A model generated the notes under the pieces. That model worked only from the letters and a program-made list of their open reading frames with translations, was not told the DNA's origin and searched no databases. A stretch of DNA of 64,000 nucleotides from NCBI RefSeq assembly GCF_028641065.1, contig NC_073403.1, forward strand, positions 16,926,001-16,990,000, in the 5' to 3' direction. The stretch is from Leucoraja erinacea (Eukaryota). Numbering within the stretch: the stretch's first letter is position 1; each line of letters starts with the position of its first letter. Made by a program: the position numbers and the translations under genes. Positions 1 to 64,000 of the stretch are shown piece after piece.

Positions 1-51
1 ATGTACTGGCATGAAATGGCATGAAACATGGAACAATTAGGGTCACCTATT

Positions 52-157
52 TGTCACCTATTCCTTTTCTCCAGAGATGCTGCCTGACCCACTGAGTTAC
101 CCCAGCTTTTTGTGTCTATCTTCGGTTTAAACCAGCATCTGCGGTTTCTTCCCACAC
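52..157 (+). mobile_element. Penelope-derived short element, 3' fragment
   Basis: Matches the window's recurrent GTCACC..TCTCCAGAGATGCTGCCTGACCC..AAACCAGCATCTGC motif; hammerhead core is absent. Confidence 0.7.
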
Positions 158-598
158 AATGAAATGATTATTTGCTGCAGTTTTACAGACCCATTAACAC
201 AATAACTCACAAATAAATGTGTAATCATCAATAATACATTAAATTAAAAAATAGTAATACTAAGTAATGGTGCAAAACCAAAGTCAGTGGTGCAACTAAC
301 AACAGCTAGGAGGATTAAGGAGAAAATGAGCAGAGCATGGCAGAGATCCAAGATGCACTCTTTGAACAGGTAGAAGAGGTAGCAAATATCATCACATTTA
401 CAAAGTTGGATGAACCATAACCTGCAGGGTGACTGATCCAGTGCCAGAGGATGGGATTAGGCTGAGAATGTCACAAATATGGGCCAAATGGCCTCGTTCT
501 GTGCTGTTAATTTTCTTTTATTCTACGAATGATACCACTTGACCTGGTAACCTGGGCACACCGGCACCATTTGCCAACCCCTGCTGCAGGCCAAATCC

Positions 599-886
599 AG
601 AGTTGCTGCCTTACAGCACCGGAGACCCAGGTTCGATCCTGACTACGGGTACTGTCTGCACTGAGTTTGTACGTTCTCCCCGTGACCCACATGGGGTTTT
701 TTTCCGGGATCTCCGGTTTCCTCCCACACTCCAAAGTCGTACAGGTTTGTAGATTTATTGGCTCGGTATAATTGTAAAATTGTCCCTAGTGTGTGTAGGA
801 TAGTGTCATTGCTTGGAGTCGCTGGTCGGCATGGACTCGGTGGCTGAAGGGCCTGTTTCAACGCTGTTTCCCTTAATTAAACTAAA
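599..886 (+). mobile_element. HE1-type tRNA-derived SINE
   Basis: B-box GGTTCGATCC, central GGTTTCCTCCCACACTCCAAAG domain, CR1-like tail, TAAAC repeats. Confidence 0.85.
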
Positions 887-889
887 TCC

Positions 890-1360
890 GCAATTTGCCA
901 TCAAGCTGGAAAGAGTGCGGAGAAGATTTACAAGGATTTGCCAGCACTCGAAGTCCTGAGCTGCAGAAGAGATTGGACAGGCACGGGCTTTATTCCTTGC
1001 AGCACAGGAGGGGTGATCTTATAGAGGTGGATAAAATCATGAGGGGAGTAGATTGGGTGAATGCACGGTGTCTTTCACCCCGGTTAGTGGAATCAAGAAG
1101 TAGAGAGCTACTAGGTTTATGGTGAGAAGGGAAAGATTTATAAGGAACCCATGGGGCAAACTTTTCACACAGGGTGTTTTATGAAATGAGCTGCCAGAGG
1201 AAGTAGTGGAGGCAGGTACAGTACCAACATTTAAAAGACATTTGGACAAGTTCATGGGTAGGAAAGGTTTAAAGGAATCTGGGCTAAACAAGGGAAAATG
1301 GGATGAGCATAGATGGGGCATCCTGGTCGGCATGGACAAGTTGGGCCGAAAGGCCTCCAC
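890..1360 (+). mobile_element. CR1/HER1-like LINE 3' fragment
   Basis: Degenerate ORF2 C-terminus (LDRHGLYSL..RGDLIEVDKIM) and a 3' tail ending TGGGCCGAAAGGCC. Confidence 0.85.
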
Positions 1361-2056
1361 AACTGACTAAGATTCCAATACATATCGCAGCTGCGCCTTG
1401 ACATATTTATTTGGTAATGTTCAGACATTTCTTGTTGCAATACGATTGTTACTTGAAACTATCTCTGCTGCTTGTTAGAAATTATCTTCAATATCCTTTT
1501 GTCTTGAGCATGAAGTTTGGAAAAGAACCAGTCAGCAGGGAGCAAGCAGGGCCATGAGTAAGCAGCTTGCATGGCGCTAATATCAATCAACATTGTTTCA
1601 AGCTGAGCAGGAAGCGCAATTTACTTTAAAAGTCGCTACCTGCTCCTAAATGCCTTAGTTTGTAAATCCCAGCAAATTGTGGAGAACTAACCAGAGGGAC
1701 ACATATTGATCAATTAATAAGTGCGTTGTGTCTCATGAGCCAGCAGTATTCCGACACTCTGTCCCTGCCACCCTTTAGAGAGGCACTCACAAAAGCACAA
1801 ACTTGCATTTAAGTAGTGCTCTTATAGTTGAGCAATGCTCCCAGGTGCTCCGCGGTGGTTTCATTTATGGAGAAGGGACAAAGAGAGGATGTTAGGAGAG
1901 GAAGCCAGTAGCTTGTTCAAATATATTTTGAAGGTTTTAAGGGGCTAATAAAGAAAGTGATGAGAAAGGAACATTTAGGAGCGGGGAGATGGCTGAAGCA
2001 TGGGTCATGTCCGCATCATTGACTCGCTGAAACCAGCTCCAAGTATGCAGACAAAA

Positions 2057-2191
2057 TGTGTAGGAAGGGATCTGCAGATGCTGGTTTACATTGAAGATTG
2101 ACCCAAAATAGTGGAGCAACTCATCGGGTCAGGCAGCATCTCTGGAGAAATGGAATAGGCGACGTTTTAGGGTTGAGACCCTTCTTCAGAC
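2057..2191 (-). mobile_element. Penelope-derived element with hammerhead-like motif
   Basis: Minus strand reads GTCTGAAGAAGGGTCTCAACCCTAAAACGTC followed by the family body. Confidence 0.75.
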
Positions 2192-2308
2192 CAAATATTC
2201 AACACATTTTCGGAGAACCTGCTTGTGTCTGATGTCTCTGTATGTTGATACGGCAGGATCCACTTCTTGCCATTGATGATGTTGCTGTGGGAGTATGGAG
2301 GAGTGACT

Positions 2309-2567
2309 CAAAATGCTGGAGTAACTCAGCGGGACAAGTAGCATCACTGGAGAGAAGGAAGGGGTGATGTTTCACACCTTAAATTCACTTTGTACCCTTC
2401 CATATCTCTAGTTTCCCTCACCCCTGACTCTCAGACTGAAGATGGGTCTTGACCCGAAACGTCACCCCTTCCTTCTCTCCAGAGATGCTGCCTGCCCCGC
2501 TCCAGTTACTCCAGCATGTTGTGTCTATCTTCGATTTAAACCAGCATCTGCAGCTCCTTCCCACACA
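2309..2567. mobile_element. Penelope-derived inverted dimer
   Basis: Minus arm 2309-2373 and plus arm to 2567; core CTGAAGA-TGGGTC-TT-GACCC-GAAAC-GTC at 2436-2463; imperfect flanking repeat GGAGGA(G/T)T(G/T)ACT. Confidence 0.75.
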
Positions 2568-3256
2568 GGGAGGATTTACTTCTTGTTGTTGTTACTGTGT
2601 ACTGATTTGCCGTGAATTCGTCTGAATTAGAATTCCTTACTTTTATATTTGAGCCTTGGTCATTTGTGGTCTGACACACCATCGCAAGAATACCCTTGTA
2701 GGGTCAATCATCGCAATTTCATTATTTATGGCACCGTTTCATCGCTGTTGTTAATGAATGTCAAAAGCAGCATCATTTAGTATCAAACACCACTACATTG
2801 GCAGTGACACCAAAGGAATGTAAGCATTGATTTCCAGGAAACTGAGATAAAATATATTATTAGGCCACACCCTATATTTGACACCATGAGACCTTTGGAT
2901 TTGACTTAATATCAGTCACTCATTTATTGTTTTGTTCTGTAACTAACAATAGAATATGCATAAAAAACGCTTTTGTAAACACCCTGAGGATTTTAGGCTT
3001 TTTTGTAATTGTATTGGAGCTATTATTTTTTTATTATGTTATCTGTGAGTATTACTTTTACTGGTTTATTATGCTGCTGCAAGGAAGAATGTCATTGTTA
3101 CATTGTCAGTACAAATGACAACTAGACACTCTTGACTCTCTTGATACCTCTTGCTATATTCACGGTGCTATACAAATGCATGTTGTTGAACGCTGATCTG
3201 CTTGGAATCCAGATCTTTTTTTCTGCCTTCTCTGAACATATTTGATGTCAACGATG

Positions 3257-3489
3257 TCTGTAAGGAGTTTGTACCTTCTCCCCGCGTCCTGTGTGGGTTT
3301 TCTCCAGGATCTCCGGTTTCTTCCCACACTCCAAAGATGTACAGGTTTGTAGGTTAATTAGTTAGGTATAATTGTAAATCGGCCCCCGTGTGTGTAGGAT
3401 AGCGTTAGCGTGCAGGGATCGCTGGTCGGCGCAGACTCAGTGGGCCAAGGGGGTCTGTTTCCACACTGTATCTCTAAACTAAACTAAAT
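3257..3489 (+). mobile_element. HE1-type SINE, 5'-truncated
   Basis: Central domain plus GTATCTCTAAACTAAACTAAA tail. Confidence 0.85.
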
Positions 3490-4494
3490 TAGATGTCAAA
3501 CCTAACAAAGTATTGCATTCTCAACATCAGATTTTTCTCAATCATAAGTCTGTTACTGTGATATAAATGGTAGAGTCTCCAGAAGCTTTCTTTAAGGAGT
3601 GAATTTATTTGGTCAATTTATGCTCATTAAATTTGTCAATAAGCCTTTATCTTCAAACAAGAAATCAATCCCCCACATAAAAATAGTGGAAATATATAAA
3701 TAATTATTTATATCATGTGAGCACAGGATAGAATTTAATCCTCAGTCATGTGTACTGAAAAATGTAAATTAAGGTAAATGTGTAGTACCCACTTCCAAAA
3801 TTCAGTTCCATTGTAGACATCAGGAATGAATTAAGAGGCAAGTACAACACAGATGGATGACAGTATCATGCATAGCACTTAAAATGGTCAAATGATTCAT
3901 AAATCATGTGGTCCATTCTAGTTTGAAAGTGATGGAAAGGTTAACATTTCAGGTGATAACCTTCCAATAGATTCCAGGATTTAATTCTGTTCAGAGACTA
4001 GTCGCTGAGTCGTTGAGTCACACAGCATGGAAAACAGGCCATTCTGCCCAACTCGTCCATGCCGAACAAGATGAACGGAATGGAATAGTTTATTGTCACG
4101 TCTGACTAGGCACAGTGAGATTCTTTGCGTGCATGCCCAATGTATACAAATAGCAGCCACCCACAGCGTGGACAAAGTTAAGCTGGCTCCTCCTTTTGTT
4201 CCATCTAAGAGTCCTACTTGCCTGCGTTTAGACGATTTCCCTCTGAACCCCTCCTATCTATGTACCTGATCTTTTAGTATCCAAGCAGAGGATGATAGAT
4301 TCCTTGTGTCTGTAATTTAGCTTGACATAATAGATATTCATGGAAACTCTAATCCTCCTCCGCTTTTCCCATTGTTTCTTATTATAATTTGAAGCGAGGC
4401 AGAAGTTCTGATATTTTATCCAACGCCAATTCTCAACCTTTTACATGTTACACAAGGGCATCAACAATGGGTCACCTGGTTGTTCAATGTTTTA

Positions 4495-4645
4495 CAGGTT
4501 AGACATAAGTTTAAGGTGAAGGGGAAGAGATTTAATAGAAATCTGAGGGGAAACTTTTTCACACAAAGGGTGGTAGGTGTATGGAACAAGCTGCCTGAGG
4601 AGGTCGTTGAGGCTGGGACTCTCCCAACATTTAAGAAACAGTTAA
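4495..4645 (+). mobile_element. CR1 LINE fragment
   Basis: Translates as RHKFKVKGKRFNRNLRGNFFTQRVVGVWNKLPEEVV (CR1 ORF2 C-terminus). Confidence 0.85.
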
Positions 4646-5258
4646 GTGTGAAATTATTTTTACTCAAAGGGTTTCAAGGCCTGGAACTCACTGGATGAAA
4701 GGTTCACTTTTAAACAGGATTTGGATAAGTGCTTCTTGAGCCATGACTTCTGCTGTAAAGTGGGATTTGGCTGGGTTGGAGTTGTTCAGTACAGACTTGA
4801 TGGACCAATTCCCTTCTGCATTGGAAATGTTCTATGATTTCAGGATTCCAAGATGATCCCAAAACGTCTAGCTGAAATCTCTCCTCTTCATGTTGCATGT
4901 GGTAAAATCCACAGATAACCTTGGCATGGTCTCTTTGAGAATCAGGAGAGGGTAAGAAGGGGGTGAGGTAGCTCGGTGGATGTCTATTTCCTTGCACGGA
5001 TGGCTCTAATTTGAACATGTGGCCAGGTAACTTGGTAATCAACTTCAACTTCACTGGATCTTCCCTCATGGTAATCTTGACCACAACAAATTCACTCCTG
5101 TTGTGATACCCATGATTTATACCCCAGTCCTGTAGTCTGGACATCGACACACACCTCCAGCCCTTCTCTCTCATCATGTTCCAGAACACCCTCTTGTTAT
5201 CTCCTCACTCCTCCAATGTACCTCTATGCTCTTGTTCCTGCCAGATAGAGATGTCGAC

Positions 5259-5492
5259 TGTCATTTGTTGACCAATAGCCTGTCAATGGTTGACCTATAA
5301 CAAGTCAATCATTGACACATAACCTGCCAATTATTGACCTATGACCCATCAATCACTGATCTATAACCTATCAATCATTGATGCATTGTCTGTCAATTAT
5401 TGACCTATAACTGGTCAATTATTGATCTATAACCTATCAATCATTGACCTCTAGCTCATCAATTATTGCTCTATAACCTTTCAATTATTGAC
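5259..5492. repeat. 22-bp minisatellite, about 10.5 copies, with palindromic core
   Basis: Consensus approximately TCAATYATTGACCTATAACCTR; cores at 5283, 5305, 5327 and onward. Confidence 0.9.
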
Positions 5493-6118
5493 CACAGGCC
5501 AGAACTCCATTTAAAGGAACCCTTTTGTTAAATTCTGCAGGAAGTCTTTCCATCCATGACTCAAGATCTCACAAAAGGTCACACTACATCCAACTCATCA
5601 GCATGCCCACAGACACATCACCTCCAGACTAAAATACAAGCCACTGCTGCTGACCCTGCAGCACTCCCACAATGTTGCATTATGTGTCAATGCTTCAGCT
5701 CACAAACCTCTGACGCAAAAAGCCAATTGAACCAAACAGCGGCTTTGAATCCATTTCTACACTGAACCAAATATTTGCATGTGCTGCCGTGAACAGATAA
5801 TGGTGACTCAGTTGCTAAACGCACCACCACTTTCCAGGAAAGTAGGTGGGAGGGTGAAATATATTTGGATCCCTGCCACCTGTAATCACCTCGTCCACCT
5901 TTGTTCCCCGGGAGTGCGTTCCACAGCCAATCTCGAGGGCGTGGTAGGCCACTCCCTGGTTCCTCTCCTACTAGCCTCGCTCCTCTCCCATTAGTCATTG
6001 TCATCCACACCATCCTACCAGCCTCTGGTCAGAGAGGATTCTGTTCACCAGAAACATTTGCATGTAGGTTATTTATACAGATACAAGGAACTGCAGATGA
6101 TGGAATTTTCCACCACAT

Positions 6119-6447
6119 GGGCAGCATGGTGACGCAGCTGTAGAGTTGCTGCCTTACAGCATTCGCAGCACTGGAGACCCAGGTTCGATCCCGACTACGT
6201 GGTGTGTGTGTCTGTACGGAGTTTTTACGTTCTCCCTACGACCTGCATGGGTTTTCGCCAAGATCTTTGGTTTCCTCCCACACTCCAATGACGTATAGGT
6301 ATGTACAGTAGGTAAATTGGCTTGATAAAGATTAAAAAATGTCCCTTGTGCGTGTAGGATGGTGTTAATATGCGGGGATCGCTGGTCGGCGCAGACTCAG
6401 TAGGCCGAAGGGGTTGTTTCCCGCGCTGTATCTCTAAACTAAACTAA
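6119..6447 (+). mobile_element. HE1-type SINE, full length, flanked by 28-bp direct repeat
   Basis: tRNA-like head and TAAAC tail; CTGCAGATGATG(GA/AC)ATTTTCCACCACAT at 6091-6118 and 6449-6476. Confidence 0.9.
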
Positions 6448-6479
6448 TCTGCAGATGATGACATTTTCCACCACATCAG

Positions 6480-6882
6480 TCACCCTGTTCCATTCCCCTC
6501 CTCCATGCATACATCATCTCCCATTCCCAAGTCCCTTTTACCCCTCCTCTATACCCTCCCCTGTCCCCTTCCACCCATATCCCTTACTCCAGCTTTACAG
6601 TTGATGCCTTCGCTTTTTTTCCTGATCTGATACCCTTTGTCTCCCTTTTAACCTCTAGGCTTTGTCACCTACTCCACACATCTGCCCGTCATTCTCCTCA
6701 CCTGCATTCACCTATCACATGCCATGCATTGCCCAGCCCCACCTTTCTTTACCAGCTTTCTCCCCCTATCTCCCACCTCCATCAGTCTGAAGAAGGCCCC
6801 TGACCCAAAACATCATCTATCCACTCCATCCACAGATGCTGCCTGACCTGTTGAGTTCCTCCGGTACTTTGTGTTTTTCTCC
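6480..6882 (+). mobile_element. Penelope-like element 3' region (pyrimidine-rich UTR plus hammerhead-like motif)
   Basis: CT-rich tract followed by ATCAGTCTGAAGAAGGCCCCTGACCCAAAACATC and the family tail. Confidence 0.7.
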
Positions 6883-7049
6883 AGGTTCTTTAATGTTGGT
6901 TTAGTCAAGGTGGCATTCTGTCCACTGGAGGTACTTGAATGCAGATCATTTATGGTGAAATGTTCAGGGACTCTGATGTAGAGAGGAGATCAAACACCAC
7001 TCAATCCTCTCACCAGCTAAAAAACTGTGAAGGTGAATTGACCATTGGT

Positions 7050-7450
7050 TTAACGTTATTATTGCTACGCATACTGAGATACAGTGAAATGTGTTGTTTT
7101 GCAGCCAGCCAAATCTGATAATACAATCCATAAATACAATCAAGCCACACTCACCTACTAAAAGTAGAGTAAAGGGAAAGATACAGAGTGCAGAACATAG
7201 TTCTCAGCATCAGAGCACATCAGTCCAAAGACCACAATGGGGCGGAGTTGAATTGGATAATACCCCAGCTTATTGAAGGGTTGCTCAGAAGTATGATAAC
7301 AGAGAGGAAGATTCTGTTCCTGTGTCTGGTGGTGCTCGCTTTCAATCTTTTGTATATTCTGCCTGAAGGGAGTTGGGAGCAGAAGGAATATCTGGGGTGG
7401 CACAAGTTTTTGATTGTGTTGGCTGATTTTCTGAGGCAGCGTGAAGTGTA
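7050..7450 (-). mobile_element. Rex1/Babar-like LINE 3' fragment
   Basis: SRCLRKSANTIKNLCHPRYSFCSQLPSGRIYKRLKASTTRHRN C-terminal motif. Confidence 0.75.
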
Positions 7451-7569
7451 GAATGTCAAGTAATACCTGCACTACTTTCTCTTTTTTTCCATCCCCAAAT
7501 CCCCTCTCTGATGTGCTCCCATTTTTCTGCAAAGGACTAAACTTCAGTGGGAAACATCACAAGTTATTT

Positions 7570-7850
7570 CAGATACCTCTGATTGAGCGGGAGTCAATGG
7601 TGGGGATCGCCGTTCTGTGTGATGGTTGTGCTGGGCTACTTCCCGAACTCTGCAATGTCTTGCAAAAACTTTGCAGAACTGTTCTCAAAAATAGCTGGGT
7701 GGCAACCCGACGTGATGCCCGCTATGGTGTATCTGCAGTGAGAGGAGTGGATATTGCACTGTAAACTCAAGGACCTCATCATTGCGTCCAACCTCATGCT
7801 TTTGGTGGCTTTGGTGAAGAAGTCCATTTTTACATCTGGTCCAGCAATGT
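7570..7850 (-). mobile_element. Old Rex1/Babar-like LINE remnant
   Basis: Degenerate RYTIAGITSGCHPAIFENSSA resembles the RCTIESILxGCITAWFGN-type motif seen in other copies. Confidence 0.5.
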
Positions 7851-7869
7851 AAAGGAAGCGAAAAAGTAA

Positions 7870-8252
7870 AGGGCCTGTCCCACGAGCATAGCGACTCCAT
7901 GCGCAAGCGCGACCTAAAGGGCCGCCCACCAGCATGGCCTGCAGGCGGCAAGTGCGACCTTTAGGGTCGCACCGTACGGCCTGCGGGGCCGTCCCACTGC
8001 AGCCGTCGCCGTATGAGTTCTGCGGATGCTCAGTTGGGACAGGCTCTGACCGTAAGATCTAGGGCCTCAGCGGGTGTCACTCACTCGACCTCCGCGCGGC
8101 TTCCCCTTTTGGTTTGGTCGCGCTTGCCGCATGCTGTACGGCTCAAGCAACCACGTTAGGTCGCGCTTGCCGCATGCAGGCGCATGCTGGTGGGACCGGC
8201 CCTTTAGGTCGTGCTTGCCGCATGCAGGTCGCATGCTCGTGGGACAGGCTCT
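7870..8252. mobile_element. PIF/Harbinger-type MITE with nested TIR copies
   Basis: TIR AGGGCCTGTCCCACGAGCAT (1 mismatch); TAA TSD at 7867-7869 and 8253-8255; CpG-rich. Confidence 0.85.
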
Positions 8253-9582
8253 TAAGATCTAGGGAGGGGGGAGAGAGAGGGGGGGGGATGGGAATATTTT
8301 GTAGAATGGTTGAAAATTAGCAATGACACTGTTGGGTCAGTTAGTGACAGAAATTGAAGTTGCTCTAGAATGATTTCATCCATAAAATAACTTGTTGGAT
8401 GTAACATACCTTTGTAAAGCCAACCTGAATTGCTAATTCAGGGAAAGCAGTTAGCCCAAAGTCAAAGGATAAACAACAATAGAATGTCAGCCGGTTCTTT
8501 CAGAGCAGGTACTAGGCAATCTCGCTACCACGCTCGAAGACACGGCTAATAAAACTCAATCAATGCCATTCCTTTTAAGTCAGGAGATTCAATGACGCAG
8601 AAAATAGCTCCTCAGAAGGAAGGAAATGCAATAAAGCACACACTGTATGGGAAAAAATCAATTAAAACACAAGTTATCAAACGACCTTTGATTGCAAAAA
8701 AAATATCCCCACCAGAGACATGGCTTGGGTGGCTGTGTGACTAGTGGTTAGGTAAATGCACTTTGCTGAGTGGAGCTGACCTGAGGAGAATTTGACTTTA
8801 GACAGAATTTGTAATCCAACTTCAGAAGCAAATACCCCAAGTTATCTCTGAAAATGTAAAGGCACAGACTGGTTCAATTTTAGATGTTAGTAGTATAAAA
8901 CTATTGTGGAAACTCCCATGTTTATTCCAGCAATGATCTATGGACATTTCTGCACTACATACTTTGGGTTTGCACTATTATGGTCTGGTACCTAATATTA
9001 CTGATAATTAATTTATTGTATTATTGCTTATAATCTATTTATTGGTGAGTTGTTGTGACAATGGGCCTATGAAGCTGCAGCAATAAGAATGTCATTGTTT
9101 CCTTCCTGGTACAGATGACAATGAATGACTATTGACTTCTTTTGTCTAGATTGAAAAGCCAAATTATGTTTACATTAAAGCTGTGCCCATAGAACATAGA
9201 ATGATACAACATAGAAACAGTCCCTTTAGACCCACAATGTTTGTGCTAAACATGATAAGGTCATAAGGTCTCAAGGAATAGGAGTAGAATTAGGCCATTC
9301 AGCCCATCAATTCAAATCATGGCTGATCTATCTCTCCCTCCTAACCCCATTCTCCTGCTTTCTCCCCAAAACCTCTGACACCCGTACTAATCAAGAAATG
9401 CCAGGTTAAACTAATCTCAACAGCCTGCACATGATCCATATCTCTCCATTCCCAGCAATTCCATGCGCCTATATTATGATAGAATAGGTTGGTAAGCTGC
9501 CATTGTTTTCAAATCAAAACAAATAATATTACAACAAATAATAACTAAGGTAGTGTAACACCCTGATGCAAATCAATTGGTC

Positions 9583-10661
9583 TTACTTAGACTTTGTTCC
9601 TCCCACACTGTTGAGTGCATTGGGCAGCAAGCTTTCGCCATTCTGTTCGGTTATGTGTGACGTCATCCACCCTCGATAGGTTAGCGTCCCGGGCTTCCAA
9701 ATCCTTCTGGAATGTTCGCCTCCATGTGAGTTTTGGCCGGCCTCTTTTCCTTCTTCACCCTCGTAAACGTTCTTGAAGATGTTTATGAAAGCCCCTGGGG
9801 TATAAAGCATAAAACAGAAGAGAGAGAGAGAGAGAGAGCAGAGAGAGACAACCAAAGAAAGGAAAGAAATGGTAGAAATATATAGAAAAAAAAAAAAAAA
9901 ACTAGTGAAGAGGAGATGCAGAAAAGATTTTTTAAAAAGCTTGGATAGAAAGCAAATGCGCAGAAGCACAAGAAGCCAGGGACAGAAATGACACCCGTAC
10001 ACTCTACGGCATAGCCAGAGATCTGGGAGATTCTGGTAGTAGCTCTGGTGCCCCCATATAACACAAGAGTGGGAGAGTACGTCTGACAGAAGAAGAGCCA
10101 AACAAGCAATGGGTTGAGCACTTCAAAGAGGTATTGAATCAACCTGAACCATCGGAACTGTTTGTCTTCACTGAAGAGGAAGATGCTCTAGAACTAGAGG
10201 TGGAGGTTGGACCAATCACAGAAACGGAAGTTGCAAATGCAATTAAGAATCTGAAAAATAACAAAGTAGCAGGCCTCGACCAGATTCCAGCAGAACTACT
10301 AAAGAGCGGAGGGGAAACGTTGAGAGGGAAACTCACGATGCTATGTAATGCATGCTGGTAAGAAAAACGTGCAGCAGAAGACTGGAGGAAAGGTGTGATC
10401 GTGAAATTGCCAAAGAAAGGAGATCTTAGTGACTGTGGAAACTGGAGATGGATCACGTTGCTCTCAGTCCCAGGAAAAGTGCTTTGTTCTGTTCTGCTAC
10501 ATTGTCTTGGAGCAGCTCCTGATATGAAACTCTGTGATGAACAAGCAGGATTCCGCATGGGAAGATCCTGCAGTGAACAGGTCTTTGTGCTACGAAATGT
10601 GGTAGAACAATGCCTGGAATTTCAGAAGCCAATACCAATAAACCTCGTTGATTTAAAACAA
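9583..10661. mobile_element. RTE-clade LINE insertion with internal inversion
   Basis: Minus 9583-~9785 encodes RRKRGRPKLTWRRT..KV* with a TAAG tail. Plus ~9790-10661 encodes linker/RT (AGLDQIPAELLK, KKGDLSDCGNWR, EQAGFR). 13-bp TSD AAATCAATTGGTC at 9570-9582 and 10662-10674. Confidence 0.9.
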
Positions 10662-10699
10662 AAATCAATTGGTCACAAGCTTTAAATTGAGCTGCTCAG

Positions 10700-10945
10700 T
10701 GATTTACCCTTTGGAGTGTACAAGCCAATGACATGAACAGTAAATACTCCAACTTCAAGTAATACTTGCTCTTCTTTTTTTTCCCTACTCCAAATTCCCT
10801 CTCTGATGTGCTCCTGTTTCTCTACCATCTGCCTAGTAATCCCCTCCACCCCCCTCAGTTACCCTGCTCATTTTCCATCCTTCATATCTCATCTCCTATC
10901 CCTGTCTCCAATTTCCTTTTTGTCCAACCTCTTTCCCTTCCCCCA
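10700..10945 (+). mobile_element. Penelope-like ORF end and UTR remnant
   Basis: ..QANDMNSKYSNFK* resembles the PLE C-terminus; 10757-10830 is similar to 7457-7530. Confidence 0.45.
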
Positions 10946-10948
10946 ACC

Positions 10949-11180
10949 CAGAGGTGGGGAACCTTTTCATGTTAGAATGCCGCATTAAGTTAGCTGTAAT
11001 CTAATAAGGCCGCATCCAAGAAAATTAGATATACTTCAAAATGTACATTATTTTGTTAAAATAGCCCTCCTGACTTATTAATGTATTAATTGTGGCCGTC
11101 ATTCGGGGAGGATTATTGCGTTGAATCTCCTTTTACTCTTTGGTATTTTAAATACGTTCATTTTAAGAATAAAATAAAAG
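10949..11180 (+). mobile_element. hAT/Charlie-type MITE, truncated
   Basis: CAGAGGTGGGGAACCTTTT terminus; homologous to 17817-18096. Confidence 0.75.
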
Positions 11181-11186
11181 TGAACA

Positions 11187-11957
11187 GCTATTGTTTGTGT
11201 GCTATCCAGTCAAATAAAAGACTATACATGAATACAATCAAGTATCCACGGTGCTCAGATTAAGGGTACAACATTTAGTGCAAAAATATAATATTGAATA
11301 CTGAATAAAGATAATTCAAAGGACAGCAATTAGATAGATTGGAGGTCAGGACAGCATTCTAGCATATGAGAATATCGTACAGTAGTCTGATAACAGCTGG
11401 GAAGAACCTGTACCTGAATCTGGATAGATATGTTTTCGAACTTCTGCACCTCTTGCTGATGGGAGAGGGGGGAAGAGGCAGTGGCCGGGGTGAGACTGGT
11501 TCTCGATTATGCTGACAGCTTTGCCGAAGCAGCGTGGTGTAAATGGGTTCAATGGAAGTGAGGTCAGTTTGTGTGATGGTCTGGGCTACATCCACAGCTC
11601 TCTGCGCACTCTTGTGGTCTTGGATGGAGCTGTTCCCAAATCAGGCTGTGATGTATCCCGTAAGATGCTTTGTATGGTGCATCTGTAGAAGTTGGTGAGG
11701 GTTGTTGGGGAGTTGGCAAACTTCCTAAGCCCCCTAAGGAAGTACAAGCATTGGTGTGCCTTCCAGGCCATAGCTACGATGTGGCTGGTCCAGTTCAAAT
11801 TATTGGTGATATTTATTCCTAGGAACTTGAAACTGTTGACCGTCACTCATCGGGCGCCATCTATGTATACTGGGGCGTGTGTACTGCTTTGCTTCCTGAA
11901 ATCAATCCAAATCTCCTTGGTCTTTGCTAACATTGAGAGAGAGGATGTTGTCTTCAA
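11187..11957 (-). mobile_element. Rex1/Babar-like LINE 3' fragment
   Basis: FKFLGINITNNLNWTSH..AHQCLYFLRGLRKF..FYRCTIQSIL. Confidence 0.85.
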
Positions 11958-11984
11958 CACCCCCCCCCCCCCCCCAACTGTATC

Positions 11985-12155
11985 ACTATTCCTGTCCCAC
12001 CTCTCTTTTCTAGCTTTCTCCCCCTACCCCATCAGTCTGAAGAACGGTCTCAACTCAAACCATTATCTGTCCATTCTCTCCACAGGTGCTGGCTGATAGA
12101 GTGAGTTTCCTCCAGCACTTTGTGTTTTGTTTTGATTTATCGTCCTTTTGCAAGT
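11985..12155 (+). mobile_element. Penelope-derived element, degenerate
   Basis: ATCAGTCTGAAGAACGGTCTCAACTCAAAC plus family tail. Confidence 0.65.
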
Positions 12156-13194
12156 CCTTTCCAGTTTTAACGGGAGTGGAGGATGACAAGAAAGATTCTC
12201 CTGAATGTAATGAAATACCAATGTAGTCCAGAAACAGCAAGGTTGATCATTGAATTGTGACTGATAACAAAAATCATCAGTACATTATCTGCTTTTGAAC
12301 TTGGGACTTTATTGCAAACCACTTGTTTGTAGATACACCTGAGGAATCTCCCAATGATCTATCTTTATTTCACAATTGAGATTATATAAACTAGAACTAT
12401 TCTATTTTAAGACAATTTGTCTGCTTATTGATGGAAATCTAGCTCTTTTATTTCTCTCGTTCGAATAAACACAGCATCTGGTTTGTTATCTACCTGCTCT
12501 TTGAGTCTAGTTTATTACCTCGTCTATTGTCCTTCACTGTTGATATGGCCATGTAAGTGGCTGGTAGCTGCATCTGTTTGTATATCATAGTGGGAGCCAG
12601 TCTATCATAGAAACTTCCAAGCTCCTGGTGTTTTCCAGAAGCTCTTTTAATTTATTAAAAATTACCCGAGAGCTATCTGTTTGAAATGGGATTAGGAACA
12701 TTAGTTAATTGATTACTTTGTTTTGGCATTGCTAAACTGCAGCAAATATGCACAGTGCCATGAGTTACTCAGTCCCACCTATTCACCACCGTACAGGGGA
12801 GGTATCTTTTCGAAGCAGCAATTACATTGAAGTGATAGTCAGTCCCCAATCGCCAAGCAACAGGAGAATAAAGGTTTACGTACACACTGAGCAAACACAA
12901 GGCGGTTTATACAGGTGTTTGTTTCCACCTGGCAGCCACATCATCTAACAGCTGGTCTTATTGTATGTTCTAGTCTCCATTAACTCTGTGTGGTCTGTGA
13001 CCAATAATTGAAAATGGTAACTGTAGCCTTTGCCAACAAAAGGGTTTTTATTGAAAGATATTGCTGATATTTGTAAATATATAGACCTGAAACCTGACAG
13101 CGTTGGTATGCATATTTAAAACCATCTCAATCCTTATTCTTGTTCTAACAATAGCTACATTTTATAATTTTAATTCATCCTCTATCCTTTGGTC

Positions 13195-13640
13195 ATAAAA
13201 CAAAATGCTGGAGGAACTCAGTGAGTCCGAGTCTGGCAGCATCTGTGGAGGGAAATGGACAGTCTGTAGCGGCACCTGCTGGTGCGCGCCAATAACGAAC
13301 CCGGCGGTCGGAAGCCGCAGGCACGTGACCCGGGAAGGGTCGGGATTTTCGCGCGGTTTCGCTTTCCCGCGGCAGTTGTTCGACGACCACCGTTGTGGCC
13401 AGTCGAGTGTGTAGACTTGTAAGATCAGAGAACGAGTTTGAAATAAAAACAGCGTTCAAAGAAACTGGTCATCGTCTTTGCACCGCTAAAAGTCAATGTT
13501 TATGTTTGGGTCCCTTCTTTGATCGTGACCTGAAACGTCATCAGTCCATTCCCTCCACAGATGCTGCTTGACCCGTTGAGTTCCTCCAGCAATTTTTCTT
13601 TTGCTCAAGATTATAGCATCTGCAGCTTCATCTGTATCCA
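13195..13640. mobile_element. Penelope-derived inverted dimer interrupted by a solo LTR
   Basis: Minus arm 13195-13264 continuing at 13491-13520; plus arm ~13527-13640. Confidence 0.7.
13265..13490 (+). mobile_element. Solo LTR (Gypsy-like), 226 bp
   Basis: TGTAGCGG...CCGCTAAA termini (TG..CA with one mutation), 4-bp TSD AGTC, AATAAA at 13442, CpG-rich. Confidence 0.75.
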
Positions 13641-13754
13641 CCCTCTGGCTCTTTTGTGAAGGTAAAACTACCTCTAATTCATACCTCTATTTCATTGCTG
13701 CAGTGTCACGTCACTGAAAATAGACTTGTTTCATCAGTGAAACGTGACAATGAA

Positions 13755-14116
13755 GTCATAAAGTCATACAGCATGGAAACAGGCCTTTCAGTTCAACTCA
13801 TCCATGCAACCATGACGCTCCATCTACACTAGTCCCACATGCCTGCATTTGATCCATATCACTCTAAACCTTTCCGATCCATGTACCTGTTGAAATGTCC
13901 TTTAAATGCTTCAACTACATCATCCGGCAGTTTGTTCCATACACCCACCACCCTCTGTGAAAAAGTTGTCCCTCAGGTTTCTATTAAATATTTCCCCTCT
14001 GACCTTAACCCTATGTTCTCCAGTTCTTGATTCTCCTACCCTGGAGAAATAAGACTCTGTTCATTCACCCTATCTATCACCCTCATGATTTTATACACCT
14101 CTATAAGATCACCCCC
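13755..14116 (-). mobile_element. CR1 LINE 3' fragment
   Basis: Reverse complement of the CR1 ORF2 end and TATGACT tail. Confidence 0.85.
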
Positions 14117-14350
14117 TGTTGGATTTTTGGATTCTAGTTTCTAGATTGTTTTGCATCACAGCTTCGAACACGCTTCTTCCCAATGTGAACTTTTCTTGCA
14201 TGCCTTACATGATTTCCAGTCAGATGTGCATCAAATCATGTCATTCCCTATCCAGGTGCACAACCTTTTATCCGAAAGCCTTGGGACCAGACACTTTTCG
14301 TAATTCGGAATTTTTCGGCCTTCGGAATGGAAGATTTTTAGCGTAGATTT

Positions 14351-14422
14351 TAACGGCTGGCTCAGTGGTAGAGTGCTCGGCTCATATCCGCAAGGTCGCG
14401 AGTTTGCGCCTCGATCCCGGCA
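14351..14422 (+). pseudogene. tRNA-Met(CAT)-like degenerate sequence inside the DNA transposon
   Basis: A-box TGGCTCAGTGG, D-arm, CT-CAT-AT loop (anticodon 14383-14385), AGGTC variable loop, CGAG/CTCG T-stem; acceptor stem and T-loop are defective. Confidence 0.6.
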
Positions 14423-15211
14423 GTTACTCGGCCGTGAGTTTGAGTCTTCAATGTAGTTTTTTCTTGCAGAATAAATGTTTGTATGAAATGCAGTGTAGGA
14501 GAGGTGTACTGACTGTGTGGGCAGAACTTTGGAAGTGATTGCCCACCAGTCTCAAAAGCCGCTGTGTCTCCCTGTCCCTGGGATAGCAGGGGGCGATTAA
14601 ACAGCACAATACCCCCTCCCCGTCCAACTCCAGAGGAATCCGCTCCCCGATGGGTCGCTACGGCGACAAGTGGCAGTTCGCCCACAGCCCGAGCTGCGCC
14701 ACCCCAAGAACAAGACGTACCTTGCACACCATCGGCTTCTGCCCCTACGGGGAGCGTGTTCCTCTGGAGTTGAAGCGGGGCTGGGCTGGAGTTGCTGATC
14801 TGGGATCTCTGTGCTTGCAGTGGGCCTGGGGGTCGGTGTCCCGATGAGGGGGCGCAGCTCGGGCTGTGGGCGAACTGCCACTTGTCGCCGTAGCGGCCCA
14901 TCGGGGAGCGGCTTCTGGTGGTCCTGACGTCTCCGGCCAGTTTGCAGTTTTCCTCTGGAGTTGGAACGGGGCTGGGCTGCTGCTGGCTGTGGGTCTCTGG
15001 GATCTCCGTGCTTGCAGTGGGCCTGGGGGTCGGTGTCCCGTTGGTCCTGACGTCTCCGGTGACTGGCACTGACCTGCTGGCATTACGGACGTGAAGACAG
15101 TACAAAGCCCCCACGCCGGTGCAATGGGCGGGGAGCTGGAGAGGGGAGGGAAGGGGTCACACATATGGCCGGGAAGCAGAGGGGTGTAGGTGGGGTGAAA
15201 CTGAAGGGAGC

Positions 15212-15334
15212 GACAATCTGCTGCTGCCTGCCCGCTGAGTTAAAAAGTTCCCACGCAAGACTCACGATACACCGTGTATCGTGAGTCTACCGTGGGAACT
15301 TTTTAACACAGCGGGCAGGCAGCAGCAGATTGTC
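15212..15334. repeat. 123-bp near-perfect palindrome
   Basis: 61-bp arms centred on 15273 with about 3 mismatches. Confidence 0.95.
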
Positions 15335-16867
15335 AATTATTAACCCTCCCGCGCAATATACCCTCACCTTCTCTTTTATGAATGGGGATTTAGTTCCCTT
15401 TTCTTCGAGGACCGACCGGAGGTTCCGCTGTCACCTCTGCGGGCCGCCCTCGGTGAACGTTTTCAAGGACCTTTCTTCAAGGACCAAAAAAATGTCCACT
15501 ATTCGGAGCTTTTCGTTATTTGGATCTTCGGATAAAAGGTTGTGCACCTGTATTACACTATCTCAGGTGTGCCAAACCCGGGTGCTACCAGAAAGACTGT
15601 CTTATTAATGTTGCACTGGATCAGGGTTGACTAAAGTAAGTCCCATTGCTGACCTTTGGTCCGCTCGTCCTCCCAACTACAGAAGTAATCTCACCAAACA
15701 CCTTCTCCCGTCATCTAGTCTCTAATCACCCCAGGCCCTGATTCCTATTATAATTGATCCCTCAATTGATCATCGATGTTAGAAACTCTTTGACCATCAA
15801 GTGGCCTGGCCCATTGCCATTTCCCTGATCTCCACCCTCCAAACTCCCCAATTCTCCAAACTACCCAGTTCCTGTGATTACTGATTTATTTCCTCCTAAA
15901 CTACTTGAAGGACATTGATTTCCATCCTGCCTAACATGGTCTTAACAGCCAGGTGATAGAAGGATTTTCTTCTATCACCTAAGCAAGGATCAGCATCCAT
16001 CCATCCAAACAATAGTCAGTCTCCATTACATTTCCCTACCCTTCAGGTTCCGATCAACCTATGTACCCCAGACTGCCTCAAATGTACCAAGGTAGCACTG
16101 ATCCTCCCCAGGCCCTGACTAATGCACCACAACTCCCACTGCTCCTCGGCCCAGAGATCCTCTCTCACTCTGGATCCCGTGCATAGTCTACGGTCCCTAA
16201 TCCTTCAATTTCCTTTGCTCATTTCGCACCACACAAAGAAATGTCAGTGAAATCTCTTCAGTAGTTTAGGCAACAGAGAAGTTTGCCTTCGACAGTTTGG
16301 CCTTTGACAGGCTGCACAAAAACTATGCAGTGTACATTTAACATCACATTCCTCTATCCAGCCTTGCCCCTCTTTGCCAGAAGACAGGCTAAGTAACCCT
16401 CTGGCTATGTAGCAAGGTTCATTGTGAATATATCAAATTTCAATTAGGCTTCCAATTTGGGTAACTTTGTCAAGGAAACTCCATGTGTAATCAGTGCCAA
16501 TACTAGACTGTGGGGCACACGTCATTCTTTACGGTCTTAGATTTCCATGTTTAAAGCATGAAAATCAAATCCAAAACAACCAACAACTTTGATTTGAGTG
16601 TTTAGTACAGATTGTAGAGAGGATAGTTGCCAAGACTTGAATATTCAAAATTCCAACGTTCTATTTTGTGTTCAAAATTCCAGCATCTGCAATCCCATTT
16701 GACTCAAAAATTAGAAAGATAGGATAGGTAAGAGTGCTTATCTTTCAGGACATCATTTAAAGCATGAACAATCAAGAGAGGCTGGGGAAGAGTAAATTGA
16801 AAGGAAATGTTTATCTTGTCTGAGATGCCAGAGACTTGAAGCACAGAATAAAGGTTGAATGAGAGAA

Positions 16868-16992
16868 GGTCTAGGAAGGAATTGCAGATGCGAGTTTAAA
16901 CCAAAGATAGAGACAAAATGCTGGAATAATTCAGTGGGACAGGCAACATCTCTGGAGAGAAGGAATGGGTGACGTTTCGGGTCAAGATCCTT
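16868..16992 (-). mobile_element. Penelope-derived element
   Basis: Family body ending GGGTGACGTTTCGGGTCAAGATCC. Confidence 0.75.
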
Positions 16993-17099
16993 GATCACAT
17001 TGAATGGAGGTGTTGGCTCGAAGGGCCAAATGGCCCACTCCTGCACCTATTGTCTATTGTCTATTCTCTTTCAAGTGGGCTACATATTGCATATTTCCA

Positions 17100-17640
17100 T
17101 TCAGAGTCACAGCACGGAAACAGGCCATTCGTTCATGCCGACCAAGATGCCCCATCTCTGCTAATCTCATTTACCAGCATTTGGCCAATATCCCTCTAAA
17201 CCTTTCCCTTCCATTTACTTGTCCACCTTCTGTGTGAAAATATTGCCCCTCAGATTTCTAGTGCATCTTTTCATTTTCACCTTAAACCTTCGGCTCTTGA
17301 TACCCCAACCTGGGAAAAATATTCTGTGCATTCATCCTATCTATTCCCCTCATGATTTTATGCACCTCTATAAGTTCATCCCTCAGCCTCCTATACTCCA
17401 GGGAATAAAATCCCGGCCTACCCAACCTCTCCTTTTAACTCAGACCCTCGAGTTCTGGCAACATCCTTGTAAATCTTTTCTTCACTCTTTCCAGCTCAAT
17501 GGCATCAATTTATTTATATTAATGTGCATGTTTTATGGAGGTGGTTCCAAGACTAAATAATGTTGGTTCCTGATGGATCATCAGGGGTGAACAATACTCC
17601 AAGTGTGCCTTCACCAACGTCTTATACAACTGTAACATAA
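17100..17640 (-). mobile_element. CR1 LINE 3' fragment
   Basis: Reverse complement of the ORF2 C-terminus and tail; interrupted at 17507-17578. Confidence 0.8.
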
Positions 17641-17816
17641 GCATTTATGTTAATGCTTTCTTGTGAAAGTGATATGGAAGCATTAAACATTGCATGCTTA
17701 TGCTTATGCAGACCACAGTCCGCTCAAATTGGCAGAAATACCTCTTCCTCATTAACAATCGGTACGGGACCACCTCAAGGCTGTGCGCTCAGCCCCCTGC
17801 TCTACTCGCTCTATAC

Positions 17817-18096
17817 CAGGGGTGGGGAACCTTTTCATGTTGGAAGGCCGCATTAAGTTAGCTGTAATCTAATAAGGCTGCATTCCAAGAAACTTCAATT
17901 AGCTACAGGATTATTTAGTTGAATTTTCTTTTACTCTTTGGTATTTTAAATACGTTCATTTTAAGATTAAAATAAAAATAATAAAAGACGATCAAAAACA
18001 TATGAATAAAAATAAAAGGATTTGTTCGACAAAATTTGGATTCATTCAAAAGGCTGTACTTAATGGCCTAGAAGGCCACAGGTTCTCCACCCTATA
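17817..18096 (+). mobile_element. hAT/Charlie-type MITE
   Basis: CAGGGGTGGGGAACC / GGTTCTCCACCCTATA ends; 8-bp TSD CTCTATAC at 17809-17816 and 18097-18104. Confidence 0.9.
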
Positions 18097-18824
18097 CTCT
18101 ATACTCATAACTGTGCAGCCGGACACAGTGCAAACTCCATCGTCAAATTCACTGACGACACCACCATCGTTGGGCGGATTACAGATGGTGATGAGTCAGA
18201 ATATAGAAGTGAGATCGACCGATTGACCAAATGGTGCCAGCACACCAACCTGTCTCTCAATGTCAGTAGAACCAATGAACTGATTGTGGACTTTGGAAGA
18301 GGAAGGACGAGGACCCACAATCCTGTTTATATCAACGTTGGTGGAGTGAGTCAAGAACTTCAAATTCCTGGGTGTGCATATTTCCGAAGATCTTTCCTGG
18401 ACCCAGCAATGATGCAATTATAAGGAAAGCACATCAACACCTTCACTTCTGGAGAAGATTACGGAGATTCGGTACATCAAGTGTACAGTAGAGAGCACAT
18501 CGACTGGTTGCAACACGGCCTGGTTTGGCAAACTTGAATGCCCAGGAGCGAAAAAGACTGCAAAATGTTGTGGACACTGCCCAGTCCATCACCGGCTCTG
18601 ATCTCCCCACCATGGAAGGGATTTATCGGAGTCGCTGCGTCAAATAGGCAACCAGCATCATCAGAGACCCACACCATCCTGACCATTTCACCATTGCCAT
18701 CGGGAAGAGGGTACAGGAGCCTGAAAACTGTAACGTCCAGGTTCAGGAACAGCTTCTTCCCTGCAGCCATCAGGCTATTACACACTACAACCTCAAATAA
18801 GCTTTGAACTACAATAGACTATTA

Positions 18825-18992
18825 NNNNNNNNNNNNNNNNNNNNNNNNNNNNNNNNNNNNNNNNNNNNNNNNNNNNNNNNNNNNNNNNNNNNNNNNNNNN
18901 NNNNNNNNNNNNNNNNNNNNNNNNNNNNNNNNNNNNNNNNNNNNNNNNNNNNNNNNNNNNNNNNNNNNNNNNNNNNNNNNNNNNNNNNNNNN
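18825..18992. other. Assembly gap
   Basis: Run of N. Confidence 1.
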
Positions 18993-19928
18993 TTATTTAT
19001 TACATCGTTTACAGTGTACTATGTTTACATATTTTGTTGTGCTGCAGCAAGTAAGAATTTCATTGTTCTATCTGAAACATATGACAATAAAACACTCTTG
19101 ACTCTTTTCTATGGATATAATCTTATCATTGCTGCACAAAAAAACATATTTACCGTAACAAACTTCATCGAGCATTTGTTGTCTGGGGTCTTTGTGGCCC
19201 AGAACCACACTGGGAGATGACTTTCTTCAATGAGTCATCAAGGGAGCTTGGTCTGGACAAGATTTATTTCATGTGTTTGCAGTTTCTTGGAACAGTTCCG
19301 CACTTTGCTGTAGGCAGCTGTCATTGAATAGGATACAATCAATTATAGCTCATGGTAGTAAAAAAATGCTTTGACTGACATCAAGAGGCCATGAAATGGC
19401 ATTGGAACTTTTCTGTCTTAGACTTCCAGCAGTGATGTGGCTGAATAGAGGAAAGGAAAGAGCAGACACGAAACAAAAATAAATACCAGAAATATGTGTG
19501 AATCATTTGCGCTGTAAATTTATTTATATTAATGTGCATGCTTTATGGAGTTTGTTCCAGGACTTTAAATAAATTTGGTTCCTGATGGATTAGTAGCTGA
19601 ATGTGTGGTGCAATATCAGGCCATAAATATCTTTATACCATAATATTTTAAATTAATGATCCCAGTTGAGAGGTGCATTCTGGTTTTACCAGCTCTGAGC
19701 AAATTGGTAGGGAGGGGCATCATCCAGATATGGGCTGGAGATTTGCCTAAGACGGTGGCACAGAGCAGGCTGTATAGGAATTTACACACTGCCAAGTCTT
19801 TATTTTTATTGAATGCAGTGGAACTGGTTGTCAGGTAATGAGGTGCAGTGTATACCAAACTGCTGACCCAATATTGCTCTGTATCCCAGTGAAGTATCTA
19901 CCCCGGATCCTTCTGTGATTGCTCTCTG

Positions 19929-19942
19929 CTGACCTCTGCTGG
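19929..19942 (-). promoter_or_regulatory. Candidate CTCF motif
   Basis: CCAGCAGAGGTCAG on the minus strand. Confidence 0.35.
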
Positions 19943-20007
19943 AGGGGATTTAACCCACAAATAGGCAGACCTGGAGCCCACTGCCCCGTTTTCTACCAAT
20001 AGTCCTC

Positions 20008-20152
20008 AGCAGTCTGAAGAAGGGCTCGGGCTCCAACCCGAAATATAATCTGTCCATTCCCTACACAGATGCTGCATGAACTGCACTGAGTTCCTCCAGC
20101 ACTTTGTGTTTTGGTCAAGACCCTGGTGCCCACAGTTCCTTGCGCAGTTCCT
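20008..20152 (+). mobile_element. Penelope-derived element
   Basis: CAGTCTGAAGAAGGG..CCCGAAA plus family tail. Confidence 0.7.
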
Positions 20153-20155
20153 TCG

Positions 20156-20473
20156 TAAGGTGAGGGGGAGAGATTTAGTAGGAACATAAGGGGTAAGCTT
20201 TTCACATCAAGGGTGATGAGCGTATGGAAGGAGGAGGTAGGTGAGGCAGGTAGTATCGCAACATTTAAGAAACAATTGGACAGGTACACGGATAGGATAG
20301 ATTTAGAAGGATATGGGCCAAATGCAGGCAAGTGGGACTAGTGTAAATGGGACATGTTGGTCAGTGTGGGAAAATTGGACCAAAGGGCCCGTTTCCACAT
20401 GGCTGTGTAGGGAATGGACAGATTATATTTCTGGTTGGAGCCCGAGCCCTTCTTCAGAGACTTTATGACTCTA
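20156..20473 (+). mobile_element. CR1 3' end carrying a 56-bp inverted templated insert
   Basis: CR1 tail interrupted at 20403-20458. Confidence 0.8.
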
Positions 20474-20563
20474 TCGATGCCATTCTCTACATTCTTGATG
20501 AAGCTCTCATTTGAAACGAGAGTTGATCTGTCAGGAGATGAGCTCAAAACCTTCAGGACTTAC

Positions 20564-20662
20564 CTCAGCAGAGGTCATGGAAAAATTGTTTTTGTATATT
20601 ATTGTTCCCATGGGGAAGTTGTATAAAATATTGGGAAATAATACTGATGATGATGATCGCTT
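20564..20662 (-). CDS. Possible internal exon (99 nt, phase 0-0), unidentified
   Basis: TTTTAG acceptor, GAG|GTAAGT donor, open frame KRSSSSVLFPNILYNFPMGTIIYKNNFSMTSAE; no homology recognised. Confidence 0.25.
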
Positions 20663-21085
20663 CTAAAATATTTTGGAAAGAATCATACATCAAATATTTT
20701 GGGTTGAAGTCTCCGTAAATGGATCATCACATTGAGTGAGGGTTCTAGGTCTCTTTCTCCAAAGGATGAAATGTATTGTCTCCTTCATTCCCATCTATTC
20801 ACTATCCATGCGTACACAAGGTAATGAGAGCACCCGGATCGGACTTCACTTTAAAAATGTTGCCAAAATCTGGCGACTACATTTGTGCTTATTGTACAAT
20901 TGGGGATTGTGCTTGTACGATATGATACAATAGAACTTTATTTACCCCAGGAGGGAAATTGATCCGCCAAAAGTATGGCAATACTTTTCTGAACTGTATG
21001 CAAAAAAATAATAATTTCACTGGTATTACACGTGGCAATAAAGAACCATCAAGTAGTAGTAAGCACACAGCCACTCAAGTTAATA

Positions 21086-21156
21086 CTAGGGCATATCAGC
21101 GTTGATTGTATTAAGTGGCCCTGCCACTTAATACAATCAATGCTGATATACCCTAG
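21086..21156. repeat. 71-bp hairpin (34-bp arms, 3-nt loop)
   Basis: CTAGGGCATATCAGCGTTGATTGTATTAAGTGGC-CCT-reverse complement, with 2 mismatches. Confidence 0.95.
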
Positions 21157-22429
21157 GTTTCACCTCTCATGAAGAAAAAATATTCCCTGTTATCAGGCTT
21201 CTGAAATGAAATGAAATGAAATGAAATGATTCAATTTATTGTCATTGTCAGTGTACAGTACAGAGACAACGAAATGCATTGCTGAATGGTCCTACTATGA
21301 GCTAGGGTACTGACTGATTCACCTCTACCTCTTTGAGGACATTGGACTTTGCCTATGGAATTGTTGCATTACAATGCTGAGAACTATATTCTGCACCCTG
21401 TATTTCTCCCCCTTTGCTCTACCTATTGTACTTCAGTTTGACGATTTATTTATATATCGTATTATCTGATCTGTTGGTTTTGCATGCAAAGCAAAGCTTT
21501 TCACTGTACCTCAGTACACGTGACAATAATAAACCTAATCCTAACCCCCCCACCCCTTCCTCTGCCAGTTCCCAGTGGCCCTCAATTTTGTGATCTGTCA
21601 ACAATTTATCAGCTTCCACTTTGAATAGCCTTAAAGATCTAGCCTCCAGGGAAGAGAGATACAGAACTTCACTGATCTTTACAAGAAACATATGATAATG
21701 AGAAACAAATTTTAAGGTTGGAAACTGCTGAAAAATTAGTCACTTACAAGGAGCACAGGTTGGAGAAAACAAACCCCAAAAAATCGAATAAAGTTGAAAA
21801 TGTTTTGCTTGGAGCCACATGGAACTGCAGATACTGGAATTTTGAGGAAAACATAAAGTGCTGGAGGAACTCAGCTGGTCGGGGGTTATCTATGGAGAGA
21901 ATGGAAAGATGATGTTTTGGGTTGCGACCCATCTTCAGACCTCTGTGTTAAAAGTTTTACTTGGTTTGGTCTCGTTGAAGTCATTAAAGTTACATCATGC
22001 CTTTGAGATTTAATAGCGGTTTATAGTTTGTTTGGTTGTTTGTTTGTTTGTCTTTATGCACAAAGTCGAGCATTGCCACTTTTCATTTCACTGCACATCT
22101 CGTATGTGTATGTGACGAATAAACTAGACTTGACTTGATATATTCATAATGCTTTTATAAAGATGAAGAGGAAATACTATCTTCCCGTTCAAAGGTCTGG
22201 CATGGAGGTTACAAACAATTTCTACATCAGATAGTTATTGGGACATGGATTGCTTTGTAATAGGAAGTAGTTGATGTAGGGACAGTGGACAAATGTTTGG
22301 ACAGAAAGGGATACAAAGTTGGAAGAGAGAGCAGGATGTGGATTGGAAAAGAAACACCTTCTGCATTGCAAACATTTGTGGTGTTGTCTTATGTGTTGGA
22401 TGACTCAAGGAGATGATAAATTCCCATCC

Positions 22430-22660
22430 TTTGGAGATGACAAGGGAAAGATTTAATAAGAACCTGGGGGACAACTTTTTCACTCAGTGGGCATATGGAA
22501 TGAGCTGCCAGAGGAAGCAGTTGAGACGCGTACAAAGACATTTGGAAAGGAAAAGTTTAGAGATATAGGACAACTGCAGGCAAATGGGACTAGCTTAGAT
22601 GCGGCATCATAGTCAGCACAGATGCGTTGGGCCAAAGGACACGTTTCCATGCTCTATGAT
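22430..22660 (+). mobile_element. CR1 3' fragment
   Basis: GGAATGAGCTGCCAGAGGAAG..TTGGGCCAAAGG tail. Confidence 0.8.
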
Positions 22661-22669
22661 CCAAAGACA

Positions 22670-22997
22670 AGTGTGTTTGTAGATTAATTGGCCTGTGTAA
22701 ATTGCTGCTGGGGTGTAGGGAGTGGATGAGAAAGTGGGATAACATTGAACTAGTATGAATGGGTGATTAAAGGTTGGCTTGGACTTAGTGGGCTGAAGGG
22801 CCTGTTTCCATGCTATATCTCTAAACTAAAACTAAACTAAACTGAACTGCACTAGTCTGAAGAAGGATCCCGACCCGAAACGTCACCCATCCATTTTCCC
22901 TAGAGATGCTGCCTTAACAGCTGAGTTAATGCAGCACTTTGTGTCTATCTTTGGTATAAACCAGCCTATGCAGTTCTTTGTTTCTAAACTAAACTAA
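22670..22997 (+). mobile_element. HE1-type SINE 3' part with a Penelope-derived element in its tail
   Basis: TAAAC tail on both sides of 22854-22984; core CTGAAGA-AGGATCCCGACCC-GAAACGTC at 22857-22884. Confidence 0.75.
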
Positions 22998-24212
22998 GAC
23001 GACATGACCTGTCAAAGTCACTCAATCTGATCACCACATTGCAACACAAAAATGACTTTGCATATTCCAGTGCAGTTCTGAGGAAATGCAGCATTTTTGT
23101 AAGTGCTATCTTTCCAAAGAGTCCCTGCCTGCTCCCTCAGATGGCACAGCGAGCCCTGGGCACTGTGTGACAGAGGAGCAGTGGACCAAGCCCCTGGGGC
23201 CTGGTATATATAGTTCCCTTGCTAAACATCTCCAAATCACGTTATGTAGTCATCTGTGGAAGTCTGCCGTCATAAATTGACTGAGAATTTATTCCATAAA
23301 CTTCGAGCAGCAAGTTCACTCGATTATATTTCTGTACCGAGGAAAGTCTCTCGCTTTCCAGCTTCAAAACGTTGGCACCTTCTTGGAGGCAGGAACTTGG
23401 GGGCTGGGTTAGAAATGAAGCAATGCTATGGGAAGACACCACTGTCTGGTCTGATTTAGATCAACTGTTTTTCTAGTGTTACTTACTGTCTGGTAGGGTT
23501 GCGTTGAGTGGGACAATATGGCACATTTACTTTCCAATAAGCTCCCGCCAGACATGATGTATTGCATGCTTGCATATACTGTAAACCCGATACTCTGATA
23601 TTTTTTTTCACTTGCAGTGATTAAGATCGCCAGTGCATGAATTTCTTCAAGGGAAGTCTATGTTTATGTAACTTGAACATAATTGCAGTTATTATATATC
23701 CGCCAGCAGCCCATTCCCCTGTATCAGGCTCATAATTTCGCTCTCTGCAAGTTGAATGCTGTATTTTCTCTCACAGTTTTCCACTTGTGTGAAATGTACA
23801 GTATACTGTTAAATCAAACATAGCCGATCATTAACATTTTTTCCAAGAGTACCAGTAGGATTTAGTTGTGGACTCACATTTCTTTCTCTCCCTTCAGATG
23901 GTGTCAGTGCCCTGCCTCAAGTTCTGCTGTGCATTTCATCCCAATTAACCAAGTCACACAAATGTGTTTTCCCAATTTGAAATTTCAGAAGCTGTTCACA
24001 ACAATCCACATTTTGCACATGAAACCAGCAAAGTGCCTCAATAGGGGATGCTGGTTTAGGGGATGCATGTTTTTGATGAACTGTTTCCACATGTTCCTTA
24101 ACAACACTCATAGGACTGCTATACATAAACATCGTGAGGGTATGGTTCTTAACACATTGAAGTTGTCAGGGTAAAAGGTAATGAAATCAAAAACAGCACA
24201 ATTTTGTTTCTT

Positions 24213-24430
24213 GTGTAGGAAAGAACTGTAGCAGATGCTGGTTTAAATCGAAGATAGACACATGGAGTAATGCTGGAGTAACTCAGGGGGATAGGTAGCA
24301 ACTCTGGAGAGAAGGAATGGGTGACGTTTCGGGTCGAGACCCTTCTTCAGACTGAAACGTCACCCATTCCTTCTCTCCAGAGATGCTGCCTGTTCGGCTG
24401 AGTTACTCCAGCATTCTGTGTCTATCTTCG
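24213..24430. mobile_element. Penelope-derived inverted dimer with 12-bp TSD
   Basis: ATTTTGTTTCTT at 24201-24212 and 24431-24442; intact core on the minus strand at 24323-24350. Confidence 0.85.
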
Positions 24431-24871
24431 ATTTTGTTTCTTAATTTACAGGTTTAGATTTGCTGAGTTTATGCAGAAACCTGTACAGGATAAGGGCTAA
24501 TTTGAGAATCTGCAAACAGATTCAGAGACCCAAGAGACTGCCGACGCAGATGGAAAGCAAAGTGCTGGAGGAACTCAGCGGGTCAGGCGGCATCTGTGGA
24601 GAGAATGGACAGACACTGTTTTGTGTCAGGACCCTTCTTCAGGTGGAAGAGGTGGCGGATTTGGGAGGTGCTATTGGAGTTGTTTGGACAAGTGACTGCA
24701 ATGCATTTTGTGGATGGTACACACTCTAGCTAATAGACATGCATGGTGGAGGCACTGAATGTGTCGTGTGGGTATTTGGTTGTAACTCTATATTTTTGGC
24801 TTTGATTTATTCCACTCCTTCGGGACTCCAGGTAATAATCGGACTACAGTTGGGTTCATTACTTTTCTTTA

Positions 24872-25565
24872 AGGGCCTGTCCCACTTACGTGTCCTTGGC
24901 CCACAAATTATGCGACCTCGTGGTCGCGTTGAGACGCACGGGCATCATATGGCCACGCGGGGCCAGTCCCACTTAGAAGCGCGGAGGGGTATGTAGTTGT
25001 GCGCGACATCGCGCGGGGCTCCGAATTATTGTAGTGAACAAAATTTTTACGCGCCAACGGCCTGTCGCGGAACTGACGGCCAAAGTGGGACAGGCTCAAG
25101 ACCCAGGCGCGACGCAACGTCTCACCTCCAACAGCAGCAGAAGCAGGCAAACGATCGCCAAACACGGCCTGGGGATCATGGCCGTTGCGGTCCGGATCCG
25201 CCCCCACTTCTACTCCCAGAGCGGGGCCAAGAAAATTGACGATAGACACAAAATGCAGGAGTAACTCAGCGGGACCGGCAGCATCTCTGGAGAGAAGCAA
25301 TGGGTGACGTTTCGGGTCAAGACCCTTCTTTTTAGACTGAAGAAGGGTCTCGACCCGAAACGTCACCCATTGCTTCTCTCCAGAGATGCTGCCGGTCCCG
25401 CTGAGTTACTCCAGCTTTGTGTCCATCTTCAAGTGACGTCACGCACTCCAGACGGCTGTGCGTACGCATGGAATCACGCCCAACCTTTGCGGGACCGTCG
25501 CAGCTCAACACGACCATGAGGTCGCATCATTTGCGTGCCAAGGACACGTAAGTGGGACAGGCCCT
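24872..25565. mobile_element. PIF/Harbinger-type MITE with cargo
   Basis: ~62-bp TIR starting AGGGCCTGTCCCACTTACGTGTCCTTGGC (first 29 bp perfect); TTA TSD at 24869-24871 and 25566-25568. Confidence 0.9.
25337..25364 (+). ncRNA. Minimal type I hammerhead ribozyme-like core (best-preserved copy)
   Basis: CUGAAGA-A-GGGU(CUCG)ACCC-GAAAC-GUC; helix I pairing is weak, so activity is unproven. Confidence 0.55.
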
Positions 25566-26171
25566 TTAATCACAGGTAATCACAGTGGTAGGTAACTGAA
25601 CAAGGCATCTCCACATGTCCTCTGGCGAGATTTTGCACAACAACAAACAAGTCTAGCTCAATTGCCGGTAGGAACCAAACTTGAAGTGAGACTGACTAAC
25701 CAATATCCCACACAATAATAACAATACAAACAGTGGTTATATAACAACAGTTATAGTAATAACAATAATATTACTGAAGGATAACTATACAATACAATAA
25801 ACTTAGATTTCAGGGTGTTAATCTAGTGGGCTCCATTATCCTGGATAAAACACTGTTACAATGTAACCATTGGTGTTATGTTAAGAAAGCAGCCATTTTG
25901 CACATAGCAACAACTATTATTCAATTGAAAGGTGTTGCATAATCCTTTGAATCTTAAGTGAGATGGCCTGACCATTTAACATTGTGAAAGTAGGTCAGTG
26001 TAGGAATGTCAAGGGTCAAGGGTCAAGAGGTAAGAATGTTAAATTGTCATATGTACCAGCAGTTACAATGAATGTCTTACTTGCTGCAGCTTAATAAGGC
26101 CTTTTAATGCAAAACACACAGATAAATGAACTAATAATCCATAATACAATACTGACCTCGAGTGCAGTCAA

Positions 26172-26382
26172 TACGGAGTTTACACGTTCTCCTTGTGACC
26201 GCGTGGGTTTTCCCTGGTTTCCCCTTGCTCTCCAAAGACGTGTAGGTTTGTAGGTTATTTGGCTTCTGTAAATAGTCCTTAGTTTGTTAGATAGAACCAG
26301 TGTACGGGTGATCGCTGGCCAATGTGGACTCAGTGAATTGAAGAGCCTGCTTCCACGCTGTTTTCTAAACTAAACTAAACTA
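26172..26382 (+). mobile_element. HE1-type SINE, 5'-truncated
   Basis: Central domain and TAAAC tail. Confidence 0.8.
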
Positions 26383-26916
26383 TTGGCTCTTGAACACGAC
26401 CAGACATTAACATCAGCAAGTATGATCTTCTATGGTTTGTGTCTTTGGTTGCACCAAGGAAATCAGTTTTGCACTATTTGGTTACCTATTACTGTTATTA
26501 ATTCATCATGTGATTGATCATGATATATTTATTTGTGCGTTGCATTAATGGGCCATTAAAGCTGCAGCACATCAGAATTTCATTCTTCCATTGCTGGTAC
26601 ATATGACAATTAAACACTCTTGACCCTTGACCTATTGTGCCAGGATATCCAATAAGTGTGTGCACTCTTCAGTCGGTAGGAACCAATGGGAGGGGGTTTG
26701 TGCCGTGGGACAGGCAAGGACAGTGTGCAGTAATTAACTGGTGGCAGCCACAGAGAGGACTCCCCTTCTTTACAACCATCCACCACCCCATCACCACTGG
26801 GTCTGGGTGAGCTCATCAGGACTGCAGTCAGCAATGCAGGTCCCTGGACAGATTAATATTAGATTAATAGAAGATTAGAAGAATAGAATAAACAATAAAT
26901 TAATAGAAGAATTTAA

Positions 26917-27242
26917 GGGTGGCATGATGGTGCAATGGTAGAGTTGTTGCCTTACAGCGCTTGCAGCGCCAGAAGCCCAGGTTCGATCCCAACTACGGGT
27001 GCTGTCTGTATGGAGTTTGCACATTCTCCCTGTAACCGCATGGGTTTTATCCAAGATCTTCGGTTTCCTCCCACACTCCAAGCACGAACAAGTTTACAGG
27101 TTAATTAGCTTGGTATAAATGTAAAAAATTGTCCCTAGCGTGTATAGGATAGTGTTAATGTGGGGGGATCATTGGTTGGTGCAGACTCGGTGGGCCGAAG
27201 GGCCTGTTTCCGTGCTATATAACTAAACTAAACTAAACTAAA
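26917..27242 (+). mobile_element. HE1-type SINE, full length
   Basis: Head with GGTTCGATCC B-box; TAAAC tail. Confidence 0.9.
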
Positions 27243-30200
27243 TGAATAGAAGAATAGAATAAAGATTAATAGAAGAAGGGTTTCAACCCTAAATGTCACC
27301 TATCCATTCCCTCCACAGACTCTGCCTGGCCTGCTGTATTCGCCCAGCACTTTTTATTTTGCTCAAGATTCCAGCACCTGCAGTTCCTTGTGCTCCCTGA
27401 TTAACATTGCTGAAAGGCATTCTGGCATCTCCCAGTCCTGCAAGAAAGAATCAAACTTCAGTACTACCAGGCATGTTGAGTTTCGTCACCCATCCAACTG
27501 GACAGAGTGTGATTATAGCTGGAATCTTCAGAGATAAAATAAAATAATTAATATCCATATTAGAGTGGTTAATTGCTTGAAACTGCTGGTGCTTTAGACA
27601 TTTTTTTGCAAAGGAGAGCTGACTGTGTCAATGATGATAGTGGAGCAGTTAGAACACTGACATCATTTTGATGGGATACCAGACAAAGGCAATGAAAATC
27701 AACCATTTAGGCATCATAAAAAGAACTGTTCCACTTCCGCACATAAATCTCCAACAATTCAAAGCTGTCAATAACACCAAACATTGCTATTAGGCAGGAT
27801 CAGCACTCTGTCCCTGAAGTGAATGGAACTGAAGGTCGAAGATAAAATGCCATGTGCTGACAGCACTGCATCATCACCACCTACCGGGATGTGTTTCCAG
27901 GGCACGAGAATCTGAGCTTCATCAGAACGTAATGATTTTTTTTTTTGATTAAAAATTACTTCACTCACAATTCTCCACCACAATTAGCCAACAGTGTGAC
28001 ATGAAATGTTTTGGGAACAGAGATTATTAAGACACCCACCTGCAACAACGTCAGGGCACTTAGCTGGTGGAATCCAGCCAGCCAACCTCTCCAAGTGGTG
28101 CTTTTTCTCCACTCTGCTTCAGGAGTAAGGAGTGGAAAGTTGAGTTGGCTGCAGACACAAGGCCACAGTGTTAATTTTCCAATGGCTCACAAAAAGAACT
28201 TCTGAATCGAGTTTGCCAAATGCCTATATTTATTTCTGAGCACATTTTGAACTTGGCAAGGGGTTTGATACATTGAACTGAAATATGTATTTGGGAAAGA
28301 CTTCTATAGAGGAGGAAGGATGGAAATTCTGAAAAGCTTTTGTTGCATGCTAACCAGTTAGCAGAAAGACAATGCATGATTGCAAATCGAGCCATTTACA
28401 ATGTATAGAAACATGATAAGGGAATACCATTTAGTGCAAGGTAAAGCCAGTAAAGTCCGATCAAAGATCGTCCGAGAGTCACCAATGAGGTAGATAGTAG
28501 TTCAGGACTCTTCTATAGTAGTGGTATGATGGTTCAGTTGCCTGTTGGCAACTTAAGGCAATGTCTATTGGAGTTTGATTAAGCTGAGCAAGACATGGGT
28601 ATATAGAACGAGCTATCGATGAAGTAGTTGAGGCAGGTATAAAAACAACTTTTAAAAGATATTTGAACAGGTACATGGATAGGAAATGTTCAGAGGAATG
28701 TGGGCCAAAGGTGGCCAAAGGGTCTCGATGGATGGGGCATCTCTGTCAAATATTAGGCTGAAAGGCTTGATTCCACACTCTGTGACTATAATTCGAATTG
28801 TTAATGTTACATTTATGACTGAGGGATTTTTGATAAGCAAAGGCATTGAAGGAAATTAAATAGGAAAAAGGTCGGCATTTGGAGTTGCTCTGATCTGCTC
28901 AACTTTCATTGAAGGATGGAACAAACACAATATGTTAACAAGCCTACTCTTGTTAAAATTAGCAGATTATACGTGATTATGATTTTTTTTAAACATGCGT
29001 GAGGCCAAATTTATACTTAATTTTATATGCTACGCAGCTGATTAAATTATCTTTTAAATATTGCACATTTTCAAACAGTGAATAGCACTAAAGACAAGTC
29101 CAAATCTTGACTGTTCTAAGTGGTGGGGGGCTCACTTATATTTCTCCCATATCGGTTTAGGGGTATGTTCTCCAGAGAAGAGCTTGGCGTCTAATACATT
29201 TGGGGACAATTGATTAGCACGGGATGTCAGGGGCTTTGGGGAGAAGGCAGGAGAATGGGGTTTTTGAGGGAAAGATAGATCAGCCACAATTGAATAGCAG
29301 AGTAGACCCGATGGGCCAAATGGCCTAATTCTGCTCCCATCACTTATGACCTCATGAACAACACCTCGTGTGTGATATTTTACGATCTCTCTTCAATTGC
29401 AGCAGGAATTGCTAGATTTCAATCAAGAACAATAACATTGAGTGACATAAAATAAATGGATTGATAAAATCCATTAAAATATCACATGAGGGATTGTTCA
29501 CAAATGTATTAAGCAATGCGCAACCAGAGGAAATTATATCGCTCACTTGTCAGAATTTTGAGCATTTTCTGTGGTGTTTCATCTGGAAGAAGTTTGACTG
29601 AAACTCAGACATTCATTCAAAACTTTTCCATCTGCACAAAGCCAGGTGGAAGATTTACTGACAGGCGAATGACTTCAATGTCATTATTTTAAGCTATAAC
29701 TGGGCATTATTCTTGCCACTGTCAGCAACCTATCATCCTCATTTCCATCGTTCCTCTCTTTCCCAGAAGATGAAGCTTTTTTTCTCATTCTCATTACTAA
29801 CTAGTCTATACCTTTGAAATCATTTCTGTTCTCACCTCTCATCCATCCACGACTCCTACTCTCTCTTCTGGCACACCCTTGCAATGTATCTGAAGGAAAC
29901 TGTGGATCCTGCCAGGGTTCCAGCACAGTGCACAACACTGAACCATTGAACAAGGGTGTACATTTCCACAAGGAGCTCCTGACACATTGTGCTTACATCA
30001 TATGTGTACACATGATGATATCCTTCTGACCACATGATGTCACTATTTACACAACTGTATCCAAATACTTCGTACTGCTTCCCCTCTTTGTGCAAACACT
30101 TCCCACGTTTATGTGCAACCATTACAGATTCAGTCTTTGCCTGATCATACGCTAATCCGCATGATCTTCTCAGATGTACATTTGTCCCTGTCTCTGCTGA

Positions 30201-30372
30201 GTCGTTGACTCTGTTGAGCAACCTAGTACCTGTTCCTCACAATACTCGTGCATATGATCATAAATGCAACTTGACTTGACTTGTGGGGCAATTCTTGTGG
30301 TGGTCATCTTCACTTGCCACCAGATTCAAGAACAATGTCTTCCGTTTTGTAATCAACCTCTCACATGCTAAG

Positions 30373-30622
30373 TGTCGGAAGGAACTGCAGATGCTTGTTG
30401 AAACCAAAGATAGACACAAAAAGCTGGAGTAACTCGGTGGGTCAGACAGCATCTCTGGAGGAAAGGAATAGGTGATGTTTTGGGTCGAGACCCTTCTTCA
30501 GACTGACAGGGTCCCTGACTCTCAGACTGAAGAAGGGTCTCAACCCAAAATGTAACCTATTCATTCCTTTTCTCCAGAGAAGCTGTGTGACCCGCTGTGT
30601 TACTCCAGTTTTTTTGTGTCTA
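30373..30622. mobile_element. Penelope-derived inverted dimer with 14-bp TSD
   Basis: TCTCA(C/T)ATGCTAAG at 30359-30372 and 30623-30636; two opposed CTGAAGAAGGGTC cores. Confidence 0.85.
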
Positions 30623-30856
30623 TCTCATATGCTAAGGATGAGTTCCTGATCTTCCAATCTACCTTGTTGCGGCTTTCACTTTGCGTTTAATCTGCACTTT
30701 CTCTGTTGCTGTAGGGTTTGGTTCCTTCTTCAGACTGTAATTGTAGAGTTTGTTTTCTTGAGACTTCTTGAGGAAAACCGGCTCTATCTGCACTGATCTT
30801 GTATTGAAGACAACACTCCTTCCTGTCTGCATTATGTTTTATTTTGCTCTGTGTAG

Positions 30857-30961
30857 TTATGATGAGCACTTAGACTTCTTAAAAGAGCGGGGAATGTTAA
30901 CTACTAGACTGACTCAGGCTGTTTGCTGCTACATGAAGCAATCCTTGATTCTGGACCAAAG
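30857..30961 (+). CDS. Candidate internal coding exon (105 nt, phase 2-2), host gene not recognised
   Basis: Polypyrimidine acceptor TTTTATTTTGCTCTGTGTAG, donor AAG|GTATGG, open frame YDEHLDFLKERGMLTTRLTQAVCCYMKQSLILDQ in non-repeat DNA. Confidence 0.4.
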
Positions 30962-31613
30962 GTATGGGTGTTTGCCTTCGACTGTAGACCATGGTTAGAC
31001 CTTAGATAACCAGCACCTCCAAAAAGTTAAATACTAGATTTTCATAATATTTGGATTTTCATTTATCTTTTGGCTATTAGTTAGTTACATTAGAAGTGGA
31101 CTGGGTCATAAAATTAAAACAGAAGAGGGGGAATACATTGATGGAAAAAATTGTTGATACATGCAACTTAATTTTTAATTGATATGCGTGCTGGCACTTT
31201 TTAGTCTACAGAGAAATCACTGGCTACAACTATGGTTTACGTAGGTTGGACTTTCCTGGCATTTTTCATTGAAATATTGATGCCTAACAACATTAAATGT
31301 ATAATCCTGTCTCCAAACCACACATGAACCTTTCTCTGAGTGCATCATCTCAAAACTCCTGATAGTATCATCTACGTGTTCATATTTTCTCTCAAGTCAT
31401 GAGGTCATAAGGTCATAAGTGTTCGGAGTTGAAGTTCGGCCCATTAAGTCTACTCCGCCATTCAATCATGGCTGATCTATCTCTCCCTCCGAACTCCATT
31501 CTCCTGCCATCTCCCCATAACCCCTGAAACCTGTACTAATCAAGAACCTATCTCTGATAAGTCTGGCAGTGTGGGCTGATGCTCAGCCTCTAATGCTCCA
31601 GAGAAAACAATCC

Positions 31614-32926
31614 ACGTTTGCCCAACCTCTATTGTCACTGTACCCAAAAAGGCAAGGATTACTTGTCTTAATGACTACAGGCCTGTCGCACTGACCTCTG
31701 TAGTCATGAAGACACTCGAAAGGCTTGTGCAGGCCAAGCTGAAAAATACTCCCTGCTGGACCCTCTGCAATTTGCATATCGGGCCAATAGATCTGTGGAT
31801 GATGCAGTCAGCTTGGGCCTGCACTTCATCCTACAGCACCTAGACCACCAGGGGACCTATGTGAGGATCCTGTTTGATGATTTTAGCTCTGCATTCAACA
31901 CCATTGTGCCAGAGCTACTACACTCCAAACTTTCCGAGTTGACTGTGCCTGAACCCCTTTGTCAGTGGATCACCAACTTCCTGACAGACAGGAAGCAGCA
32001 TGTGAGGCTGGGAAAGCACATCTCGGACCCGCAAACACTCAGCATAGGAGCATCGCAAGGCTGCGCACTCTCTCCTCTCCTCTACTCTCTCTACACCAAC
32101 GACTACACCTCCACAGACACCTCTGTCAAGCTTCTCAAGTTTGCGGACTCCTGATTCAGGATGGGGAGGAATCTGCCTACAGACAGGAAGTGTCACAGCT
32201 GGCGTCCTGGTGCCGTAACAACAATCTAGAGCTCAATGCTCTTAAGACAGTGGAATTGATTGTAGACTTTAGGAGAGCTCCCTCTCTCCTCACCCCACTC
32301 ACCATCAACAACACCACAGTCACATCTGTGGAGTTTTTTAAGTTCCTGGGAACCATCTTCTCCAAGGACCTTATGTGAGGGGTTACCATCAACTCCACAG
32401 TCAAAAAGGCACAACAGAGGATGTACTTCCTGCGGCAGCTGAGGAAGCCCAATCTGCCACAGGCAATGATAGTCCAATTCTACACGGCCATCTTAGAATC
32501 TGTTCTCACCTTCTCCGTCATGGTCTGGTTTGGCTCAGCCACCAAGCATGACTCCTGGAAGCTGCAGCGAATCGTCCGATTAGCAGAGAAGGTTATTGGC
32601 TGCAACCTTCCCTCCATTGATGAACTGTACACTGCAAGGGCCTGGAAGCGAGCGGGCAAGATCATCTCTGACCCCTCTCACCCTGGCCACAAACTCTTTG
32701 AATCACTTCCCTCTGGAAGGCGACCCCGGCCTGTCAAAGCTGCCACAGCCAGACATAAAAACAGATTTTATCCACAAGTAGTTGCTCTACTCAACAGCCA
32801 AAAATCTGTAGCCTCCCTTTGATCTGGTATTTTGTTGGTTCACATGCTTGATCAATGATGTTTTATCATTAATGTTTTATTATTATTAATGTTTAGTGTT
32901 TTCTGAGTCATTCGTAACTGTCACTT
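31614..32926 (+). mobile_element. Rex1/Babar-like LINE, RT-containing 3' half (frameshifted)
   Basis: LNDYRPVALTSVVMK, DFSSAFNTIVP, GASQGCALSPLLYSLYT, KFAD, QRMYFLRQLRK, LPSGRR motifs. Confidence 0.95.
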
Positions 32927-33547
32927 AAGTTGCATACTTACTTAAGTCTGATTGTGTTTTACCTCTCTTTTTAAACTGTTTTCCCCCTCTGACTCACTTC
33001 TAACTCTCCTCCCACTCGGGCTTGAGCCAATCAGTGCTTTTTCCTGCTTCTCTTTGCTGCTGTTTCTTCAAAATCCACGGAAGCTCTGAGTTGAGCTGCT
33101 GCCTCACAGCGCCAGAGACCCGGGTTTGATCATGACTACGGGCACTGTCTGTACGGAGTTTGCACGTTATTATTAATGCTTAATGTTTTATGTGTTATTC
33201 TTAATTGTCACTGTATGTCATGTTGTCACTTGCGGGTGGAGCACCAAGGCAAATTCTTTGTATGTGAATACTTGGCCAATAAACTTATTCATTCATTAAT
33301 ACCCTCAAATCCAGACACCATTCTGATAAACCCTTCACTTTCTTCCTGCAATGGAGTGATCAGAACTATATGCAATACTTCAAATGCTGCCTAATCAAAG
33401 TCCACAGATTCCCTGAAATGCTCCAAAAATAAATTTGTTAGTTATTTCTCAATTAAAATTACTGCAGTAGATTGTCTGCAAAATTGCCATGATTGCAATT
33501 AAAATAAATGCATTGTCTTTGACATGTCCATAATACTGTGATGTATA

Positions 33548-33870
33548 GGGGAGGCACAGTGGAGCAGCTGGTAAACCCACTGCTTCGCAGCGCCAGAGAC
33601 CCGGGTTCAAACCCGACCCTGGGTGCTGTCTGCGTGGAGATTGCACATTCTCTCCGTGACCATGTACATTTTCTTTAGATCCTCCGGTTTTCATCCCACA
33701 GCCCAAAGACGTGCGGGTTTGCAGGTTAATTGGTCTCTGAGAGAATGGATGAGAGAATGGGATAACATAGAACTAGTGTGAACCGATGATCGATGGGCAG
33801 CATGGACGTGATGGGCCAAAGGGCCTGTTTCTCGAAACCTTTCCCTGCTGTATCTCAAAACTCTGAACTA
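33548..33870 (+). mobile_element. HE1-type SINE variant
   Basis: tRNA-like head, central domain, CR1-like tail. Confidence 0.8.
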
Positions 33871-33908
33871 AATTTCATTTATTCCAAATACTACAAAATG
33901 GCTCCTTG

Positions 33909-33922
33909 CCACAAGATGGCAG
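33909..33922 (+). promoter_or_regulatory. Candidate CTCF motif
   Basis: CCACAAGATGGCAG in unique sequence. Confidence 0.45.
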
Positions 33923-36404
33923 TGTCAGTCACAGTTGGAACAGCTGAAGACATTTTGCAAGCCCCAAACATGTATAGTGTGTGCTGATTGCAAATGAACA
34001 CAAATAAGTTCAAGTTACCTTGACCTTCAAAGGCTGAACACTGGCATTACACTTTCTGGGGAAAAAAATCGAGACTCATGTTAAATGTCCCTTCCTTTTC
34101 CACCTCAGTCACGCACAGACTTGACCTTACCTCCAGAGCTGAACCCACATATAAACTTTCCCCAGCTCCTAAAATCATCTGCACACATGGATCCTGCAAA
34201 ACAGGTCATCTTGTCTTAAGCATCTCGTAGGGAACCTGAAAGTTTCTCAGAAAACTTGCAAAATGTTAAACCTTCCATTTGGTGGCCAATAGATGAATAA
34301 ATACTATTAAACATTTCAAGGATTCATGCTTTTATACTTGGCAGATTTAAAAGTGGAGAAAGAAAGACATTTGAAGCACCTAATTCTTCAGTTTGACTAT
34401 CTCCATTCCCACTATCTAAAGTTAGGTATAGGATTCTCCAATCTGTGCTTATGGTACATTAATGATCAATACCTCATTAGTCTCACTGTAGCCTTCATCA
34501 CAATTGAATATACTTCCGTCACTTGTGAAATCTCTGCCCTTCTAACTTTCATTAGGACTGTAATTTCATTGAAAGAAATGGCTGAGCTTGAGAATTGACG
34601 AAATAGAACCCCGAGGAAATCATTGACTCACTTCTCCTCCCATAGAGAATGGAGTTAGGCCCTTTGGCTCAATGCGTCCCTGCCCCATCTAAGCTAGACC
34701 CATTTACCAATGTTTGGCCCATGCCCCTCGAAAGACCTTTCTCATCCATGTACCCATCCAAATGTATTTTTAATGTTGTTCTCTCACCTGTCTCAACTAC
34801 TTCCTCTGGCTGCTCTTTTCATATACCCTCTGTGTGAAAATGTTACTCCTCAGATTCCTAGTAAATCTTTTCCCTGTCACCTTAAACCTATGTCCTCTGG
34901 TCCTCAATTTAAATCTATTAAATCTTTCCCCACTCGCTCTAAGCATAATATGCCATTCAGCAAGATCATGCATTTCAAATCCACTTTTCACTTAATTTCC
35001 ACACGCCCCGAACACCTCTGAAAGTCTGAAAGTCTATCATTTCCAGGTTTGTGGATACATCAATGATTGAGCAAGGACAGGCCTCCAGGGTACTAAAAAT
35101 CTCCTCTTTATCCTCTGGATTAAGACATTTCTTGTCCTTTCAGCACTAAATGGTTGACTTCTTTTTCCTGAGGCTGTACCTCTTGCCAATGCTCAAATAA
35201 CACCCAATACCACCTCTTTACCACCATGTAAAACCATCAAATCAACTCCAGTCAAAGTTATTGTCAAATGCACAAGTACACACACCGCATATGACAATAA
35301 ACTCGATTTGATAACCATCAAGTACTTCTGTATTACCGGACTGCTTGTTTGACAGTGAGCTGCCATTTCCTCCAGCTAATCATGAGAAGCTATTGTCCTT
35401 GGCCTCCTGCCTCTACTGGACATAATGCTTAGGAAGGCAGATGGTAGGAATTGCTTCCTCCTTCCCAGTTACTGTATCTGACTGAAATAGATAGTTCACT
35501 GCCCCAACATCCTATCTAATGTTGAATCATGTTTCTGATCTCATTGCCTCTTCTCCGTCTTCCTCTTCTGTAACAACACCCAGTTTTCCCTTGTCTCAAC
35601 CCATCTGTTGTTGAAAATGAATGTTCGTTGTCGCATTCATCCAATTCTCCCTAACCGACCTCCCATCCGTTCTGCAAATGTCAGCTCACCAAAGCATTGC
35701 TGCCAGCATCCCATTCCTCAATGATTCTCACTTGTCCGTCACCCCTGCCCTTGCCAACCTGTCTCATCACTCCCTCTCATCTCTTTATACTGACTACCTC
35801 CCTTATATACTGCCAGTCCTGATGTAGGGGCTCAACACAAAATGTTGGCCTCCACAGATGCTGCCTGATTCGCTGAGTTCCACCAGCACTTTGTCTTTTG
35901 CTCCAGTTTCCAACATCTGCAGTCTGCTGTGTCTCCAAAAGTACGTTCTTAGACTGATGACGCAGTTGCCCGAAAGTGTTTCGGGAAAATCGTGGCTATG
36001 ATATTTCAGTAATTGTGTAATGACTGGAGGAATTGATGACCGCAGCCCAGAATGTAGGTCACTCACTGGTCATCACAGTTTAACCGCAATGCTCTTGGGA
36101 ATGATTGATATGATATGTGTCAAGTCCGTGAATATCTCAATCTCCTTGCACGTTGCCCTTCACTATTGATTCAATGAAATGATTGCCTCAGCCGGATTCT
36201 GATATCTTTGGAAATAAAAAAATCAGAAAGTAATAGTAAAGATAGCAAAATAAAGCTACGGAATGATATTGGGTGAGATCAGGTTGATCTGAAGATCAAA
36301 TCCATTTGGCATTGACCCTGATGAGAAAGCACATCTGGCATCACCATACACCAGCTCCTATTTCAGTGAGTCACTTGGGCTGCCTTGATGTTTTAGTGCC
36401 AATG

Positions 36405-36820
36405 TTTCCTCTCCCTTCGCCCTTCTCTTTCTCTCTGTTCTCTCTCTTTCTCTGTTCGCTCTCCTTTCTGTTTTCTTTCTCTCTCTTTTCTCCTTCCTGT
36501 CACCATCTCTCTCTCCTTTCTCTCTCCATTCCCTCTCTCTTCTCTCTCTCCTTTCTCTTTTTCCATTCTCTCTCTCTGTTTTTTTTTTTCTGTTCCTCTC
36601 TTTTTCTTTCTCTCCTCTTTCACTCTCTGTTCTCTCACCTCTCCCTCTTTCTCCCCCTTTCTCTCTCTCTCCTGTCACTTTCTCTCTCTCTCTCCTTTAT
36701 CTCTCCTTTTTCTATCTCTTCCTCTCTCCCTCCTCTCACACACACTTTCTCCTTTTCTTGTTTTTCCATTCTTTCTCTCCCTCCCTCTCTCCCTCTCTCT
36801 CACTCTTTCCTTTCTCTTTA
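36405..36820. repeat. (CT)-rich low-complexity tract
   Basis: Near-pure polypyrimidine. Confidence 0.95.
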
Positions 36821-37229
36821 TTTGATTCCGATTCTCCACAGCCCTTATTGTAAGAACATTTAGAAGATTCCAATCCTCTGAGTGAATATATTTTCTCTTA
36901 CTCCCGTTAATTGGAACCAATCCTTTATCCTGAATCTATGTTGGCAAGTTCTGGACTCAAAGACTGAGGAAACAACCTCTCAGCATCTACCCTGTCAAGT
37001 CACATCAGCCAAAACATGCTGCCATTAGTTAAGCCACCCTTGCTACTGACCTACATAGTAAGTAAGAATGTATGCTGTGTTGATCCACCAACATGAACTT
37101 GTTTGGAGGTGCTGTTCCCGTCTCAAAATGCAAAGCACACATGAGGCATATGTGCCAGAAGGAGCCCCAACCTCAAAATAGATGGAAAATAAAGTGATAG
37201 CTGATCTTTGTACTGAGGTGGGATTTTAA

Positions 37230-38400
37230 TAGATAATAGACAATAGGTGCAGGAGTAGTCCATTCGGCCCTTCGAGCCAGCACCGCCATTCAATGTGATC
37301 ATGGCTGATCATCCCCAATCAGTACCCCGTTCCTGCCTTCTCCCCACATCCCCTGACTCCACCATCTTTAAGAGCCCTATCTAGCTCTCTCTTGAAAGCA
37401 TCCAGAGAACCTGCCCCCACCTCCCTCTGAGGCAGAGAATTCCACAGACTCACAACTCTCTGTGAGAAAAAAGTGTTTCCTCGTCTCAGTTCTAAATGGC
37501 TTACCCCTTATTCTTAAACTGTGGCCCCTGGTTCTGGACTCCCCCAACATCGAGAACATGTTTCCTGCCTCTAGCATGTCCAAACACTTCAAAATCTTAT
37601 ATGTCTCAATAAGATACCCTCTCATCCTTCTTAACTCCAGTGTACAAGCCCAGCCGCTCCATTTCCTCAGCATATGACAGTCCCACCATCCCGGGAATTA
37701 ATCTTGTAAACCTACGCTGCACTTCCTCAATAGCAAGAATGTCCTTCCTCAAATTAGGGGACCAAAACTGCACACAATACTCCAGGTGCGGTCTCACTAG
37801 GGCTCTGTACAACTGCAGAAGGACCTCTTTGCTCCTATACTCGACTCTTCTTGTTATAAAGGCCAACATGCCATTCGCTTTCTTCACTGCCTGCTGTACC
37901 TGCATGCTTACTTTCATAGACTGATGAACAAGGACCCCCAGATCCCGTTGTACTTCCCCTTTTCCCACTTGAAGCCATTTGGATAGTAATCTGCCTTCCT
38001 GTTTTTGCTACCAAAGTGGATAACCTCACATTTATCCACATAAAACGTCATTTGCCATGCATCTGCTCACTCCCCCAACCTGTCCAAGTCACCCTGCATT
38101 CTCTTAGCATTCTCATCACAGTTCACACTGCCACCCAGTTTTGTGTCATCTGCAAATTTGCTGATGTTACTTTGAATCCCTTCATCCAAATCATTGATGT
38201 TTATTGTAAATAGCTGCGGTCCCAGTACCGAGCCTTGCGGTACTCCACTAGTCACTGCCTGCCATTCTGAAAGGGACTCGTTAATCCCTACTCTTTGTTT
38301 CCTGTCTACCAACCAACTTTCTATCCATGTCAGCACTCAACCCCCAATACCATGTGCCCTACATTTGCCCACTAATCTCCTAAGTGGGACCTTATCAAAT
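37230..38400 (-). mobile_element. CR1/HER1-like LINE, 1.17-kb 3' fragment with RT motifs
   Basis: [27 protein letters not shown]; LYRALVRPHLEYCVQFWSP; intact 3' tail. Confidence 0.95.
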
Positions 38401-39685
38401 ACTTTAACTTACTTCATTAAATTCTCTTGGATCATACCTTCAACAAACCTACCAAGGTCTATGTCCCTGGCACCAATAAACATATGAATACTAAGAATGT
38501 AATCCATTAAACAATTAAAATGTATTCAAAATAATTTTTAAAATGTTAAAAGATTAAAGCACAATAAAACACATTTTAACGATTATAAACATTTCAGCAA
38601 ACTTGATTACTTAATAAAAATTAAATGCACCTTCACCAAAGGAGCCATTCCTCACCTTTCAAATGAATAGGTTCACTGTTCCTGGCGATTTCAAACCCTG
38701 CAGAGATTCACGTTCTGGCCCTACACGTTCACCTCTCATTCTTTGAAAACAATAAGTTCTGTATATGAATATTTCCAGATTGAAACAAATATGAACCCAG
38801 CGCATAATAAATAAACTGACACATTGGTCTCGGAGCAATCTGTTTCATCTCCTGAACACTGTCGTATTTTACCTTGATACTGAATTGTTGATACGGAGGG
38901 TACCTATCCCAGGGAGCAGGAATTACCCTTGTCTAATCATTGCAATGGGTGAATTACAACCTCCAACAGCAGATGGGTTGGATTTTTGTCTGATACTAAA
39001 ATGATTAAAAAAAAGAAAGTTAAGATGCAGCTTTGTAGGACTTTGGTTAGGTCACATTTGGAGTATTGCGAAGATAGACGCAAAATGCTGAAGTAACTCA
39101 GCAGGTCAGCCAGCATTGCTGGAGAAAAGGAATAGGTTACAGTGTAGTTGATTGTCACATGTACCGAGGTACAGTGCGTGCTATTTTGTTGCGTGCTCTC
39201 CAGCCTGATCCAGGTGACGTTTTGGTTCGAGATCCTTCATCAGAGTCATTACGTGCAGGTCTGGTCGCCCCATTAGATCAAAGATATGGAGGCATTGCAA
39301 AAGGTGCAGAGCAGGCTGACCTGAATGATGCCTGGATTAGAGAATATTAGTTCCAAGTAGATGTTGGACAGATTTGGATTGTTTTCCATTCAACTTGGAA
39401 TGCCAACGTTGAGGGGAGATCTGATAGATGTATATAAAATTATGTGAGTCATAGATGTTGTAGACAGTCAGAACCATTCTCCCAAGATGGAAATATCTAC
39501 TAGCATAGGTTTGGATGAATAGGATAGGTTTTGAGGGACATGGGCCAAGCGTGGGCTGGTGGGACAAGTATAAATGGGGTACGTTGGTCGGCGGGGCAAT
39601 TTAGGCCACGCAAGTTCCACGCTGTATATCACTCTACAACTCGAGGGCATGGCTTTATGGTGAGATGGGCAAATTGTAAAGGAGA

Positions 39686-40725
39686 CTAAACTAAGTGGGA
39701 CCCATTGGGTCCCATGTTCACACGGAGAGCTGGTCCCCTAACGCAATATTTCACCTCTCCACTAATTCCAATATTGGTGAGGGAGGGGGGCTTTCTGGAG
39801 CGCAAGTATGGATGTTGTGGGCCGAAGGGACTGGTTTCCAGAGGACTAGTATGGACATTGTGAGCCGAATGGATTCTTGGGATGGCAGCTCAGTCACTCA
39901 GGCCTGGTGGGCTGGCTTCGTTTCGTAGCGTTTCAGTTTTGTAGCATTTCAAGCAGAGTGCAGGCCACCAAATTCAGTTGTGTAGCATTTCAAGCAGAGT
40001 GCAGGCCACCAAATTCATTTTCATAGCATTTCAAGCAGTGCAGGCCACCAAATTTGGTTTCATAGCATTTCAAGCAGACTGCAGGCCACCAAATTCAGTT
40101 TCATAGCATTTCAAACAGAGTTCAGGCCACCGATTTCAGTTTCATTGCGTTTCAAGCAGAGTGCAGGCCACTGAATTCAGTTTCATAGCGTTTCAAGCAG
40201 AGTGCAAGCCACCAAATTCAGTTTCATAGCATTTCAAGCAGAATGCAGGCCACCAAATTCAGTTTCATAGCATTTCAAGCAGTGCAGGCCACCAAAATGC
40301 CAAACAACTCATTACATTGTCATTAAGGGCTAACAAATCATTTATTGCAAGTACATTGCAGACTCACAGTTCAGTTGATTCACAGCTTAGAATCACAGTT
40401 GTGGACTCTCCCTTGCGATCTTCCAGAGTGACTGTCACGTCCAGGCATCCGGGGTTTTATAAGTCCTGCCTCCCCCCTGGAAGGGGCATTACCTTCATCG
40501 TGGTGATTGACAGGCGAGAGGACCAATCAGCTGATCTCAAGATTTTTTAAACACCCAAAAATTTTTTATTTGTCATAGATCGGAAATATCCTTGGGGCTG
40601 CCTCAGCGGAGGAGGACTGTGAGTAAGATGGCCAAAAATCATAGCGATATATGGTAGCATTTTTTCTAAAATCAATATACAGCGCAGACAGGATGTGCTC
40701 AAAATGAGACTTTTAGTTATATAGA
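39686..40725 (-). mobile_element. Non-autonomous Helitron (family A)
   Basis: Minus strand starts TCTATATAACTAAAAG and ends with a GGGACCC-aat-GGGTCCC hairpin plus TTAG (CTAG variant). Inserted between A and T with no TSD; removal restores CR1 AAAGGAGA|TGTG. Confidence 0.9.
39930..40296. repeat. 41-bp minisatellite, 9 copies, inside the Helitron
   Basis: TTCAGTTTCATAGCATTTCAAGCAGAGTGCAGGCCACCAAA; spacing 41/39. Confidence 0.95.
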
Positions 40726-41334
40726 TGTGTTGGGCAAGTTTTCTACGCAGAAGATAGTGGGTGCTTGAAACACATTACTTGGGGTGGTGGTGGAGGCAGA
40801 TATTATAGTGCCATTTAAGAGTCATTTGAATAGGCTCATGGATATGCAGGGAATGGAAGGATATGGATCATATGTAGGCCTACAAGAGGTGGTCTTGGCA
40901 TCATGCTTGACACAGACATTGTGGGCTGAAGAGCTTGTTCCTGTACTGTTCTAACTGGAACCTAAGTCCATCATTTTCAAGAATCAAGAGTGTTTAATTG
41001 TCATTGGTATAGACAATGACACAATGAAATTTTTGCCTAATAGGCCCATAAACACATTACACAGATAACATATAATTATCAAAAATTCAATAATCAATAA
41101 TGCCAATACAAGCATTAAAAAAAACCTGAGGTCCTGAGTGCAACCAATGATAATCCATAGTTTACTGTTTCCTCCACTCTGGGGAAAAGATTCGGTGCAC
41201 CCACTCTGTCTATTCCCCTCATGAACTTGTACACCTCTATAAATCACCCCTCAGCTTCCTGAGCTACGAGGAATAGCCATAGCCTTCCCAACCACTCTCC
41301 CAAAGTTCAGCCCCTCGAGTTATAGATTTCTGGT

Positions 41335-41654
41335 TAGTTTAGGTTGGTTTAGTTTAGAGATACAGCGCGGAAACAGATGCTTCGGACCGCCGAGTCTACT
41401 CCGACCAGCGTTCCCCGCACACTAACATCATCCTACACACGCTAGGGCCAATTTACAATTTTACCGAAGCCAATTAACCTACAAACTTGTACTTCATTGG
41501 AGTGTGGGAGGAAACTGGAGCACAGGGAGAAAACCCACGCAGGTCACGGGGAGAAAGTATAAACTCTCCTCAGACAGCACCCGTAGTTTGGATCTAACCC
41601 GGGCCTCTGCTGCTGTAAGGCAGCAAGTCTACCGCTGTGCCACCGTGCTGCCCC
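41335..41654 (-). mobile_element. HE1-type SINE, full length
   Basis: Reverse complement of GGGGCAGCACGGTGGCACAGCGGTAG..TAAAC tail. Confidence 0.9.
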
Positions 41655-42804
41655 TGTAACCAGTGTTAGAATGAGTGGGGATGGAGAAAGATTATACAGT
41701 CATATGCTATAGCCTTAGGATGCCAGCATTTCATCAATGTTAATTTGTCACAAGCAAATTTGGTATTATAAATGAGGGTTGTATCTTATTGCTGTGAGAT
41801 AAATAGCCCAGGTTCATTCCATTCATGAAACTGTAGTAATTTATAGCACGGAAGCTCATCATGTCCACATTACAAGTTCACATTCCTGAGTCTTCAAGGA
41901 ACAAAGCCCCAGTCTACCCATCCTCTCCTCCCAAGGCCCTGGGGCCCTTTGGAAATTTAGGATCATCCAGCCCGTTCTCCTGTGTCAGACAGTTCCCACC
42001 ACAATTGAACAACTAGCCAATAAACTGGGTTTAATTCCTTTTTATCACTGACTGGGCCAGGTCCAGTGCTGGCAACAATTTGTCTGATGGCTCTGGGGTT
42101 TCTCCAGAGTGTGCAATGATTTATTGAACATTCTGTTGGACTGTCTCCAGTCTGGCACTAATTGATCCATTACTTTCTGGGGTCGTTCCAGTTGAGCCAT
42201 TCACTATTCTTGTTCTGTCTGGGACTGGCACGAATTGGGTTTTGATTTATCTTGTGCTGGTGCTGCCATTCATTTCACTTGTACAGTTGGTACACATCTG
42301 GTATTAACCATTACAACCATAGAATGTATGGCTAATACCAGAGCAATTATCTTCATCTGATCATCTTCAGAAGCTGATCAGCCTAAACCTATTTCCCCCA
42401 TCCTTTTCCAACCTCTCCAATTTGTGTTGCCCATCTTCGGTTTAAACCAGCATCTTCATTTCCTTCCTGCATTGTTCGTCCGACAAAGATCACCTGTTGT
42501 ACTAAATTTTGGCAGACGACTAAATACATCGGGAATCTTTAATCTCACTCTTCATTTTTCCATTGACTTTTCTGATCTCCAATTCACTCATTTTACTGAT
42601 TTACCAAATTATAGAAAAACTCTTTCAAATTCTAAGCGAAGCACAAAGTGCTGGCGAAATTCAGTAGGTCAGGCAGCATCTGTGGCGGGAATGGACTGAC
42701 GACATTTCGGGTTGGGACCCTTCTTCAGACACGTGTTTGTTTCTGCTCTGATACTCATTTGTTTGTGTCTGCTCAGGAGCAGAATAGCATTATACTCAGT
42801 GTAA

Positions 42805-43287
42805 CTAAATAACGTCTATCACAAAACACTATTTGCAGTGCTCGGGACCACGGGAGTGCTCGGGAGCTCGGGGGACCACGGAAGCCCTCAGAAGCTGCAG
42901 TATAGAGCCCACTTGCTTGTTCTTTCTGTGTCTTTTGAAGGACCGGGAGGTGAGGGGGGAGGGGGAGGGGGGTGACGTCACTCGCTGCACGTGGGGCATA
43001 GGGTAGCATGCCGCGAGGAGCAGAGCCATTGTGACATCATCTGTGAGACCATCCCGTTTATTTTCCAAGTTATTTGAAATTTTCGAACATTTTCATAAAT
43101 AACTCGAGAAATAATGAATGAAATTTTCAGATAAGGCGATTTCTGACATCAACGTGTAAATCTCTATCAGAATATGTAAAAGTTTCAACGTTAGCGTGTC
43201 GTGTTTTCGAGGTGATATGAAATGTACACGAACATCGCACAAGTACACACACATCCAAGATCAGCATTTTATAAGTATAAAGATAGA
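42805..43287 (-). mobile_element. Probable non-autonomous Helitron (third type)
   Basis: Minus 5' end A|TCTATCTTTATACTTATAAAA; CpG-rich; shares CATTGTGACATCA with family B; 3' hairpin not clear. Confidence 0.5.
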
Positions 43288-45219
43288 TGTATTGTTACAT
43301 TTCCCTGGTTTTTCCTTGTTATTATTTCTCTGCATCAAACTGCATCTTCTTATGCTTTTGTTCCGCTCATCTGTCGACATGCTCCTTCTCCCTTGTTTTT
43401 TTTTGTGTGGAAATTTCTATCTCATGCTTCCTTTTATACATTCCACCATCGGTACCAGTCTGCTCTAGAGCTAATTTCTCTTGTTTTGTTGTTATACATC
43501 TGTAATCAATGCTAAGTTCTCAGGACTAAGTTCCCAGGCCGGGGGGAGTCAAGAACTAGAGGGATTAGGTTTAAGTGAGAGGAGAAGGATTTAAGAGGAA
43601 TTTGGGGAACAACCTTTTCCAAACAGAGGATGGAGGGCATAGGGAATGAGCTACCAGAGGAGATTGTTGAGGCAGGTACAATAATAACATTTGAACAGGA
43701 AACATTTAGAGGGATATGGACCAACACATGCAAATGGGACTAGGTGAGATGGGGAATGTTGGTTGGCATGGACTTGTTGGGACGAAGGGCTGTATGATTC
43801 CAAAACTGTCTTGGAGCAAGCAAGATATTGTAGTGTTGTGCCATCCTGGTGTGTCATTGCTCTGTTTCCCTCTATAGTCTCCCTGCTTGTTTACAGAGTC
43901 ACCGTTTCCCACCTTGTGTCTGCAGTGTGTCTGCAACTTCCAGGCATTGTGTTTGGAGAGAGGACACACTTCCAGGCTGGTGCGTTTTCTCTCGCCAGTG
44001 CAGGTGTGGCATTCCTGTAAAAATAACACAAATCAGAAATTGTTGGAGGCAGCTCACAGAATTAAACATTCGCATACTTGGAGAGAGGTTATTAAAATGT
44101 TCCGTTTAAACATTTGCGAGATGATTGACATGTGGACAATTTGTGTGCTTTGTAAAATATAACAAGGCAAAAATAGACTGCAATTCCCTAAGCCTATATT
44201 TAAAAATTGAATTATTTGATTAACTTGCCCACAATAGACTTCTAAATAAAATAAAATCTAGAATCAAGTTTCTATTCAATGCAATTTTTGTTTAAATGGT
44301 GGATAAAAATGCAAGGGGCATTTTAGAAACATAGAAACATAAAAAAAAAATAGGTGCATGAGTAGGCCATTTGGCCCATCGAGCCATTCGGTATGATCAT
44401 GGCCGATCATCTAAATTCAGTACCCCATTCCTGCTTTTTCCCCATATCCCTCGAATCCTTTAACTCTAAGAACTAAATCTAACTCTCTCTTGAAAACGTC
44501 CAATGAATTGGCCTCCACTGCCTTCTGTGGCAGAGAATTCCACAGATTCTCTGGGAGAACATTTAAACTCAAGTACTTGAATTTTAAGATTCCTGGCAAA
44601 ATTCTTTCTTCACAAGCAGCTAGTTTGTTTAAATGACTTTTATATATTTTTAAATTTAGGACAGATAACACCAGTGGTACCTAGAAACTGATTGTGGTGG
44701 AATTGTTTCAACTGCCAAATTATTACTCCTGTTAGGATTATTAACATCAATACTACACTTCACTTCCCAACCTCTTTCATGGTTCTTGGTCGTTTTACCG
44801 CAAATTGAAGCATAATCGGTCCCCTTAAAGGAAAACATTCCTTCTCTAAATACATGTTCACAAGTTATAGGGGTAGAATTAGGCCATTTGGCCCATCGAG
44901 TTATCTCCGACATTCAATCATGGCTGATCTCTGCCTCCTAATCCCATTTTCCTGCCTTCTCCCCATAACCCTTGACACCTGTTATAATCAAGAATTTGTC
45001 TATCTCTGCCTTAAAATATATCCACTGACTTGGCCTCCACAGCCTTCTGTGGCAATGAGTTCCACAATGTAATGCACCTGAACCACAGAATTTCAGTTGG
45101 CACGGGACCCATGGGGCCACCTTGGCACAATCATTCAATTGGTGGCAGCAGTTAAAGATAGAATGATCTGCAACTAGGTGGAATTGTTCAAATCCCCCTC
45201 AACAAATCTCAAATTGATT

Positions 45220-45580
45220 TGAGGCACCATATCTGAGGAAGGATGTGCTGGCTCTGTAGAGGGCCCAGAGGAGGTTTACAAGAACGATCCCAGGAATGAG
45301 TGGGTTAACATATGATGAGCATTTGACGGCACTGGGCCTGTGCTCGCTGGAGTTTAGAAGGATGAGGGGGACCTCATTGAAACTTGCCGAATAGTGAAAG
45401 GGTTGGATAGAGTGGATGTGGAGAGGATGTGACTCTCCACTAGTGGGAGAGTCAAGGCTGAGAGGTCATAGCCTCAGAATTAAAGGACGCTCCTTTAAGG
45501 AGATGAGGAGGAATTTCTTTATCCGGAGAGTGGTGAATCTATGGAATTAATTGCCACAAACAACTGTGAAGGCCAAGTCA
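45220..45580 (+). mobile_element. CR1 LINE fragment
   Basis: APYLRKDVLAL..QRRFTRTIPG-type coding remnant. Confidence 0.85.
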
Positions 45581-46719
45581 CTAAAGAGATTGATTGGATG
45601 GGAGAGGTTGGATAGGCCAGGACTTTTTTCAGTGGAAGAGGGAAGACCTTGTTGAGATGTGCAAGATCATAAGGAGCATGGATAAGGTGAACGCACACTA
45701 TCTTTTCCCCCGTGTGGAAGATTCCCAAAAACTCAAACATTCTCTGTGTATCTCTAAAGTCAAAAGTTTGCTACCAGTTTGCTCCAGCATTTGCTATTCT
45801 ATGAACCAGATTTTGCAGATCTTGTGTACGAGATCATGAGGGGGTGAAGTGGATACTTACAATCCTTCTCCCAGGATGGAAGATTAATAACTAGAAGGCT
45901 TAGGCCTAAGGTGAGAGGGGTGATAGTTAAGAGAGACCTCAGGGACAATTTACATGGAAACATAGACAATAGGAGCAGGAGTAGGCCATTCGGCCCTTCG
46001 ATCCAGCACCGCCATTCAATGTGATCATGGCTGATCATCCACAATCAGTGCCCCGTTCCTGCCTTCTTTTCATTCAGAGGGTAGTCCATTATCTGGAATG
46101 AGCTTAGAGGAAGGTATAGAAGCAGATATAATTACAAATGTTAAAAGTTATTTGGATGGATATATAGACTGGAGGGTTTGAGAGGGCATGGGCGAAATAC
46201 AGGTCAATGAGACTTACCCAGTATGCCAACTTGGATGGCATGGACAAGGTGGGCTGAAGCACCTGTTTGTGTGCTGTCCACAACAGCTCTAAGACTCCAT
46301 GACTATTGGGATTATTGCAATACTTCCAAAGCATAAGGCATTTTTCTGATACACATATTCAAATGGAATTGTGAGCACTTTGGGCAGTAATTGACACTGA
46401 TATTGTGGAATTGAACAGATGTCCAGACAAATCTTTCAAAGACAAAATGAACAACGTAACATTTTGATAGTGTTTTTCAAACCACCCTGACTTTACAGCC
46501 AAATAAGTGTTTTTGAAAAAGATTCACAAGGAACCGCAGATGCTGGTTTACAAAAAAAGACCCAAAGTGCTGTTGTAACTCAACAGGTCAGGCAACATCT
46601 CTGGAGAACAAGGATAGGTGATGTTTCGGGTCGAGACACTTCTTCAGCCTGTAAGTGTGCTGTGATGTTGGAAATGTCACAGTAAGCTTGCACATTGCAC
46701 TTTTAGATTTTAAACTTTA

Positions 46720-47005
46720 GTCTTGAGAGATACAGCATGGCAACAGACCCTTTGGCCCACCGAATCCGCTCCTACCAGCGATCACCCTGTACACTAGGGA
46801 CAATTTACGAAAGGCAATTAACCTACAAACCCGCATGTCTATGGAGTGTGGGAGGAAACCAGTGCGTCTGGGAGGAAACCAGTGCATCTGGAGGAAACAG
46901 GGAGAACGTACAAACTCTGCAAAGAGAGCACCCGTAGTTAGGATCGAACCCGAGTCTCTGAGTCACTGTTAGGCAGCAACAGTACCGTGTGCCACTGTGC
47001 CGTTC
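46720..47005 (-). mobile_element. HE1-type SINE with an internal 20-bp duplication
   Basis: GGGAGGAAACCAGTGCRTCT repeated at ~46850-46897. Confidence 0.8.
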
Positions 47006-47311
47006 CCATGAACAAAGCAACACTGTTCAATGCATCCGCACTTTAGGTAAAAAACAATCAGCAGTGAAAACATGTGGTACCCTATGTAAGAAGCCATTTC
47101 CAATAGTGGGCTCAAATATGAGATGGTGTCAATAACGATGGGATTAGAACACAAATTTACAACTTGGATTCTGAGGTCTGAATGTTGTTAGAGTGACAAT
47201 GATCTGAAAACTTGTTTTTTATGATGTTAATTAAAAAAAATATTATTTCTGGGGGTAACTTTCGCAGCTCTTTGTAGAACATTGCCGCAACAGGCGCCAG
47301 GCAAGCTCAAG

Positions 47312-48040
47312 ATGTCGAAACAAGCAACTGCAGACACTGGTTAACACAAAAGGACACAAAGTGCTGGAGTAACTCAACAGGTCAGGCAGCATCTCTGGAG
47401 TACAGGGATAGGTGATGGTTCGGGTCGGGACCCTTCTTCAGACAGATTGTAGAGGGGGAAGGTGGAAGAAGGAGAGGAGAGGCAGGATACAGACAAGAGC
47501 CGGGGAGGGGTATTAGGTGGGGGAACAAGGGTGGGAGACCCAGGGTCAGGCATTAAAGTATGAGGCATGAGACAGACATATTGAATAGTTGCAAATTGTG
47601 AAGCCAGAGGAAGGAATGTAGGAGGAGCGGGAGGGGAAGGAGATAAATAGGTGTGAGTGCATGAGGCATGGGAGAGGAGGGGGGGGGGGTGGGGGATGGG
47701 GTGGGGGGAAAGGGGAGAAAGGGGAAATGGGGGGGTGTAGTCAGGGGTTATGGGGAGAAGGCAGTAGAATGGGGCTAGGAGGGAAATAGATCAGCCATGA
47801 TTGAATGGTGGAGCAGACTTAATGGGCTGAATGGCGTAATTCTACTCTTATTCCTTATGACCTTATCACTTTCGGCACAAACATTGTGGGTCCAAAGGGG
47901 CTGTGTTCTATGTCCTATGGCCACAGCTTGATGGGCCAAATGGCCTAATTCTGCTCCTATCACTTATGCCCTTATGTAGGTGAATTGTTAGGGGTTACCT
48001 AAAATTGAGGTATTCAATACTCATGCCGTTGGGTTTTAAG
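47312..48040 (-). mobile_element. Penelope-like element 3' end (ORF terminus, UTR, hammerhead-like motif) with CR1 tail inserts
   Basis: 48039-47995 translates LKPNGMSIEYLNFR*, a PLE GIY-YIG-type C-terminus. The purine-rich UTR follows, then TCTGAAGAAGGGTCCCGACCCGAACC on the minus strand near 47415-47442. Confidence 0.75.
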
Positions 48041-49646
48041 AATTTTGTTGAACATACCAAGGAATAGGAGTAGAATTAGGCAATTCGGCCCATCAAGTCT
48101 ACTCCACCATTTGATCATGGCTGATCTATCTCTTGCTCCTAACCTCATTCTCCTGCCTTCTCCACATAACACCTGACACCTGTACTAATCAATACTAATT
48201 GGTCTAATTGTACTAATCAATGCTAATACTGTCAGTAATAATACCAGTACTAATTCCTGTCACTGAGACCAGCGGTGCTTGAGGAGCACTGTAGCCGCTC
48301 GCTGTTCTCTTGACACATCTGTGGTGCTTCCCTTTTGATGCTGAACGGATGGAGCTAAATGAAGCTGGCACTTTCCACGACCAATTTGCAATCTAAACAT
48401 CCTTGCGGATCAATCGCCTCTCAACCCGAGTGGTATTGCACAGCACGGCGCATTTAATTTATAACTATTGAGCTCAGCGGCGTATTTAAACAGAAAAAGA
48501 GCGAAACGACACTAAGTGCTGATGTCTCCGGTGGCGAGGCGTGGAGGGAAGTGGTGGTGGAGGTGGGGACGGGGTGTAGAGTAAATAAACTGGCTGAATT
48601 GATTCAGTGTAGTCGGGCCTCTGAACGGTAGGCCAGGCTGCAGATCATCCTCACCGACCCGCTGGGCAGACAATCACGACCAGTGCTGACCCTGTTTGTT
48701 TCTTCTGAGGGATAAATGATTAATGGAACCCAAACACATTCTCCTTCCCGCAGCCCTCCCCGAAAGATCCACAGCTGTACAAATAGGTTTTTTGTTAATC
48801 TTGCCGCCCAGGCTGGGAATAAAACTGCAGGTATCTCAGCACTGAACCAAACAGATAGCTTAACAAAACCTCTCCAAGTTATTCAACAGTAGACAAACTT
48901 TGCTTATGGTAAAATAATTTAGAAGTGTCTCGACTTAGAACCAGCCTTTACTTCATGGGAAATTCAATACTGAATGCCAAGCCTTTAGACACAACCAAAC
49001 CATTTGGTTCCATTCATTTAACATTAAAATGGGAAAACCGCTGATGTGCTAAGTGAATGGAGAGCGCCCATTAGGTTGACTTTAGACTTTGGAGATATAG
49101 TGTATACACGGTCCTTCGGACCAGCAATCACCCCGCACGTCAGTACTATCCTACACGCTTGGGACAATTTACAATTTTGCCAAAGCCAACAAACCCTGTA
49201 CGTCTTTGGAGTGTGGCAGCAAACTGGAGAAAACCCATGTGGAATACCTTCTGAAAGAAAATGTTGCCCCCGAGGTCCCTCGTAAATCTTCCTCCTCTCA
49301 CCTTAAGCCTATGCCCTCTGCTTTAGAATCCTCTAATCTGCGAGAATGACTGGAAGTGCTCATTTTATCCATGCCCCTTATGATCTTGTATTCAAAATCT
49401 GCAAAATCGGGTTCATAAAATTATAAAAGTTGGAGCTGACGGGGATCCACAAAGAAATATTTTGTGTTTTCTATTGCATATTGGCTTCTTTTAATAACCA
49501 TAGAAGACTGAATGTATGAACTACACATGAGAGGAAGTCCATGAATGAATCGACCATGAGCTACACTGGCCAATGCTTCTGTAATCTCACTCATACTCTG
49601 CAGCCCAAGTTCTGAAAAACAGTTTTTTGACTGGAAAAATGTTTTG

Positions 49647-50000
49647 GCAGGAAAAATGTTCCCAATGTTGGGCGAGTCCAGAACCAAGGGCAACAGCCTT
49701 AGAATAAAGGGGAGGTCATTTAAGACTGAGGTGAGAAAAAACTTTTTCTCCCAGAGAGTTGTGAATTTATGGAATTCCCTGCCACAGAGGGCAGTGGAGG
49801 CCAAATCACTGGATGGATTTAAGAGAGTTAGATAGAGTTCTAGGGGCTAGTGGAGTCAAGGGATATGGGGAGAAGGCAGGCACGGGTTGTTGATTGGGGA
49901 TGATCAGCCATGAATACAATGAATGGCGGTGATAGCTCGAAGGGCCGAATGGCCTCCTCCTGCACCTATTTTCTATGTTTTTTATGTCTATGTTTTCTAT
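49647..50000 (+). mobile_element. CR1 3' end, young
   Basis: AGKMFPMLGESRTKGNSLRIKGRSFKTEVRKNFFSQRVVNLWNSLP; (TTCTATGT)-like tail. Confidence 0.9.
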
Positions 50001-50730
50001 GTTGACATTTATTTTTTACACTTTAAAAAAACTAAAAAAATAATTTAAAAAAATCTTTCTGACTTTTTGAATAGTTTTCAATGCTTGTGATTTATCAGAT
50101 GCCGTTGGCCTAGGCGGATCTCAAGGTCCAAGCCCTAGGTCCAGAAGCTGCTTGCTAACGGTTCCACCTCTTGGGGTGACTCCTAGGTCAGAGAAACATT
50201 CACTAAAGCTGGAACACGCCTCAAATCATTCTTTAACAGGAGTGTGCTGGATTCAGCTAAAAAGTCCAAGGGTTTTCCATTTCAACTGGCTGGAGTGCAG
50301 CAGCTGAACAGAGGCTGCCAATTCCATTCACTGGCATTTCCATCACTTTCTACAGATCAGAATGCAGTGATTTCCCTCTGTTTACCAAAGGCTGTTTGAG
50401 GTTTTGACAGTCAAAGCACCTTCATTTATAGTAATGTCTGCTGTGGAACAGGCAGGATACCTCTCTACATTTATGCATTCTGTTTTTCCTTCTTTGCTTG
50501 TAATCCTTCTGAATCAATGACCCTCCCTCCTCCCTTGATGAAGAGGGTGGTTGGTGTTGGTTAGAGTTGGCAATATCCTGCTATGTTATTCACTCTGCTT
50601 GGCCCACCCACCCATCCATCAGGCAGCTTCCGAGAGATTTCCTCTCATTAGGTCTCTGCCCTCTGGACAAACATCAAACACCTTGGACATTACTAAATTC
50701 AAACATTATGCTGTGTGGCATCAAGCTATT

Positions 50731-51028
50731 NNNNNNNNNNNNNNNNNNNNNNNNNNNNNNNNNNNNNNNNNNNNNNNNNNNNNNNNNNNNNNNNNNNNNN
50801 NNNNNNNNNNNNNNNNNNNNNNNNNNNNNNNNNNNNNNNNNNNNNNNNNNNNNNNNNNNNNNNNNNNNNNNNNNNNNNNNNNNNNNNNNNNNNNNNNNNN
50901 NNNNNNNNNNNNNNNNNNNNNNNNNNNNNNNNNNNNNNNNNNNNNNNNNNNNNNNNNNNNNNNNNNNNNNNNNNNNNNNNNNNNNNNNNNNNNNNNNNNN
51001 NNNNNNNNNNNNNNNNNNNNNNNNNNNN
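50731..51028. other. Assembly gap
   Basis: Run of N. Confidence 1.
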
Positions 51029-52007
51029 CCTCCCCATCTTATTGTCCCTCTCTTTCTCTCTCTGTTTCCCTGTTTCTAACTCTCCCACACTCTCTGCCCC
51101 CTCCCACTAACTCTCTTCTGATCTCCTACCCGCTCTCTCTCACACACTCTCACACTGACACTTTGCTAGTCACACTAGGGACATTTTAGGATTTTAGCAA
51201 GCCAATTAACCTACAAAACTGTCCATCTTTGGAGGAAACCGGAGCACCCAGGGAAAACCCACGCAGGTCATGAGAAGAATGTACAAACTCTATGCAGATA
51301 GCACCCATAGTCAGAATCGAACCTGGACCTCTGCCGCTGCACCACCGTGCCACCCATCTACAGTAAAGTTAACTTTGAACGCCAAGTCCAGGAATACAAT
51401 GGTTTCCTAAATTATTTCAGAGGACACATTGCTGTGGTCTGTTTTCACACAGATGCCAGCCTGATTAATAACAACAGCTATGTTGGCCTGACAGTGGATC
51501 CATATACTGTCTTAACCGTTTGTATTGTACATTCCCTTTGGCCATCTATGTATCCTGCAGTAGTCTAAAGTTTAATATATTTTGTAGTTCAAAACCTTTT
51601 TTGTTACATTTAATGCAGAGTTCTCACATTAATATCATTTAGAGGAGAACAGTCCCCTCAGAGATAAAGTACTTTTTGATTTATTATTGATTCATTGTCG
51701 TCTTTCTTACAGTTTGGCTTTCTTCCCAACCAATTGTTCAAGCGCTTTTGATTGCAACATGCGCCTTAATTTAGTTCAACAAAGAAACTGACAAGTTACT
51801 AAAGAACTTGACAATGTTCAGCACACATTTAGTGGACTGAAGGGCCTGGTCCGAGCTGTATGGGCCTAGAACTGACAGACATTACAGAATGAGGTTCTTG
51901 TACAACAATCCAGTAATTATATGATCTCACCATTTATTCTCCTATTAGCTTTGATGGGACATGGACAAGTTGGGCCATAGGGCTTGTTTCCATGCTTTAT
52001 ACATCTA

Positions 52008-54304
52008 CTAGACCAAGTGCAGACCCGTTGGGTCTGTTTCCCCAACGGCATTTGCGGGGGGGAGGGGGAGCTGCGGCATCACACTCACATTAACCAACCC
52101 CCAATCACACAGGTGGGGGTAGGGGGGGTGAGAAGGGGGGAGGGAGGGGAGAGGAGGAGGAGGAAACGGGACAGATTTGGGAGGGAGAGCAGAGCGGGGT
52201 AGGGGGTGAGAGAGGGGGATGGGGAGAGAGATGTGGGGGAGGGGGGGATGGGGAGGGAGGGGGAGAGGGGGGGGGGGAGAGAGAGGGGAAAGAGTGGGGA
52301 GGGAGAGTGGAGGGGAAAGGGGGAGACGTGGAAGAGTGGGGAGGGAGGAGGAGAGAGGTAGGGGGAGTGATGGAAGAGGGACAGAGGGGTAGGAGGAAGG
52401 GTGGAGAGAGGGAAGGGGGTGGGGTAGAGAGGGAAGGGTGGTGGGGGAGAGAAGGATGGGTGGGAGAGGGAGAGGGGTGAGGAGAGGGAAGCATAGAAAC
52501 AGAAATTAAGTGCAGGAGTAGGTCATTCGGCCCTTTTTTATTGAAATATTGGGGGGGGGGAGAAGGATTTGATTAAAAATGTGTACATAAACACGACAAA
52601 ATGTAATCAGGAGTTTCTATAAGATCCCCCCTCAATCTTCTAAAATCTAGCGAGTACAAGCCGAGTCTACCCAGTCTTTCTTCATATGAAAGTCCTGACA
52701 TCCCAGGAATCAGTCTGGTGAACCTTCTCTGTACTCCCTCTATGGCAACAATGTCTTTGAGCATTGGGCATTGTGACATCACACATTGGAACGTTCACCA
52801 GGGGCTGGTGCTGCTTCTATGGGTGAGAAGCCAGTTTATTTTTTAAATATTGGGGGGGGGGGGGAGAAGGATTTGATTAAAAACGTGTACTTAAATACGC
52901 CGAAATGTAATGAGGAGCAGATACTTAGAAAGAAAAGTGAAATCTCTACCGAAATGGAAAAGATGTCGGCGATTCTGCGTTTGGTTTCGGAGTTGCAGGG
53001 AATCAAAGGAAGAAAGGCGGCCGGCAGCCGTCCATGTAAATGGATCCATTCCGATTGGACATCTGCGAGTATTGGGCATTGTGACATCACATGATGGAAC
53101 GAATCAAAAGGCAGAAAGGCAACCGGAAGGCAGGCGGCAGGCACACAGTTTTAATATGGAACTAGACCAAGTGCAGACCCGTTGGGTCTGTTTCCCCAAC
53201 GGCATTTCCGGGGGGGGGGGGGGGAGGCTGCTGTCATCACACTCACATTAACCACCCCCAAAACACACAGGTGGGGGGAGGGGGGGTGAGAAGAGGGGAG
53301 GGAGGGGAGAGGAGGAGGAGGAAGCGGGACAGATTTGGGAGGGAAAGGAGAGCGGGGTAGGGGGTGAGAGAGAGGGGGATGGGGAGAGAGATGTGTGGGA
53401 GGGGAGGGAGGGAGGGGGAGGGAGAGGGGGAGAGGGGGGGGGGGAGAGGGGGGGGGAGAAAGAAAGAGAAGGATAAAGGGGGGGAGAGAGAGAAAGGGGG
53501 GGGAAGAAAGAGAGAGGACGATGGGGGGAGGAGAAAAAGGGGGGTGGGGGGGGAGAGGGGAAGGGGGGGGGGTAGAGAGGCATGGGTGGGAGAGGGAGAG
53601 GGGTGAGGAGAGGGAAACATAGAAACATAAGATTCTATAAGATCACCCCTCAATCTTCTAAATTCTAGCGAGTACAAACCGAGTCTATCCAGTCTTTCTT
53701 CATATGAAAGTCCTGACATCCCAGGAATCAGTCTGGTTAACGTTCTCTGTACTCCATCTATGGCAAGAATGTCTTTGGGCATTGGGCATTGTGACATCAC
53801 ACGATGTAACGTTCACCAGGGGCTGGGGCTGGTGCAAAGGCATATGTAAATGGATCCATCCCGATTGGACATCTGCGAGCATTGGGCATTGTGACATCAC
53901 ACGAGGGAAACGAATCAAAAGGCAGAAAGGCAGCCGGACGGCAGGCGGCAGGCGGCAGCCACACAGTTTTAATATATAACTAGACCAAGTGCTTTGGGTC
54001 TGCTCCACCAATGGTGTGATCCCCCAATCCAATATTCCACCATGCACCCGTCTCCTCCAATGGAACTGAAGCCATTCCCAAATGTAAGATTCCAGCACTC
54101 CCCTGCCTCCCTCAGCAGTGGATTTAAAAAAAAAAATCCAATTGCACCTCCCCTGCCTGCTGCAGCAGTGAAAAGTTCAGAGTGTTCCTGTCTTGCAACT
54201 TTGTTTCGAAGTGTGTTGGAAGCTGATAGGAAGGAGCAGCCGTCAACAAATCAAAAGGCAGCCGGACGGCAGCCGGTCGGATGGCACGAGAGTTTTATAT
54301 ATTA

Positions 54305-54345
<41 letters not shown>
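52008..54345 (-). mobile_element. Head-to-tail array of three non-autonomous Helitrons (family B)
   Basis: CTAG termini at 52008, 53162 and 53980, each followed on + by ACCAAGTGC and a CAGACCC-gtt-GGGTCTG hairpin (partly deleted in the third). Outer 5' end is (TCTA)n; flanks ACATCTA|TGATTC rejoin as a CR1-type tail. Confidence 0.85.
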
Positions 54346-54346
<1 letters not shown>

Positions 54347-54347
54347 G
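54306..54347. repeat. (GATA)n microsatellite
   Basis: About 10 perfect units. Confidence 0.95.
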
Positions 54348-54488
54348 ATTCTTCAACTGGAAACCATCTGCAGATATATATCATACTGATCTTACTGACA
54401 TTATCATAAGCTATACAAATCAGTGTTGTATTTAATGGCACAGTTATGACTCTCTGAATCTTTGATTGCCTACTGCACATATCACTTC

Positions 54489-54502
54489 CCATCAGGGGGC
54501 AG
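54489..54502 (+). promoter_or_regulatory. Candidate CTCF motif
   Basis: CCATCAGGGGGCAG. Confidence 0.3.
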
Positions 54503-54789
54503 TAGTTGGTAAAAAGGGGACCAGTCATGGCCTTGCTGGCCAATGGATGCGCACAAGATGGGGGTCTGGTGATCAGGCTCTGGGATGTAGCATGATCTGA
54601 CCTGACTGGCTTGAGGCAATTGGGGCAGGATGTTGACAAGGTCTTATCTGGGTTATATCTCTACGGCCGTCATTTTTGGCCACCTCGCCCAGAGCCCCCC
54701 TCCGCCTTATGGGTGCGGAGGATTTTTCCCATCTATGACAAATCAGAGAGATATTAATGTTTGAAAAGAATTAACCATTCTCTCTGCTG

Positions 54790-54929
54790 CCCCTGCTGGA
54801 GGAAGGGGGAGGGACTATAAAACCAGGAAGTGGTGTGCCTCACTCACTCTCTGCAAGATGGATGAAGCCAAGGGTCACGTCTCTCTGAGCTCTGAATAAC
54901 ACTGAACAAATGTCTACACAACTGTGAGT
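54790..54929 (+). promoter_or_regulatory. Promoter/first-exon-like module in the Helitron
   Basis: TATAAAA at 54816, CAGGAAGT ETS motif, TCACTC Inr-like 26-30 nt downstream, donor ACT|GTGAGT at 54924. Confidence 0.45.
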
Positions 54930-54967
54930 ACCCTTAATGTGGTTTGAAAATGAAAATAGGGTTTGTT

Positions 54968-55800
54968 TGAAGTAAAAAGGCACTGCCTGCAAATGGTTGT
55001 TTGGGTGCTTTGGCTTGAAGTTGAAAGGCAATACTTACTGCAAATGGTGGCATGAAGTTGAAAGGCACTACTTACTGCAAATGGTGGCTTGGGTGCTTTG
55101 GCTTGAAGTTGAAATGCACAATTTACTGCAAATGGTGGCTTGGGAGCTTTGGTTTAAAGTTAAAAGGCACTACTTACTGCAAATGGTGGCTTGGGTGCTT
55201 TGGCTTGAGGTTGAAAGGCACTTCTTACTGCAAATGGTGGCTTGGGTGTTTTGCTTGAAGTTGAAAGGCACTACTTACTGCACATGGTGACTTGGGTGCT
55301 TTGGCTTGAAGTTGAAAGGCACTTCTTACTGCAAATGGTGTTTGGACTTGGGTGCTTACTTACTGCAAATGGTTGGCATGAAGTTGAAAGGCACTACTTA
55401 CTGCAAATGGTGGTATGGGTGCTTTGGCTTGAGGTAGAAAAACACTACTTACTGCAAATGGTGGCTTGGGTGCTTTGACGAAGTTGAAAGGCACTACTTA
55501 CTGCAAATGGGCTTGGGTGTTTTGCTTGAAGTTGAAAGGCATTGAAAGGCACTACTTACTGCAAATGGTGGGAGGGTGCTTTGGCTTGAAGTTGAAAGGC
55601 ACTACTTACTGCAAATGATGGCGGGTGATATGGCTTGAAGTTGAAAGGCACTTCTTACTGCAAATGGTGGCTTGGGTGCTTTGGCTTGAAGTTGAAATGC
55701 ACTATTTACAGCAAATGGTGGCTTGGGAGCTTTGGTTTAAAATTCAAAAGGCACTACTTACTGCAAATTGTGGCTTGGGAGCTTTGGCTTGAAGTTTAAA
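54968..55800. repeat. 51-bp minisatellite inside the Helitron (second block ~55997-56310)
   Basis: TTGAAGTTGAAAGGCACTACTTACTGCAAATGGTGGCTTGGGTGCTTTGGC. Confidence 0.95.
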
Positions 55801-56679
55801 ACAAATCACCATTCTCTCTGCTGCCCCTGCTGGAGGAAGGAAAAGGGACTATAAAACCAGGAAGTGGTGTGCCTCAGTCTCTGCAAGATGGATGAAGCCA
55901 AGGGTCACGTCTCTCTGAGCTCTGAATAACACTGAACAAATGTCTACACAACTGTGAGTACCCTTAATGTGGTTTGAAAATGAAAATATGGTTTGTTTGA
56001 AGTAAAAAGGCACTGCCTGCAAATGGTTGTTTGGGTGCTTTGGCTTGAAGTTGAAAGGCATTACTTACTGCAAATGGTGGCTTGGGTGCTTTGCTTGAAG
56101 TTGAAAGGCACTTCTTACTGCAAATGGTGGCTTGGGTGCTTTGGCTTGACGTTGAAAGGCACTACTTACTGCAAATGGTGGCATGAAGTTGAAAGGCACA
56201 ACTTACTGCAAATGGTGGCTTGGGTGCTTTGGCTTGAGGTTGAAAGGCACTACTTACTGCAAATGGTGGCTTGGGTGCTTTGGCTTGATGTTAAAAGGCA
56301 CTACTGCAAATGCACTTACTTCCTGTTTGCACTGTATATTAATTTTAGATAAAACACTACACTTACGGCTGTGATTTTTGGCCATCTTACTCAGTCCCCC
56401 CTCCGCTGAGCAGGTGCAGAGAATTCTTCCCATCAATGAAAAATAAGTGTTATTAGTGTTTAAAAAATGTTGAGAATATCTCTCCTGTCAATCAAGCCCT
56501 GAAAGCCACAACTTTTCTGGTGGGAGGGGGAGGGGTTATAAAACCTGGAAGTGTGGGTGTGGCTCAGTCTCTGCATGATGGGGGAAGGAGAGGTAATGAC
56601 TCTGAGCTGTGAATCAACTGAACACACTGAATATCTACTGAACTGTGAGTGTGGTGTTTTGTGTGGTTTTATGGTGGTT

Positions 56680-56938
56680 TCACCCTGCATGAAATCGTAT
56701 GAAGCTGCATTTGAATTTGGTGGCCTTGGACCCTGCTTGAAGTGGAATAAAACTGCACTGAATTTGGTGGCCTTGCACCCTGCTGAAAGTGGTATGAAAC
56801 TGCACTTGTATTTGATGGCCTTGCATCCAGCTTGAAGTGGTATGAAACTGCACTTGAATTCGTTGGCCTTGCACCCTGCTCATAGTGGTAAGAAACTGCA
56901 CTTGAATTTGGTGGTCTTGCACCCTGCTTGAAATGGAA
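56680..56938. repeat. 48-bp minisatellite inside the Helitron
   Basis: TGAAACTGCACTTGAATTTGGTGGCCTTGCACCCTGCTTGAAGTGGTA, about 5 copies. Confidence 0.9.
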
Positions 56939-57169
56939 TTTCAAGGAATAGTCATGAGTCAACTGCCAGCCCACCAGCCGTGAGTGAGCTGCCAGCAGAT
57001 CAGGCTTGAGGGACTGAGCTGCCACCCCAAGAACCCATACCAGCACTCCAGAAAGCCCCCCCCCCACTGGCCACCAATATTGGAATTGGTGGAGAGGTGG
57101 AATATTGCGTCGGAAGACCAGCCCTCCCGTGTGAAATGGGACCCAACGGGTCCCACTTAGTCTAGTAGG

Positions 57170-57517
57170 GTCATAGATTCATAGTGATACAGCATGGAAA
57201 CAGGCCCTTTGGCCCAACTTGCCCACACCGGCCAACATGTCCCAGCTACACTAGTCCCACCTGCCTGCGTTTGGCCCATATCCCTCCAAACCTGTCCTAT
57301 CTATGTACCTGTCTAACTGTTTCTTAAACATTGGGATAGTACCTGCCTTAACTAGCTCCTCTGACAGCTTGTTCCATACACCCACTACCCTGTGTGTGAA
57401 AAAGTTACCCCTCAAATTTCTATTAAATCTTTCCCCCCACCTTAAACCTCTGGTCCTTGATTCACCTACTCTGGGCAAGAGACTCTGCGCATCTACCCGA
57501 TCTATTCCTCTCATGAC
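57170..57517 (-). mobile_element. CR1 3' fragment
   Basis: MRGIDRVDAQSLLPRVGESRTRG..NFFTHRVVGVWNKL. Confidence 0.9.
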
Positions 57518-58439
57518 TTTATCATTTGACGATTTGTGGTAAACTGTAACTCCAAGATTTACACTCCTGGAAAATATGCAAAAGTGAAATTTTGTAAGTT
57601 GCCTGGCCAAAATGCATTATACATGTTATGGTATAGTATATTCTATGTGGGAAGAGTGGTCTCTTTTTTTTTGCAAATTGAAAACATATACCACAAAGAG
57701 TCAACAGTAAAACTATCATGGAATTGGGATGAGCGAGTAATCAGTGGTTGGCATGGACTCTGTGGGCCAAAGGACCTGGTTCCATGCTGTACCTTCAATC
57801 AAAATTTGTAAATTGAGAATTCTATGTACTTATCCATTTATTGACAAGACAAACTGGTTTGCGAGTTGTCAAAGAGGGTGGAATCAGTCAGGGCCCCTTT
57901 AAGTATATAGTTTTGTACATTTTGCTGTTGTTCTGGATGGTTTCAGAGGTCAGCACTATTCCATGCGAGTATTGCATGCTTTTGTTGACATCAGCAAAAA
58001 GGGATTTGGAAGAGAATGATTCACTGGGAACTGTCATGCATACTATGAAGCTGCCTCTATTTTGAGCTGTTTTGGGGGATGGTTTTGCAGTTTGAGGTCC
58101 CTCTGGTGAGGCAGTCTTTTGGTCCTTCTGCCAGAAAGATCTATCCTTGTGGAAACTGGTCGACAATAAAATCATTCTCTACCAGAGTTCCAACTCCTTA
58201 TAATTTCAGGCACCACATTTCCAAGATTTAAAAAAAAATGTGAGCACTTTCCCACAGTCTCTGCCTTGACATTTTTTATGCCACTCTCTGAGGGATGGTT
58301 TCATTCCATGATATTTTCCTTAACAAACAAAGCCAATTTTAAATTTACTCGGGGAATGCTTGTTTTTAACATAACCTTTTATTTTACTGATTTCTTGCGA
58401 TGTAAATCCTGAGTATTACAAATGCATTAACACAAATGG

Positions 58440-58660
58440 AGGCACAAGGAACTACAGATGCTGGAATCTTGTGTGGAACTCAAAGCGGTGGCAGGTCAGG
58501 CAGCATCTCTGGAGGACACAGATAGGTGATGGTTTAGGTAAGGAATCTTCTTCAGACCGATTGTAATAGGGGGAGAAAGCTGGAAAAGAGGCAGGACAAA
58601 GATTGGCAAGTGATAGGTGGATTAGGAGGGCAGTAGGTACAACAGAGGTGGAGCAGTGAG
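58440..58660 (-). mobile_element. Penelope-like 3' region
   Basis: Family body, degenerate core (TCTTCAGAC on +) and purine-rich UTR. Confidence 0.7.
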
Positions 58661-59405
58661 AGGGGGATATTAGCACCATGGCAACACAATAGGGCATCTG
58701 GCAGAGCCTCACAGCACCAGAGACACAGGTTCAATCCTGACCTCGGAATTGATGGTATACACTTTACTATATAAACTCTAATATTGGCATTGGTTCATTA
58801 TTGGCACGTGCATCCATTAAATCAGATCATGAGTACAATCAAGCCAAACACAAGCATAACAGGTCGAGCAAAGAGAAACATACCACAGTGCAGAATATAG
58901 TTTTACAGCGTTACAGCATTACAGTTACACAGAAAAAGTACAAGGTCTATAATGAGGTAGGTTGGAAGATTGGGCTACACCCTAGTTTATGGGTGGACCA
59001 TAAATAATATAATATAATGAAATGATTACATGACTCGGATGGGATATCCAAACGTGCCGCAAATATTGTTTAAATCTTACACGGCATTGCTTCATGGCAT
59101 GCATTGTTGGAATTTTAACTATTTATCTCTTTACTCTGGTACTACATTGCACGTTTTCTTCAAATTCCACATGAAAGTAAATAGAAAGTACAATGAGAGA
59201 TTACTCAGATTACTAGATTGTGCAGATTGCCATTACATGATGCTGCTTATCTTGAAGAAACCAGTGCACAAAGATTCAATGAACTCCATGGTAAGAACCT
59301 CCTTCACCCGTATCATTTGCTGTCTCACCATCTCTTGGGGACTGTTATTATCAAGTTTGCCAAATCACAATGAGGAATTGTCACAAACAGGGAAATATAA
59401 AGCCA

Positions 59406-59602
59406 AAGATAGACACAAAGTACTAGATTAACTCAGCAAGTCAGGGAGCATCTCTGGAGCAAAAGGACGGGTAACGTTTTGGGGCAAAACTTCACACATC
59501 CTTTCTCTCCAGAGATGCTGCCTGACCTACTGAGTTACTCCAGCAATTCGTGCCTATCTTTGATATAAACCAGCATCTGCCATTCCTTATTTCGACACTT
59601 AG
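59406..59602. mobile_element. Penelope-derived inverted dimer with 10-bp TSD
   Basis: TATAAAGCCA at 59396-59405 and 59603-59612. Confidence 0.75.
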
Positions 59603-59781
59603 TATAAAGCCATTTTTTTTTTTTTACAGAATGCAAAATGAAGATTGAAATATATATGTATGATTAATATTAAAGCTGAAATCTCCCAAACACACTTTTA
59701 AAAAGTAAGATATGGTAATTATTTTTATTCTTTTAAAATAAATTATGTTCTGAGGCATTTATTTGAGGGAATTACAGTTTT

Positions 59782-60097
59782 GGGGTGTCACGGTGGCGCA
59801 GCGGTAGAGTTGATGCCTTACAGCGCCAGAGACCCGAGTTTGATCTTGTCATTGGTGCTGTCTGTATGGAGTTTGTACGTTCTCCCTGTGACCCTATGGG
59901 TTTTCGCCGAGTTCTTCGGTTTCCTTCCACACTCCAAAGATGTACAGGTTTGTAGATTAATTTGGCTTCAGTAAAAATTGTAAATTGTCCCTAGTGTGTT
60001 AGGATAGTAGTAGTACACAGTGGTCACTGGTTGGCCTGGGCTGGATGGGCTGAAGGGCCTGTATCCACTCTGTATATCTAATCTAAAATAAACTAAA
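59782..60097 (+). mobile_element. HE1-type SINE, full length
   Basis: A-box TGGCGCAGCGG, central domain, tail. Confidence 0.9.
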
Positions 60098-60802
60098 AGA
60101 TCATATAAATAACACTAGCTTTTTTTTTATCATCATGGAGTTTGGTCAACAATTATTGTTTCGGAGCTCACTATAACATTATCAGCTGCATCTCATTAAT
60201 CAGGGTTACACTGATTTATATCGGAATATTTTTGATTGCTAAGGGAGTGGGGAATGGGGGAGGGGAAGGGTTTTTTCCCCCTTAATCAGTGAATTTTTAA
60301 TCTGGTTACTTGTCTCAGAATGGAGATGACATGAGGTTGTGAGTAGGTGTTTTGAGAACCGCAAGGTATCAAAGGATAGCCATTCATCCTGTGTTGAACG
60401 CACTATAGCGCAGGCACATTGTGTTCCCTTCTTAAGTTTGGTCCAAAATGAGTTGAGTTTCAGAAGAAGAAATTAATTTACATAATTTTGTTTTGCATTC
60501 TTGATACATGCAACAGAGGACAAATTTCCATGTTCATTTTTGTCTTTGGCTTAGTCTAGAGATACAGTATGGGAAAGAGGCTATTCGGTCCATCCAATCC
60601 ACGCTGACCATCAATCATTCTTATCACACTAGTTCTATATTATCCCATTTTCTCATCCTACACCTTCTTGATTAGTACGGGTGTCGGAGGTTATGGGAAG
60701 AAGGCAGGAAGATTAGGTTGTGAGGGAAAGATAGATCAGCCACGATTGAATGGCAGAGTTAACTTGATGGGTTACAGGGCTTAATTCTGCTTCCATAACG
60801 TA

Positions 60803-62115
60803 CTAGACTAAGTGGGACCCGTTGGGTCCCAGCATTGCATGGGAGGGCTGGTCCCCCAACGCAATATTCCACCTCTCCACCAATTCCAATATTGGTGGCC
60901 AGTTGGGGGGGGTGGGCTTTCTGGAGCGCTAGTATGGGTGTCGTTGGCTGAAGGGACTGATATCCAGAGGGCTAGTATGGACTTTGTGGGCCGAATGGGT
61001 TATTGGGCTGGCGGCTCAGTCACTCAAGCCTGTTGTGCTGCCAGCTCACTCGCTCACGGCTGGTGGGCTGGTAGTTGACTCAAGGCTATTCCTGGAAATT
61101 CCATTTCAAGCAGGGTGCAAGGCCACCAAATTCAAGTGCAGTTTCTTACCACTTCAAGCAGGGTGCAAGGCCACCAAAATTCAAGTGCAGTTTCATACCA
61201 TTTCAAGCAGGGTGCAAGGCCACTAAAGACAGTAAGTCGTGAACTCTCCCATCTAGCAGAGACTGAGCCACAACTACACTTCGGGGTTTTATAGTCCCTC
61301 CCCAACTCCCACCAGAAGGGGAGTGGCCTTCATGGCATAATTGACAGGAGAGAGAATCTCAACATTTTTCAAACACTAATAACTCTTTTATTTTTCATCG
61401 ATGGAAAAACTCCTCGGCGCCTGATGAGCGGAGGGGGACTCTAAGTAAGATGGCTAAAAATCACAGCCACACATGGTAGCGTTTTTTCTAAAATAAATAT
61501 AAAGCGCAAACAGGAAGTGGCCAAGATTAGACTTTTAATTATGTAGAAGGCAAGGCAACTTTGATTTGGCAAGGCAACTTTGATTTGGCAAGGCAACTTT
61601 AATTAGGCAACACAGCTTTAGCATTTCCAAACCAAAGGTAACACAGCTTTAGCATTTCCAAACCAAAGGCAACACAGCTTTAGCATCTCCAAACCAAAGG
61701 CAACTCAGCTTTAGCATTTCCAAACTATATTTTCAAACCACATTAAGGGCACTGACAGGTCAGTAAAACCACTCGCAGTTTAGTAGACATGTGTTCAGTG
61801 TTATTCACAGCTCAGACTGATAGACGTGACCCTCTCGCTCCCCCATCTTGCAGAGACTGACTGAGGCACTCAACACTTCCAGGTTTTATAGTCCCTCCGG
61901 AAGGGGCGTGGCCATCGGGAGAGAGAATATCAACATTTTTTAAACAATAATAACTCTTATTTTTCATCGATGGGAAAAATCCTCTTGTCCTGCGCAGCAG
62001 AGGGGGACTATGAGTAAGATGGCCAAAAATCACAGCCGTAAGCGGCAGCGTTTTGTCTAAAATCAATATACAGATCAACAGGAAGTGGTCAAGATCAGAC
62101 TTTTAGTAATATAGA
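60803..62115 (-). mobile_element. Composite non-autonomous Helitron (family A)
   Basis: Minus strand A|TCTATATTACTAAAAG ... GGGACCC-aac-GGGTCCC ... CTAG|T. Flanks ATAACGTA|TGAAC rejoin without TSD. Second internal 5'-like end at 61547; 19-, 31- and 48-bp repeats. Confidence 0.9.
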
Positions 62116-62117
62116 TG

Positions 62118-62319
62118 AACACTAGGAGCAATTTTACAAAGGCTGATTAACCTACAAATTGCATGAATTTGTGACGTGGGAGGAAACCAGAGCACCTGGA
62201 GGATATCCATGCAGTCACATGGAGAAAGTGTAAACTCCACACAGAAAGTACCCGAGGTACCCGTTGAACTCGGGTCTACGGTGATGTGAGGCAGCGGCTC
62301 TACCAGCTGCACCACTGTG
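62118..62319 (-). mobile_element. HE1-type SINE, old
   Basis: Reverse complement of head and central domain. Confidence 0.7.
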
Positions 62320-62404
62320 TCAGTCAGGTTGAATAGTTCACTTATTTTTTTCTGGTTTGCCATTTCTTCATTGTTTTTTTTTATCTACCTGCATAATTTT
62401 ATCT

Positions 62405-62760
62405 GCATAATTAAGGATGAGTTGCACCCCGGCCACTTCCTCTTCTCCCCTCTCCCATCGGGCAAAAGGTATAGAAATGGGAAAACACACACCTCCAGAT
62501 TGAAGGACAGTTTCTTCCCAGCTATTTCTTCCCAGGCAACTGACCCATCCTACAAACAACTAGAGAGTAGTCCTGAACTACTATCTACCTCATTGGAGTC
62601 CCTCGGACTATCTTTGATCGGATTTATCTTGTCTGTACACTGTGGATGGTTCGATTGTATTCTCTTTCCTATGTTTCTATGATTGTATTCTGGTTAGCGC
62701 GCAACAACAGCATTTTGCTGTACCTCGGTACATGTGACAATGAACTAAACTAAACTCAAA
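62405..62760 (+). mobile_element. Rex1/Babar-like LINE 3' fragment
   Basis: IIKDELHPGHFLFSPLPSGKRYR..TSRLKDSFFP. Confidence 0.8.
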
Positions 62761-63340
62761 CTCATTTACCAAGCAGAAACTTGCCATGTTTTACACCATG
62801 GCCAACTTTGCCCATCTATGGTTAAAATTTAAAGCTGAAACAAGGCAAATGCATCCAATCCATAGCAGGCAGGTTGTGTGCAGGGAAGTTTGACATTTCA
62901 CGGCGAGGTCATCATTTCTCCCAGCTTTCAATGAGGTAAATTCCACTTAATGTAGGAAAAAGCAGACCCGGAAAAGGAGAACGGCTGTTACTCATGCAAG
63001 TTGAGAAGACTTGACAGCTCGATGCTGGAAAAATATTTTGAAAGTTACTCACTGTTTGGCAAGTAATCCTTTCACCTGAATTAACTTATCACTGCCAAAA
63101 ATCTGTTAATTGAACTTTAAATGGAGGAAATTAATGCTCACACAGAAAAGAAGTGCACCTCTGGTTTCAACCGCGAATTACACACTGGGGAAGATCGGCT
63201 ACAGACCACAAAGGGCCTGAAGTGGATAGAAAAGCATCAGAAAAATGAGCCTCAGATCAATAGCTGGGGCTCTTGAAACTCACAGCCTGGGTATTCTAAT
63301 GTATCCTGAATAGTGCATTGGAAAGCCCAGAGAAGGTTCG

Positions 63341-63665
63341 GTTTAGTTTGGAGATACAACGCGGAAACCACCGAGCCCACCACTGAACCAACTGCGGACC
63401 ACCGAATCTGCGTCGACCAGTGATCCCTGCACACTAACGCTATCCTACACACACTAGGGACATTTACAATTATACCAAGCCAATTAACCTGCAAACCTGT
63501 ACGTCTTTGGAGTGTGGAAGGAAACCAGAGATCCCGGAGAAAATACCACGCAGATCATGGGGAGAACGTACAAACTCCGTACAGACAGGCACACATAGTC
63601 AGGATCGAACCTGGGTCTCTGGCGCTGTAAGGCAGCAACTCTACCATTGCGCCACTGTGCTGCCC
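63341..63665 (-). mobile_element. HE1-type SINE, full length
   Basis: Reverse complement of GGGCAGCACAGTGGCGCAATGGTAG..GGTTCGATCC.. Confidence 0.9.
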
Positions 63666-63789
63666 TTGGATATGGTGTCCACAAGTTCAAATTTCAAGAC
63701 ATTGGGACATTTTTGATATTGGTTTATTCATATCATGTTTACCAGGATATAGGTGAAAAGCTTTTGTTTGCATGCTATTTTTGAGGATA

Positions 63790-63953
63790 AGACTCAGGAA
63801 GTCCTGGTCCAGCCTTATAGGCCTTTGACTAGGCTGCATTTGGAATATTGTCTGCCATTCTGGTCGCCCCATTACAGGAAGGATGGGGAGTCTTTGGAAA
63901 GGGTGCAGAGAGGGTTACCAGAATGCTGCCTGGAGTTGAGGGTCGTAGCTACA
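63790..63953 (+). mobile_element. CR1 fragment
   Basis: LTRLHLEYCLPFWSPHYRKD..LERVQR. Confidence 0.8.
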
Positions 63954-64000
63954 GTCCTGGGAGATTTGACATTCAGCTACAGGGACACTTCAATTGGACA

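Follow-up and report, generated by a model that had tools for sequence, protein, structure and literature searches.

A Helitron family with a stacked, promoter-like TATA-initiator-donor layout in its left end

Helitrons that spread a promoter together with a splice donor are already documented in bats. HelibatN3 of Myotis bats is described, in the available accounts, as a non-autonomous Helitron present in many copies that carries a sense promoter, a first exon and a donor (PMC4778049, PMC4224331), the make-up that we predict for the family reported here; exon trapping by HelibatN3 was demonstrated in cells, and insertions of this kind provide the start of three bat transcripts (PMC4778049). 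The precedent named in the original prediction, that bat Helitrons captured and dispersed a host promoter and 5'UTR, is thus real as far as these accounts go (PMC4778049, PMC4224331). The skate family, found in a 64,000-nucleotide stretch of Leucoraja erinacea contig NC_073403.1 (the window), differs from HelibatN3 in several ways. The HelibatN3 cargo is traced in the available text to the host gene NUBPL, with six of its codons (PMC4778049), whereas the exon here looks non-coding. Unlike in HelibatN3, the TATA-initiator core is kept across diverged subfamilies and the cassette occurs in stacks of up to three. Finally, trapping by HelibatN3 was seen in cells and in transcripts (PMC4778049), whereas here no splicing was seen in one library.

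Heli1Xen1 of Xenopus laevis, which we compared by description only, is likewise a vertebrate Helitron1, and the autonomous copy is reported to have an uninterrupted ORF and a presumed 5'-end promoter with factor peaks; the available description mentions no TATA box, initiator or 5' intron, unlike the layout here (PMC12001565). In zebrafish, self-expressed non-autonomous DNA transposons are known, according to the accessible part of one report (PMC9341512). Our literature search, with subscription journals and Repbase outside its coverage, found neither a described vertebrate Helitron with a TATA promoter of its own nor a paper on this Helitron family in cartilaginous fishes. The reading that we favour, with a probability of about 0.5, is that the TATA box, initiator and donor represent the promoter and non-coding first exon that belonged to the autonomous parent itself.

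Comparison of the window with itself by BLAST, together with the element ends, bears out the original prediction that six homologous modules lie in three Helitrons (E1, E2 and E3, all non-autonomous; Table 1), and no further modules were returned. The 5'-terminal TC was located in two of the three elements (E1 at 40725 and E3 at 62115), both of which begin A/TCTATA.. (the slash marks the boundary); a search for the 5' terminus of E2 found none, and its homology begins ~75 nt into the module. At the other end, E2 and E3 have a 19-nt palindrome followed by 10 nt and CTAG/T, and E1 has a degenerate version with a shortened hairpin loop and TTAG/T. Helraiser, which has canonical Helitron1 ends, is alike in its 5'-TC, CTAG-3', AT target and 19-nt palindrome near the 3' end, the palindrome lying 11 nt from the end in the available description and 10 nt here (PMC4778049). 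Unlike Helraiser, the elements in the window have no RepHel ORF: they are 1.0-2.5 kb long, and the 28 ORFs in or beside them gave no Helitron Pfam match, either as a RepHel ORF or as a remnant. Nor did an autonomous partner with RepHel appear when these 28 and a further 329 window ORFs (stop to stop, with at least 135 non-repeat bases, drawn from 997 ORFs of at least 36 aa) were searched against Pfam, and this missing match counts against our reading.

Table 1. Coordinates of the elements, modules and associated features in the window.
Feature	Position	Strand	Description
Element E1	39686..40725	-	1040-bp single-module Helitron, A/TC start, TTAG/T end
Element E2	54662..57165	+	composite non-autonomous Helitron, three modules plus 51-bp and 48-bp minisatellites; hairpin and CTAG, then T
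E2 right end	57136..57165	+	19-nt palindrome (8-bp stem, AAC loop), 10 nt, CTAG
Element E3	60803..62115	-	complete 1313-bp non-autonomous Helitron, A/TC...CTAG/T, two modules
Module E1	40362..40725	-	CCAAT 40523-27, exact TGATTGACAG 40504-13, TATA 40461-55, initiator A 40433/40429, predicted 62-nt exon, donor GT 40367
Module E2m1	54662..54929	+	TATA 54816, initiator A 54842/54846, predicted 78-nt exon, donor GT 54924
Module E2m2	55795..55959	+	partial tandem duplicate of E2m1; TATA 55850, initiator A 55876, donor GT 55954
Module E2m3	56318..56650	+	internal left-end copy without first ~30 nt; exact TGATTGACAG 56485-94 (-), TATA 56537, initiator A 56566, donor GT 56645
Module E3m1	61771..62115	-	starts at 5' terminus; KLF box 61903-13, TATA 61890-84, initiator A 61862/61858, donor position 61776
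Module E3m2	61245..61547	-	nested intact 5' terminus at 61547, TATA 61293-87, initiator A 61264, cut before donor
51-bp minisatellite	55011..55800	+	~14 units behind E2m1 donor; again at 56017-56305
41-bp minisatellite	39932-40296	-	in E1

Four of 24 listed sequencing runs were placed on E3 only (60780-62140, 80% likeness). In reads from a related species, loose ends at the left side start directly beyond A 62116 (283 contigs, DNA-type run X19, agreement 0.36), and those at the right side directly beyond T 60802/60801 (167 contigs, agreement 0.41). Because these low-agreement ends lie exactly outside the E3 termini, they point to many independent insertions, each between A and T. By these sequence features, the family consists of rolling-circle transposons (Helitrons) that are abundant and lack genes. 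Scans by pattern for further copies were empty in metagenomes (0 and 0) and in viral collections (0); six matches in prokaryote genomes were rejected as chance 19-22-mers (8.7 expected), another prokaryote scan gave 0, and Rfam returned 0 matches. A second Helitron-like family occupies 52008-54310 (-) as three head-to-tail copies with CTAG ends at 53980, 53162 and 52008; two copies have the hairpin AGACCC-AAC-GGGTCT, and the 3' grammar is related to that of the main family. No internal TATA-initiator-donor arrangement was found in these copies, which presumably contain LINE-like pieces.

Judged by its position, the module makes up the left-terminal ~340 bp in this family, i.e. the element's own left end. 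The modules E1, E3m1 and E3m2 begin at a 5' terminus, and their TATA boxes lie 264, 225 and 254 nt inside it, in element-sense orientation. Since the module is the left end, its reiteration amounts to nested left ends plus one tandem duplication. The duplication is that of E2m1 and E2m2, which are 96% identical and were duplicated along with the 51-bp array behind them, so that the six reiterated modules originally proposed are indeed homologous but two of them are a single tandem duplicate; all other module pairs are 56-81% identical. As all six are homologous, they have one origin. A distinct minisatellite (51, 31/19, 48-49 or 41 bp) stands behind each donor or truncation point, and the retention of TATAAAACC by modules that are 56-81% identical and differ in the minisatellite behind them indicates that the cassette is older than the subfamilies. 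Multiple termini are also described in maize Helitrons, which are alike in being composite elements with internal termini, attributed to nesting; the available account details internal 3' ends, whereas here it is left ends bearing a promoter layout that are stacked (PMC3288121).

Each of the six modules has TATAAAACC followed by a TCAGTC/TCACTC-like initiator, the A of which lies 26-32 nt behind the TATA T; the spacing first described for the three plus-strand copies therefore holds in all six (+26 to +32). A donor-like site is present in five of the six, 62-82 nt past the initiator, which yields predicted exons of 62, 78, 78, 79 and 82 nt. All positions given in the original prediction for TATAAAA (six sites) and for GTGAGT (three on the plus strand, and 40362-67 on the minus strand) are correct (Table 1), as is its remark that the donor is mutated in one copy and truncated away in another: E3m1 has GCGAGT at 61776, and the site is absent from the module at 61547-61245 (E3m2). 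The family donor is GT, the letter at 61775 restoring it in 91 of 102 RNA reads and in >99% of the summed X19 DNA contig depth, so that the GC of the E3m1 donor is specific to that copy. A variant donor closer to consensus, AAT/GTAAGT, occurs unspliced in three contigs of run X4. By sequence only, five of six modules place a promoter, a first exon and a donor within the element. The predicted first exon looks non-coding; a conserved peptide in it was rejected, as the ATGs reach stops or exit in different phases and E1 has no ATG. Two further motifs lie close by. AATAAA occurs just behind the donors of E1 (40342-40347, -) and E2m3 (56746-56751, +) and could end unspliced transcripts early. All modules also have AAGATGG ~10 nt past the initiator (exact in three of six, one mismatch in the other three), and we take it to resemble a YY1 site and a Kozak context.

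The joint occurrence of TATA, initiator and donor was reproduced in 11 of 200,000 first-order Markov simulations (370 nt, module dinucleotide make-up), with criteria that were set after the motifs had been seen, and at 0 of the 63 TATAWAW sites in the remaining 58,626 bases of the window. Because the modules share one origin, the layout is one unlikely event and not six. It could have arisen by coincidence in one ancestral sequence and been copied with the element, the TATA word perhaps being a decayed internal Helitron end, itself TATA-rich. The common origin of all copies would fit such an accident, as would the TATA..AAAA words in the Helitron 5' ends of the window, the probability of finding an invariant run of nine somewhere in the module alignment (P=0.24) and the fact that no RNA use was seen; nonetheless, we regard it as very improbable in view of the simulated and background frequencies, the further promoter-type motifs at fixed offsets and a TATA context that lacks the A/TC start.

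Conservation was scored by column in five modules (E2m2 dropped; column background 0.49). TATA is invariant in 7/7 columns (P about 0.0065 assuming independent columns). Mean pair identity is 0.75 for the ETS site, 0.63 for the initiator, 0.64 for the KLF box and 0.78 for the donor (lowered by gap placement in E1), and 0.71 for non-motif columns (0.75-0.79 in the 5' 190 columns and 0.59 after TATA). TATA alone clearly exceeds the rest of the module in conservation, the 5' 190 columns being on a par with the donor, and KLF, CCAAT and ETS are patchy. The claim that the motifs persist despite divergence of the module therefore stands for TATA but not for ETS, initiator and KLF, which do not rise clearly above the non-motif mean; the fact that the motifs besides TATA do not exceed the module average in conservation counts against our reading. 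A constant order of KLF, CCAAT and ETS motifs, ascribed to most copies, was found only in part: GGAA after TATA is retained in four of six modules, but CCAAT is exact in one, and the KLF box is exact in one (GGCCACGCCCC, 61903-13, -), has one mismatch in another and at least three mismatches in the other four.

Overlooked in the first reading is the Pbx-Prep DECA motif, which is present in two modules: E1 and E2m3 each have an exact TGATTGACAG 52 nt before TATA, and E3m2 has a version with one mismatch. No other exact site occurs in the window, against a mean of 0.33 expected by chance, and a count of two was reached in 4 of 100 shuffles. At the zebrafish blastula stage the DECA motif is reported near CCAAT and Sp/Klf motifs, and only one of seven such DECA-type elements drove a reporter, according to the accessible part of that study (PMC6023610). 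A separate feature of the module is ACTTCCTG at +30 (e.g. 62086-62079, -), which forms an inverted pair with the GGAAGT after TATA. In E1, both sites of this pair read GGAT and not GGAA, a single case that could reflect pairing or a shared binding site.

The fixed place and orientation of the cassette inside the terminus, with a TATA box invariant over 20-40% divergence, favours the view that the promoter is native to the element. The GT donor of the family, the variant donor nearer to consensus, the two exact DECA motifs, the lack of a conserved frame in the exon, the presumed 5' promoter of the frog Helitron and the rise in strand ratio across TATA speak for it as well. The left-end promoter and non-coding first exon of a parent autonomous Helitron would drive its transposase gene, and the minisatellites behind each donor would have grown in the 5'-UTR intron. 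Gene-less derivatives would then inherit this native cassette and carry it passively, the two- and three-module copies arising through nesting of left ends and one tandem duplication; most copies would now be silent or tissue-restricted, and a few could act as alternative promoters. Against this stand the two vertebrate autonomous Helitrons with uninterrupted ORFs, the available descriptions of which mention no 5' intron (PMC4778049, PMC12001565).

Two groups of RNA reads bear on the origin of the module. Among them, 75 share the first ~32 nt of the terminus (to 62083) and then continue into unrelated sequence, as expected of a sibling subfamily with another 5' module, and in 61 the module, from about +40, is preceded by different sequence upstream. 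These reads indicate that terminus and module are separable, as capture would predict, and they count against a promoter native to the element. A host promoter, non-coding first exon and intron start could instead have been taken up inside a left end of ~30 nt, as in HelibatN3, and then amplified. We consider this somewhat unlikely. It accounts for the 75 reads from sibling copies in which nothing beyond the first ~32 nt is shared, for the start of E2m3 ~30 nt in and for a splice donor typical of host genes; moreover, captures of a promoter, 5'UTR and first exon are, in the available bat data, the most frequent class and have the highest copy numbers (PMC4224331). However, the invariance of TATA over 20-40% divergence is unexpected for neutral cargo, the Helitron 5' terminus forms the start of the module, and a conserved coding start is lacking, compared with the six NUBPL codons described for HelibatN3 (PMC4778049).

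Transcription was assessed in X22, a raw polyA library. It comes from a related organism, in whose DNA runs 0.40 of the sampled words occur; ~6% of the library (7,335,232 records) was examined, and 2,426 reads were placed, on E3 only. RNA starts at the initiator and splicing from the donor, which the original prediction offered as a check, were not seen on E3: in X22, read starts do not pile up at the initiator, at no position do molecules begin or end in large numbers, and splice-out from the donor is absent among the six groups of loose ends listed (the smallest of 61 reads). In addition, 102 reads run through the donor, aligned at intron position +2, and 62 extend upstream of TATA. The first-mate +/- ratio rises across TATA in the E3 modules, from 0.7-1.1 to 2.9-3.8 and from 0.3-0.75 to 1.2-1.9, then drops to 0.5-0.7 toward the 3' end, with the two outermost bins above 1. 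If the library has the usual orientation, this flip would mean a promoter-like excess of sense reads downstream and antisense reads upstream of TATA; a few host transcripts could also produce the pattern. Sense depth per DNA depth is nearly flat across E3m1 (0.71-1.39, with DNA contig depth as a rough yardstick), so the strand asymmetry comes mostly from lower depth on the opposite strand. RNA depth steps at TATA, but this was not accepted as a sign of initiation, since DNA depth also steps two-fold there and 62 reads are clipped by a subfamily indel. The lack of a start pile or of a listed splice-out at the donor, the 62 upstream reads and the flat sense depth count against the promoter's being the element's own, yet the negative is weak because it comes from one tissue sample with E3 as the sole reference, E1 and E2m3 being too diverged for good coverage.

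Selection might also act on the non-autonomous copies themselves, with factor binding or transcription at the left end opening chromatin and aiding the transposase, and with active copies serving as host alternative first exons in the embryo or germ line. TATA invariance and the flip in strand ratio at TATA are in keeping with this, module stacking would multiply the effect, the DECA, CCAAT and KLF-like sites match the zebrafish blastula-stage factor set in the available description (PMC6023610), and the promoter-bearing bat Helitrons are the most amplified in the accessible account (PMC4224331). The library without a signal of initiation or splice-out argues against it, as does the loss or change of the donor in both E3 modules in the window, and we think it distinctly unlikely. 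A broader version, which we hold to be unlikely, is that a high-copy family keeps an embryo/germline-type promoter (Pbx-Prep, NF-Y, KLF, TATA, initiator) and donor because such copies spread better, stacks the cassette in tandem and so offers hundreds or thousands of alternative first exons, some of them used by the host.

Host exons were sought in the window by Pfam and none was found, the only matches being to reverse transcriptase and LINE-type domains; short or Pfam-less exons would escape this search. LINE remnants with RVT_1 or ALKBH8_N matches lie at 10362-10682, 31675-32819, 38070-38336, 11589-11846 and 18279-18488, and ~39% of the window is repeated within it; its repeats outside the Helitron family seem to resemble those of sharks and rays. 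A PRMT5_C match at 17903-18223, below cut-off at E 4e-4, was set aside because the sequence is AT-rich and lacks PDB support, and a SNF2_assoc match was also below cut-off. The Pfam search thus gave no local target for the donors.

From the original proposal of a mobile alternative-promoter donor, the Helitron identity and the non-random layout are retained; use was not seen in one related-species polyA library, a weak negative. Without evidence of use, the family stays a well-defined repeat with a suggestive left end, and its high copy number makes it amenable to CAGE and long-read RNA tests. As a further vertebrate example after bats, one whose TATA-initiator core is conserved across old subfamilies, it would either reveal the form of a Helitron's own promoter or add an independent instance of promoter dispersal.
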